From assembly GCA_964016885.1 (NCBI GenBank), contig OZ024740.1, positions 66,278,001 to 66,342,000 on the forward strand: a stretch of 64,000 bases of DNA. Reading direction: 5' to 3'. Shown one piece after another: positions 1 through 64,000 of the stretch. The position numbers were made by a program, and so were the translations under genes. How positions within the stretch are numbered: the stretch's first letter is position 1; each line of letters opens with the position of its first letter. The stretch comes from Eledone cirrhosa (taxonomy: Eukaryota). The notes below the pieces were generated by a model that saw only the letters and a list, made by a program, of their open reading frames with translations, was not told the DNA's origin and ran no database searches.

Positions 1-80
1 TATATATATATATGTATGTGTATATATATATATATACATTGTAAATCCAATTCTCTAACCACTCAGCTACACGCCTTCAC

Positions 81-597
<517 letters not shown>

Positions 598-782
598 TAT
601 ATATATATATATATATATATTGTTATACTTTGGGAGGGTCATGTTGCCAATAAGAAACACACGCACCAGTTGCTTTCACTTCAATTTATTATATATTTAT
701 AAATTTATAAATTTACAAATTTACAAACTTATAAATTTCTGGTTGGTTGGTTGGTTCTACAACCAGATAATTGTTTATATAT

Positions 783-827
783 AGTCATAGTCCCTTCGTC
801 ACACACTCTGTGACCTCTTCAGTGACT
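783..827 (-). ncRNA. Minimal type I hammerhead ribozyme in 3' pLTR (GAAG variant)
   Basis: AGUCA-CUGAAGA-G-GUCACA gagug UGUGAC-GAAG-GGAC-UA-UGACU; stems I and II pair. Confidence 0.65.
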
Positions 828-1035
828 GGGGATTCCTTTCTTCGTTTCTGTGCCTTTCCTTTCTTCTATCCTACGCCATTTTGTTTCTGTGTGTGTGTTG
901 TGTGCTCAGTTTGCGCATGCGCCACATCCGGGTGTCTGTGTGTGTTTGTGTTCATTTATCTATTTGTTTATTTATTCATTTATTTATTGTTGGTTGGTTG
1001 TTTGTTCTATGTGTGCGTGTGTTTTCATTTTGTCC

Positions 1036-1707
1036 TTATTTGTAAGTTGTGATGTTGCTGTTCCACTCATATTCTCTATTTAATTTTGGTTTTAATTCTT
1101 TTATGCTTACTGCCTCTGTAATTTGCCTAAACATTGCGTCTTTTCTGTGTGTGGATTCTATTTTTATTTCTATGCTCTCTAATCTACCCCTGTGTTCTAT
1201 CTTAGCATGTTGGTAGAGCACAGATGATTCTTTATTATCTTGGAGGTCTCGCCAGTGTTCATTTATTCGTTCCCCTATACTACGAGCTGTCTCACCTATG
1301 TACACTATATTTTTGTTTCTACATTGTCCTTCAGTACATCTTATGCTATACACTACATTTCTAGTTTTACAGTTAATATGTGGGCTTATTTTACAGGTTA
1401 TACATTTCTTATCTATACATGAGGGTCTTTGGAACGGGTATGTCTTGCTAATAAGTGTTTTTACGGAGGTACCAGGTCTTTCTACTATCTTAATATTGAG
1501 ATTATGTTTATTTAGGGCCCTTCTAAATGTGTAAGCTAGTTCGCCTCTAGGGGTTGTATTGATGAACATTACACTCTGGTATTTATTGCTATCATACCAT
1601 GAGTTTATTCTATTGGCCTTGTTCCTAGTTCTTTCTATTCTATTCCAAAATGTGCTCCTATACAAGAGGCAGGTCCCATTTATGTCATTATTTACCATTT
1701 TTTCCAT
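1036..1707 (-). CDS. PLE GIY-YIG endonuclease domain (continuation of RT ORF across a 1-nt frameshift)
   Basis: CxxxxCxxC linker, NVVYSIRC..C..YIGETARS..R..EH, conserved E and LN motif; overlaps the RT ORF end at an A6 run. Confidence 0.9.
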   Translation of the reverse strand: MEKMVNNDINGTCLLYRSTFWNRIERTRNKANRINSWYDSNKYQSVMFINTTPRGELAYTFRRALNKHNLNIKIVERPGTSVKTLISKTYPFQRPSCIDKKCITCKISPHINCKTRNVVYSIRCTEGQCRNKNIVYIGETARSIGERINEHWRDLQDNKESSVLYQHAKIEHRGRLESIEIKIESTHRKDAMFRQITEAVSIKELKPKLNREYEWNSNITTYK

Positions 1708-3542
1708 TTGGTTCTGGCTCCTTTATACACTCTGATTCTATCTCTCTGATTGTAGCCAGAGAACTGCATACGGTGGACGAAGTGTTGTATGTGTCTCTCT
1801 AGTTCTTCGGGGTTGCACATGCGGGACACATTTCTCATCACCCGTACCAAATCCGCAATCAGTATGTTGATTTTGGTATGATCCGAAATGGCCGAGTTTC
1901 GGTGGATCAGATGTTTGGAAGTCATGGGTTTGGCATAATGGGAATGGAGGATTTGTTTTTGGTTGTTAATGGTATCTAACCAGAGCTCTGTGTCTAGTAC
2001 AGGTAATCGATGGTTGGGGTGTCTACTTGGGTAGTCTATAGTAACTCTAATGCTCTGGTGGATGGAGTTTGCTATTTGCTGGATGCTTTCCATTGTGCTT
2101 TTCTCTAGTTCCTGACTGTTCTTTAGTGGGGGTGTCTTAACTACGATGTTTATATCATCTACGTAGCGGGAGTACATTATCAGGGTTAAGCTGTCTTCTA
2201 ATTGTTCATTAAGTTTTTGTTTAAGTCTACTGTCCCACCATACCATGAATAAGTTAGTTATGTCGCCTGCAATGCTAACACCAATGGCTGCTCCTTCCTC
2301 TTGGGCATATGTTTTACCATTAAATTTGAACATATGTTCCTTAAGGGTTAATTTTATGCTGGCCCCTACCGCATGTGCAATCATTTTCTTCAGTTCATCG
2401 TGGTTTTCGGGTGTCCGTATGGCTCTGGTCCACCCGTTCCATCTATCTGTGTGGGTTTTCTTGGCCATTGAGGTAATGGTAGTTGGTCTGCCTCTTGCTG
2501 GTCTTGTAGGGCACAGGTTGCTAAGGTCATAAGTGTCTAGGTAACTATTACTATGGGTAATCTTAAGTAGAAGTCCCAGCTCACTGGTATCAATCCCACG
2601 GAACTCAACCTTGCTCTCGCTGATCATTTCTACGCATTTCTCCACAGCAAAATCCACGACAATAGATGGATACAGGGACACAACATCCATACTGCCTATT
2701 ATGCAGTTTGTTAGGTCCCCAGATCGGTTACCCGCGCCGATTCTGCTGAGGAGGTCCTCCGTGCTGTCACACACATCTGGGGACATCTCAATGATGGGGC
2801 GTATGATCAGGGAGAGGAAGTAGGACAGTCTGTAGTTACTAGCAATGTTAGCCCCACAGACTGGCCGTGTTGGTGGTCCCGCGATAGGGTCCCAGCCCGT
2901 TTTATGGTCTTTTCGAAGCCCATACAACGCCGGCACGTCATTGTTCCAGGCCTGGAAGTTGTTGGCAGTCCTTTTGTTGGGCTGCATTATATTCGTCCAC
3001 ATCACCATATGGGCATTGAGGGCTTTTTCTCTATCATCATGCTCCTGTGGTGTTACCTCTCTTGTGTTAGTGATGTGGGGTTGCATTGCCTGGATGTAGT
3101 TTGGCAGGCTGTCAACCGACATTCTGTCAGACTTGTCTGTTGGAAAACATGCTATCTCTCCATTACGCGAGCGCTGCATGAGCTTACGCAAGCCATTTGC
3201 AGATTCTTCTCCCAGTTGCTGGGCCTCTATTCTATTATGCTTCTTGCTATACTGTTCTATAATATTTCTAAGTTCGGATTTAGCTATACTAAATTGTGCT
3301 TCTGTTTGTTCATCGACCTGCGACGGCAACTGCGTGCGTTTGTTAAATGGCAAAGTCGTGGCGTGGACTCGTCGTAGGTCGAATGATTTATCGGAGGGGT
3401 TATAAAACGGAGAGTTCCAGGCTGCTGCTTTATGTGTACTAGTGCTATTATTATTGTTAGTTGTGTTGTTTCTATTTCTATTTCCACCAACAGCCTCATG
3501 GTTGATTCTATGTCTCTCATAATTACTCCTGTCTCTTTCCAC
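1692..3542 (-). CDS. PLE reverse transcriptase (main part of frameshifted polyprotein)
   Basis: Motifs LYGLRKDHK..PTRPVC, GSMDVVSLYPSI, QEEGAAIG, YSRYVDDI, LPVLDTELW, YAKPM. Confidence 0.92.
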   Translation of the reverse strand: MERDRSNYERHRINHEAVGGNRNRNNTTNNNNSTSTHKAAAWNSPFYNPSDKSFDLRRVHATTLPFNKRTQLPSQVDEQTEAQFSIAKSELRNIIEQYSKKHNRIEAQQLGEESANGLRKLMQRSRNGEIACFPTDKSDRMSVDSLPNYIQAMQPHITNTREVTPQEHDDREKALNAHMVMWTNIMQPNKRTANNFQAWNNDVPALYGLRKDHKTGWDPIAGPPTRPVCGANIASNYRLSYFLSLIIRPIIEMSPDVCDSTEDLLSRIGAGNRSGDLTNCIIGSMDVVSLYPSIVVDFAVEKCVEMISESKVEFRGIDTSELGLLLKITHSNSYLDTYDLSNLCPTRPARGRPTTITSMAKKTHTDRWNGWTRAIRTPENHDELKKMIAHAVGASIKLTLKEHMFKFNGKTYAQEEGAAIGVSIAGDITNLFMVWWDSRLKQKLNEQLEDSLTLIMYSRYVDDINIVVKTPPLKNSQELEKSTMESIQQIANSIHQSIRVTIDYPSRHPNHRLPVLDTELWLDTINNQKQILHSHYAKPMTSKHLIHRNSAISDHTKINILIADLVRVMRNVSRMCNPEELERHIQHFVHRMQFSGYNQRDRIRVYKGARTKWKKW

Positions 3543-3546
3543 TGGC

Positions 3547-4173
3547 TCAATGTTGTTTATCTACCCTATTTTGTGTGTCTGTGTGTTCGTCTTGGTTATT
3601 CTCTTTGTCCTTAGTCTCCCATCTCCTTTTCCTTTTAATCCTATTACTTTCTCTTATTTCTCGGATTTCTGTGCTACTGTCATTACTTGTTTTCTGTGTC
3701 TGTGTGTTTGTTAAGATTGTGGTGGTGGTGAGAGGCATTGAATGCGTGTGTGTTGCTATTGTTGTTGTTGTTGATGTGTGTGTTGTTGCTATTGTTGTCT
3801 CCGTGTGTGTTATCGTTGTTGTGTGTGTTGTTATTGTTGTTTGTGTCTGCGTGTCTGTTGTTGTTGTATCTGGGTATGTTTCTGTTGTTTTTGTTGTTGT
3901 TGTTATTGTTGTTTGTGTCTGTGTGTCTGTTGTTGTTGGGATGTGTGTTGTATATGTGTGTGCGTATATTGATGCTTTTGTTTTTGATGCTCCAGCGTAG
4001 TTTTGTAAATGATTTTCTATTTCTGACAGACAACTAATCATATTTACCTTCTTGAATGTCGCAAATTTGGGTGGCAGACGTAACACAGACATTTCATTAT
4101 TATCTATTTCCGTGTTTCCATAAATGTTGGTATTTTCGTTGTTGAACTCCTCTGATAATGAGGTGTCGGCCAT
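3547..4173 (-). pseudogene. N-terminal region of the PLE polyprotein with (ACA)n low-complexity insert, frameshifted
   Basis: VLRLPPKFA..EIE then KSFTKLRW in another frame resembles the PLE N-terminal motif; followed by Thr/Asn-rich repeats. Confidence 0.6.
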
Positions 4174-4601
4174 GTTGATACCGTCAATTTTGTCGGGATA
4201 TCTATTGGTATACTCTATAGTATCCTGATTTAGCTTTGCCTGTTAAAGTGCTTATCACATTCTTGAGTAATGTACTGTTCTTCGGGGCGTATAAGGCTTA
4301 TAAATATTATTTTTTCTGCTGGTGTGGTGATTTTAGCTATTTCTTGAATTAGGTTACACACACACACATAGAACAAACAACTTACAATTAAGGACAAAAT
4401 GAAAACACACACACACATATAGAACAAACAACCAACCAACAATAAATAAATAAATAAATAAACAAATAGATAAATGAACACAAACACACACAGACACCCG
4501 GATGTGGAGCATGCGCAAACTGAGCACACAACACACACACAGAAACAAAATGGCGTAGGATAGAAGAAAGGAAAGGCACAGAAACGAAGAAAGGAATCCC
4601 C

Positions 4602-4646
4602 AGTCACTGAAGAGGTCACAGAGTGTGTGACGAAAGGACTATGACT
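4602..4646 (+). ncRNA. Minimal type I hammerhead ribozyme in inverted pLTR
   Basis: AGUCA-CUGAAGA-G-GUCACA gagug UGUGAC-GAAA-GGAC-UA-UGACU; canonical core, CUA cleavage triplet. Confidence 0.8.
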
Positions 4647-4862
4647 ATATATAAACAACTATCTGGTTGTAGAACCAACCAACCAGAAATTTATAAGTTT
4701 GTAAATTTGTAAATTTATAAATTTATAAATATATAATAAATTGAAGTGAAAGCAACTGGTGCGTGTGTTTCTTATTGGCAACATGACCCTCCCAAAGTAT
4801 AACAATATCGGTTTCAACACACGATTTCAGATAAAGAATCTTGCTAAACAAATTCAGAAACG

Positions 4863-5180
<318 letters not shown>

Positions 5181-5683
5181 ATATATATATACATACCGAT
5201 AATATATTTATACATACATATTATCAGCAAAAAGTGCTCAGAGTTGCATACAGCTGTATCTATACGGAGCGCATTTCATCACTGTAATAAAGTATTACAC
5301 TTCTAATTTCATTTTGCACAACAGATTGCTGAACCGTTGCCATTGTATGAATAATGTGAGACGATAACAAAACAAAGTATGCGCAGCAGAGATAAATACA
5401 TAAAACATTACGCTTAGGTGTAAATAGACATCGGGCGTACCATGTACGAGGTCTAACATGTTAATTACAAAAATGAAAGAAGACTTTAGACATTGCCCAA
5501 AAGAATGATGTCGAGTTGCGGAGCGTAAGTAAGAAAAGAGATCTGCTACGAACCAAAGTTGAGAGATAAAAAACAGAGATAATGGGGTAATGGAGGGAAA
5601 ATACGAGAGAACGATATTGTAAGAAACATGGAGAATATAGTAGAGTTATATATATATAAATATGTGTGTGTGTGTGTGTGTGT

Positions 5684-5728
<45 letters not shown>

Positions 5729-6292
5729 TGTGTGTGTGTGTGTGTCCATGTATGTACGATTGTATAAGTCTGTGTGTATGATTATTTTTCGAATAAACTT
5801 TTGAAATATGTAGCGCACAGTACAGCTTCCGCTGCCTTTGTCAGTGTTTAATGAATGTTAATGATTTTATTGATATAAACACACCGAATATGTAACGCTT
5901 TGAGAGGTATTTGAGCCTCTGAAAATGTTTTCATCGTATTTGTTCACCGTGATTTGATAAATGGCAACGTAGTGAATCCGATATTGCTTTATACTTCAAA
6001 GAAAATGATATTAGTATGAACATTTTTCCACAAGAAAGACTAATATTTTCATTTTCCAAAATAACATTATTGATTTTCACATAATCTTATTCCACTATTT
6101 CCTTCACACTTTAAGATTATAATTTATAGTTAAAGAAATAAATAGCAAATCTAATAATATCGTTAAATAAATAATATATATACCTCTTATACTTTTTTAA
6201 TCTATCACGAAATGTTTCAGTTTAGCGCATATTCCTGACCTTAAATTCCAGCGTACACAATTTGGTAGAAATAATTGTGTTTATAGTTACAT

Positions 6293-6420
6293 TGGTAGCG
6301 AATTGGCTAATGATTTACGGTATTCATCCCACTTCATTGCGTATTCTGAATTCAAATCCCACCGTGGTCAACTTTGCCTTTCATTCTTTCGAGGTAGATG
6401 AAAAAGAGTACCAGTCCAAT
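6293..6420 (+). mobile_element. Degenerate SINE copy
   Basis: GAATTCAAATCCCACCGTGGTCAACTTTGCCTTTCAT..AGTACCAG, shared with 32515-32680, 33935-34110, 39735-39915 and 48855-49005. Confidence 0.65.
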
Positions 6421-7629
6421 ACTGCGGTCGAATCTTCCTCTATAGAAAATTCGGCTCTGTTCGCACCTGCAGAGGGCTGGGTTCCGCTAGGTTTAAAAGT
6501 GCCCTAGACACGACATATGACGATGGCTTTACGGCTCCACAAGGATTTATTTTATCATTATCCTTTATCCATATCCTTCATCAACGAAATACACATGTCG
6601 TTCAATGTTAATAATTCCATTAGAAATCTCATGATGTTTTGGCCAATTATTTAGCAACTTAAAATACATATTCAACCCATATTATTGTAGCCATTTTTTA
6701 AATGTATAAAATAGCAGCGTGTATTTGACAATTTAACAATATAAGGAATTTTAAACACACATTAACGATCACAGCAATACACAGAAATTCTATAACAAAT
6801 GAATTTACCAACTTTCCAGACGTGCTTAGAGATATCTAAGTACATTTATTACATAGAAAGTAAAGAGTGTCATACATATATTGGATATGTTATTAAATGA
6901 ATACACACATAATAATTAAATGAATACAGTCAAACGCGCATGAACAAACACACGTATACATGTATTATCTAATTCATTTACTAATTGGATTTTCGGACTC
7001 TACTCCTCCCTATATATGTTCTTGTTTCTTGACTTTGAACATTTTCCATGATTATTCAGTGTATGCATCACCGAGGATGATCATAAAATGAAAACAGGTT
7101 TAAAATATTACTCATTAATTGGCGAAAGTATAAAATTACGTTAGTGCCTGTATTCATCAGGACATTATATTTAATTAACCAGTTGGAAAACATATTAACA
7201 AAAACCTAACTATGGGTAGTTAATTGAGTATTAACCAGCTTTATATATTAATGTCCATTGAGCTGACGACACTTTTATAACGTTGGATAGGTTGCCATGC
7301 GTCTGTTGCTTGTTTGTTTCTCTGCGCTTACCTGCGAGTATCTGAGTTCATATGCCACAGGATAGTTATTATTTCCGGACCGACAATAAATACAAATCCA
7401 GTGTGGTAGATATGTGGAATTGTTAGAACATTGGACGAAATATCTGCTCTACGTCTTTGAGTTTTGAGTTTTAGATATTCAAGCGGTACCTATGAGCGGG
7501 GTATTGCCTCTGATATACAGACTGCAGATTACTACTTTGACACTAAACTCCGCCAGTTGCAGACTGTGCATCAACATGAGATATTTTACTTCACAAAGTT
7601 CAATCACCAGCAGCAGATTTTAAAGACAA

Positions 7630-7790
7630 AGATCAAGTCCAGTCCATAAGTTGATATTATCAAGCCATCGTTTTGGCTGCCGGCCTCTGCTTCTCTTACC
7701 AGCCAACCTTCCTTCGAGGCATAAACTACTCACACCACGAGTTGATCGTTTTCTGTATAGTTTGAGTACTCTTGACTTGACAATTGATGT
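7630..7790 (-). mobile_element. Old RTE-type LINE 3' fragment
   Basis: Translation LEGRLAGKRSRGRQPKRWLDNI. Confidence 0.65.
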
Positions 7791-8329
7791 AATTGGTCTA
7801 AGTCTGGTAATGTTGAGCAGCCCACTGATGTAGATGACTATATGTGACAAATCCACCGGCATCTATTTGTCATGAAACATACCTTCCTTATATTGAATAA
7901 AGTTGTGCTATTGATATAAAGATGTTGAAGATCAAGCACCGTGGGAATCAATGTCCGGAATCATTCTGTACATTAATGAAAGATATTAGCGAATGGGTTC
8001 GGAGGTTTAGAAACCTCAGAAACATCTGCAAAAGCGAGGCAACCTCAAATAATAGACCTTTCTTTTAAAATCTTAATACATCACCGGTTGTAAGACGAAC
8101 AACATTACTACCGTAATAGTTCTGCTCAGGAACAGCAAATGGCATTACACGAGAAATTAATCAATTGGAGGAAGTGGACTGATAATTATATTGACGAATT
8201 AAGAGTTTATGCTCCCTTATTAAACTCCAGTTTGGGAATTAGAATGAGATTCTGACTCACAGATTATGATTTTGATTATATCTCTGAGAAATGGAGAATG
8301 CCATTAACACATGTTAGGTGAATTAACTA

Positions 8330-8525
8330 ACTGGCACTTCGTCGGTTACGACGATGTGTGTTACAATTGGTCCGATCAACGAAACAGCCTGCTCGTGAAA
8401 TTAACGTGAAAGTAGCTGAGCATTCCAGAGACACATGTACCCTTAACGTAGCTCTAAGCGTGACACTGAACGTGACGAGTCTGGCCCTTCGAAATACAGA
8501 TACAACTCATTTTTCCCAGCCAGTT
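8330..8525 (-). mobile_element. SINE body fragment (degenerate homolog at about 31270-31480)
   Basis: CAGCCTGCTCGTGAAATTAACGTG..GCTGAGCA..GACAC motif present twice in the window; recalled as a cephalopod SINE body. Confidence 0.55.
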
Positions 8526-10265
8526 AAGTGAATAATCTGCATTTATTGGCCACGCATTTATATCTACATCTAATATATTTTATATGGGCATGCACATAAC
8601 AAACTTTAGCTGTGCTTCAGTTTACACAGTAAATTCATGTATCCCAAGTCATTTGGGGTTATATTTCGAAGGGATTGATCAGTTAAGAACCAAAGAATAT
8701 ACGCTTGTATTTGGAAATCTTCCCCATATGTATGATTGGTACACAAGGATTTTGCGTGTTCAAGAATATAGATTACAATTTATTCCACGATAAAGGATCT
8801 CCAGTTCGTTCATTATCATTCGTTAAGAACCGTTTATGTTTGGTTGATTTTAAATCCCTTTTCCACCACTTTCGCTACATTCCGGTTGATACAATCTATT
8901 CTAAGAAGATTTTATTAGGAACTTATATGTTAAATTAACAAAGACACCTATTTCCGAACATAAAACAAATGTGTGAGTATGTATGTATTTTCTTCTAGTT
9001 TTATTATTTATCTCTTTCTATTATTTTATGAAATTTACCAGAGAGAGAAAGAGGGAGAAAGAGAAAGAAAGGGAGACGGTTTCTAACATATAAACAAGGC
9101 ACTTTCATTGGGAATGGTCGACACCACCTAGGTAAATACATATTTATGTCTATACCTATATTTGTGCGTGAAATTACGCAAGTATGGATATTGCTAAATG
9201 TGTAGACCTGTATTTTTTAGTTGTATGTTTACACCTGCATATATTTCTGTATCTATACGTGTAGTTATTACATACAGAATTTCCCAAATCTTTTACATAA
9301 TTTTATAGTTCCATTAATCGACTGTACTGACAGTTTCTTAACTACCCGGGAATTTTCGTGTTATATGAAGCTCAGTTTCTCAACATTTGTACTAAGGCAA
9401 TTAGGAACATATTCAAGAACCCCAATGATCACTGATACACATATAAAGGTATTATCAAACTGATGTATCTAAGGTGTTCCCATTAGTTTAGCATAAATGT
9501 TTTCTTTTCCGCTAATCTTTAGAATTATATTGACATGTAGTTGGCAGTTTTCCACAACTGTGATTGCCTTCTATTCTCTCTCTATTTAACTGTCTTTCTG
9601 CATGCATGTATGTAGGGTTTTAACAGTATCTGTCTTATTTTGTTTTCGGAATTGACCGTTCTCCGATCCAGTATGTAAGCATGCTTATATGCATGTATGT
9701 ATGCATTGTGAGAAACGGAAACAGCACGAAACAAGGGACGAAGAGTTGGTTCGTTCAATCGTACACTCATTCCCTCTCTCTGAAGAACAAAACATAAGTT
9801 TGTTGTTATCACATGGTCATAGCGTGCAAGATTGCAAAGAGGCTACTTCCATAGGATAGAGTAGAGGATGCACTGAAAGATCCTGTCCAACTCACAGCAA
9901 CATCCTTTGGGTATTATTCATTATATAGACTTTTCATATTGCGTTTAATATAATCTGAAACTGTGTTATCATCAGATTCAACACCGTTAACTGAATGTAA
10001 ACCATTTTGTGGTAAGGAATGCCAGCATATCAAGAATGCTTTCTCTCAAAAGTATATATTCTGCTCTACAATCCATTCTTTTACAGCCAGAATTTGCAAT
10101 ATGCGGCTCCTTGACAAACCTCAACTAAGGTATGATTCGGGACTGTATATAGAGCCGCATCTATACACTTTTCTCGCGTTTCTAATCTAATTTATCCAAT
10201 TCTCTTACTATTATTTATAGTGATCGGCTGTTATTGCGGACTCCTTCCTGGAAACACACATAATT

Positions 10266-10316
<51 letters not shown>

Positions 10317-10319
<3 letters not shown>

Positions 10320-10806
10320 TAGTAAAAAGGAAAAGAAAATGCTGACGAATTTTTCCCAGTGAATAATAGTTCAATTAGGAATAAGCAAAATTAGTAATAA
10401 GTATTAGTTAGTATTCAGTTTTAGCTTTAAATGTTTACCGGTTGCGCATTTCTAATGCTTTTCAAAAATAATTTTGATATAGCGCTCGTGATTGTTGCTC
10501 TAATCTGATCAGTTTTGGGGATTCTTCCTGTTTTATGCGAAAAGGGTCGCTGCAGAGGTATTAAGATTTGGTTGGTTGTTGAATGTCACGTGAATAAGCG
10601 TTATAATTTCGCGCCAAATCGTGTTGTAAAAATTCTTGTAGTCAAAACAATTTTGATTGGTCGTTAGAAGTCACATGAATGTTAAAATTGATTTTAGCGC
10701 GAACTGCTTTCGCGCCAAATGCAGGTTTGTCGAAGAGTGTCCTTTTCCGCTTGATTGAGTTGCAGCTATGTTGAGAAGTCACTGCAAAATATGTATATTG
10801 AGACAA

Positions 10807-10890
<84 letters not shown>

Positions 10891-10997
10891 TAAAGTGGTT
10901 CATTGTTGTGAAAATGGTCAGTAGGGATGTGTGTGTACGTGTGTGTGTTGCAGTCATGTTGAAAGGTCAACAGTTCAGGTGTCTATTAAGACAAATA

Positions 10998-11028
<31 letters not shown>

Positions 11029-11632
11029 GTGTGTGTGTGTGTGTAGCAGAGTGGTTCATTGTTGTGATAATGGGAATGAATCGGTCAGTAGGAATGTGTG
11101 TGTACGTGTGTACGAACATATTTTTCAGCTCTTGTCTTATACGGAGAAGTATGTGTGTGTATGTATGTGTGTGTGTGTAAATGTCTGTATGTATGTTAGT
11201 GTACGCGTGTGTATGTGTGTGTGTGGATGGATGGACAAGTAATTTCGTGGTACTGGTAAAAAGTGCGTACAATAATCGATATTTTCAGTCTTTTGCAAGG
11301 ATACTTGTGTAGACATATGTATGTGCCCATCAATGTGCAGTACATGTGTGCGTATGTGTATGAGTGCGTGTCGGCACGTGTATATCTATAAACATCAAAA
11401 GGTGTACGAATTTGTGTATATTTGTGTTGCACCATAGGACATGTGTGTTTACGTATGTCATTGTTTTTAAATGTGGATAGAAATCTATGTAGTATGTATG
11501 CTGATGTAGGTATATACGTTGACGTGTGTATGTTGTGGGTTCATCTTCGGGCGAAGTGTTTAGACGAGGTCCGTATTTGTTAATAAAGTGAGATTCCTTG
11601 CTGATCCACTGGGAGTGGGTGGCATTATCTTT
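10317..11632 (-). mobile_element. 5'-truncated copy (ORF end plus pLTR) of the Neptune-like PLE at 55430-61280
   Basis: Encodes [28 protein letters not shown], matching the end of ORF 56751-58256; tail is colinear with 55430-56840. Confidence 0.9.
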
Positions 11633-11671
11633 AATGTATATATGTATATATATGTATACATTATATACATG

Positions 11672-11705
<34 letters not shown>

Positions 11706-11760
11706 CATGTATATAAGGTATACATATATATATATATACATATATATATGTATACATTAT

Positions 11761-11805
<45 letters not shown>

Positions 11806-11809
<4 letters not shown>

Positions 11810-12232
11810 AAAGAATAGAGGTGTAACACACAAGTTATTATATATTGGTAAATGGAATAGAAAATGCTGACAAATTGTTCACAGTTGAAAAATGGTTTAA
11901 TTAGGAATAAAAGAGTATTAGTGATTGTATGGGTTAGTATTCAGTTGTGGTTTAAAGTTTTTAAGTTTTTACCGGTTGCGCATTTCTAAATGCTTTTCAA
12001 AAATAATTTTGAGATAGAGTGTCCGTGCTGTTTGCTCTGATCAGAGCAAACAGCACGGACACTCTATCTCAAAATTATTTTTGAAAAGCATTTAGAAATG
12101 CGCAACCGGTAAAAACTTAAAAACTTTAAACCACAACTGAATACTAACCCATACAATCACTAATACTCTTTTATTCCTAATTAAACCATTTTTCAACTGT
12201 GAACAATTTGTCAGCATTTTCTATTCCGTTTA

Positions 12233-12238
<6 letters not shown>
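11806..12238. repeat. Near-perfect spacer-less palindrome (about 200-bp arms) of the PLE pLTR terminus
   Basis: Centre GCTCTGATCAGAGC at about 12034-12047; arms are reverse complements; homologous to 55430-55620. Confidence 0.9.
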
Positions 12239-12315
<77 letters not shown>

Positions 12316-12361
12316 AAATTAAATAAAATGACAAACGTTTAAAATTTAGCTTCGTTTATTG

Positions 12362-12414
12362 CTGCTATAAATATTTCAGTGACAGCCATATTTGGCTGTG
12401 ACCTCTTCAGGCAG
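12362..12414 (-). ncRNA. Type I hammerhead ribozyme
   Basis: CUGC-CUGAAGA-GGUCACAGCCA aaua UGGCUGUCACU-GAAA-UAUUUA-UA-GCAG; related to 41878-41934. Confidence 0.75.
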
Positions 12415-12689
12415 TCCGAATTAGTGTGATATAGACAAGTACATATGTTGTTGAGGTGTATATTATTGTCAATACTCTGATATGCCCAGTTCCTGGTTGG
12501 GTTGTTATTTCACTGAGGAACTGGAATCATATGAATTCAAACAAACGAATTTCAGCGTCAAAGGGCCTCTTCTCCTCTCATTGGTCAGTGTTAGAACATT
12601 CCTCATTCTAAGTGTTGTTATTGTAACAAATTGATAAAGTGGTAGAAGGGACAAGGTGTTAAAGGAACAAATTAACAAAATACTCAAAA

Positions 12690-12723
<34 letters not shown>

Positions 12724-12869
12724 CGTAGGTCCCGGGTTGAGTCGGGGATAACCACAGTAAGTTAAGTACTCAATACATGGCAGAGTAATTTTTTTTTATT
12801 TTATAGAAGGAGCTTCTACAGGACTAGTACTGTTTCATTCAGATGATTATATATATATATATAAATTAA

Positions 12870-15067
12870 TATAAACAATGAATAAAAACAAAAACAAGTT
12901 CCTTATATTTAAAAAAATAATCATTTTACGATCGTTTCTAGTATATATATATGTGTGTTGGTATGTATATCATATAGATCTATGTACAAATATTACAAAC
13001 TATCAGAGGAAATATACATACCTCCACATATAAATGCGGTCTTCAGAAATAATGAGATTTGTTTATTGAAAAAAAACAAAACAATTATTTAATATAATAG
13101 GTCTGTTTGGGAACAGGTTTTGAATTGACCAATAGAAAAGTAGTAAGAGGACAAGTTGATAGAATAGTAGTAGTAGAAATTTAATTTAGGGGTAGAGGAA
13201 TTCAGACTTTTGAATGGAAAGAATACTTTGAATGAAAAGAATACTATGGGGGTGAAAAGAGGTCAAGCCGGTGAAGGATACATGAAAATTTGATGTTATT
13301 TAATAATAATCTTAAAAACGAAGGAGAGTTAAATTTTAGGGTAAAGGAATTAGTGAGAACTACCAATCTTATTTAAAACTCAAAGAATTTAGGTCTATAA
13401 CAAGAAATTTAATTAATTGATAGGTATAATTATAGGGATAATTTATATTAATTCATATGGATGTGATAAATAAGAATTAGATGTTATTAAAGAATGTTGC
13501 TAAACACGAAGGAAAATAAAATTTTGGGATACGTGTAGTAGTGAAAAATACCAATCTTATATTGACTACAAAGAATCTAGATACATAACAGGAAATTAAA
13601 TTAATTTATATGTATACTTTTAGGTATTAATTTTAGGAAAAGAGAGTTGTAAGGGGGAAATAGAATTATGAGGTTCTCTGTAGGAAAGTACTAATTATAG
13701 GTTAACTAAATTTAAAAAACTAATTATAATAATATGTAAAATATAAGTGTAAGGAGTATATTAATTAGGTTTATAATATTTGAAAGTTCTTCTAATTCTA
13801 TGATTGTAAGATATAATTAATTCTTGTCGCTTATTTAATAAGATATCCTTAGATTTCATTATTTCAAAATGTTCCTGGGAGCACAAGCTACACTCATATC
13901 TGTTATTTTGATAAGGGGTGGCTCTTTTGAGCACACTCCAGGTCAGGTTGTATTCGATATTCTTTTTTCTATAATTATTAATTGCTTCAGCCAAGGGTGT
14001 TGTATTAGCTAATGCGGCTTTTTTAAAACTATGTTTGTGGGTATTAAATCTTACTTTAAATTGGTTCGACGTAGCTCCTATATATGAATAAGTTGAGTCC
14101 TTAGTGCTAATTTTACATTTATAGACTATGTTATTAATAAGACAATTTCCCTTTAATGGGATATTACTTTTGTTTCTACTGTTACAACCATTCGTGAATA
14201 TTATATCAGGGGAGTTAGTCAATTTGGTGTGGAATTTACTCGATTTGTTATAAGTGAAGGAGATGGTGGTTTGTTGCGGTTTATTTTAGTATTATTTGGT
14301 TTGGTGTGTTGGTGGTATATTCGTGGTTATTTAACATTTATATGCGTAGTACGCACTTATATTTTGTTGTATATCTTTGGTAGTGGAGTAGGAAAATTTG
14401 ACAGTTGATCTATTTAAAATATGATGGTATTTATGGTTTGGCGGGAAGATTTTCTCTAGGATAGTAACCAATTTTAGGGGATATTATCTTTAATTTGTAG
14501 ATTAAATGGAACATTATACCATGTAACTTGTCTATTACGGTTTCGATGTTGTTTTCTATATTTATACGATGTATCAGAGAGTTAGAATTAGTGAATTTAT
14601 TTTATATAGGTTTGGTTAGATTAACTGATTTAGGTGTTTCAGTCTGATTATTAGGAATTTTGTTAGTAATGTTATTAACGTATATTGGAGTATTAGGATG
14701 AATGGTTTTTTGAAAGTCAGTATATTTTATGTGAGAAGAGGTAGAGAAATTAAGTTTTAGGTTGGTATTTTGGGGTGTAGTGTGAGTGGCATTTAGGTGT
14801 GGGTTTTTCATTTGGTGTTTGATGGTAATATTGGGTTGTATGTTTGAAGTATTATTGGTGCAAGTTATATACACTAATTGGATTTTGTGGCCGCTTCTAG
14901 CTAAAGCTTCGTTATAAAAGGGCGCATTTTATCGAATACATCCTGGTTAGATGAAAGGCTAGAAATTCTGAGTGAGATATTATATGCTACGTTTTTAAGG
15001 ATAGATCTAGGGTGATTGGATTGTGAGTGTATGTAATGTAAGTTTTGGTTGGGTTTATGGTAAGGTT

Positions 15068-15070
<3 letters not shown>
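12870..15070 (-). mobile_element. Degraded 5'-truncated Naiad-like PLE (RT thumb, GIY-YIG at 13761-14222, AT-rich tail)
   Basis: NIVYKCKI..YIGAT..FKVRFNTHKHSF..CSLC..E..LNKRQEL; broken upstream frames (WYNVPFN, FPPNHKYHHILNRSTVKFSYS). Confidence 0.8.
12920..13053 (-). ncRNA. Type I hammerhead with long (about 100 nt) stem II region, in the tail of the Naiad-like element
   Basis: AUUAUUU-CUGAAGA-..-GAAA-CGAUCG-UA-AAAUGAU: 7-bp stem I, palindromic stem III; base of stem II imperfect. Confidence 0.6.
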
Positions 15071-15135
<65 letters not shown>

Positions 15136-15350
15136 ATATATATTGAGTTATAAACTCGAAATAGTCAATTAAAATTAAATACCTCATAGAAGGGAATATT
15201 TCCGTGCCGTGTAATACAAATGAATATATGAGAGGGATGAACACTGATGCAAGTATACATGTGTTCGAATTGCAAATGACCAACTTAGCAAACTCGGTCA
15301 TTTGCAATTCGAACACTTGTATCAGTGTTCATCACTCTCATATATTCATT

Positions 15351-15380
<30 letters not shown>

Positions 15381-15383
<3 letters not shown>

Positions 15384-15786
15384 CGTTTCTGAATTTGTTT
15401 AGCAAGATACTTTATCTGAAAACGTGTGTTGAAACCGATATTGTTATACTTTGGGAGGGTCATGTTGCTAATAAGAAACACACGCACCAGTTGCTTTCAC
15501 TCCAATTTATTATAAATTAAAAAATCTTTTCAAAAAATTTATTTTTTTAAATAAATTTCCGGTTGTGTAACAGGCTCTGCGTGTTCATTTGTGAGAGATA
15601 GTAATGTGTGACGAAACAACTTTAACAATATATCAACAACCGTCCGGTTGTGGAACCAACCAATCAACCGGAAATTTATTTAAACATTTTTTTTTTTTTT
15701 TTAAAGATTTTTTAATTTATAATAAATTGGAGTGAAAGCAGCTGGTGGGTGTGTTTTTTATTGGCAACATGACCCGCCCAAAGTAT

Positions 15787-15792
<6 letters not shown>
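15381..15792. repeat. Solo inverted pLTR remnant related to the element at 618-4865
   Basis: 15381-15570 matches the reverse complement of about 4700-4865; 15665-15792 is its inverted copy; TA tracts on both sides. Confidence 0.8.
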
Positions 15793-15864
<72 letters not shown>

Positions 15865-15905
15865 GATATATTAACAAATGGAAACTATATTTATAAAACC
15901 ATATT

Positions 15906-15970
15906 TATTTCATTATACATATTTCAAGGACACCAAGTTACATTATGGTGTGCTTTCATCAGATAAAATA
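15906..15970 (-). ncRNA. Type I hammerhead ribozyme
   Basis: UAUUUUAU-CUGAUGA-AAGCACACCA..UGGUGUCCUU-GAAA-UAUGUA-UA-AUGAAAUA. Confidence 0.8.
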
Positions 15971-16129
15971 TAATATAGATCAGTTTTATAAATAAATATT
16001 GACATACTCTTAAAGAATGCGACCTTTTCTGTTGTAAGCTCCCGGATAGTCTATCCGGGAGCTTCCAACAGAAGAGGTCGCATTATTTAAGTACATATTT
16101 TAATACTGAGAGTGTTAAAAAGCAATTAA

Positions 16130-17590
16130 ATGTAAAAATAAAATAAACAATTTCTGGTTACTACGAACTAAGTCTCTCACTATTGCTAGGCTAAAAAAAT
16201 ATACTAGGTGGGACGGAATTAAAATGAGACCCTTTTAAGAGGTATAAGTAATAAACCGACTATATCTCACGGTGACGGGTCAACAAGTGAGGGGCCAAAA
16301 TACTAAAGAAACTACCACGAAATAATAAAAGTTTCTACCCCAGGCACAAGCCCAGCAACCACTCAGTGCAAAAAAGTAAATTAATACGAAATAATAATTC
16401 AGGGTCCCGAAAAAGAATACTAATACTATCTCTAAGGGTGCCGCCACGATACAAAAGTTCTAGTGCAAGCTACATAAAAGCTCGTACGAAGTAAAAGTAA
16501 AAATTTGATACGGAAAATTAATTCAGAACCCCCCCCCCCCCCCCCCCAAAAAAAAAAAATACTGATAAACGAGAAATTAAAGCAGATGCCACTAAGAAAT
16601 ATAGAAAGCACGGAAGAGGGGCAGCGGTCGGATAAGAGGGCAAGTATCCGGGGTCTAACACATCTGCTATAAAAAGCGGATTCGGCCAAATCTTTCATAG
16701 AATAGGGAAAGGCGGTGGGGGTACTGAGGCTACAAGGGACCGAGGGTTTGCCTCGGGTGGGCGAGAAAGAGACGACGACAAAGAAAGAGAACTGGGGTGG
16801 AAGGACTAGGGAGGGATGGGGGGAATAAGGAAATATAAAGGAAGCGATAAAAAGATATAAAAGAAGGTATTCCGTCTCCCTTAGCAAGCACGGGTTACCC
16901 ATTACAAAATCGACAAGTGGGTTGTTATAGCCCTAGTCTAACCCCCCCCCCCCCCCCCCCCCCGAGTCATTATGGGGTTTGAGGGCGAGGTAAGTCCTAC
17001 GCAATCTGTGTTTACATGCAGTAACCAGTTCATATTTCTTGTTTAGGAGTTGGTCCGTCGAAAACACCATTTGTAACGTTTCCTCCGAGCATAAATTGCA
17101 CGGACGGCGTCCTCCCGTGTAAGAGTTGGCTCTGGACAGTAATCTCCAAGTAAGATCATAGGTAATGTTGTTATCCTTGAGGTCCCATATGTGGTCCCCC
17201 TCCCTAGTATCTTCTTTGACCTCACGCCCAGCTGTAGCCGGCACTATCAACGCATGAATGGGTCTCCTCCACCCCCTCTCCTTCTTTCTCCTGCTGGCAG
17301 GTTTAGCTACTCCTTCCCTCCACAAATCGCCATCATAGAATTATTATCTCAACTACAAACTTTTGACCAATCCCTGTGACAATCACTTTGACCATATATG
17401 GAATTGCCCCTTGAGAAGCAAGGCTATTCAAATACCAGGATAAACATGTTCATTTAGTCCAGAATTAGCCGTCGAAACGGCTTGAGCTCAGCCGTCGGGG
17501 TCCCACTCGTTCCTATTACCCACTCTACTACCCTAAATATTGAGTACTTTGGGGCGTTATGGTCCACCTGGTTCCTTACCACATATCTTC
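16130..17590 (-). mobile_element. Truncated Naiad-like PLE: endonuclease C-terminus (16933-17185), 3' tail and inverted pLTR (17190-17590)
   Basis: HIWDLKD..W..L..A..Y....CNLC.EE....LNKKYELVTACKHR; tail homologous to 19370-19960. Confidence 0.8.
17406..17501 (+). ncRNA. Type I hammerhead, U3-A8 core variant
   Basis: GCCCC-UUGAGAA-..GGCUA..UAGCC GUC-GAA-ACGGCU ugagcuc AGCCGU-C-GGGGU; GUC triplet. Confidence 0.7.
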
Positions 17591-17608
17591 CGTTATATAT
17601 ATATATAT

Positions 17609-19029
17609 ACAGAACCCCAGGATGATATCATCAAAATCACTGTAATGGGACACAGGAGAGAGGAGTTGCCCCGAATCAGTGGAGGATCAGTAACATCGTC
17701 CCAGTGCCAAAGATGGGAGATCTCTCTAACACCAACAACTACAGGCGGATCTCACTGACGTCACTTGTGGCAAAGACCCTCAACAGGATTATTCTTAACA
17801 GGATCCAGCCTGAGATGGAGAAGAAGCTCAGGGAACACCAGAACGGCTTCAGAGAGGGTAGATAAACCACCAGTCACATCCTGATACTGAGGAGGATATT
17901 AGAGGGAGCTAGAGCAAAGTGCCTTCCTGCGGTCACTGTTTTCATTGACTTTAGGAAGGCCTTTGATTCTGTGGACCGTTACTGCCTGATGAAGATCTTA
18001 CAGGCTTATGGAATCCCCAAGAAGATAGTGGACCTGATATCACTGCTCTACACCAACCCCAAAGCCCAAGTCATTACACCTGATGGGATGACAGAGTTCT
18101 TTGAGATAATGGCTGGAGTGCTCCAGGGAGATACATTGGCTCCCTACCTTTTTATCATCGTAGTGGACTATTGTATGCGCCTTGCACTGGAGAAACACCA
18201 GGACTCTGGCTTTACTGTAGCACCGGCTCAGAGCAGGAGAGTTAGGGCGAAAAGGGTATCGGATGCTCAATTTGCCGACGACATAGTTTTACTGGCAAAT
18301 ACAGTGAAGGAGGCAGAGGATTTGATGCGGGAGGTTGAGAATGTGTCGATGAGTGTGGGGCTGAGAATGAATGAGACTAAAACAAAATATCTGGTAGAGA
18401 ATGTTGAGAAGCCAGAGGGGATCACTAATGTAGGCGGGAAGCCGCTAGAATTGGTTGAGGGCTTCCTGTATTTGGGAGCAAAGATTCGGAATACGGAAGA
18501 TGGTGTGGTTGAGAGGAAGAGCAAGCCCTGGGCGGCGTGCCACAGCTTGAGATCGGTGTGGAAGTCCGACCTTCGTAGAGACATGAGAGTCCGCCTCTTC
18601 ATTGCTGTAGTGGAGTCTGTGCTGCTGTATGGGTCTGAGACTTAGACACTGACCAAGAAACTCACTCAGATGGTGGATGGGTGCTACACGAGAATGCTGA
18701 GGATGGCTCTGAACATTAATCAGTATACACTGAGGATGAAAAACTCAGATCTGTATGGGAGCATCCAAAAAATCAGCTCAAAGGTGACACAGGGGAGACT
18801 GAGGTTAGCTGGACATGCTCACCGACATCCAGAGTTGACATTGCACTCAGTGCTCCTTTGGGAGGCCCTACATGGACACACTAGAAGTGGAAGACCAAGG
18901 TTAATGTATGGTGATGCCCTAAGGACAGACACTGGTCTGTTGGAGACGCAGGACATGGTGGCGGTAACGAGGGACAGAGACCGCTGGAGAGAACTCGTCC
19001 ATGGATCTCGGGAATTTTACCCGCCTTAG
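17609..19029 (+). pseudogene. 5'-truncated RTE-type LINE (RT domain plus C-terminus) with in-frame stops
   Basis: VPVPKMGDLS..NYRRISL, QNGFR, FIDFRKAFDSV, GVLQGDTLAPYLF, QFADDIVL, FLYLGA; stops near 17862 and 18643; TA flanks. Confidence 0.93.
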
Positions 19030-19063
19030 AAAAATAAAATATATATATATATGTATATATATA

Positions 19064-19098
<35 letters not shown>

Positions 19099-19189
19099 CG
19101 AAGGAAATGTGGTAACGAACCAGGTGGACCATAACGCACCAAAGTACTCAATACTTGATGAAGTAGAGTGGGTAATAGGGACCAGTAAG

Positions 19190-19283
19190 ACCCCGACAGC
19201 TGAGCTCAAGCCGTTTCGACGGCTAATTCTGGACTAAATGAAAATTTATCCTGGTATTTAAATAGCCGATCTTCTCAAGGGGT
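19190..19283 (-). ncRNA. Type I hammerhead, U3-A8 core variant
   Basis: Reverse complement of the 20246-20339 fold. Confidence 0.7.
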
Positions 19284-20177
19284 AATTCCATATACGGTCA
19301 AAGTGATTGTCAAAAATCAGTAGTAATTATGTGGTTGCAAATTAGTACCCCCACCACCCCCTCCCCTAGTCTATGATAGATTTGGCGGACTCCGACCTTT
19401 ATAGCAGTTGGCTTAGACCCCGGATACTTGCCCCCTTTTTCCGACCGCTCCCACTATTCTCTGTGCCCTCTATATTTCTTAGTGGCACTTATGCCTTATT
19501 TTTTCGTCTCAGTATTTCTTGCCTCGCTTTTCTTCTGGGCGGGGTAGATTCTGAATTTATTTCTCCGTATTCTACCTTTATTTCGTACGAACTTTCATGT
19601 AGCTTGTTTTAGATCTTTTAGAGTTAGCATTAGTATATATTTTTCTCGGGACTCAGAATTATTATCTCGTACAAGTTCACTTGGCTGCACTGGGTCGTTG
19701 CTGGCCCGGGATGGAAACCTTTATTGTTTATTTCGTGGTAATCTCTTTAGTATTTTGGCCCCTTTTGTTGACCCGTCACCGTATCATTTACGTACTTATA
19801 CCTCTTAAAAGGGTCCTTGCCTATCCGTCCCACCTAGTTCTTTTACTTATTTCGTTATTTCTTTATTTCTTTCTTTCTTTACTTCTTTCTTTCTTTATTT
19901 TATTCTAGCCTAACAATAGCCTGAGACCTAGGTCGTAGAATTTAATTTACTTTACTTTTTTCTTTACACTTATTTGCTTTTCTTCACTCTCAGTATTTTT
20001 CTGTCCTATATATTTCTACCCCCCATTGTTCTACCTACCGTTCCGACTTCCTCCCCCTCCCCCTCCCCTGTATCTTCTTTGACCTCATGCCCAGCTGTAG
20101 CTGGCACTACCAACGCTTGATTGGGTCTACTCCACCCCCTCCCCTCTTTCTCCTACTGGCAGGTTTAGCCACCATCT

Positions 20178-20348
20178 CCCCTACTAATTTGCAACCACAG
20201 AATTACTACTGATTTTTGACAATTACTTTGACCATATATGGAATTACCCCTTGAGAAGATCGGCTATTTAAATACCAGGATAAATTTTGATTTAGTCCAG
20301 AATTAGCCGTCGAAACGGCTTGAGCTCAGCTGTCGGGGTCTTACTGGT

Positions 20349-20429
<81 letters not shown>

Positions 20430-20567
20430 CCTAGAGTGAGTGAGAGATGAGATTTATTATAATGCTCGGTGTGTTTGTAAACAAACATCCCGTATTAAGC
20501 CGTAGTGTCCAGCAACCAGCGTTGCTCGTTTGTTCAATACTGACAAAGGAACGCTGTACTAGTTTCC

Positions 20568-20643
<76 letters not shown>

Positions 20644-20794
20644 GGAAACTAGTTACAGCGTTCCTTTGTCAGTATTGAACAAACGAGCAACGCTGGTTGC
20701 TGGACACTACGGCTTAATACGGGATGTTTGTTTACAAACACACCGAGCATTATAATAAATCTCATCTCTCGCTCACTCTAGGTATATATATATA

Positions 20795-20833
<39 letters not shown>

Positions 20834-20994
20834 ACCAGTAAGACCCCGACAGCTGAGCTCAAGCCTTTTCGACGGCTAATTCTGGACTAAATGAAAATTT
20901 ATCCTGGTATTTAAATAGCCGATCTTCTCAAGGGGTAATTCCATATATGGTCAAAGTGATTGTCAAAAATCAGTAGTAATTCTGTGGTTGCAAA
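20178..20994. repeat. Palindrome of about 800 bp centred on a (TA)n tract (20571-20640)
   Basis: Arms are near-identical reverse complements containing two different pLTR fragments; a fourth U3-A8 HHR copy lies at 20843-20936 (-). Confidence 0.9.
20246..20339 (+). ncRNA. Type I hammerhead, U3-A8 core variant
   Basis: ACCCC-UUGAGAA-GAUCGGCUA..UAGCCGUC-GAA-ACGGCU ugagcuc AGCUGU-C-GGGGU. Confidence 0.75.
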
Positions 20995-21024
20995 TGTTTC
21001 CATTATATATATATATATATATAT

Positions 21025-21690
21025 AATGGAAAAATTTGAATAGGAACAAAACAGAGAGGCAGTACAACGAATGTTTATTAATTTCACGCTCTGGAGAGTG
21101 GGGTGTTGGTGGGGGACGACGTTTCGGGCATAAGCCCTTGCTCAGGTGAGAAGTGTGTGGGAACAGAGTTCAAAGGGTGTGTAGGGGAGTGGTGGAGAGA
21201 CATATAGCGAAAGGAAACGGTGCGAATGAAAAAAATAAAAATAAAAATAAAAATAAAGCATGATCAAAATACAAGGAATGAAATAAATTTAAATATAAAA
21301 GCATGATAAAAATAAACTGAAATTAAAATGGGGGTAAAACAGGTGGTGGAATGGTGTGGGGTGAGTCGGGGTGGTGGCGGGTGGAGTGGGGAGAGGGAGA
21401 CGGGGTGTCCGAGCGGGGAGGGCTGAAGTTGGTGTGTGTGTGTAGGTGTACGTGTGTGTGTGTGTATGTGAAAGTAATGGTTGGGGGAAGAACGGGGTTC
21501 CATGTTCAGGAAGAGGTGTGTGTGGGGGTGTTTTGGGGTCGGAGTAGACACTCCGACCCACAAACCCCCACAAACGTGTGTGGATAGAGTGGTGGGGGGA
21601 GAGGAATCAGGAGGCTGAGGGTGTAAATATGTGGTGGAAAGCACGTGTGTGGGGTTTATATATATACCTAGAGTGAGAGAGATGAGATTT
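21025..21690 (-). repeat. GT/CA-rich dispersed repeat, probable PLE tail
   Basis: Reverse complement aligns with 43530-43960; degenerate HHR-like CUGAGCA-AGGGCuuauGCCC-GAAAC at 21115-21146. Confidence 0.7.
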
Positions 21691-22765
21691 CTGACAGATA
21701 GTGAGCGATCGTGTACAGACGGACAAAACGTTGTACATTCCGTGAAATATTGACGGAAAGAATTACACAAACAAGAGATGTTACAAATGATACTTTTTGT
21801 AGTGATGACATCACTTGGCATTCGTAATTGCATTATCGGAAGTGGAAAGCAAAGGCTTTTATCAATTGCGATGTCAATATGGTGACTAGCAATGCTATTA
21901 TTTGCTATATGAGAGAAAAATATATAGGGAAACATACAATATTCTAAACAACTAGACGGTAATTTGTTCAATAATGAATAGTTCACAATGTTTACTAACA
22001 AGTCATGTGTCAAAAGAGTAAATCTAATCACAGAGTAAAATACAGAAGCTTGCTGTCGAAACCGCTGTACAAATACATACTACCCTCTCTCACTCACTTA
22101 TTTTCCTATAAGCAGTCTTCTTACTCCACCCTCCCTCACTCTCTACCACTGTGTCTCATGCAACAATGGACACTAATACATACACACTTACTCACTCTTG
22201 CACAGAATATGCATTACTATCTCTCACAATTGCACACGCAGAAGCTCTTACACAAATATGCAAACTCATGAACAGACATTAGTTCTAATGCTTAAACATT
22301 TAACATAATTGTCTAACCAGTAACTATTAATTGAATGAATGATTCAATTATAAAATTGGAATGTAATATAATACCAGTAATTATATGTTCCAATGATAGG
22401 TTCTGAACAAACTCTGAAACAAATATCTAATTAAACGAAACCGTTTTGATGGGAGATTTTTCGTCATATTGCAGTTATATTGTTTCTAATTTTATTTTTG
22501 CCGTTGCTCGTTCTATAATATAATGGATAAGTATGAAATTAATCTTAATGGGTCATGAGTTAAACTCACGAAACATAGCCAATTCAAGCGAAATTGTATT
22601 TTCCTACCTCCCTTGAAACGCTTCTATAATCTGGCAGAGAAAACAAACAGATAATGTGTTTAGAAAATGACGTCAAAAGATTGTTAGTGTTGGAGCCAAG
22701 TGGCGTTGAAATCAATTGTCTTCACACTGCTAATACTGTTGTAAAATAGTTTATCGAATATGTTC

Positions 22766-22810
<45 letters not shown>

Positions 22811-22849
22811 CACCCACAACCACTCACGCGCGCACACACACACGCACGC

Positions 22850-22942
<93 letters not shown>

Positions 22943-23177
22943 ATATATATATATAATATAAATATATATATATATATATATGTGTGTGTATGTATATAGA
23001 AAGTACATTTGACTACATCATCGAGTTATTCTAGATGTACGTTTGCCAATTGCATCGACGGTTATGAGATGATATTTATATAGCTACGTATTCATACATG
23101 CATACATACATACATCTATACCTAAATTCATACATACATACATAGATACATACATACATACATACATACATACAGAC

Positions 23178-23231
<54 letters not shown>

Positions 23232-23284
23232 AATTCTCTCATAAAGCAGATCGTTATATATATTATATATCGATCTCCTTTTAC

Positions 23285-23316
<32 letters not shown>

Positions 23317-23548
23317 TTGTGCGTGTATATGTGTGTGTATGCGTGTGTGTGTGTGTATGTGTGCGGGTGTGTGTGTGACACAGAACTTGATATATGATAT
23401 ATAAATATTTGGTTGCCAAAAGTATTCAGGACTTTGAGTTTTTTAATTGATGGCAAATGTGAGGAGTGATGTGTAGTTTAATTAGCTGAAGTCCCAAAAA
23501 CTCAAATTGTTATACACCAAAGATATTCCCCTCCACCATCCGTCTCTC

Positions 23549-23640
<92 letters not shown>

Positions 23641-25079
23641 TCTATCTCTCTCTCTTTCTCTCTATCTCTTCCTCTCTCTTTCTCCCCCCCCCCCCTCTCT
23701 CTCACACACACACACACAAACATACACACTTTCTCTGGGGAGTCCTCTAGTTACTTCATTATCATTCATTCGCTGTCCAGTCTGAAATTCCCTAAGGTAT
23801 CTGTCAGCACTCAGTACTACCGAATTCAGAGTTAATCAACTAATTAAATGTGATTATAAGTAGTGGTTGAAATGTATGGGTTTCTTTAAGAATTAAGGGT
23901 TCAAATGTGTTTCAGTTTGCAATTCCTGACTCAGCTAGATAAAATACGTAGAACGCATGTACAAGTTTGCCTGAACCTCGGTGGCATACGATTCCGGCCA
24001 AAGTGTATCAATTCAATACGAGAACTTCCTAAGTATTCAGCGATTAAACAAAAATAACAAAATTCTTCCACACCTTATGTCCTATTGGTGCATAATGTAG
24101 CACTAGATTTCTTATACATACAGAAAAGGTCCAATATTAACTGCTGTAATGCTGTTGTCTAGACATTTATTCTACTGGATCTCAGTTGTACCATGGTTGC
24201 AGCGGTACACACGCTGTAGTGTTCTTTTTAATAGTGAGAAACCGTTATGCTTAAAATTAAGTTAGCTTTCGTTGCAACTAATATACAGAAAAATGAAATA
24301 ATTGATCCCAAAGGAAAAAAATACAAAAGGAAAGTCAGTGATTGTAAATATGTTAATGAGCTACATCGTGACCTTTTTCTTGTATTTTATTTCATTCATA
24401 TCGAGTGAGATTAATAATTAAAGTAGGGATGCTGAATCAAATATTTGCCATATTGTCATAGAACCTGCAAGACACAGGTTGTGATAAGTAATGTTTAATA
24501 ATGTCTAACGGATTTGTAACACTGTATTTATGTTACTAAATGTTAAATAAATCAAGACATATAGGAAATATATTTGTTTATAATGGATGGTAAGCTGAAA
24601 CTTAGAGGGAATTGTACATTGCTGATATAGTTATTAAAATGTTTGGTTGCGTTTTATTTTGTGTTTGTACCTACGATCGGCTCTCAGCGGAAATTTGATT
24701 GAAGTCCTACCAACCGTAAACATCACATCATTTTATATATTTAGAACAGTATTAAACAATATATACTTCAGTTTCTTGTCAATATAATACAGTGCAATTT
24801 GATGTAACCTTATGTAATTTGGTTGATATTCCTTTTAGTTTAGTTTAGTTTCATATGTGTCGTGAATGAGAAAAATTACATCACATGCACTACGACTATG
24901 AAACGCCCTTTCAATATTCTCCTAGACTACATTTTTCAATGTGCTGATTTTTTGAAAATATTACACGCAGAACTTTGAGGGAAATGTGGCTGCTGTTTCT
25001 AGTAGATCGAACCACCATTTTATGGATCATTTTTTAACTTACATGCGAATTATATACATCGTTTATGATGATTACGTCA

Positions 25080-25745
25080 TCATATCAGATAATACCTGTA
25101 CCAATCTCATCTCAAGCTCTCCGTGTGTACGGAAGTGAATTTTCAATCCAGCAACTGATTTACGGGGTTCTGTGCCCACGTGACAGATGTATGCCACTGT
25201 TTGTACTGAATTTATTGAACCAGGATATTGAATTCCATGTTGATAAATCTTTATATGGAGTTTTAACTCGGAGGGTGTCTTAGATATCTTGCCAGAAATT
25301 GGAGAAGTAACCATATCTGGCGGTACGGGGAGATTTATAACATAAGCTGATGTGTCATTGTGTTTTTATACGGTTTACTATACAGGCTTTAGAGAGAAAA
25401 CACGGTGACAATTTGCAGTTCCAATAATCAACATTTTCTAATCCTACTAACTCACCCGATATAAGTGCCTGTTTCGGCTTTGCTTTTGCACTTTCTGTAC
25501 CTTTTCCTTGGACAAACTCTCCATAAACGATATCCTTTTGAATCTTGCGACATTCCTGCAAACAAGATGCCTTAACCAGCACACCTGTTTCTTAATGAGA
25601 GTTGAATAGGTATCCGACTATATGCAATCTACTCTTCCTTTCAGTAACTCGTTTGGAAGCTCATCTAATACTGGTGACTTCCCTGAGTTTTCTTGTGAAG
25701 CTCTTTTTATGATTTCTTCATTAGTCGGTGGAGTGTCCACTGATA
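25080..25745 (-). mobile_element. Highly degraded, rearranged RTE-type LINE fragments
   Basis: DTPPTNEEIIK..SGKSPVLDELPNELLK and KIQKDIVYGEFVQGK resemble RTE motifs. Confidence 0.6.
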
Positions 25746-27147
25746 ATATACATATACACAATGATCGTGTAAAACTCAACTACAGTCTTCCGATGAGCGT
25801 ATCAGTCGTGGTTTAGTTTTGTGTCGAACTTAAGTATTTTTCTCCCTCAGAGCTAGGCGTTAGATTATTTGAGATGTAAGGCGTCGATATAACGTAAAAC
25901 AATATATGATTCCTTTTATAAATCGTTAGTTGGGGTGTATGGAATATACTAGGTGTCAACGGCCATCCATCAAATCTAAAATAGGGAATAACCGCTTTAA
26001 GATTTATGAATCAAGCATTGATGACCGTCCTGTCAAAATATGCTCATGGTTGTCTGTCTGACAGAAGCAGATCTTTATTGATAAGAAGCACAGTTGAAAT
26101 TATGTGCAAGAACCATACAGTGTTACGCTATTAAGTGTCTTTCTAGAATTATCATCAAACAATATCTTCATTTAATTCCCGCAAAGTTAAATTGAAGATA
26201 GATGAACTGAGTGTTGATGATTGATTCTGCTCCTGCGATTTCGGAAACCTTCGAAGAGTTTCCAACCTTGTATATCCTGGGGATTGTAAAGGCAAAGTGG
26301 AATTTGATCTTACATGGTGTGAGACATAACTGCAACCTCGAATATGATACCATTTATTGTTAATATTTCAATATATAAGGTATTAAATATTTTAATCACC
26401 AATTTAAAAGACAAATTCGTCTATGACATTGATTACCAAAACGTCTAATATAGCCTTTACGAATCTATTGACATCGTATTAATAACTTCTTGGAAATATG
26501 TTCCGTCGTAAACCAGAATTATAAATGACCGATTATCTTGTAGAGAAACAATACGGTTATAAAAACATATAAATCACAGTAATATGAGATGAAATGTTGA
26601 TAAAGGCTACTTTAGTTATTAATCGTCCTGCTATTTCACTTATTAAACACTAAATATTACGTATTATTATCATATTGTTCAAATATTAATTTCTTTATTA
26701 CTCACATTAGTGTTCTCCGACTATAATGATAATGATAATGCGTTGTTATGAAAATATAAACCAAATAGGGATAAACATCATCCCCCCAAAATATAACTTG
26801 AATTTGTCTGGAATCTAAATAAAAAAAATATTCCCAAAAATATTTAATATTTAATGAAATGTAGATCATATTCAATTTGAGTGTCAACCCATTTTAATGT
26901 ATTTTCATCTAAGGAACCACATCGTTTTAAAATTCATTTTAAATCAAATAATTACATAGTTAATAACATCATTCAGACGATACTACGACAATAAATATAA
27001 TAAATTATGCAAAGCCAATTTCAACGCTATACAAATCTCAATCATTTAACGCCAGAAATGTCAGTTTATTGAAGCGTAAATATTGCGAAAAATTAAAGAC
27101 AAGAACAAAAAATCAAGCAAAGAAGTTTATATCTATATATTAGATAG

Positions 27148-27192
27148 TTAATTAAGAGGTTGAAAGTTTTCAGAAAGCTCCTTCCACTTCAC
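27148..27192 (-). CDS. Candidate terminal coding exon of an unknown host gene (VKWKELSENFQPLN*)
   Basis: Acceptor TCTTATTTTCTGTAG; phase compatible with the micro-exon at 29106-29131. Confidence 0.35.
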   Translation of the reverse strand: MKWKELSENFQPLN

Positions 27193-28249
27193 CTACAGAA
27201 AATAAGACGGTGGTCAGCAGATGAAAGATGGTTCATTTGTCTTGCTCAAATAACTTGATGCTATATATTTCTGATAAACTCTCTTCATAAGATAAAATAC
27301 AATAGCTGTGATTTTTAATCGATTTCTAATAACCAGAAATCTGTGTATGACACTATGTATACGGTTTACTAATAAAATGCTTCAAAATCAATGTTTATAG
27401 CAGTGTAGATATTAGTATATATCCTTTACTGAATAGTATATATTCACCATTTCTGATATCCTTGAATTTTATTTCAACATGTGACAACAATATTTTGTAC
27501 CAAATATGGGAATACCAGTTCTATGTTACTTTTTAATCATGTATCAGGAAACTGATGAATGCAGAGTTTACCGCTTTGTGATTTGAACTCCGTTCGCCGA
27601 GAGGTGTTGCATATACCTCAAGGCATTCTATCCGACGCTCTATATATTCTCCCAAAAGACCATAAGTGCAAATATATTTTAGATTATTTGAATTAATTCA
27701 TATATAAAATAACGTAAAATCCTTACTGAACGTTGTCGGGATCTTACACATTATATATCTTCAAATTATGTTTCCTTCTCTTGAAATAGTTATAACCAGA
27801 ACGTGTGCGTCAGATTAACTTAAATTATCAGAAAACTTATTTCATGAATGATCTTGTTCGTTTTCTTTCGTTCTCGATCAACCCACATCGGGTAAATTAA
27901 TCTGGACTTTAATCCATTGCAATCTATATTTATATAATGTTCATATTAAGAGGACATTTATTATTCAATCTGACATTTCCCTTCTTTCAGAATGCACTGC
28001 ATGGTATCAAGAGGATTTGAGTTCTGTTTCGAACAAGCAAATGAAACACTTAAAATATCTCTTTATTTTTGTTTTACTACCAGAGAATGTATGTCTTTTC
28101 TGCGTTTAGCCCCCCCCCCCCCCCCCCCCCCCTCCCTCCCCCTAAAAACATTTTAAACAAAATTTATTCCAAATTAAGGGCGATAATGTACATAAAAGAC
28201 CTAAGCATTAATTCAAATCAGCGTCATTAAAAATTAATACCGATATATT

Positions 28250-28283
<34 letters not shown>

Positions 28284-28327
28284 AAAGATTGGAGGCCATA
28301 TTCGGTTGAGTCAGGTTATTTAAAACT

Positions 28328-28385
28328 CCGTTATGCATATTTCACTGAGGACTATCAGTTAAGATAGCCTGAGCTCTTCAGACGG
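28328..28385 (-). ncRNA. Type I hammerhead ribozyme
   Basis: CCGU-CUGAAGA-GCUCAGG CUAUC uuaacu GAUAG U CCUCAGU-GAAA-UAUGCA-UA-ACGG. Confidence 0.75.
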
Positions 28386-29105
28386 CAAAACTGAAAATAA
28401 CTATTGAAAGTTCGTAATAAAGTTTTAAATTTGGAAGAATCAAATAATTTCCCTGAAAAATATTTTCTTTTCATGATACTAGAGGCCGGTCGAACGCGTG
28501 GTCTTGTTTCTTCGATGACCGGCCGCTTCATATATGTATATATATTTTACTCTGGAGATTCGCTTGTTTATCACTTGGTTTTGTCTGATAGTCCTGAGAT
28601 AAAGCGTCTCAACTCCATGGTAACAAGACTCACTATTTGGATTCAATAAAATTGTTCTATAGAAGGGTTGTAGTTGCAGCTTATAGTTTGATAAAATATC
28701 ATAATAGAAAAATATATTTATTTAGCAAAGATACAAATAGTTCGACAGAATTTTGAATCTCATACTTATATTTCGTCACAAAAGGTTTTCTATTCATTGA
28801 AAAATTAAATGACGATCTGAAGCAATATACCTATACGCTTGCCTGACAAGCAATACATAGAAACCGTATCCCGCTAATATTGCACTCTATTATACTTAAA
28901 TTCGAACATTTCTTGTTTAGACGGTCTATTTTATTCCTGACTACATTCTATTAGTTATGCGCAGATGTTAATACAATAGACTATAACAACCTTCAAATGT
29001 ATATGTGCCTCTGTACGAATTTAAAATTTGATCAGGTTTCTTGATTCCACATCTGATAGAATAATATCCTAGACAAACACAGATGTGGAAATATCACATA
29101 CTAAC

Positions 29106-29131
29106 CTTTCCAAATTCGAGGAATTGTTCAT
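29106..29131 (-). CDS. Candidate 26-nt host micro-exon (xEQFLEFGK)
   Basis: Acceptor TTTTTAATTTCTTACAG, donor AAG|GTTAGT. Confidence 0.4.
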
Positions 29132-29657
29132 CTGTAAGAAATTAAAAACGTAATGTCTAAGTTTATATTGTCTTTCCATTATTTGAGATTGACAAACTAC
29201 TTATAAGTGCTATATTAAGCAGGTTGTCAGCTGGTTAAATTATACCAATAGTAAATACTTAATAAAACTTTAAATAATGTAGCAGTCAATACGTCGTATT
29301 TATCGAATCTTTTTTGAAATTACCCTTAGCCATTAGTATCGGTTTTATAATGGGCCCGATTCAATACATACTAAAAAAGGTAGAATGTTAAAGTCATTGT
29401 AGTTGATGTCTCACAAAGAGAAATCAAATTTCTATGGCACTATATTTTATTATATTTACGGTGTTATATAACAAAGTCCGGTGATGCGTATGTTTGTTAT
29501 TTATAATATGAGAAGCCTGATTGTTAAGAGTTCATAATGTTATTGTTTCGTTTAAAATGTTTATAGTCTATGGTAATATAACTGCTTTTAGTTGATTGTG
29601 ATTGAGACGGAAACATACACAGGATCTACATACGTTTGTGAATATAAAAACAACTAA

Positions 29658-29693
<36 letters not shown>

Positions 29694-29750
29694 GGGGGGG
29701 GGCGTGTGTTTGTGTGTTTGTGTATGAATGTTTCTTCGCGTCAGTCCGTT

Positions 29751-29788
<38 letters not shown>

Positions 29789-29871
29789 AAGTTTTATTTA
29801 AATTGTTGGGTTACAACGAGTAAATATTTATAACTGATATAAAAGCACTCAACAAGTATTTGGAGTATATT

Positions 29872-30358
<487 letters not shown>

Positions 30359-30773
30359 CGATTGATAGATAGATATATAGAAATAGAGAGAGAGAGAGAT
30401 AAATCGATGCATACATACATCAATACGTATGCATATAAACGTGTGTGTTTATGTGGGTGTGGATATGAAACAGAATAAAACATTGAATATTCCGCTTCAT
30501 TGTGTAATATCTCAACAATTGAACTATTCAGTACTATGTGTGTCTGTGTGTGTGTTTCTTTACGGAAACCGAGAGCCAAGTAGACACGCTTTCACCCACA
30601 TCATGTACACATTTAGATGAAATAAATTGAATGAAATATTGGCGGACAGGCAGATGGGAATATCTTTCTCACTCAAGCGTGCACATGCATCTTTTTCTTT
30701 AACACACCAATGTGTATAGATGCGATAAATATATACTTTAGTCTTATACTATGCACGCATGCATAAATAGGCG

Positions 30774-30877
<104 letters not shown>

Positions 30878-32514
30878 AGTGTATATATATATACATATAT
30901 ATGTCTGTGTGTGTGTATGTGTGTGTATATATATATAGGTGCGTATAGTCATGTATTGCATAATTTAGTACACTTACATAATATTTATATGATACATATA
31001 TTATACCTATATACAAACATGTATATATCCATAGCTGAAATGTGACAATTCATGAGGAAAGAAATTTCACCTTCACCTTCTGATAGGAAAGGGGATAAAA
31101 GCTTCTAGTCCTCGCTATTTAACATTGCTTGATGTTTGTTGTAAAATGTATTACATTATGGTATAACGATCGTGTGATTGAATTTTTTTTTCCTTTTTTT
31201 TTCTGTTTTTTTCTTCTTCCATGTGGTGGAAATACCGCTGTTCACCACATAACCAATATTGCATTCTCGTTTTGTATCGCCAGTGATTCCGATGAGATTT
31301 TCACCTGATTCAATCAAGTGAATAAATAGCCTGATGTGAAATTAACGCGTATATGGCTGAGCAATCGACTGACACGCACATGACACGTCTGGTTCTTCGT
31401 AATTCAAATATAAGTCATTTCCTCCAGCTGAGATATCTGCAGCAATGTACAATAAAATATTTTAGTCAAGGCATCAACACGATGACGTTAATTGAACTCA
31501 AGATTTAAATTTTGTGAGACGAATGTCTTACCAATTCTTCAGGCGCCATACCGAAACAAAATTATATATTTAATATACGTGTGCATGTGTTTGTGCATGT
31601 ATACATATTTATGTGTTTGTATCTTTGTGCGTATTGGATATGTGTGTACGTGTGTGTGGATGTGTGTGTGTGTGTGGGGGGGGGGGGGGGGTTGAAAGTT
31701 TGTGAGTGTTTGAGCAAATAGCATTCTGAACCGAAGAAAATGATAATGGGTTAGAAAACAGAGTGATTTAATGTAGTATAAAGATAGTTAATAAGATTGA
31801 AAAGCGGAAACTATTACAATGTTATTTCAGCAATGTACCTCTGATAGAAAATTGATAAGTGACTATTTTTATGCGAATACTATCTTTAAGATCTTATATA
31901 TTTTTGAGAGAAATTATTAGCAGACACAAGAATGAAAAGCAATATAGTGGTCACATTCACTTAGCTGTTGGATATTAGATGCGGCTCAGAATGCTACAGC
32001 GGTACGGTTTGTCTTTTATGATTTGGGAGACGTCAAAAATCGTATCAGAGCAGCACTTGCCTATTGCTCTGCCCCTCCAATTATCACATGCTGGATGATC
32101 GGCTGTGGAGGTTCGTGAGTGAGTTTTATGTCTTCTCGCGTATAAGAGACTTTGCATTCGCAAGAAGACACTTAGCAAAAGCATGCTGCACACATACCCG
32201 ACTGTGAGTGGTGGGTACATAAGTTGTAGCTGTTGCAACAACAACAGTAGCGGTAGCAGTAGCAGCATTAGTGTTATGAACGGTATTGGATGTGAGAGCA
32301 CTGGCTGAAAATAGTTAAACTGGAGTGTGAAATGAAATATACTTTCGAAAAATAGATTGGTGGAAAAAGTCGGATTTATGACACTAAAGTTACGATGTGT
32401 ATCTAGCTATGAATTTCATGAAATTTTATTGTAGCTATTATCGCTAAGTTCATATTTGTTTGATACTATCAAAAAGGGCTTACAAATATACAGACCTACG
32501 TTTGATAATACGAA

Positions 32515-32680
32515 TGCTAGGTCGGACGCCATGCTTTCCAGCATAGTTACGTCCCTTTACGGTCTGAGTTCAAATACCGTCGAGGTTAACTTTGCCTTTC
32601 ATCCTTACCGGGTCGATAAAATAAAGTACCACTAATGAACTGGGAAATTGCTGGCCTTGTGCCAAAAGTAGAAACAATTA
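32515..32680 (+). mobile_element. tRNA-derived SINE
   Basis: GAGTTCAAAT B-box plus CTTTGCCTTTCATCCTT..GGGTCGATAAAAT..GTACCA; multiple copies in window. Confidence 0.75.
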
Positions 32681-33934
32681 TTAAATATAAATTCCTAAAT
32701 AGAAAGTGATTTTCCTCCATTGATTAATTGAATATATATACTGATGCTTTCTAAATCAGGAACATTGTCTTCAAACTCACTGGAAGCCAAAGTCAATTTA
32801 TTTCGATTCCAGTAGTTGAGTTTCTGTTTCATATTATCGACCCAAACTCACCACGGGAGGAATTTAAACTCGGATTGTAAAGAAGAAAAAATCAAATACT
32901 ACGAGGAAATAGCCAATATGCGGCTCTACTCTGTGTAATAATACAACAATGTAACTATAATCAATACAGTTCTTTTTGGCATAGTCATATTTTTTCAATC
33001 TGAATTAATTGCCAATATGTCGCCCGTAAATTGTCAGATCTGGCTTATCTGGATGTGATATATTAAATGTTGGTCACAGAATCTTGTTGTTTCGTTTCCC
33101 TATAAATACAACAATTATATTAATTGTTTAATAAAATAAATATTACAAAGTTTTATATATACCGGTGAGGAAGATATTCTCAAATAAAGACCCCGGTGCG
33201 ATTGCTTTTGTTAGTGAGGAGTTGCCTAACAACACCCAATGAACAAAGGGTTGCATTAAACAAGGCGATTGGAATTAAACCCTGTGAGGAGTTATATACT
33301 GAATATATATTACCCCTATATTTTATAGTTTCAGACAACTATTTTCTAGCATTGGCACAAAGGCATTTAGCTATGAAAGATAAAGAAACAACTAACATTG
33401 ATCCTAAAAATATTGGAGTTACATCGTATTTTGTCCACTAAGGGAAAAGGTTATCAAGCATTAACAACGTGTTCACCGATTTAAATTGGATAATATAATT
33501 GTTGTCATTCAGAAGCAAACCTCCGTTAGTGATCCGTTTATTTTCAGCGAGGATGCAATATTTCTATAGCAAAATCACGCACACAAAATAATCTGCAGCT
33601 TCAATTAACTTCCCCAGAGTACGGAAAGCACTCCTGGGAAATATTAGACATTTTCGAAATATATACACACCGATTCAAATTACGGCGATCTGCTAAACTA
33701 TATCGTTATTCAACACCGTCGTATGAAATGTGCTGAGACGTCTTCTATTTATAAACCTTTCAAGTTTTGTTTTCAGTTTAACAAAGAAATCTACTTAATT
33801 ATTTACATAAATACATGACTAGAAAACGTATACTGGTGGACAAATAACATTGTATGACGTTCTGGACAAATAACATTGTATGACGTTCGTGCTATTCCAA
33901 AATATGTTTTTAAATAATATAAATAATATAATTT

Positions 33935-34110
33935 CTACTTTTGGCACAAGGCCAGCAATTATCCAGTGCATTACTGGTACTTTATTTTATCGACCCCGTA
34001 AGGATGAAAGGCAAAGTTAACCTAGGCGGGATTTGAACTCAGAATGGCAAGGGCCGTAACTTTATGCATCAAAGCATGGCATCCAACCCTCTACCGATAC
34101 TGCCAATTCA
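33935..34110 (-). mobile_element. tRNA-derived SINE
   Basis: Reverse complement of the 39735-39915 family. Confidence 0.75.
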
Positions 34111-34215
34111 CATAATAATGCCTCTTCACTGCTTTTGATTATCATCTAAATGTATATCTAATCCATTATTAGCATTTGACATTTTATACTTATTTTGATT
34201 CAAAATAATGAATTC

Positions 34216-34272
<57 letters not shown>

Positions 34273-34275
<3 letters not shown>

Positions 34276-34454
34276 CAAAGGAATTGTGGTAAGGAACCAG
34301 ATGGACCATAACGCATCAGAGTACTCAATACTTAGGGTAGTAGAGTGGGAAATAGGAAAAAGTATGACCCGACGGCAGAGCTCAAGCCGTTTCGACGGCT
34401 ATTCAGAAATAGCCGTTGAAACAGCTTGAGCTCTGCCGTCGGCGTCATACTTTT

Positions 34455-34458
<4 letters not shown>
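34273..34458. repeat. Short fold-back pLTR terminus of the 17190/19097 family within (TA)n
   Basis: Homologous to 19097-19230 with a 45-bp inverted repeat. Confidence 0.75.
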
Positions 34459-34514
<56 letters not shown>

Positions 34515-34662
34515 TTAATATATCTACCGACATATGCATACAGATGCATACCTATGCTACCAGATATATATGTTTTGTCTTAGTAACTTTGTGGTTCTAT
34601 GCAGGGAATGCAGAACAATTATATGAAAGACGTAAATAAGAAAGTTATGAACATTGACTTAC

Positions 34663-34693
34663 TTACTAAAATTTCACTCCAACTAATTAGTTT
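34663..34693 (-). CDS. Candidate host micro-exon (27 or 31 nt; KLISWSEIL[V])
   Basis: Acceptor TATTTATCCCTTACAG; two overlapping GTAAGT donors. Confidence 0.35.
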
Positions 34694-35149
34694 CTGTAAG
34701 GGGATAAATATAGTTACGTAATAACTATAGAGAAGCCTTACGTCATCAGGGAGTCTATTCTCAGCTAAGTTTCCAGGCAATGCGGGGACACTGGGAACTT
34801 ATATAAAAATAATTCAGTGGATGGAAAAAAGCTAGCGGGGCTAGATTCCAAGCCATTGAAAAATTCACTGTCTTCTTGGTCAAGTGGCAAATTCAAAAGA
34901 ATCAATCACGTGACACTGAGGTTAACCAGCTTGGAGTGGGGGTGCTATTAAGACAGAGCCTAGCTACTACTATCAGTCACACTATATATATATATATGCA
35001 TTATAAGATGTATTCGATAGAAATTGATTTGAATGTTTTGTCGCCATCATATTCAATTTAGTTTCAATAGGTAACAAATATACTGACTTATATTACTATG
35101 TTTGCAGTGAATCAATTCCACTCATTCTTCCCTTTCTCATCCTTGATCA

Positions 35150-35575
35150 CTTATTCTTGAGAGGATCATGAGAGTCATCAAACCCTCCTTCCAGCAGGTC
35201 ATGTCAGACGCAATCGTTTCCACCTGTGCGGCTGGATCTCCACGCCAGTCCAGCTAAGTTCATGGATGTTATCCAACCATCTTCCTCAGGATCTACACCT
35301 GGTACCCCCTGCGGGTTGTTGTTGCCCGTATAATGTGTTCAGTGATTCCTTCCTGAGACATCCTAACCAGATACCTATATGATCAGAGCTGTGATATCCC
35401 AATTCGGAGAAATAGCTCCTCTGACTGGAGTCACGCTCTGATATCCGAGCTACACAATCTATCGAGTAGCATACTCCAAAGACCGTTCTGATGAATCCCA
35501 TTTCGACCGAATCTATTCGCAAACGCATTCTTGCGGTCATTACCCAAGACACCCGACCACAGGTAAGAGTTGGCA
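35150..35575 (-). mobile_element. Old LINE (RTE-like) 3' fragment
   Basis: PTLTCG..SWVMTARMRLRIDSVEMGFIR resembles an RTE C-terminal region. Confidence 0.6.
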
Positions 35576-36662
35576 CGAATAATCATAAATGTAAGCTATT
35601 CCTTGTTAAAATGAATGAATATCTATCATATATGTCAATTGCTTGCGGAGTTTCAGTTAAATAAGATATCTCAGTTCTAATCGTATGAAAATGTCTGAGA
35701 ATGCAGATCATACTTTACGCATATCATTTTCACGTAAGGAAAATGTTACAGCAGAGCAAACATACAAAAGGACAACAAGTAAAAGGCATTGGCAACAACG
35801 TATGAAGTATTGCCTACAACCCATGTATGTCTGTGTAGCAAATTCTAAGTGGAATGCCTCAGTCATGTCAATCTCGTTGATGATGATGGCGGTGTTGTTT
35901 ATTATAGTAGTGGTGAATGTGATGATGATGATTGTGACGTGAGTGATGAAGGCTGTCTTAACACATCATTTATGAAACGAAAGTGAGGGAAATATTGGAA
36001 ATAACGGTATACATGATGTTGCTTACAATTTCGTCATATCAGGATGAGGGAATTGCATCTAAAGAAGAGTCTTATAGTGGGATGGCTGTTCCAGTACATA
36101 ACACTATCCTTTCATTTTGATAATAATTCTGCCATCGTATTAACTCTAACTGATCGATTTTATTTTAAAATATGTTAGCAATTACCAGAAACAGTCACAT
36201 TCGACTACATCGTATAGAACTTATACATTTCAACACTACTAAAATCTACATATATAATCTAGAGTATACCCCTCAAAAACCGACGGTTAATGGTAGAATC
36301 AAATAATATCACAAACACAATGACAATTTAAGCGCGTATATACCATACAATAAACACAAACTGATTGAGAAAAGTATAACACTAACAGCAAAAATTCAAA
36401 AACTAGTTGTACTGTTTACAAATATAAAATGGCCTCCGCCTATTCTAGACGAGTAGAAATACGTGACAGGATATAAGATCCTGAAAGTTTAGAAATGTCC
36501 ATAAAATATTTTTAGAAAATATTTCTTTTTTAAATCATGCAACTAAATCTATATAAATGAAAGTACAATAGAAGAATTGTCTGTCTACATATCATTGGAA
36601 GAAGAAAAATGTCTTACATATTTAGAGGATATGTTTTTGCACGTAAATACACATATACACAC

Positions 36663-36759
<97 letters not shown>

Positions 36760-37730
36760 GTATATATATATATGTATATATATATATACATACCTACACA
36801 CACACATATATAAATATATATAAATATATGTGGGTGTGTGTGTGTGTGTGTGGGTGTGTGTGGGTGTGGGGGGTATGTGTGTGTGTGTGTGTTCGCATCC
36901 CTCGTCTTATCCGACGTGAGAACATTCACCACAGTTTCCTTTTTTATCAGTCTTCGTGACACGAAGAATTCGAGTGTAAATGGAATAAATTGATTATTTG
37001 GGAGATGAATTAGTAGAGGAAGTAAAGCATAACAGTATTTTCCTGGTCATACATATATATGAAGCTATTCTTCAGTGTAGTGACGTGGTTTTAACTTGAG
37101 TTATTTTCTTCCAAATTGAAAGAATAATTCCCATTGCAAATACTGCCATGCTCTTCTTTTTAAGTTATATAATACTTTAATATATGGATTCAAAATTTAA
37201 AATCGATATCAACGTAATCTCTTCCTTCAGAATTTTAGAATTTACATTATATTATTATTAAAAAAAGAAAAAAGACTTAAAAAACAAAACCACCACCAAC
37301 ATAGACACCAACGCCTGTGGAAAACTTACCCCTTCCTGACATTACACAGTTAGACACTAAATGTGAGGACGTATAGTGGGTGGAAAACTGTCGGCTGAGG
37401 GACAGACAAAAAAAGATCACCCCTTCACCCTCACACAAAAAGCTAAACACCTTTAAATATGGCTGGCTACACAGCCCACAAATTTGTGATCTGTGTGGCC
37501 CACCTATATAGGTAAAATCGACAGAGACCTGGTTACAGGAAGCTAAACGCGTCACTCCTGGTGAGTAAAGATTACGGAGATCGGATTAGCGAAGTAGTTA
37601 AGCGAGTGTTGATGGGGTCAATCGTCAACAACAAATATTGGTTCGCCCTGAAAATGGTGATCAATGTAGAATCTGTTAGATTTAGAATGTCTATATAGAT
37701 AGAAAAGTAGAGACAAGAGGGAGAACTAAT

Positions 37731-37930
37731 NNNNNNNNNNNNNNNNNNNNNNNNNNNNNNNNNNNNNNNNNNNNNNNNNNNNNNNNNNNNNNNNNNNNNN
37801 NNNNNNNNNNNNNNNNNNNNNNNNNNNNNNNNNNNNNNNNNNNNNNNNNNNNNNNNNNNNNNNNNNNNNNNNNNNNNNNNNNNNNNNNNNNNNNNNNNNN
37901 NNNNNNNNNNNNNNNNNNNNNNNNNNNNNN
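37731..37930. other. Assembly gap (200 N)
   Basis: Run of N. Confidence 1.
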
Positions 37931-38297
37931 TCAAACGGGAGGAAGAAGGAGTCTAGTCAGTGAATTCGGTGAAAAATAAGTTCTGTGAAATCGTAGACGA
38001 GAGAGAGAAAAAAGGGGAACCGGCCTGGCCAAGCGTGCGAAAGAAAAGAATTACGCACATGTCAAACGGGAAGAAAGGGAGGAGGAGAGGTAGTAACAGA
38101 GAGTGCGTGAGTGAAGGGTGAGGAAGAGGCTAACAGAGAGAGTGGCTGTTAGAGAGGGTAAAGATACAGAGAAAGAGGAAGCAGTAAGAACGAAATAGAC
38201 GTGTCACAGCGGGGGAAAATATATGTGTAAATATGAGAATAAACGTGATGCGAGGTTGCAAATGGGTTACATGTGAATAAAGTTGGTCCTTCATCAG
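37931..38297. repeat. GA-rich dispersed repeat (also 54538-55157, and inverted at about 48170-48650)
   Basis: Shared blocks such as GTTCTGTGAAATCGTAGACGAGA and TGGGTTACAT.TGAATAAA..GTCCTTCATCAG. Confidence 0.75.
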
Positions 38298-38315
38298 ATA
38301 TATATATATATACAA

Positions 38316-39140
38316 AATTAATTAAATTAAATTAAATTAAATTAAGGGACTCATGTCCGAGACATGCGCCATATCCTCCGTAGTATAAGCTCAAATATTC
38401 CAATGAATAGATCCGAGCATCTTATATCAACTAGAAATTGATTGACATATTTTTGAAAAAGGTAATATTTGAAGCTTTAGTTAAACTTTAATTAGTTACC
38501 TACCTAGCTATGTGTGATTACACACTTTATAAATTATCCCCTGTGATTGTTTCATGTGTTTGTTTTATATATATATATATGTCAATCAATTTCTAGTTGA
38601 TATAAAATGCTCGGATCTATTCATTGGAATCTTTGAGCTATTTTCTAGGGTGGATATAGCGCATGTCTCGGACATGTCTCCTTTAATTTAATTTAATTTA
38701 ATTAATTTAAGATATATAAACGGCTCCTTAATTGTAGAGCTAAATCAGTTGAAAGGACTGGGCTGCTATTTATAGCTGTCGATCACCCTATTGACGCCAA
38801 TGGGATAACGCTAGTATGTTGTTAATAGTTTTAGAATTGCAACGCGTGCGATGGGTCACTCGCAGATTTGCATTTGATCTGTAAACACAGAGAGTTAAAT
38901 CTTCTCACTTGCTGAAGATCCAAGATTTGACTACTGTGACTTTACCGATTAATGGTGAAATATACTTCTTTAATGAAATTAGGATTAATAATTTTTTAAA
39001 AAGGTAATATTTGAAGCTCTAGTTAAACATTAATTAGTTACCTACCTAGCTATGTGTGATTAAACACTTTACTAATCATCCCGTGATTGTTTCGTGTGGT
39101 TATTTTAAATGTATATATGTCAATCAATTTCTAGTTGATA
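38316..39140. repeat. Inverted repeat (38316-38448 / 38577-38708) with partial direct duplication (38450-38600 / 38990-39140)
   Basis: Direct reading of reverse-complement and direct matches. Confidence 0.75.
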
Positions 39141-39381
39141 TATATATATATATATATAATAAGGAGTTGACGGACCCAGCATATTTATCAATATATATAT
39201 GTGTGTGTGTGTGTGCGTATGTGTGTGTGTGTGTGCGTGCGTGCGTTCGTGTGTTTGTGTTCATCGATTTACAGATTAGTTCATCGCTTTACAGAGCTAA
39301 AGACAATATAATATGTAACCTGAGGTTTTCGCATATTATTATTGATATTTGAAAAACTCAGATTACATTTATATATATATA

Positions 39382-39720
39382 CTAGCAGTGGTACCCGGCG
39401 TCGCACGGGATAAGGTATTGTGAAGTGTATAACCGCCTTAGCTAAGCTTAGTATTGCCACAACCACGGCTGGCAAAGAAGTAAGGGTCTGGCGGTACGTA
39501 AGTTAGCAACAGTGTGGCTTAAAACGTGAGGAAGAAGTTGTGTGCCCTTACCAACTGTTTGGGGAATGAGTGTGAGATTTGTCTTGAGCCAGGGTGGCAG
39601 AATAACCGAAGGCAGCAGATAGCCAGAGATACAGACAGATATTATAAGGCGCGTTCTGGTTACAGAGCGAATTGTAGGAAGTGACGTAATGCAGACAGCC
39701 AGACATACAGACATATATTA
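39382..39720 (-). mobile_element. Non-autonomous Helitron-like element
   Basis: Minus-strand 3' end CCCGTGCGACGCCGGG hairpin, 8 nt, then CTAG|T; (GACA)-like repeats near the other end. Confidence 0.6.
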
Positions 39721-39734
39721 TAAGGGCGCGACTG

Positions 39735-39915
39735 GTGGATTGGCAGTATCAGTAGAGGGTCGGACGCCATGCTTTCCAGCATAGTTACGTCCCTTTACGA
39801 TCTGAGTTCAAATCCCGCCGAGGTTGACTTTGCCTTTCATCCTTACGGGGTCGATAAAATAAAGTACCAGTAATGCACTGGGTAATTGCTGGCCTTGTGC
39901 CTCAAGTAGAAACAG
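39735..39915 (+). mobile_element. tRNA-derived SINE
   Basis: Best-preserved copy of the family; B-box GAGTTCAAATCCC. Confidence 0.8.
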
Positions 39916-40106
39916 TTATATGTATGTATCTATTTAAAAAGAGAAAGACTAAGAATTATAATGAGAGATAGCTAAATCGCCTCATGCAGTCCCTAGGGCA
40001 TTGAAACATAAGTATTACATGTGTAAAGTCTGAAAACAGCCGGTTGGGTGCTTCTCTAGTTTTAGGGATTCAAACTCACACACACGCAGACAGACATCCT
40101 CAGTTT

Positions 40107-40190
<84 letters not shown>

Positions 40191-40255
40191 ACCTGTGTAT
40201 TTGCTAGCATGGGCGTGCATCTGTGCGCTTATGTTAGTTGATATATTAAATTATC

Positions 40256-40286
<31 letters not shown>

Positions 40287-40750
40287 AACATCTTGTCAAG
40301 ACAAAGACAAGGATGGAAGGAAAGGAAAAAAAAAAACAATTAACAACTTATAATTTATTGAGAACTCAAAAAAGATGATAGCAGATATATATATATACAT
40401 GGCAATTTCTCTCTGTCTTTGTATCTATGTATAATCACCTTGGGCCTACACCAGTTATTATGATGAAACGTAACACACATAATATTCTGGAACAGGGCTG
40501 GCTAATTAGATTTCAATAAAAATCAATAATGGTGCCCCTGGGGACATCTTTACAATGGAGGAAGAAAGAGAAGGCGTTTCAGTGAGAGAGTGGGAAGAGG
40601 AGATACTACTCCTGTATGTTAAACCACCTCCCACTACCTCCCTTCCTCCTCTCTCAGCCCACCAAAACGGGGCAACAATTTATTAGATATAAATAAAGCA
40701 GTTCTAGTCCTGTAAAAGCTCTTCTATATTAAAATATATATATATATATA

Positions 40751-41573
40751 TCACATCCACTGATATGGACTCTTAACACGTGCACGCGCTTAGGCCACAT
40801 TAAGGTCAACTACAGGAATCGGTGATAATATATAAAAAGTATGATGCTCAATGACCTGGAAGTTGGCTTCCCAGGAGATTAATCACATGGTTGAAACCGA
40901 AATCGTATGTTGACGAATATTTGTACTTCCGGCATGTTAATTGTAACATGTCGTCTTTGAGAGTAGAGCTTATTTTGTGTCGGATTGTGGGGAAATTAAC
41001 ACGAATTAAGAAGATGTAACTTCTCCCCCATTATTGACACATTGCAACAGTGAACGTTACAAGGCCCTCTTTTGACACTTCTGGCGGCTTATCCGACATA
41101 TAGTTTGTTTTCTCGGGTTATGTCTGCTATACGGGGTAAACGTGATGGTTGCTTCAGACATTTGAATATCTTTACAAACGGTGATATACAGTAGCTAAAT
41201 ATATTCACTCGGTTATAATTTCTTCAATAATTGCGATGACTTCCTCAATTGTTCTGTGTTTGTTCTTCAGTGCTAAGGCAGTATGTTTGCTTTTCTTATA
41301 CACAAGTTTGATGAATAAGTTCGATGCTCTTAGAGCTCAAAATTTCCCCGGCTTAATCACTCTGAATGAAGAAAGTTGGATGGAAGAAGAACGCATGACT
41401 TAAACAGCTATAGATAGTTCCACACGAAAAAATAGATGTGCTATAGACACACCTAGCAAAGGTTGTTATTGAAAATCCAGTATGGGCAGCCAGGGTCGCT
41501 AGCATTTTCAGGCGCACTCTGCGAACTGCGAATAATCCCATCTTTCCCGGGTATTACCAGGTACTGCAGCTAG
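40751..41573 (+). mobile_element. Possible non-autonomous Helitron
   Basis: A|TC start after a TA tract, imperfect GC hairpin and CTAG|T end. Confidence 0.35.
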
Positions 41574-41877
41574 TATATATATATATAATAGTTATATATA
41601 TATATAATATCATTGAATATTTACTCCAGTAAACTGTATAGTGCTCTAAATCAGTTATAAACATTTATATTTGTCGGACTTCCAACAAATTAAATACCCC
41701 TTCTACTTATATATATATATATTTATATATAAAATTGTGTATGTGTTGGTTGTTTACTTCAGTATGCAGGTAGGAGCACTCAACGAATTGGGCAGGTGGG
41801 TATGTTTACTCCGGAATAATGTAAAAGCAATAGGTCTAAGTCAACAGGATAACATTACCTTCGTCTATTCATATTCG

Positions 41878-41934
41878 CTGCTATATATATTTCGGTGATA
41901 CCCATTATTCAACTGCTATGACCTCATCAGGCAG
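41878..41934 (-). ncRNA. Type I hammerhead with a degenerate tandem copy at about 41980-42036
   Basis: CUGC-CUGAUGA-GGUCAUA..UAUCACC-GAAA-UAUAUA-UA-GCAG. Confidence 0.72.
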
Positions 41935-42608
41935 TCAGAATATGAACAGAAAACACAGGAAAACATAAATTCATATTCGCTGCTATATATATTTCAGTGA
42001 TACCCATTATTCAACAGCTATGACCCCATAGGGCAATTAGAACTTGAACAGAAAAATATAAAGAAAAACATAATGTTGGAATAGATTTTACCTTGGTAAT
42101 CCGTTGCTATGTTCAGATCCAGATTGTGGTGGTAATCCTCTAAGGAACTGAAAGTCTATGCTTATACACCATAAGCGCATTTGTGCCCTAAACACACACA
42201 CCTCTATATACACTTACACACACACCACATTGCCTCCTCACATGTCCACTACGCTTTCTACATAACATACACATGAATCCATACACACATACATATATAC
42301 ACACATGCCACTCTCACCCACAAAAACATCTGCCTGTCTACACAGCTACTACACTCACGTACACATAGTAGTACTCCTCACGCTGTCACCCATCGAGTTC
42401 TGCTCTGTCAGCACCACCTCCTCTCCCTCTCACAGATTGCCCTGCCATCATCACCCTCTCCACCCTCTCCCTCCGTTCTTTCTACTTTACCATTTCCGGT
42501 TGCGTACACCGCACTGCCATTTCACTTCCTCATTGCCATTCTGTTCTACTTGAACACAGAATTTACCACACGTTGAATCCATCTGTTATTTCTCCGAATG
42601 TTTACTAT

Positions 42609-42659
<51 letters not shown>

Positions 42660-43456
42660 CACACATACACACACACACACACACCGACATCAATTCAGAA
42701 ACTTAGACACACACAGACACTTGTACCATTTCCTCGCACACAAAACTACGCACCTTACACGAACCCTCATCACCTACAGACACACCACGCATCCCCTTTT
42801 ATCAACCACACAAACACATACAAACTTGCACATCTACACATACACCCACACTTCACAACAAACCACCTCCTGATTTGACACGAGCTCATTACACCGCATC
42901 CGTCTCCTCCGTCACAACCATACAAGGACTGTACACGCACTAATATACACGACCACCTAAACACACACATAATGATTTTTCAAAACCGACATTCACATAT
43001 ACTAGCTTCCTTCCGGACTCTCACACTTTCATCCACACATACACACACACACTTACACATAAGAATACGGACACACACATACATATACACATACACACAC
43101 ACCTTACCGCCCACCATCCCCGCTCAGACTCTCATTTTCTCGCTTTCCCACCCCTCTTTCCCCCTCCATCCACCCTTTAAACACTGCCCCACCCTTGCAT
43201 CCCGGACCCGTACACCCCTCCAATCCCCATCACTTTCTTATCTTTAACAATTCTCTTATTTTCTATATATTCTTTTTAATTCTGTTTTTATTTATTTTGA
43301 TTTTCATGTTTATTCTTATTTCTAACTTTCCCCTCCTTTCATGTATTTTTTTCCTATTAACTCCCCTGTTCACTCCCTCTCGGAGTTCCTCCCTTCTTTC
43401 CTGATGAAGGGCTTATATATATATATAAATACACACACACACACATATATATACAT

Positions 43457-43533
<77 letters not shown>

Positions 43534-44090
43534 ACACGTGCGTGCCACCACATATTTACACACTCAGCCTCCGGAATCCTCTCCCACCACCCCTCTTACC
43601 ACTCACGAACCACACACGCACACACACACCGACCTACACTCCACCCCACACACACCTTTTCCTGAACATGCAACCCGTTCTTCCCCCAACTCTTACTTTC
43701 ACATACACACACACACACACACACGTACACCTACACACACACACCACCTTCAGGCCTCCCCGCCCAGACACCTCGCCTCCATCTCCCCCCTCCACCCGAC
43801 ACCACCCATACACCACCCATATCCTTCCACCACCTGTTTTACTTCATGTTTATTTTTATTTTTATTATGCTTTTATATTTAATCTCATTTGTACCGTTTC
43901 CTCTCACACCCTTTTTTCTATATGTCTCTCCACCACTCCTCTACACACCCTTCCAACTCTCTTTCCGTTTATCGTTTTAAGTGCGCCCGGCCGATTAACT
44001 CACTCGATATGCAAATTAGGCTGCTCAGCCGTTAATATGCATAAGGAAAGTATATACTTTCAGACGTTCAACCATCTCGCAGGAAGGTGT

Positions 44091-44133
44091 ACGTTGCTGA
44101 CGATAGCTTATATGCTTGAAACTAGTACGTCGT
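44091..44133 (+). ncRNA. Minimal type I hammerhead
   Basis: ACGUUG-CUGACGA-UAGC uuauau GCUU-GAAA-CUAG-UA-CGUCGU; palindromic stem III ACUAGU; 3' half also at 20545-20570 and 20643-20666. Confidence 0.65.
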
Positions 44134-44769
44134 TCCTTTGTCAGTCTTGAACAAAAGAGCAACTATAGTTGCTAAGCATTGTACGGCTTAATTCGGGATG
44201 TTTGTTTACAAACACACCGACGATTATAATAAATGTTCGGAAAATCCATGCGTACATATATATATATGTGCACGTATGTAAATATATATACATACTACTG
44301 TACGTCTGTATACATATATACATGTACGTGTACATACGTATATATATATATAAACCCCACGTGGATTTAGTAACGGGTGCTTCTGTATGTTTGAACGAAA
44401 TGCCTGTTGAGAAAGTGGTTTTCCTCGTTCATCATTCTACCAAAAGCCGAATATATTTTTTATGTAAGCTGACGGTAATTGATTTAGCAGCCGTAGAAAC
44501 CAAAAAGATGGAATTTACCATCATTCTAGCGGGTCCGGGTAAAGACTTTTCATCCATTTATTTTATAATTTGTCTGACCCGAATTTTCTTGGTCGTTTTT
44601 CGGCTGTGCGAGTGATTTTAAGCATTGTCTCTGTGTGTTGGTACTTAAACGATAGTTATAGCTCTGGTTTAACCAAACTATTGAGCCCGGTGCCACACAT
44701 TTCGAAGATTGTGTTTCGTTATTTCGTGGGCCGAAATTCCGATTCTCAATAATTTATTTGTATTTATAT

Positions 44770-45063
<294 letters not shown>

Positions 45064-45367
45064 GTTTTGTGGTTTTGCTATAAACACTACAAACCCTCCA
45101 TCTCAGTTCTACTTTTGAAAAGCACAAGAAATGCGAAACCAGTAAATGAACCAAATAAATTTATTTAAAAAAAAAAGACGCCAGTTGCAATTTTGAATTC
45201 ATCTTTCTCCTTATAACTTCACTCGTGTAGAAGACCTCGTTTTTTTTCATTTTGTAAAAAAACGCAATTTCTAGTATATATATACATATTCTGACCTTAC
45301 ATTTTCAAGGGCGGTGCCCCAGCATGGCCTCAGCCGAATGGCTGCAAGAGGTAAAATAATTTTAGGA

Positions 45368-45407
<40 letters not shown>

Positions 45408-45429
45408 AGAGAGAGAGAGAGAGAGAGTG

Positions 45430-47722
45430 AGAGAAGTGGTAACACAACAGTTAGTTCCCCATACCGAAAACAATTGTGTCACCTTAGATCTTCAGCTAGT
45501 ACTGGTCATGGTTATACGGAACAGGAAGAACAACCATATGAACGCATGCGCAGAAACGGTCACTTCACCCAAGCGATACAAAGCCACGGGCGAAAGTTGT
45601 AATGGAGATAAATGCGAAAGTCCAGAAAAGATGTTCGAGTTGATAAGAAAATTAGAATGTTGTTAGTCAATCCAGAGCTTTGTAGTTATGCAAGAGGTTT
45701 TCCAGACATGTGGACAACGTGATAAGATTTCATACCTTGAATTTAGGCAATCGCTATTGTGTAATCTCCTTAGGATATTTATCCTTTCTTCAATACACAA
45801 TCCACAAGACGGATTGCCCCTTGCGTATGGTTTGGAGTTAGTGATGGCTTTCCATTGAATGGAGTAGTCTATACCTGCGTCCTTGAGGGACCATACGTGT
45901 CTCGCGAGTTTCGTGGATGATCGTTTGTCCGGGTACCTAATGGTCAACTGATGGTTCAGGAAGCGTTCATTCAATCGGCCCTTCGCCATACACACATAGG
46001 ATTTGACCTCTTGTGGTAGATTTGGTTGGCAGGAAGTGAACACAGCTTCATAATTTAAGGCAGGTGTGTTGCATTGCTTTTGAAGAGGACAAGCTTCAGG
46101 CTTTCGGCAAGAGCATCCTGGTTGGGTGTAGTTCTTCGGAATGTTGGTGATGTGGGCCTTCCTCTTCTTAGTGCAGGTCTACCCTAGTTTTAGTTTGTGT
46201 CTGTTAAAGATGGAGCGGAATTTGTAACCTATGGGAAAGCGTTTATCTAAGAGGGCCAAACAATATTTCCTACATTAATTTTAACGTTGAGTGAGAAGGA
46301 AGGAGAGAACCAGATAGATTGTCTATTGTTACGATTTCATTTCTTATTGCTTGTCTCCATGGGATCGTTTGACAGTGCTGACGTATGCGACTTGGTTGGC
46401 CTATTTATTTTAGACATATTACGTGTTACATTCCCGGACTTCCACACGGGAATATACCGCGACGATGGCCTGAACTTATCGATCCATAAAAGTGGTCACG
46501 ACCTGGATCGGATTAAAAAAATATTACCTTCTAACTTTAATGAGTTAGGATTTAGGATAACAGTAGATACCAACATCTCTAGCCTAGTTGTCTTGGACAT
46601 TAATCTAGACCTCCACTCACATAACTTCAGACCCTTCCATAAGCTAAACGAAAAACCTAATTACATTCACAAGGACTCATGCCACTCTCTTATTGATTTT
46701 AGAAACTTCGTAAATAATATCAATACTAGAATCACTAACCTCTCCTCTAATAAGGCTATATTTGCCAGAGCGGCACCCTACTATAACACGGCGTTAGCTA
46801 AAAGCGACTTCTCGCAATCAATTAATTACTCCCCACTCACAGCAACAGCAATAATAAAAGAAATTGTAGCAATAGACAAACTATCTTGTTCTCTCCTCTC
46901 TTCTCACTCAACGTTAAAACTAATGAAGGAAAATTTTATTTATCCCTCTTAGATAAACAATTTCAAATAGATCACAAATACCGCTCCATCTTTAAGAGAC
47001 ACAGAGTAAAACTAAGTTACTCCTGCGCTAAGAATATGAAGGCCCACATCACCAACAGTCCTAAGAGTTGCACCCCACTAAGATGCTCTTGCCGAAAGCC
47101 TGAAGCTTGTCCTCTTCAACAGCAATGTAACACACCCGCTGTAGTTTATGAAGCTGTGTTCAGGTCCAACCAATCAAATCAATCAGAGGAGGTAAAATCC
47201 TATGTGTGTATGGCGGAGGGCGGATTTAAGGAACGCTTCCTGAATCATCAGTCGACCTTTAAGTACCCGGACAAACGATCATCCACGAAACTGGCGAGCC
47301 ACGTATGGTCCGTTCAATGGAAAGCCATCACTAAGTCCAAGCCATACGCAAGGGGCAATCCGTCTTGTAGACTCTGTATTGAAAAAAGGATAAATATCCT
47401 AAGGAGCTTACGCAATAGCGCTTGCCTAAATGCAAGAAATGAAATTTTCTCACGTTGTCCAGATGTCTGGAAACACATCGTGCATAACTACAAAGCTCCG
47501 GATTGAATAAGAACAAAAATATTTCCGAACTTTCGCCGTTATCTCCCTTACACCTTTCGCCTGTGGCTTTGTATCGCTTGGGTAAAGTGACCGTTTCTGC
47601 GTATGCGCGTTCATACAGTTGTTCTTCCTGTTCCGTATAACCATGACCACTACGGGCTGAAGATCCGCTAAAGTTAAACAATTGTTCTCGGTACGGTGAA
47701 CTAACTGTTGTGTTTCCACTTC
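45430..47722 (+). mobile_element. Naiad-like PLE, 5'-truncated (46352-47722 +), with a long inverted copy of its 3' end (45430-46350 -)
   Basis: MGSFDSADVCDLVGLFIL, GIYRDDGL, LDINLDL, CSCRKPEACPL..C..VVYEA..YVCMAE..FKERF..H, CRLC.E, LNARNE..RCP. Confidence 0.88.
46359..47506 (+). pseudogene. Frameshifted RT 3' half plus GIY-YIG endonuclease
   Basis: ORFs 46287-46952 and 46886-47506 overlap with a frameshift near 46850-46890. Confidence 0.85.
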
Positions 47723-47786
47723 TACCTATCTCGTCTCGTGGACTGAATGCTCTACCACTACGGATATTACCTTCCAGTGTTCTACC

Positions 47787-47827
<41 letters not shown>

Positions 47828-47855
47828 ACATATATATATATATATATAAATAGAT

Positions 47856-48120
47856 GTCGAAACGGTTTGAGCTCTGCCGTCGGGGTTTGACTCTTTTGCT
47901 ATATATGTATATATATATATATATATAGGAAAATGTATGACCCCAACGGCAAAGCTCAAGCCGTTTCGACGGCTATTTCTGGACTGACATAGCCGTCGAC
48001 ACGCCTTGAGCTCTGCCGTAGGGGTCATACATTTTCCTATTACCCACTCTACTACCCTAAGTATTGAGTACACTGGTGCGTTATGGTCCATCTGGTTCTT
48101 TACCACAACTCCTTCGTTAT
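47856..48120. repeat. Triple fold-back pLTR terminus of the 17190/19097 family
   Basis: Alternating orientations of GTCGAAACGGCTTGAGCTCTGCCGTCGGGG. Confidence 0.75.
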
Positions 48121-48854
48121 ATATTCTTCTTTCTTATGTTTTTTATATATATTTACCTCTGCTGCGTTTATCTGTTTCTCTCTTACTGCTTCCCCGCTCT
48201 CTCTGTTTCTCTCACCTTCTTTCGCCCCCTCTGTTAGTTTCACTTTCTCTCGACTGACCTCTTCCTCACACTTCCACTCACTCAGTCTCTGTTTCTCCCT
48301 TTCTCACTTCCTCCCGTTTGGCTTGTGTGGGTCTCTTCTTCCTTACACCTCACACACATCGACACGGTCTGCACCTCTCTCGCTCATGAAATCCACCCAG
48401 CTTATGCTGACCGGACAACCGTGTTGCTTGTTTATTTTCCTATCTTCGGTTTCCTTTAATCTTTCTATGCTGTTTGCTTGTCCCCCTCGCTTTACGCGAA
48501 TTACTGGTCCCAATAACTTTTTTTAGTTATTGCTCGCACCAACCTGGGATATCTGATTTTTAATGCAATGAAATACCAATGATGGTTGGAAAATCACTGA
48601 CGAAGGACTATTTTTATCATATGTAACCCATGTGCAACCACACAATATTCTTCTTTCTTATTTCTTCTGGAATAGATATAAATGCAATTGTATTGAGAAA
48701 AAATGACTAATTCACTTTCAGTTTCTACGACAATTTGTTCTAGAGCTCAAGTCAGATGGGCCTCGGTACGAAATTAAATGCTATTAATATACATAAATAC
48801 ATACATACACACAAACAAAAATACACCTATGTATTCTGTAAATAAATAACTGTT

Positions 48855-49005
48855 TCTACTTTTGGCACAAGGGCAGCAATTATCCAGTACAAGACTGGTA
48901 CTTTATTTTATCTACCCTGTAAGGATGAAAGGCTAAGTTAACCTCGGCGGGATTTGAAATCAGAATGGAAAGGGCCGTAGCTCTATGCGTCAAAGCATGG
49001 CGTCC
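48855..49005 (-). mobile_element. tRNA-derived SINE
   Basis: Matches 33935-34090. Confidence 0.75.
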
Positions 49006-49273
49006 GATAAATAATGCTATCATACAACATTAATTAAGCATTTCTAAAATGTCTGTTGGGCACACTTTTGCCTTTATCGTACATGAAACTGTAGGTAAAA
49101 TCGAATTAATTTGATTTAACATGATATTTCATTCATAACATTTTAATTTTATTCGATACACTTTTGTATACATATATATAGAGAGAGAAATGTATATGCA
49201 TATATACATATCATTGTATTTATATGTACATACACGCACGCGTGCATACACACTGTTACCTTTATACATATAT

Positions 49274-49342
<69 letters not shown>

Positions 49343-50002
49343 TGTGTATGTGAATATTGGTTTACGTTTGAACGAATAACAATATTTTGTTCTTCTATAG
49401 TAAAATGTACCTTTTGATATCATCTTAAGGCAATATGAAATAGACATTAAAATATCAATATCAAACTGTAAAATTATTGATGTGGAAATAGTGAGACGGG
49501 AGGTAATAGAGAATAAAAGATAAAAGGATTTACAAAGCTAGAAATATAAAGAAATTATTAGAAGAGAACATACTACCGACATTGAAAGAAATAACAAAGA
49601 AAGGGAAGAGTTGATAAAGTAATTGTTTCAAATGAATTCATACATCAAAAGTCAATTTTAACACACATATTGCTCTGATATAAATATATATATGAATAAA
49701 TAAAATAAATTTCTCCTTTATTTTCGTCTAAATATTGCGTATTTTCAAGACGTTCCGATATACTACTTATAATCTCTAAAATATACTAATATATATGTTA
49801 TTAGGTTATACAAAAGCCAATGTCCTACAAATATATTTTCTTTACACGACGATATAGTTATCCGTATTTATTCAGAAAATATATTCCGTATACACATATC
49901 TGTACTTTTGTTTGTGTGTTTATGTGTATGTATGTATGTATGTATGTATGTATGTATGTATGTATGTATGTATGTATGTATGTATGTATGTATGTATGTA
50001 TG

Positions 50003-50610
50003 TCAGGTCACCATTTGGTGCTACTAGTAACATGTATCCCAGTACAACCTGTCTCATGGTCGGGTCGTTGGCGACTAAATTGGCAACCTCACCAAGGTTT
50101 CTTGGTGAGGAGGGTGACTTTGGACATCCTGCAGGATAAAAACCAAACTTATTAAAGGGCAAAGGTGCTCTTAAGAGTCAATGGCCATCCAAAATCACCG
50201 AGAGAGATGAACCCTTAGCCGTTATCAAGGCAGAATTCTAAGAGAAGGAAAACTCTTATATAACACCTGCAACCCTGATGGTATCCAATGATGTTGACTT
50301 GTTATTCTTTTTGGTAAATATCATCTTGGTTAAGAGGGTGGGACTGGCTTCGTGGAGTGCCTTTGCTCACTATAACAGCTTCATGGCACAGGCATTGCTT
50401 TATATCTGGAGATCTATCTGCCCTTGTCGTCACATGGTACCATGGGCCCAGCACTATATGTCAATAATTGTCACAAGTGTAGTGTTTGTACCAGAGTTTT
50501 CAAGTCGCTGGCTGGACTAAAAAGTCACACTCGTTCAGCGAATCGGTATGGGTTCTCCTACATGGATATAAAGTAGTGGCCGACTCGAAAACGAGTTAGC
50601 AGCCACTATG
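50003..50610 (+). mobile_element. Short LINE-derived element flanked by (TATG)n; 3' part repeated at 55170-55332
   Basis: 3' part translates as CSVCTRVFKSLAGLKSH (zinc-finger-like LINE C-terminus) followed by a TATG tail. Confidence 0.55.
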
Positions 50611-51051
50611 TATGTATATATGTATATATACAAGCTTGTAAGCATATATAAGCGTAGATTTTATCCAATTTGAATATTATAATATTTTAAAGGACAACCA
50701 AAGGCTGTTACTGTCTGTCTATTTCTAATTCTATTTTTGAAACAGTTGGTACGTTAGACATTAGACTCTCCGGGTTATTTTCCGACAATATATTTATTAG
50801 TTAGTGAAGTGTTAATGATTTGCATATGTTCGTCATCAGCTTCAATATATCATTTCTATGCGACTTGGTTGGCCTATTTATTTTAGACATATATAGAATA
50901 ATAAATATATTTTTCTATTGTATACAATATAAATTGTATGTTCAATTTCTCCCGATGATATTTATAAAATCCTCGTTGTCATTGCTTAGCCCGAGATTCC
51001 CTTTCTATGTGTTCCATCACTGGCTAACATGTTACACACACACATACACAC

Positions 51052-51133
<82 letters not shown>

Positions 51134-51597
51134 GTGTGTGTGGAGGCACGTGGCCTAGTTGTAAGGGTGTTGGACTTACGATCATAATGTCGTGGGCTCG
51201 ATTCTTGGGTTGCGATTTTGTTTTCTTGAGCAATATTACATTGACAGCCGACTGTCAATGTAATATAGTGTTATTTATACATTTTTTGGTGGTAGTAGAG
51301 GGTGGTGATTGGGTTGGGTGGAATTCATTCGTTTACGGATGTAAAGAAAGATGATTCTTTAAAAACTATATTTAGAGAAAAAAGTGATAAAAAGGCAGAA
51401 AACAATTCAAGATAAGTATCTATAGCTAAACACAAACACATTGAGAGGCACACTTAATTTTTAAGGTTCATTTATTCCAAGCAAACAATGGGTATTCATT
51501 GGTGTGGTCTGCAAAAATGGTCAGTTGTCTACAATCACACACACACACACACACACACACATACAGACACACACCCACACATACACACACCCATATG

Positions 51598-51646
<49 letters not shown>

Positions 51647-51678
51647 GCATACATATACATACATATATATATTTATAG

Positions 51679-52426
<748 letters not shown>

Positions 52427-52560
52427 AATAAGGGAGAGGATTAGGAGTGTGTAACACTCCACTTATCCAATAGGCAGTATAAGGTTAGCACGATGTCTGA
52501 GGAGAGAGCCGTAATATAATTAACAACAAAGAACGCTTAGAGCATAGGTATATCTTTACT

Positions 52561-52606
52561 TGCTGACAGTGTTTCGTCCACACTATAAGTGGGACTCATC
52601 AGAGCA
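52561..52606 (-). ncRNA. Canonical minimal type I hammerhead ribozyme
   Basis: UGCU-CUGAUGA-GUCCCAC uuaua GUGUGGAC-GAAAC-ACU-GUC-AGCA. Confidence 0.88.
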
Positions 52607-54141
52607 TAAAGAGTGATTACATATTACACAAGCAATAACAAATCCAAGACATTGAAGAAATAAAAAATAAAAAATAAACATTGAAAAATAAGCATTGAAA
52701 AATAATAAGAAGTGCTAACAGTCACAGTTGGGCAGGGTGCTGTTAACATACAGTTACATACAAGCATACGCATTAGCATGAGCACCCGCATGCGACCACA
52801 CAACAGGCAGCCATATAGTATAGACTAATACAAAAAACCAATACAATAACATATAGACTAATACAAATAACTAATACAATAACATATCATGGACGAGTAT
52901 GCAAAAGCTAAGAGATGAATGGTGGATATACAATGGGTAAAAATACAATGGGTAAAAGTAAGATAAACAATAGATACAAAATAGATTAACCATGGATAAG
53001 AGAAAGAGAATAGATAAGGAATAGACAAGAATAGATAAGATAGATAGGAGTAGATAAAAATAGATAAAAAATAGATAAAAAATGGATAAAAAATAGACAA
53101 ATAATATATATAAAAAATATAAAAAATATATATATAAAAAAATAAAGATAGTAGAGATAAAGGGTAAAGAATAAAATAAAATAAAATTATATAAAATAAA
53201 ATACAATGAAATAAAATAAAATAAAGTAAAGTGAGATAAGATATACATTTTTAGAATATATTTCTTGAATATATCAGGGGCACACGAACGCCTGAAGTGT
53301 TACAGTTAGCCATATCACAACAATCAAATGCACAAATGAGATTTATAATCAACAGGTGCTATGTCCACACTCGATTGAGTTGACCATTGCAATGCAATGG
53401 AGACATCCCAGGTTAGGCAGTCGCAGAAGTTCACACTCTAAAGTCACGGGTGTGCATTCACACAGTTGAGCGGTGGGGCAATCACAAAAGGTTCACACTC
53501 AAGGCAGGAATCCATTGGTCAACAGAGGCATATCCACATCACCAGCGAGGACGTATGCAAGGAAGGTAGGTAAATTCACGGGCAGATAACTGAGTGTCAC
53601 AACGTCACAAGGGAGCAAGCAAAATCGTTTACATCAACATGAACATCAAGAGGCAGCTAAGCGGGCCGAAAGCAAGCAAGTGCAGGTGGGCTAGCTGAAA
53701 GCAAGCAAATACAGTTGGGTTAGGCGGGTTAATATGCATACTCAACAGCGCATATAAAAAATATAAAAAATATAAAAAATATAAAAAATAGCTTCAAATG
53801 CCAATATCCATGAGATCACAACATTGATGCATCCCAAGATTATACAACAATATGGTTAGTACGTATGTGCATATACACACACCACATGCATATGCAGAGA
53901 CGGTATACATATATATATATATTTATATATAGACATATACAACCACCTACACCCATACACATATAGATGTATATACAGACACACACGCACACACATACAG
54001 CGTAGGACACCCGGATCAAAGCGGATATAATACACAGAAATATCACATTAGGCCAACACAGGCTGAACAGTCGCTCACACTGGTCACAGATAATACATTC
54101 AAGATAAATTCTTACGAGGAGATGTAGCAAAATTGATCAAC

Positions 54142-54187
<46 letters not shown>

Positions 54188-54436
54188 TAGCGAGGTTTTT
54201 TATATGAAATCGTGTGTCGAAACAGATATATATATTATGTAAACTATATATATGTGTTTGTGACTATATTGTATCTGTATTATTTTTGACCGTCGGTCAG
54301 TCAATGGCAACATTGAGGACCGAGTAAGTTAGGTCGCAGATATAAAAGACAGCGAGAAGCGAAAACCAACCAAACAGTGAGTGTGTTCTGTTATTAATTC
54401 TGGCAATATTACGCAACTATGACCCTCCCCAAGTAT

Positions 54437-54536
<100 letters not shown>

Positions 54537-55382
54537 GAGAATAAACGTGCTGCGGGGTTGCTAATGGGTTACATTTGAATAAATTTAGTCCTTCATCAGT
54601 GATCTTCCAACCATCATTGGTATTTCATCGCTTTAAAGACCATATACCTCTGGTTGGTGCGAGCAACGGCTAAAAAAAGTCGTTGGGACACGTAAATAAA
54701 GGGGATACGAGTGTAAACAAACAAAGATGGTGAAGCAACGAAAAGTGAGGAAGAAGGAGTCAAGTGCCAAATTTCTATAAACTTAAATTCGGTGAAATCG
54801 TGAACGAGAGAGAATAAAGACCATCAAACCTGGTTGGAACGTGAGCAAGGAAGGAATTCCGTACAGGTCTAACGGGAGGAAGAAGGGATCTAGTCTGTGA
54901 ATTCGGTGAACGTAAGTTCTGTGAAATCGTAAACGAGAGAGAGAAAAAAAGCGACCTCCCAGACCAAGGGGGCGAAAGAAAAGAATTACGCACAGGTCAA
55001 ACGGGAAGAAGGAGGAGGAGGGGGAGAGGCAGTAATAGAGAATGAGTAAGTGAAGGGTGAGGAAGAGGCTAACAGAGAGAGTGAAGGGATCTAGTCTGTG
55101 AATTCGGTGAACGTAAGTTCTGTGAAATCGTAGACGAGATAGAGAAAAAAACCGACCTATATATACATATCAGCACTATGTGTCAATAATTGTCACAAGT
55201 GTAGTGTTTGTACCAGAGTTTTCAAGTCGCTGGCTGGACTAAAATGTCACACACTTTCAGCGCATCGGTAGGGGTTCTCCTACATATATATAAAATAGTG
55301 GCCTTACTCGAAAACGAGTTGGCAGCCACCATATGTATATATATATAAGAAAGGAAATGTTCTTTATATGTGTATGAGAATG

Positions 55383-55428
<46 letters not shown>

Positions 55429-55540
55429 TATTGGTAAAAGGAAAAGAAAATGCTGACAAATTGTTCCCGGTGAAAAATAGTTTAATTAGGAATAAGTAAA
55501 AATTAGTAGTAGTATTGGTTAGTATTCAGTTTTGGTTTTA

Positions 55541-55581
55541 CATTTTACCGGTTGCGCATTTCTAATGCTTTTCAAAAATAA
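55541..55581 (-). ncRNA. Hammerhead-like fold with U3-A8 and GCAA core variants
   Basis: UUAUUU-UUGAAAA-GCAUU aga AAUGC-GCAA-CCGG-UA-AAAUG; same core at about 10433-10472, 11967-12008, 12074-12114 and 61091-61130. Confidence 0.5.
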
Positions 55582-55927
55582 TTTTGAGATAGAGCGCCCG
55601 TGATGTTTGCTCTAATCTGATTAGTTTTGGAAATTCTACTTGTTCTATGTAAAAATAGTGGCTCAAGATGTATGAAAACATTCATGTGGTCAAAACAATT
55701 TTGATTGGTCGGTAGAGGTCATGTGAATGTTAAAAATTGATTTTGCGCCAAATGTAGGTTTGTCTCGGCTGATTGAGAAGTCACTGAAAAATAAGTCTTT
55801 CAAGACAAATATGAGTGTGTGTGTGTAGTAGTAGTAAACAGGTTCGTTGTTGTGATAATGGTCAGCAGGGATGTGTGTGCGAACCGCAGCCTGCTGGCAA
55901 TTCTAATGCCTATTAAGATAAGTGTGT

Positions 55928-55993
<66 letters not shown>

Positions 55994-56207
55994 CAGAATA
56001 ATTCGTTATAGAGGGATTGGGCAGTAGGAATGTGTCTGTACGTGTGTGGGTGTTATTTTGACATGTTAAAATATATTTTTCAGCTCTTGTCTTATACGGA
56101 GAAGTGTGTGCGTGTGTGTATATGTCTCTTTGTATGTTAATGTACGCGGGTTTATGTGTGTGTGTATATATATATATATATATGTGTGTGTGTGCGTGCG
56201 TGCGTGC

Positions 56208-56305
<98 letters not shown>

Positions 56306-56750
56306 ACCAGTGTTTTTGTGATACTGGTAAAAAAGGTGTACATTATTCGATATTTTCAGTAAAAACGATTCTCTCAATAGAACATCAAAAACCTTAATAA
56401 TAAAAGTTGTGAAAGATATATAGTATTGGCGTAAGACCAAGGTGTGTGTGAGTGTCCAGATTGTACGTACTGCAAGGGGAATCCATTAGGCCTTGCCGTA
56501 TTGGAATACGTGTGTACAAATATGTATGTGCCCATCAGTGTGCAATGCATATGTGCGTATATGTAAGTGTGTGTGTCGGCACGTTTATATCTATAGACAT
56601 CAAAAGGTATGCAAATTTGTGTATGTTTGTATTGCACCATAGAACATGTGTGTCTACGTACGTCATTGTGTTTATATGTGGATAGAGATGTATGTAGGAT
56701 GTATGCTGATGTAGGTATGTATGTTGACGTGTGTATGTTGTGGGTTCGTC

Positions 56751-58222
56751 TTAGGGAGAAGTGTTTAGACGGGGTCCGTATTTGTTAATAAAGTGAGATT
56801 CCTTGCTGATGCGCTGGGTGTGAGTGGCATTATCTTTAAATTTGTAGAGGAGGAAAATTCTGAAGTTGGGATGATTTTGGACGGCACAGGTATCAATGTG
56901 TCCACTCAGTGGTATTTTCCTGTATTCCCGTATTTTAATTTGGGATCTATGGACAGTCATGCGTTGGCGGAGGCTGTTTTTTGTCTGGCCTATGTATTGT
57001 TCTCGACGACCTGAGCAAGTTAATACATATATTAGATTTTCTGATGCGCATGTGAAATTGTGTTTAACTATAAAACGTTGTCCTTCTTTGAAATAGAATT
57101 CCGAACCCTCTATTAGGTTGATACATATGCCACAGTCGCGTCTATCGCATTTTTTTACTGTGGGTTTCGTTGTTGTGGTTGGTAGTACTTTGGAATGTGC
57201 TAGGATGTTTTTCATTGACTTAGATTGTCTTTTGCTCTTTATGATATCGTGTGTTCGTAGGATTTGGTTCATTCTATGGTCCTTTTTCAACACAGGGATG
57301 TTCTGGAGGATGGTGTCAAATGCCTCATTGTTGAGGGGGTTGTGTGTGGAGATGTATGGAAAACCTTTAAGTTTCGGTTGATTTACCTTAGGGTGTCTAA
57401 GGTCCTGGGTCCTGAGTTTTAGGGCACGTTGGATTCCATTGTCAATTAGTGATGCAGGGTAGTCCCTGCCTATGAGTGTGTCCTTTAGTTCTTGTAGCCG
57501 TATGTAACAAGTGTTTTTATTGGAGACTATAGTACAGATTCTCTTGGCTATGTTGTAGGGAATATTAATTTTAAGGTGTCTAGTGTGGCAAGAGTTGAAA
57601 GGAAGATATTGCTTGGAGTCTGTGGGCTTGTAGTATATGTCTGTTTCTATTTTTTTGTTATGAATCTTAATGAGGATGTCGAGGAAGGGGAGTTGTTGAT
57701 GGCTGTATTCCATCGTGAAGTTCATATTCGTGTTGAGCCCATTTATAAGGGTGTGAAATTCTTTAGGTTTCTCGATGTTTTCGTGCCAAAGGATGAAGCA
57801 GTCATCTAGATATCGCTTCCAGTTCCTTTCTATGTGTAAGTGGAGAGTGTTTCGAAATTTGTTTAGTACTTTAGTGTAGAGGTTTATTTCCAGGAATCCC
57901 ATGACTAGGTTGGCATAAGTGGGGGCTGTTTTCGTTCCCATAGCGGTCCCAGATTTCTGTTTGTAGGGTTTGTTATTGAAAACGAAGTAATTGTTCTCCG
58001 AGATAAATTTGAGTCCCTCTATCACGAATTCTTTTTTGATGCGCTGTGGAAGTTCATTTTGGTAATTATCCAACCAAAATTGGATAGCTTCTATTCCTAG
58101 TTTGTGGGGGATGTTGGAGTATAGGTTGACTACATCGAACGTCACTAGTAGGGTTTGTGCAGAAAGGGGCATATTAGGGAGGTGATTGAGCATATCTAGG
58201 TCGTCTCTTATATAGCTTTTTG
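56751..58222 (-). CDS. PLE RT core, CxxxxCxxC linker and GIY-YIG endonuclease
   Basis: LVTFDVVNLYSNIP, QKSGTAMGTKTAPTYANL, WKRYLDDCF, LPFLDI, YYKPTD, CDRRDCGIC, NLIYVLTC..YIGQT..R..H. Confidence 0.95.
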
Positions 58223-59005
58223 ACGTGTTTGAGAAAAGGCTTGAGAAGGGTATCAATGAAGTTGCTAAGGCGGTGGGTTTCGCAAGCGGGGCCTGATATT
58301 ATAGGTCTTAATTTGAGATCATTGGGTGAGGGGACATTGATGACTCTGTCTGTGGCTTTCTTGCATGCCTTACCTATTAATTCGCGCTTATGTACTTTAG
58401 GGATACCGTAGAAAAGGCTGGATTTACTTGTGAAGTCTGTGATGAAGCTGAATTCCTTCTTATTGAGTCCTTCTTTGTGTTGGTTGATCAGAGTTTTTAG
58501 GTTTCTCATCATTTTCTGTTGATTGTAGTGTTCAGCCTTTTCGTAGTATGTTTCGTTTACCAAAGTGGAGAGCGCTAAGTTGATATAGAATTCTGTCTCC
58601 ATTAGGACTACTGTACTCCCTTTATCAGCCTCTTTAATTGTAATGGTTCTGTCGGTTTTTAATCTATTTAATTCTTCCCATTCTTTCTTGTTGAGGTTTG
58701 GCTTGTGTTTTTGTCTCTGCAAGTGTTGGTAAGGGAAGTTTCTGATGTGTTCACAGAATTCGTTCAGGATTTTATTGCTACCTTTTGATGGGGTGTAATT
58801 GCTTCTATTTCTGGCTAATGATTCCACCTCATTGTACTGGTCGAACAGTTCTTCACTGAGTCGTAACTTTCTACAGAAGTATTTGATGTCTACCTTCATT
58901 TCATAGTAGTTAGGACGTTGTGGGGTCGGTGTGAATTTAAGACCTTTGGAGAGTAAGGTTTATAAGGTTGGGTGTTGGTTCTGCACTAGTTAGATTGATA
59001 ATTTG
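58223..59005 (-). pseudogene. N-terminal RT region of the same polyprotein (frameshifted)
   Basis: LLSKGLKFTPTP, KEADKGSTVV, FYGIPKVHK, LRPIISG; joins SYIRD across a 1-nt frameshift. Confidence 0.9.
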
Positions 59006-59624
59006 TATTACTCTCGGTTTCTACTCCCTGTCTTGTGTTATTTTGTTTGCCTGTATCTGTGTCCTGTGTCTAAAAAATGGTTGGGGTAGAGGGGTTGTCT
59101 GCTGATGTTAAGTGGTCTCCTGTGTTTGTTATAGTCCTTTTTGTTGTAAAATGTGGTTCGGGTTCGTGGTTGTAGATTGAATAGGGTGTTCCTGTATTGC
59201 GAGTATGGATGTGAGTTTCTATGTGCCATGTTTGATTGTGGTATTATAGGTGGCCTACATTGTTGGTTGTATCGTGTGGTGTGGGTTTGTTGTGTATTGT
59301 GGAAGCGAGAGTTGAGAAAATGGAAATTACCTTCCTGTCCCCTTGAAGCGGGGAAGTTGTTGCATCTATCATGGTGGTGGTATCTTTTCCCTATGTTTGA
59401 CGATGAGGCATCCGCGTACTAGTTGAGTGATTTGGTATGGTGTCTCCTTGAAGGGGGAAAGTTGTAAATGTCATTCTGGAGGAGAATATGTCTAGGGTTT
59501 TTGTTCCTTCTTATGGTAGCGAGGTTGGGAAGTTCATCTTCGGTGTGGTGCTTTCTTCTTCTTTTGTTATTGGCTGGGGGGTTTGCGAAGTTGTTGTTTG
59601 GTTCGGTTATGGGTTTTCCTATTT

Positions 59625-60338
59625 TTATGAACGGGTTATTGGAGGTGTAATCCTTTGAAAAGTCGATTCATATTGTAGGAACCAAGCGGCACTTTTTTCC
59701 CAGCGTTGAAGAGATTTCAGTTCTTCTCTGTTGCAGTCCTCTTTCCATAATTTCGAGATCTCCAGTACCTTGGGGCCTTCAGTCTTATTGTTGATTTCCA
59801 GGAGGATCTCTTCATCGATGGTTTTGATTTTTTCCTCATTTGTCTGGGCCCTCAATTTAAGAAGTTCAATTTTTGTCTTCATTTTTTCCAATGCCATTAT
59901 TTCCCTAAGGTGTCTTTTAGGTTCGGGTTCATTTGGAATGGACTTTATTTGTATTTTACGGGGGAGAGTTAGAGGGGTTGAGTTAAGTAATTTTTCATAC
60001 ATCTCCGCTTTGTTGTGATTTTGTATCATCTTCCAGAATGAGAGCTTTCTGTCTCTGAGGGATTTGTTCCATTTTGGAATTGTTCGAATTTTCATTTTGT
60101 ATGAATCAATCTCACATGGTTCTTCGTTGGTTTTTCCTGGGTTGGTAGTAGTGAACATGGTTTGGATAGTATCTTAAAGGTTTTGAAGTGTATCGGAGGG
60201 TTTGTATACGGTGACGGTTTCCTCATTTGTGGAGTCAAGTTTGTCGACCAGCACAGATAGGTTGGTGTTAATTTTCTTGAGTTCCTGTAGAATCTCTTCA
60301 TTTGTGTTGATAAGAGTTGTATCTGTTTTTGTTGGCAT
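59625..60338 (-). pseudogene. Coiled-coil-rich ORF1 or N-terminal extension of the PLE, with one in-frame stop near 60175
   Basis: ATG at 60338 (MPTKTDTTLINTNEEILQELKK..) continuing into the 177-aa ORF rich in E/K/L heptads. Confidence 0.65.
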
Positions 60339-60612
60339 TTTCTGTATCTCGTGTGAGGATATGATATTTAAAAGAATAGAGGTCTAACACACGAGTTATG
60401 ATATATTGGTAAAAGGAAAAAAAATGCTGACAAATTGTTTCCAGTGAAAAATAGTTTAATTAGGAATAAGTAAAAATTAGTAATAGTATTGGTTAGTATT
60501 CAGTTTCCGTATGAGACAAGAGCTGAAAAATATATTTTAACATGTTAAAATATCACCCACACACGTACAGAAACATTCCTACTGCCCGATCCCTCTACCA
60601 CGAATTACTCTG

Positions 60613-60699
<87 letters not shown>

Positions 60700-61321
60700 C
60701 TCACACACACACACTCACACACACAAACACACACACACACACCCACCCACACACTTATCTTAATAGGCATTAGAACTGACAGCAGGCTGCGGTTCGCACA
60801 CACATCCCTGCTGACCATTATCACAACGAACCTCTTTACTACTACTACACACACACACACATATTGTCTTGAAAGACTTATTTTTCAGTGACTTCTCAAT
60901 CAGCAGAGACAAACCTACATTTGGCGCAAAATCAATTTTTAACATTCACATGACCTCTACCGACCAATCAAAATTGTTTTGACCACAAGAATTTTTTCAT
61001 ACATCTGGAGCCACTTTTTTTTACATAAAACAGGTAGAATTTCCAAAACTAATCAGCTCATAGCAAACATCACGGGCGCTCTATCTCAAAATTATTTTTG
61101 AAAAGCATTAGAAATGCGCAACCGGTAAAACTTAAAACCAAAACTGAATACTAACCAATACTACTACTAATTTTTACTTATTCCTAATTAAACTACTTTT
61201 CACTGGGAACAATTTGTCACCATTTTCTTTTCCTTTTACCAATATATCATAACTCGTGTGTTACACATCTATTCTTTTAAATATATATATATTTACATAT
61301 ATATATATGTATATATATATA

Positions 61322-61389
<68 letters not shown>

Positions 61390-62113
61390 CATATATATAT
61401 ATACATTCTCATTAACACACATATATACAGACACATATGTATGGAGAAATAAGAAACTAGGTAAGTTGTGAAATGCATATAAAATAGTGTAAACATATAT
61501 CATGAATGTGACGTGACACAAAAGTTAAGCATTAGTCACACTTAACTTTTGCTTTTACATTTTGATATTAGCATTAACAAAAAATTATTATACTATTGTA
61601 CATGGAGAAGACAATCGTAAAGTTCCGACTCAGTAATTTGTGGAGAGTGAAGTAAACAATTTCATAGATTTTCACATATAAAATGTTCCTAACTGACGTG
61701 TATGTAATATGCTTCCTGTTTCTATACCTGCATCTCCTGCTTGATTTCTGGTGCTAATGACATCAATTAATTACTTATTGAGGCTATTTATGTTGCTTTC
61801 TTTGCCGGGTTCCTGTTTGATTTACATAAACAAATCCTTTGATCAAATGTATTACAACTATAACCACCCAGGTTTCTTTTACCAAAATCCTACGAAGCCA
61901 ACAGTACAATGTCATTTGAAGTGTAATTTTCTTAGATGTGAGGGAAATCAGATTCGGCGGAAGTCTGAAAGCTATTTTTAGCACATCAAAAGCCAAATTC
62001 CTTATGGGCTAAAACCTGTCTTAGTGAATATTACAAATATTTAGACATCCATTCCACTAACGCCTCAATAGAGGCGTATACATGTTTTAACTTCCATAGA
62101 ATTTTTAATTTAA

Positions 62114-62332
62114 CCCTTTAATGTTCAAACCGGCCAAAACCGGCCAGAATCCTCAACTCTTTCTGTTCAAAGTGGCTGTAACTGGCCACTCAAACTGATA
62201 TTAAGGTATTGTCCTCAAAATAAATACTTTCAAAATATCATAGATTCGATATGATGTGAGATAATTGTGTGAGGTAAAGTCTTTACCACAAAAATGCAAT
62301 AGTGTATATAGAATAATGTAAATGTTAAAGGG
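62114..62332. mobile_element. MITE with CCCTTTAA terminal inverted repeats (piggyBac-like)
   Basis: TTAA|CCCTTTAATGTT ... AATGTTAAAGGG|TTAG. Confidence 0.6.
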
Positions 62333-63015
62333 TTAGCTGTTATTTAGACCCATATCAACTTTCACAAACCCAAGATCGCTCCAAAAGAAATGTCACTTCA
62401 GCGTTTCATTCACAAATGTGTTTGTATTTTCTCTTTCTCTATCTCTGGCATATCTGCCATTACCCCAAGCTTCTCTGCTTCTTGGTTCTGGCTGCTGTAG
62501 AATATTCAATAAACACAATTTTCTCAAGTGACCAGGCTGCCTAAAGAAAGATATAAAAGAAATAAACAATATGACATCATAAAGTATTCATTTCATATCC
62601 GTTTAAAATCCTACCTAGTTCGATAGTAATCAAATATTGCTTCATAAAAAAAGAGAAAAAACGGCTACGTTATAAATTATATTGCGTCGATCCTCCTTTT
62701 ATAAATACTTCTCGTACACAAACTTACAAGTATGAATGCAGTTTTCAGCATTCACATATACATATAAAAATAAAAAACAACCGCTCATACACACACATGC
62801 AAGACAGCATCTACATATCTATATATACGGCTAAATATAAGATTTGTAACTTCAATATCTATCAGCATTTGTTTTTGTAATATTTTGCGACCTACGGAGA
62901 GATCGATAAAATTAGTAAATTCGCCATAAATGAAAATCTTCTGTGGATAACAGTTATTGTAGAATCAATTCTACTTCGGATAAACAAAACTAAATTTAAC
63001 CGGTTGCTACACTTT

Positions 63016-63075
<60 letters not shown>

Positions 63076-63220
63076 GGCACAAACATACACGCACCCGCGA
63101 ACCCACATAAAGATCTATTGTCCGAATCATAAAGACACTTCTCCTACTATATCGAGCGTTAAAATAACGTATATCTTTATTTTATTGTGTTGTTTGCTTT
63201 GTTGTTTCCGTTTACTTTTT

Positions 63221-63257
<37 letters not shown>

Positions 63258-63286
63258 CCCCGCTCACACACATACACACACACACA

Positions 63287-63437
<151 letters not shown>

Positions 63438-63576
63438 CAGTTACTTTTTAAGTATTTATTGAATGGAATGTTTTTATTTCAAGTTTTTCTTTAAATAAAT
63501 AATTGAATTTATAATCTTTAATTGAACAACCATGATTCTACTTATATTCATAACAAATGGTTATTCTACGTATAAT

Positions 63577-63607
<31 letters not shown>

Positions 63608-63737
63608 GTATAAGTTCTATTTAAATTGTTGGGATACAACAAGAAAATATTGTTATAACTGATATAAAGCACTCAACAAATAATTGGAGTAAAAATACGA
63701 TATTAACAAACGGAAACTATATTTATAAAACCATATT

Positions 63738-63802
63738 TATTTCATTATACATATTTCAAGGACACCAAGTTAAATTATGGTGTGCTTTCATCAGATAAAA
63801 TA
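63738..63802 (-). ncRNA. Type I hammerhead ribozyme (same family as 15906-15970)
   Basis: UAUUUUAU-CUGAUGA-AAGCACACCA..UGGUGUCCUU-GAAA-UAUGUA-UA-AUGAAAUA. Confidence 0.8.
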
Positions 63803-64000
63803 TAATATGGAGCAGTTTTATAAATAAATATTAACATACCATTAAAGAATGCGACCATTACTGTTGGAAGTTCCGGGAGTATCCTAGGTTTTGAAATAGC
63901 GAGAGTGAACATTTTAATTGGAAATCGAACAGTGTGACTCCAAATAAGATGTAATAAAATATTTTGAATCACCGCCTCCGACTCTCTCCCTCAGTATTAT

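Follow-up and report, generated by a model that had tools for sequence, protein, structure and literature searches.

The window analysed here, a 64-kb stretch of DNA taken as a whole, contains a hammerhead-like motif whose core reads UUGAGAA where a standard hammerhead has CUGANGA, and it raises the question of how the 3·8 core pair came to change and what such a motif does for the element that carries it. A preliminary description of the locus had proposed four copies of a non-minimal hammerhead with a compensatory U3-A8 pair, in the tail of a Naiad-like element.

Four motifs from two insertions and a mirror duplication

A sequence check located all four motifs, at 17406-17501 and 20246-20339 on the plus strand and at 19190-19283 and 20843-20936 on the minus strand, each with U3-A8. 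The copy at 20246-20339, a type I hammerhead motif of the youngest subfamily (A7), has a stem I of ACCCC/GGGGU (20246-50/20335-39), the core elements UUGAGAA (20251-20257) and GAA (20312-14, within GAAA at 20312-20315) and a stem III of 6 bp including one G·U pair (20315-20/20328-33), with GAGCUC (20322-20327) in its loop; the predicted cut falls at the GUC site, after 20334. Stem II consists of a G-C and an A-U pair, a bulged U and then six base pairs (CGGCUA/UAGCCG). Its interior, described before as a loop of roughly 35 nt, is indeed long, but in folding it measures 37 nt and is partly paired, with a distal hairpin. The 17406-17501 copy has a broken pair in stem II. In the 20843-20936 copy C15.2 is replaced by A, so that the mismatch ascribed to its stem III exists but sits at pair 15.2-16.2 and not at the base pair of the stem.

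The hammerhead is the minimum-energy fold of 20246-20339. Its stability lies within the range of shuffled sequences (z -0.87; 40 of 200 shuffles fold as well), and z was positive, near 0.4-1.0, in three of four wider folded stretches and likewise positive in the wider 20246 stretch. Rfam returned no hammerhead match at the gathering score, and none among the 77 matches obtained for 15000-23000 at E<=10. With its UUGAGAA core the motif is missed by CUGANGA searches, as had been anticipated.

Comparison with the family showed how the copies are arranged. A 5'-truncated insertion of the 3' UTR/pseudo-LTR has its direct arm, 95% identical to the young unit, at 19342..20354 (plus strand), ending in a short (+17/19) end before a TA run, and its inverted arm at 19082..19347 (minus strand), which holds the 19190-19283 motif and a long (+97/99) tail; the motifs at 19190 and 20246 are therefore two arms of one insertion. 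An older insertion with A5-type flanks carries the 17406-17501 motif and a long tail in its direct arm (17195..17609, plus strand), and its inverted arm (16102..17197, minus strand) contains the end of the endonuclease coding sequence (about 17197-16960, by translation) and 3' UTR. The motif at 20843-20936 belongs to a mirror copy (20828..20995, minus strand) inside the 20187-20995 palindrome, an 840-bp mirror duplication with 92% identity between its arms that includes both the 20246 and the 20843 copies. Since they derive from two insertions and one mirror duplication, the four motifs are not four independent observations. The mirror duplication also takes in another repeat, related to 44118-44326. 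Moreover, comparison with the family identified a two-armed mini-insertion consisting only of the hammerhead 3' half and the tail at 34259..34460 and a second two-armed mini-insertion of the hammerhead 3' half at 47900..48124. Between the two larger insertions lies a broken reverse-transcriptase fragment (17640-19030, plus strand; Pfam RVT_1, E 2e-20), which we take to be RTE-like and whose 3' part recurs at 122-597.

The parent is a Penelope-like element

A DNA search of the same genome gave 46 matches from the best 40 of 358 candidates, and in longer genomic stretches a coding sequence for reverse transcriptase and endonuclease was found upstream of the motif in the same sense. The parent unit is 3,531 bp long, with an ORF of 717 aa; within this unit 190 nt separate the GUC site from the ATG downstream of it, and the stop codon is followed by the next GUC site after 1,187 nt. 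The motif is thus located in the terminal repeat of a Penelope-like element, as the preliminary description had it. In the young family there were 119 scored protein matches, nearly all 98% identical, and by our own count 31 of the 119 have open frames of at least 784 codons. The 717-aa protein carries RWR (35), DKT (116), YRDD (348) and CxCx5C (572) and, in its C-terminal part, a GIY-YIG-like motif (591), CxxC..E (670) and N..CxH (689). A motif scan of it found no CCHH and no match to CX2-5CxxC, and a Pfam search of the ORF gave no match at E<=0.1. The motifs of the Hydra clade also occur in 111-116 of 120 homologues and agree by eye with the published Hydra proteins in the supplement text of PMC8557442. 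The targets are (TA)n, with 193 of 210 3' ends reaching a TA run within 200 nt.

Because the order of reverse transcriptase and then GIY-YIG, together with RWR, DKT and CxCx5C and without CCHH, matches the features given in the available parts of PMC8557442 (Craig et al. 2021), we assign the parent to the Hydra clade of Penelope-like elements, and its sequences mark it as recently active. The label “Naiad-like” has to be given up. Naiads have an N-terminal endonuclease, according to the available parts of PMC8557442, and the clade calls for an N-terminal GIY-YIG, DKA and a CX2-5CxxC finger, whereas here GIY-YIG is C-terminal, DKT is present and CX2-5CxxC is not matched. Our own first assignment, to the Nematis clade, was dropped once the Hydra-clade features of the same source had been compared. 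The element shares with Hydra-clade elements, as the available parts of PMC8557442 describe them, the RT and then GIY-YIG order, an RWK-like motif, DKT, CxCx5C, CxxC/CxH and the lack of CCHH, as well as (TA)n targets, an inverted arm with a one-sided tail and a hammerhead near the 3' end. In contrast, those elements are generally under 3 kb and the unit here is 3.5 kb with a long 3' UTR, and the Hydra hammerheads listed in that source have C3-G8, a loop II of 3-10 nt and a stem III of 3-4 bp, unlike the variant core of the young subfamilies here.

Two other broken Penelope-like elements in the window, also with RT and then GIY-YIG, lie at 1036-4655 and 56751-58959 (both minus strand). They were rejected as parents of the hammerhead family: neither has linked copies, and protein comparison, made for one of the two, gave a weak match only. 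Some matches came up when their flanks were scanned with a loose core pattern. Contigs of a second organism (run X5), aligned with L059:5560-5960, cover the element tail and part of the 5' core; no difference is listed at positions 3 or 8, at thin coverage.

The 3·8 pair has passed through four states

Searched genome-wide as exact core with fixed flanks, the motif gave 5,070 matches with U3-A8, 1,559 with C3·A8, 43 with U3·G8 and 9 with C3-G8, counts that include both arms of an insertion; the reversed control of each pattern gave 0 matches. C3-G8 is not over-represented when the A-family counts are pooled (Fisher p 0.33). To place these states we clustered 177 copies with positions 3, 7 and 8 masked and obtained nine subfamilies, a table in which G8 copies are over-represented because they were fetched on purpose. 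Ranked by mean distance to their own consensus, these are B1 (12%, U·G and C-G), B2 (9%, U-A), A1 (8%, U·G), A2 (7%, U-A), A4 (4%, C·A), A3 (3%, C·A), A5 (3%, U-A), A6 (2%, U-A) and A7 (2%, U-A). With a pattern open at positions 3 and 8, A1, the oldest A subfamily, has U3 in 16/16, G8 in 14/16 and A8 in 0/16 copies. A hand tally of the first 100 of 232 family B matches gave 79 U-A, 11 U·G, 6 C-G, 1 C·A and 3 other (Fisher p 8e-5, not corrected for descent), where some of the C3 calls sit in a run of four C and may be one-base deletions. The canonical CUGAGGA core occurs in part of the oldest subfamily, in the same scaffold.

Trees of the endonuclease DNA (43 rows each) form a ladder from which A1 branches first, and a single 100/100 branch holds A2, a grade of C·A copies and, at its tip, the young U-A copies. 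AU tests on 42 rows rejected the C·A rows as one clade (p 2e-77), old and young U-A copies as one clade (p 1e-11) and a single A8 clade across A and B (p 2e-33). In these tests the groups were named after the trees had been seen, A2 and B2 are represented by one row each, the long-branched L257 was left out and L086, which one of the endonuclease trees labels wrongly as family B, was counted with the C3 rows. The masked tree of the motif region places A3 before the young subfamilies and does not separate the order of A4-A7. Furthermore, a metagenome search returned eight loci, three of which represent one related element, 37% identical, with CUGAGGA (C3-G8) at the same place; the remaining five gave short matches and no convincing motif. 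Every Hydra-clade hammerhead row in File S2 of PMC8557442, as available to us, has CUGANGA with C3-G8.

By these comparisons the outgroup state of the pair is C3-G8, and the C·A subfamilies lie in the trees on the trunk towards today's family and do not form one side clade. The likeliest path reconstructed from the sequences leads from C-G through U·G to U-A, then to C·A and back to U-A towards the active family, and on it position 8 would have changed to give U-A at least twice. The word “compensatory” therefore describes only part of this history: the pair was reached through U·G, but 1,559 C3·A8 copies belong to subfamilies ancestral to the active one. All five changes at positions 3 and 8 are transitions, which fits a pair held to pyrimidine-purine geometry, but relaxed constraint too.

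The U3-A8 swap alone is not new, and the novelty first attached to it does not stand, since U3-A8 hammerheads have been published (PMC4209133, PMC3088659). Cervera and De la Pena (2014; PMC4209133, available in part) reported about 1,300 matches to such hammerheads in Penelope-like elements. The Cercyon Penelope-like elements of Schistosoma mansoni described there resemble the present family in having a type I motif in a pseudo-LTR, a U3-A8 core, a helix I of 4-5 bp, a long helix II, a palindromic helix III region and thousands of mostly solo copies. The present family differs from them in its full helix III of 5-6 bp, its structured loop II of about 37 nt, the lack of an extra base between 9 and 10.1 and its place in the Hydra clade; dated subfamilies with U·G and C·A states also set our family apart from what the available text says of Cercyon. 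Natural U3-A8 hammerheads listed by Perreault et al. (2011; PMC3088659, available in part) show the same core swap, described as tolerated, as isolated examples, unlike the within-family path and C·A lineage found here. What is unusual here, as far as the sequences go, is a core pair passing through all four pyrimidine-purine states, including a mismatch phase, within an otherwise fixed core. In the literature searched, which left most subscription papers outside, we found no report of a within-family path of the 3-8 pair or of a C3·A8 lineage, and the available parts of PMC2553840, PMC12192606 and PMC7151607 contain no rates for 3-8 mismatches.

Little variation outside the 3·8 pair, N7 and loop II

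Across the nine subfamily consensuses none of the 10 other core positions, the 10 stem I positions or the 6 positions of GAGCUC varies, and 1 of 8 positions in stem III and 3 of 14 in proximal stem II do; 29 of 39 loop II positions vary, as does N7. Invariant are U4 G5 A6, A9, G12 A13 A14, A15.1-U16.1 and H17, and a consensus that breaks stem I or III, the outcome that would have spoken against the original proposal, was not seen. Subfamilies A2-A7 were first found by similarity, and part of the core invariance is ascertainment, because the patterns used for A1 and B fixed GA and AG; U4, left open in the family B search, reads T in 89 of 100. The type I architecture, with three helices surrounding the core and helix I open, is present, and a stem III of 5-6 bp across the family differs from the absent or very short helix III of minimal hammerheads, so that the non-minimal type I fold with U3-A8 is borne out.

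In 25 real copies near their own consensus, 87.5% of the cells pair. Two-sided changes occur in 21 cells in the whole structure against 11.9 in shuffled data, with 0 of 500 shuffles as high (relatedness uncorrected), and the covariation check on the family found three pairs with two-sided changes in stem II. The structure beats all slid controls, and in two of five measures it does not beat the shuffles (446 and 492 of 500). All three helices came out of RNAalifold as well, with a single pair changed on both sides. In the family A copies folded, a competing hairpin in which GAAA is buried was predicted at 0.24-0.87. The hammerhead fold is predicted to be most favoured in B1, B2, A2 and the youngest subfamily A7, and at 0.15-0.39 in A3-A6, from which changes gained in A7 raise it to 0.75.

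The stem III loop had been thought to hold a palindrome, UGAGCUCA, that could drive dimerisation. Dimers are indeed favoured in folding (13.9-16.5 kcal/mol), but only GAGCUC is conserved, as three older subfamilies have U where UGAGCUCA ends in A. A possible pseudoknot between loop II and stem I (CCAG/CUGG, in A7) was set aside because the match is not kept in other subfamilies, and no conserved tertiary contact between helices I and II was seen in the subfamily alignments. An apparent C/G hot spot in loop II was set aside as query bias, G being found in 0/64 young copies from other searches.

Insertion ends and tandem arrays

The 3' ends fall into two classes, 17/19 nt after GUC in 93 of 210 and 97/99 nt after it in 64 of 210. 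Both ends could be classed in 66 of 75 two-armed insertions, and in 60 of the 66 a short end is combined with a long one (binomial p about 1e-12 against 50%). As both 3' ends lie past GUC, the cDNAs cross this site, and the templates must have been uncut or rejoined there. Copying stops mainly at the top of stem II, 35-48 nt upstream of GUC, as is seen in 20 of 30 family B 3' halves, in 12 of 72 ends of a second pass and in a roughly tenfold step in summed contig depth, depth not being copy number. Of 72 resolved 5' ends, four map no more than 2 nt from the cut site, where about 1 would be expected (post hoc p 0.02), which gives a weak hint of cleavage. Palindromic mini-insertions of about 270 bp, whose two arms each end close to the top of stem II, occur at many loci and carry markers of different subfamilies, and so arise repeatedly.

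The pattern of ends resembles that of Poseidon of Anolis (Frangieh et al. 2024; PMC11167929, available in part), in which two internal RT starts 3' of the hammerhead define the tail, the cut site is read through and the targets are AT-rich; the tail of the present element is about 80 nt. Unlike here, Poseidon belongs to a different clade and has a canonical C3-G8 core, with stems I and II overlapping the ORF start. According to the available text of that study, core mutants of Poseidon had no effect on insertion in vitro and cleavage needs protein.

Head-to-tail arrays contain up to four full units within one insertion. In the four-unit arrays at C1:437.20 Mb (L059-L060) and C1:91.47 Mb (L064-L065) alleles alternate with period two (at 1 and 4 sites), which may reflect copying from two templates or from one of two units, a subsequent duplication of DNA or an effect of assembly; in others among the eight tandem-array loci examined, unit differences come in blocks. 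In the array at C1:377.71 Mb the 3'-most unit and the inverted arm share two alleles absent from the upstream units, so that one monomeric circle does not fit, and no other route is proved either. Across the eight loci the alleles do not discriminate between a circle and a multi-unit transcript.

A different array (L356; C2, about 356.030-356.032 Mb) is flanked by TA runs and repeats a 299-bp unit seven times in tandem, the first copy being partial. Every full copy comprises an entire U3-A8 hammerhead, in which loop II is shortened, together with the 5' UTR and the ORF's first 29 nt, and two neighbouring units share one change; among the listed contig pieces matched to the unit none bridges junctions, and they are little informative. 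By its composition this array is a retrozyme-like derivative of the element: the 7 x 299-bp array (C2:356.03 Mb), derived from the element's pseudo-LTR, has the layout of non-LTR retrozymes (PMC7229834; bioRxiv 10.64898/2026.07.22.740005, both available in part). Unlike those small tandem units, the copies in the window are the arms of insertions in which an autonomous element is truncated. A further tandem of about 65 copies of a 55-bp ORF piece (L065/L380; C1, about 91.49 Mb) lies at the junction of two arms of one insertion.

What the hammerhead may do for the element

We consider it somewhat probable that the motif is an inherited hammerhead of a Hydra-clade element that persists as a weak putative ribozyme, probably assisted by dimers or by the protein of the element, and that transposition can likely dispense with its cutting in some rounds. 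U·G and protonated C·A pairs are isosteric. The scaffold would tolerate wobble geometry at 3·8, and the present U3-A8 would reflect the return of a drifting pair to Watson-Crick pairing and not strict compensation. Occasional predicted cleavage would trim unit-length RNA from read-through transcripts, and most cDNA would be made on uncut or rejoined RNA. Several points count against this explanation, among them the ordinary stability of the fold, the competing hairpin in family A and the lack of a C3-G8 excess in the pooled counts. Free drift would also visit all four pyrimidine/purine states by transitions, and template switching between subfamilies could mimic reversion. Moreover, cores with U·G, C·A or even U-A might have almost no activity left, because core-region mutants are weak in a type III hammerhead, where the available parts of PMC9901934 give low activity for every mutant, single or double, except the G3-C8 swap.

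A likeness to hammerheads by chance, which the folding energy within shuffle range and the lack of an Rfam match might suggest, is so improbable as to be negligible. The case against it rests on descent, with 5,070 exact matches against 0 reversed and a constant location within one element; hammerheads of other Hydra-type elements occupy a matching position, and the relatives that hold the canonical core in the same scaffold by their sequence already contradict it. That cleavage is essential, was never lost and yields unit-length or circular templates appears unlikely. C3·A8 copies would then either cut adequately, use a shifted register in which C3 pairs with G7 and N7 is absent, or be cut in trans through mixed dimers with U3-A8 relatives. 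G7 is present in 94 of the first 100 C3·A8 matches (hand count), and C3 and G7 arise on the same branch, a coincidence that is weak because N7 changes often. The four-unit head-to-tail arrays and the 299-bp array with its complete hammerhead would fit such templates, yet multi-unit transcripts or a later duplication of the DNA account for the block-wise and alternating differences without circles. All subfamilies have stems I and III and GAGCUC in common, and the few 5' ends near the site agree with cutting, but the main stop lies upstream of GUC and not at it, and in the available text of PMC11167929 cleavage is dispensable in vitro and no RNA ends lie at the site.

Unlikely too, in our view, is a motif that no longer cuts and is kept as a protein-binding and RNA-pairing scaffold, whose GAGCUC loop (2+6+1 nt on a 5-bp stem) would pair two template RNAs, with priming of the two target strands from different start sites. 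In its 2+6+1 layout the loop is similar to retroviral dimer-initiation loops. Folding favours dimers, GAGCUC does not vary among the nine subfamilies though stem III already has 5-6 bp, the C·A trunk made at least 1,559 copies and the allele sharing at C1:377.71 Mb is not given by a single monomeric circle. The one short and one long end of the 60 of 66 classed insertions would also follow, but one RNA primed twice explains this pattern equally well. Against the scaffold, U4, G5, A6 and A9 of the 5' core do not change even though most copies end short of them, the 3-8 pair returned to Watson-Crick pairing about three times, and the A7 changes lift the predicted hammerhead fold. We therefore keep the inherited, weak and occasionally cutting hammerhead as the best explanation.

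A bolder claim, which we regard as doubtful, is that in this lineage the 3·8 pair, which hardly varies in other hammerheads, is free among C-G, U·G, U-A and C·A and the ribozyme yet works, or that its main job is now two-template pairing through a GAGCUC kissing loop for two-ended insertion. If it is true, the genome keeps a dated natural walk of a ribozyme across its catalytic core, with a mismatch phase of more than 1,500 copies. The role of hammerheads in Penelope-like elements is an open question in the available parts of PMC8557442 and PMC4209133, and the family offers a natural test series of nine dated subfamilies with four core-pair states on one scaffold, with intact young elements as protein source. 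Should the versions with C·A and U·G prove able to cut, descriptors state the accepted core rule too strictly, and families of this kind escape searches. Should they fail to cut, the element multiplied for several subfamilies without a ribozyme while the rest of the core was kept, which would point to a second, structural role.

What the first reader, a model, noticed from the sequence alone, without database searches (positions are those of the whole stretch)
61091..61130. Double-variant hammerhead (UUGAAAA ... GCAA) conserved in five Neptune-like pLTR copies
At the position where a PLE HHR is expected, the pLTR has UUGAAAA, a GCAUU/AAUGC hairpin, GCAA, a palindromic ACCGGU stem III and a GUA site. 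Both deviations (U3-A8 and A13C) recur in copies from separate, diverged insertions, so they are family features rather than decay. A13C is normally considered harmful, so this is either an unusual active core or a vestige. Stem I is weak and AU-rich.
Basis: partly seen in the sequence, partly recalled or inferred. Interest (0 to 1): 0.72.

Follow-up and report, generated by a model that had tools for sequence, protein, structure and literature searches.

The report
Altered hammerhead motif in young retrotransposon
A very young, very abundant Penelope-like jumping gene carries near its 3' end a descendant of the hammerhead self-cutting RNA in which one normally fixed core letter (A13) reads C in about 11,500 genomic copies; this change likely weakens or silences cutting, which would mean the element spreads without needing its ribozyme.

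Summary
The motif UUGAAAA-GCAUU/AAUGC-GCAA-ACCGGU-A lies at 61098-61127. It recurs at four more window sites and in 11,524 genomic copies; a reversed-pattern control gave 0.

It sits about 1 kb 3' of the RT/GIY-YIG ORF2 of a Penelope-like element (PLE). Five intact 784-aa ORF2 copies from four chromosomes differ by 0-7 of 2,352 nt.

A sister PLE family (ORF2 56% identical) has the same motif at the same place with canonical GAAA, in 14,180 copies. The motif is the only well-conserved part of their 3' regions: 26/30 positions against 28-54% elsewhere. Two stem pairs differ by compensating changes.

So this is a true hammerhead descendant, and C13 is a fixed feature of one clade, not decay. U3-A8 is already published; I found no paper describing C13.

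Whether C13 still cuts is untested. No RNA run is on record, and the C13 clade is too young to show selection. My reading is that it is likely weakened or silent and tolerated, because published work shows PLE insertion in vitro does not need hammerhead cleavage.

No canonical hammerhead occurs elsewhere in the intact unit.

The scan reached the same reading earlier on other DNA of this genome (e1-9508013, e1-9582942).

The parts
61098..61127 (+). Hammerhead-derived motif, the finding itself: U3 U4 G5 A6 A7 A8 A9, helix II GCAUU/AAUGC with loop AGA, G12 C13 A14, palindromic A15.1-CCGG-U16.1, A17. The predicted cleavage site would lie after 61127.
60506..61344 (+). Inverted, 5'-truncated copy of the element's 3' end (pseudo-LTR) that holds the motif. 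It is 90.7% and 95.0% identical, in two aligned pieces, to 55331-56100(-).
   Evidence: Self-BLAST.
55331..60506 (-). Decayed Penelope-like element. ORF2 remnants lie at 58955-59092, 58219-58971 and 56754-58220 (90-94% aa identity to the intact 784-aa ORF2). The 3' UTR follows at 55331-56750.
   Evidence: Pfam RVT_1 (26.8 bits, below the 29.6 cut-off) and GIY-YIG (30.8 bits, above 22.6); tblastn.
55546..55575 (-). Same motif in the element's own 3' UTR, about 1.2 kb after the ORF2 end.
60359..60506 (-). Partial direct upstream pseudo-LTR piece. It starts at the position equivalent to 61141, which is 14 nt after the predicted cleavage site, and so lacks the motif.
   Evidence: 94.6% identity to 61141-61288.
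10436..10465 (-). Motif copy in an older sublineage of the same family. The copy spans about 10271-10620 and its genomic relatives are 84-92% identical to it.
11970..12000 (-). Motif copy with one extra U in loop II (GCAUUUAGAAAUGC). This is the left arm of a head-to-head pair meeting at 12040/12041.
12081..12111 (+). Right arm of the head-to-head pair. The 111-nt offset between the two arms recurs at other genomic loci.
   Evidence: listing.
45115..45144 (+). Decayed copy of the sister family's motif: UUGAAAA, GCA...UGC, canonical GAAA, ACCAGU, A.
61290..61400 (.). (TA)n microsatellite at which the copy ends. Other copies in the window and in fetched loci also end in (TA)n.

Best explanation
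This is a true evolutionary descendant of the minimal, dimer-type hammerhead ribozyme of Penelope-like elements, and its clade-wide A13-to-C change likely weakens or abolishes self-cleavage without harming the element's spread. Shown: the motif lies in the 3' UTR (pseudo-LTR) of an autonomous PLE with ORF1 (455-aa frame) and ORF2 (784 aa, RT plus GIY-YIG), 131 nt before the end of the 4.7-kb unit. Shown: a sister PLE family in the same genome has the same motif at the same place with canonical GAAA. Shown: the C13 clade is very young and very abundant. Inferred: A13 is ancestral and C13 arose once at the base of the clade. Inferred: the RNA would pair with a second copy through the ACCGGU palindrome, as published for PLE hammerheads. 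Inferred: cutting is much reduced, because A13 belongs to the invariant core. Inferred: this is tolerated because PLE target-primed reverse transcription uses uncut RNA. The rest of the motif is intact either because the clade is too young to have decayed or because the fold keeps some non-cutting use.
For: Identity as a hammerhead descendant:
- Every core position except 13 fits the consensus in its published U3-A8 covariant form. G10.1-C11.1, A15.1-U16.1, H17 = A and the palindromic CCGG are all present (criteria from PMC4209133, and PMC3088659).
- The sister family reads UUGAAAA GCAG AAGAA CUGC GAAA ACCGGU A in the same register.
- In 7 of 8 fetched loci of the sister family's 775-aa ORF2, this motif lies about 1.05 kb 3' of the ORF on the same strand. 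The eighth locus is interrupted.
- The two ORF2s are 56% identical over 771 aa.
- Between the families' pseudo-LTR majorities the motif is 26/30 identical. The bins -20..0 and -50..-20 give 70% and 68%. The rest of the element body gives 28-54%, which is the level of a forced alignment.
- 2 of 11 pairs change on both sides: 2.3-1.3 U-A/C-G and 10.4-11.4 U-A/G-C.
- Cofolding predicts the helix II hairpin plus an intermolecular ACCGGU duplex: -22.9 kcal/mol for the dimer against 2 x -7.3 for monomers.

C13 as a clade feature:
- 11,524 copies carry C13.
- All 12 loci fetched around ORF2 copies of this family carry it.
- In C13-type context only 118 copies have another base at position 13. Of the 100 listed, 53 are T, 32 A and 15 G, which looks like ordinary decay.

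Youth and success of the clade:
- 25 of 84 scored ORF2 matches have the full 784-aa open frame.
- Five such copies differ by 0-7 of 2,352 nt.

Tolerance of a dead ribozyme:
- Hammerhead core mutants of an Anolis PLE do not affect insertion in vitro, cleavage there needs the protein, and no RNA-seq reads start at the site (PMC11167929, passages).
- Naiad and Chlamys PLEs thrive without canonical hammerheads (PMC8557442, passages).
- Head-to-head copies of both families keep the whole motif plus about 33-40 nt upstream, so their templates were uncut.
Against: - No cleavage data of any kind exist for this motif, and no RNA run is on record for this DNA.
- That A13C is strongly deleterious is recalled from classical mutagenesis of other hammerheads (Ruffner, Stormo and Uhlenbeck 1990, not read here). 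It was never measured in a U3-A8, PLE-type, protein-assisted context. PMC3088659 shows that some core variants keep activity.
- Since A13C arose, the motif has taken no substitution between sublineage majorities (0/30), while the flanks took 19/199 between the two main sublineages. The chance of that is about 0.05. The only changes lie at structurally tolerant places: one extra U in loop II and a 9-nt insertion just 3' of helix I. This hints that the fold is still under constraint, which fits an active core or another function as well as it fits youth.
- Within 20 copies of the older sublineage, substitutions are fewer in the motif (6/600) than in the flanks (160/6,168; p = 0.005). However, the motif window ranks only 42nd lowest of 317.
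- The predicted lowest-energy monomer ties U3-A6 into a competing hairpin (UCAAAA/UUUUGA), in both families.
Confidence: 0.6

Rival explanations
1. The U3-A8 / C13 core is a working ribozyme. It would be an unusual natural hammerhead core that still cuts after A17 when two copies pair through ACCGGU or when the element's protein assists folding.
For: - All other core letters, both stems and the palindrome are intact in the family majority of three sublineages: 0/30 substitutions against 19/199 in the flanks of the two main sublineages.
- The changes that did occur lie in loop II and beyond helix I.
- The family is extremely successful.
- PLE hammerheads are in any case weak in vitro and protein-assisted (PMC4209133; PMC11167929), so the usual rules may not transfer.
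- Some natural core variants cleave (PMC3088659).
Against: - A13 is in the invariant consensus used by every published search.
- All 56 representative metazoan PLE hammerheads in Supplementary Fig. S3 of PMC4209133 read GAAA, one of them AGAAA, although those searches required GAAA.
- The C13 clade is so young (pseudo-LTR majorities 90-97% alike) that an intact motif proves little.
- Helix I is three A-U pairs.
- Success of the family does not require cleavage.
Confidence: 0.22
2. The motif no longer cuts but is kept for a non-catalytic job. It could act as an RNA-RNA dimerisation site through the ACCGGU palindrome, or as a folded landmark recognised by the element's RT/EN protein near the 3' end.
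For: - The conserved island between the two families runs about 50 nt upstream of the hammerhead proper (68-70% against 28-54% elsewhere), including an invariant AUCUCAA. Cleavage alone does not explain that.
- The dimer through ACCGGU is predicted to be stable.
- Protein binding near the hammerhead is suggested for another PLE (PMC11167929).
Against: No direct evidence exists. The upstream conservation could equally serve hammerhead regulation, since the competing hairpin UCAA/UUGA is present in both families. The young age of the clade explains the intact motif without any function.
Confidence: 0.15
3. The resemblance to a hammerhead is a chance look-alike in an AU-rich repeat.
For: - Rfam finds no hammerhead here at the gathering threshold or at E <= 10 in 60000-62000.
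- Helix I is minimal.
- The core is AU-rich.
Against: - Rfam also misses the sister motif with the canonical core. It gives only E = 0.11 to a canonical CUGAUGA...GAAAC...GUC hammerhead in this window. The negative is therefore uninformative.
- Position, register, core letters, palindrome and covarying stems are shared with an A13 family whose ORF2 is only 56% identical.
Confidence: 0.03

Closest known systems
Minimal (dimer-type) hammerheads in the pseudo-LTRs of metazoan Penelope-like elements (Cervera and De la Pena 2014, PMC4209133; main text parts 1-2 and Supplementary Fig. S3 read)
   Same: Both lie in the end repeat of an RT/GIY-YIG element and have type I layout. Both have a G10.1-C11.1 closing pair, a helix II longer than helix I, a palindromic 15.2-16.2 with no loop III, and an A/U-rich short helix I. 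Both occur in thousands of mostly solitary or oppositely oriented copies. The U3-A8 covariation is described there for Cercyon elements of Schistosoma mansoni (about 1,300 hits; UUGAAAAA in Fig. S3).
   Different: Position 13 is C instead of A. All 56 representatives in Fig. S3 read GAAA, one of them AGAAA. There is no extra nucleotide between A9 and G10.1. Helix I is only 3 bp, although 2 bp is reported for Drosophila virilis.
The sister PLE family in the same genome (775-aa ORF2, motif UUGAAAA GCAG-AAGAA-CUGC GAAA ACCGGU A; 14,180 copies)
   Same: The place in the 3' UTR, the register, the U3-A8 pair, the palindrome, the A17 site and the (TA)n targets are the same. The head-to-head short copies and the C-x4-C-x2-C linker before GIY-YIG are also shared.
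   Different: It has A13. Helix II is 4 bp (G10.4-C11.4) rather than 5 bp (U10.4-A11.4, U10.5-A11.5). The third helix I pair is C-G rather than U-A. The rest of the 3' region cannot be aligned.
Natural hammerhead core variants (Perreault et al. 2011, PMC3088659; section 8 and methods passage read)
   Same: U3-A8 covariation occurs in nature and is active. Some deviations from the core, such as A6C, U15.1-A16.1 and insertions like U13a, retain low activity.
   Different: No substitution at A13 is listed there. In that work, mutant cores in repeated elements were treated as cryptic dead copies and set aside.
Poseidon PLE of Anolis carolinensis (Frangieh et al. 2024, PMC11167929; passages read)
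   Same: The PLE hammerhead is dispensable for target-primed reverse transcription in vitro. Uncut RNA is the template, and cleavage needs the protein.
   Different: That hammerhead has a canonical core and overlaps the ORF start. Here the motif is in the 3' UTR, 131 nt before the unit end, and carries C13.

Membership tests
Hammerhead ribozyme, type I, minimal PLE form | Box 1: C3 U4 G5 A6 N7 G8 A9, or the covariant U3...A8 | tested here: met
   UUGAAAA at 61098-61104. U3-A8 is accepted in print as an active covariant (PMC3088659; PMC4209133).
Hammerhead ribozyme, type I, minimal PLE form | Box 2: G12 A13 A14 | tested here: not met
   The motif reads G C A at 61117-61119. C is a substitution, not an insertion, because the sister family has GAA in the same register and at the same length. 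I therefore do not file it as a consensus hammerhead, only as a descendant of one.
Hammerhead ribozyme, type I, minimal PLE form | Helix II closed by G10.1-C11.1 | tested here: met
   GCAUU/AAUGC, 5 bp. The fourth pair covaries with the sister family: U-A in 5 of 9 aligned sequences, G-C in 2, G-U in 1, unpaired in 1.
Hammerhead ribozyme, type I, minimal PLE form | A15.1-U16.1, H17, and a palindromic helix III allowing a double hammerhead | tested here: met
   A-CCGG-U then A. An intermolecular 6-bp duplex is predicted by cofolding.
Hammerhead ribozyme, type I, minimal PLE form | Helix I pairing 1.x with 2.x | tested here: inconclusive
   Only three A-U pairs. The third pair covaries with the sister family (U-A in 4, C-G in 3, unpaired in 2 of 9). 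The lowest-energy monomer prefers a competing hairpin.
Hammerhead ribozyme, type I, minimal PLE form | Site-specific self-cleavage after position 17 | not testable with these tools
   No RNA run is listed for this DNA, and no biochemical data exist.
Hammerhead ribozyme, type I, minimal PLE form | Match to Rfam hammerhead covariance models | tested here: not met
   No match. The test has no power for this class, because the sister motif with the canonical core is also missed.
Penelope-like element, EN+ with C-terminal endonuclease (Neptune/Nematis type) | RT followed by a C-terminal GIY-YIG endonuclease in one ORF | tested here: met
   The intact 784-aa ORF2 scores RVT_1 30.3 bits (cut-off 29.6) and GIY-YIG 28.4 bits (cut-off 22.6). 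The window copy was scored.
Penelope-like element, EN+ with C-terminal endonuclease (Neptune/Nematis type) | Zn-finger-like CX2-5CxxC motif in the linker before the endonuclease (criterion from PMC8557442) | tested here: met
   KKCDRPNCGIC in the C13 family and KKCGRSNCGTC in the sister family.
Penelope-like element, EN+ with C-terminal endonuclease (Neptune/Nematis type) | Pseudo-LTRs from partial tandems, an inverted 5'-truncated upstream copy, and microsatellite targets | tested here: met
   A tandem with a 4,734-nt period shows 99.7% identity over 3,871 nt. The window holds an inverted upstream copy. Copies end in (TA)n.
Penelope-like element, EN+ with C-terminal endonuclease (Neptune/Nematis type) | RT groups with Neptune references in a tree | not tested
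   No reference PLE proteins were available from a tool, so 'Neptune-like' remains a label based on the features above.

The most novel reading that the evidence does not exclude
C13 is not damage but a working alternative hammerhead core. The U3-A8/C13 motif would then be the first natural hammerhead that cuts with a pyrimidine at position 13, perhaps only as a double hammerhead or with the element's protein. A further possibility is that it is cut in trans by the intact core of the co-resident A13 sister family, which shares the same ACCGGU pairing site.
Probability: 0.2. Interest if true: 0.8.

Novelty: new variant of a known kind. Interest (0 to 1): 0.5.

Why it matters
What hammerheads do for Penelope-like elements has been an open question since 2014. 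They are nearly universal in these elements, yet they cut poorly in vitro and are dispensable for insertion in vitro.

This genome offers a natural experiment. Two young, intact, high-copy sister families carry the same hammerhead at the same place. One has the canonical GAAA (14,180 copies) and the other has GCAA (11,524 copies).

If C13 is dead, a PLE has reached more than ten thousand copies with a broken ribozyme. That would be in vivo support for the view that cleavage is not needed for spread. If C13 cuts, the hammerhead core rules need revising, and descriptor searches that require GAAA miss whole families.

Either answer needs only a 70-nt RNA and a cleavage assay against the A13 sister motif.

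Tried and rejected
- **Rfam.** The whole window at the gathering threshold gave 0 matches. The window at E <= 10 gave 269 matches; none of the 150 listed is a hammerhead and 119 were not shown. The region 60000-62000 at E <= 10 gave no hammerhead. These negatives carry no weight. The canonical-core sister motif is also missed, and a canonical hammerhead at 52566-52632(-) reaches only E = 0.11.
- **RNA evidence.** The look-up of sequencing runs listed no RNA holder: four runs of one study, all kept as contigs and of unknown kind. I did not lay them, because contigs cannot show RNA ends.
- **5' ends of copies at the predicted cleavage site.** I tabulated BLAST boundaries of pseudo-LTR pieces in all fetched loci: 100, 109 and 21 aligned pieces for the three queries. 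There is no cluster at the site, but the bins are dominated by break points between subfamilies and the loci were not sampled for this purpose. The result is uninformative.
- **Constraint within the family.** In 20 copies of the older sublineage the motif has fewer substitutions than the flanks (p = 0.005) but ranks only 42nd of 317 windows. An earlier figure of 5.7% for the flanks counted gaps and was dropped.
- **Constraint among C13 sublineages.** Their majorities are 90-97% alike along the 3' UTR body, from -90 to +140 relative to the motif start. The test has little power.
- **More lineages with covarying 10.2-11.2.** Only 10 genomic hits were found and only 2 are compensatory.
- **An intermediate lineage** with C13-type stems and A13, or the reverse. 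Only decay-level numbers were found: 118 and 54 copies.
- **Quantitative effect of A13C.** No paper in the library holds 'A13C' together with 'hammerhead'. The held supplement of the pairwise-mutagenesis study PMC9901934 contains figure legends only.
- **Alternative reading of GCAA** as G12 plus an inserted C. Rejected: it would make 15.1-16.1 a C-G pair and the site GGU, and the sister family has the same length.
- **Phylogenetic placement** among named PLE clades was not attempted, for lack of reference sequences.

Full report
**1. What is there**

At 61098-61127(+) the window reads UUGAAAA GCAUU AGA AAUGC GCA ACCGGU A, preceded by AAAAUUAUUU and followed by AAACUUAAAACC.

In hammerhead numbering this is:
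- U3 U4 G5 A6 A7 A8 A9;
- helix II of 5 bp closed by G10.1-C11.1;
- G12 C13 A14;
- A15.1, C, C, G, G, U16.1;
- A17.

Helix I is three A-U pairs.

The exact 30-mer occurs three times in the window, with no match in any of 100 shuffles. Two further copies with one extra U in loop II lie head-to-head around 12040/12041. A diverged relative at 45115-45144(+) reads GAAA where the others read GCAA.

**2. The host element**

The motif copy of the finding lies in an inverted, 5'-truncated copy (60506-61344, +) of the 3' end of a decayed Penelope-like element. That element occupies 55331-60506 on the minus strand and carries the same motif at 55546-55575(-). Its ORF carries RVT_1 and GIY-YIG.

In the genome, 25 of 84 scored matches to this ORF have a full 784-aa open frame, and two more have longer frames. 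Five such copies from four chromosomes differ from each other by 0-7 of 2,352 nt. All 12 fetched loci have the C13 motif about 1 kb 3' of ORF2.

A tandem pair on contig C5 (99.7% identical over 3,871 nt; period 4,734 nt) defines a unit of about 4,726 nt. The unit holds:
- a 455-aa open frame with no Pfam match;
- the 784-aa RT/EN frame, overlapping the first by 67 nt;
- a 1.07-kb 3' UTR, with the motif ending 131 nt before the unit end.

The linker before GIY-YIG reads C-x4-C-x2-C, and copies end in (TA)n. Craig et al. (PMC8557442, passages) give such a linker as a mark of Neptune and Nematis PLEs and link it to microsatellite targeting in Neptune. I did not build a tree, so 'Neptune-like' is a feature-based label.

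**3. Copy numbers**

| Pattern (both strands) | Matches |
|---|---|
| TTGAAAAGC-N7-10-GCG-N-AACC-N-GTA | 25,885 |
| same, C at position 13 | 11,524 |
| same, A at position 13 | 14,180 |
| same, G or T at position 13 (by subtraction) | 181 |
| reversed-pattern control (each of the three searches) | 0 |

The C13 copies fall into three sublineages:
- loop AGA, as at 61098;
- loop UAGA, carried by the young intact elements;
- an older one represented at 10436, whose relatives are 84-92% identical to that copy.

**4. The sister family**

The A13 copies read UUGAAAA GCAG AAGAA CUGC GAAA ACCGGU A. They belong to a second autonomous PLE with a 775-aa RT/GIY-YIG frame that is 56% identical to the 784-aa one over 771 aa. 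Twenty-one of 150 scored matches lie in a 775-aa open frame.

In 7 of 8 fetched loci the A13 motif lies about 1.05 kb 3' of that frame on the same strand. The eighth locus (L082) is interrupted by another element and shows none in the part fetched.

Identity between the majorities of the two families, by position relative to the motif start:

| Region | Identity |
|---|---|
| motif (0 to +30) | 26/30 |
| -20 to 0 | 70% |
| -50 to -20 | 68% |
| rest of the element body | 28-54% |
| last bin (+140 to +170), mostly (TA)n | 94% |

The hammerhead is therefore the one well-kept island of the 3' region across a deep split. The four differences inside the motif are C13 and three positions of helix II and its loop.

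On an alignment of nine copies, 2 of 11 pairs change on both sides (2.3-1.3 U-A/C-G and 10.4-11.4 U-A/G-C), and 90.9% of cells pair, against 19-46% when the partners are slid. With only two independent lineages this amounts to two compensatory events at most. That is modest, but in the right places.

Because all described hammerheads have A13, I infer that A is ancestral and that C arose once.

**5. Is there a canonical hammerhead elsewhere in the element?**

I wrote a descriptor script requiring:
- C3-G8 or U3-A8;
- a helix II of at least 3 bp;
- GAA, or in relaxed form G-N-A;
- A15.1, a palindromic or short helix III, and U followed by H.

On an intact C13 unit it finds no GAA hammerhead on either strand. 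The only sense-strand G-N-A hit is the motif itself. On the sister unit it finds the A13 motif.

In the window the same script finds canonical motifs that belong to other repeats:
- 4607-4641(+), beside a second PLE at 1036-4242(-);
- 52565-52602(-);
- 41882-41930(-).

**6. Does it cut?**

This could not be tested.

*For a weakened or silent core:*
- A13 is in the invariant consensus of every search (PMC3088659).
- All 56 representative metazoan PLE hammerheads of Cervera and De la Pena read GAAA, one of them AGAAA (Suppl. Fig. S3), although those searches demanded GAAA.
- The classical mutagenesis result that A13 changes are very harmful is recalled, not read here.

*For tolerance of a silent core:*
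- Core mutants do not affect insertion by an Anolis PLE in vitro.
- Cleavage there needs the protein.
- No reads start at the site (PMC11167929, passages).
- Naiads and most Chlamys lack canonical hammerheads yet reach very high copy numbers (PMC8557442).
- Here, head-to-head copies of both families contain the whole motif plus about 33-40 nt upstream, so their RNA templates were uncut.

*Against a silent core:*
- The motif has taken no substitution among the C13 sublineage majorities (0/30), while the flanks of the two main ones differ at 19 of 199 positions. The chance of that is about 0.05.
- The changes that did occur are an extra U in loop II and a 9-nt insertion just beyond helix I.
- This is suggestive of a fold still under constraint, but the clade is too young for a firm test.
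- Decay at position 13 looks alike in both families: 118 non-C copies in C13 context and 54 non-A copies in the exact A13 context.

*Folding:*
- Folding predicts the helix II hairpin and a stable intermolecular ACCGGU duplex (-22.9 kcal/mol against 2 x -7.3).
- It also predicts a competing hairpin (UCAAAA/UUUUGA in the C13 family, UCAA/UUGA in the sister) that ties up U3-A6.
- The upstream AUCUCAA is invariant in all nine aligned copies.

**7. Verdict**

The motif is a genuine descendant of the PLE minimal hammerhead.
- U3-A8 is a published, active covariation (PMC4209133, PMC3088659).
- C13 is a fixed feature of one very successful, very young PLE clade. I found it in no paper: searches, and passages.
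- Because a defining core position is not met, I do not file it as a consensus hammerhead.
- Most likely (0.6) it is weakened or silent and tolerated. An active unusual core (0.22) and a retained non-catalytic role (0.15) remain open.

Two earlier notes of this scan on other DNA of the same genome reached the same reading. They are not independent evidence.

Noticed in passing
window 11970-12111; genome places listed: Head-to-head pairs of the UAGA-loop C13 copies recur with exactly the same 111-nt offset between the two motif starts. This holds for the window pair and for at least 5 pairs in the first 47 Mb of contig C1. In the 3 such pairs listed, both arms share the same rare base at position 13: A/A, T/T and G/G. 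Either both arms are copied from one RNA template with a fixed 5' end about 40 nt upstream of the motif, or the palindrome propagates as a unit. The junction forms a long perfect hairpin that draws spurious miRNA-family hits.
   Followed up: partly
window 4607-4641 (+): A canonical minimal hammerhead: CUGAAGA, one bulged G, helix II GUCAC/GUGAC, GAAA, AGGACU, A, and a 5-bp helix I (UGACU/AGUCA). It lies in inverted orientation just upstream of a second, unrelated PLE (RT and GIY-YIG ORFs at 1036-4242, minus strand; RT about 30% identical to the C13 family's).
   Followed up: partly
window 52565-52602 (-): A canonical-core hammerhead: CUGAUGA, GUCC...GGAC, GAAAC, ACUGU, then a GUC site, with a long helix I. 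Rfam scores it only as a weak Hammerhead_3 hit (19.9 bits, E = 0.11). It sits in a TA-rich repeat region, and its host element was not examined.
   Followed up: partly
window 41882-41930 (-): CUGAUGA, a 30-nt helix II region, then GAA followed directly by (AU)n. This is a possible hammerhead remnant abutting a microsatellite.
   Followed up: no
L049 6799-8163 (+) (G000:C5:17091798-17093162): The intact C13 unit has a 455-aa open frame with no Pfam match directly at the unit's 5' end. It overlaps the 784-aa RT/EN frame by 67 nt. The conserved N-terminal GLKF motif of the RT/EN frame lies upstream of that frame's first Met, so ORF2 is probably reached by frameshifting or as a fusion.
   Followed up: partly
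window 60359-60506 (-): The direct upstream pseudo-LTR piece of the window's element begins 14 nt after the predicted cleavage site and so lacks the motif. This is a single case. No cluster of such 5' ends was seen in the fetched loci.
   Followed up: partly
window 17866-18645 (+): A 259-aa open frame with a strong RVT_1 match (73.8 bits, E = 2.1e-20). It belongs to a different, non-PLE retroelement.
   Followed up: no
listing: Copies of the exact A13 motif mutated at position 13 show a strand imbalance: 14 forward against 40 reverse. The parent counts are balanced (7,173 against 7,007). Unexplained.
   Followed up: no
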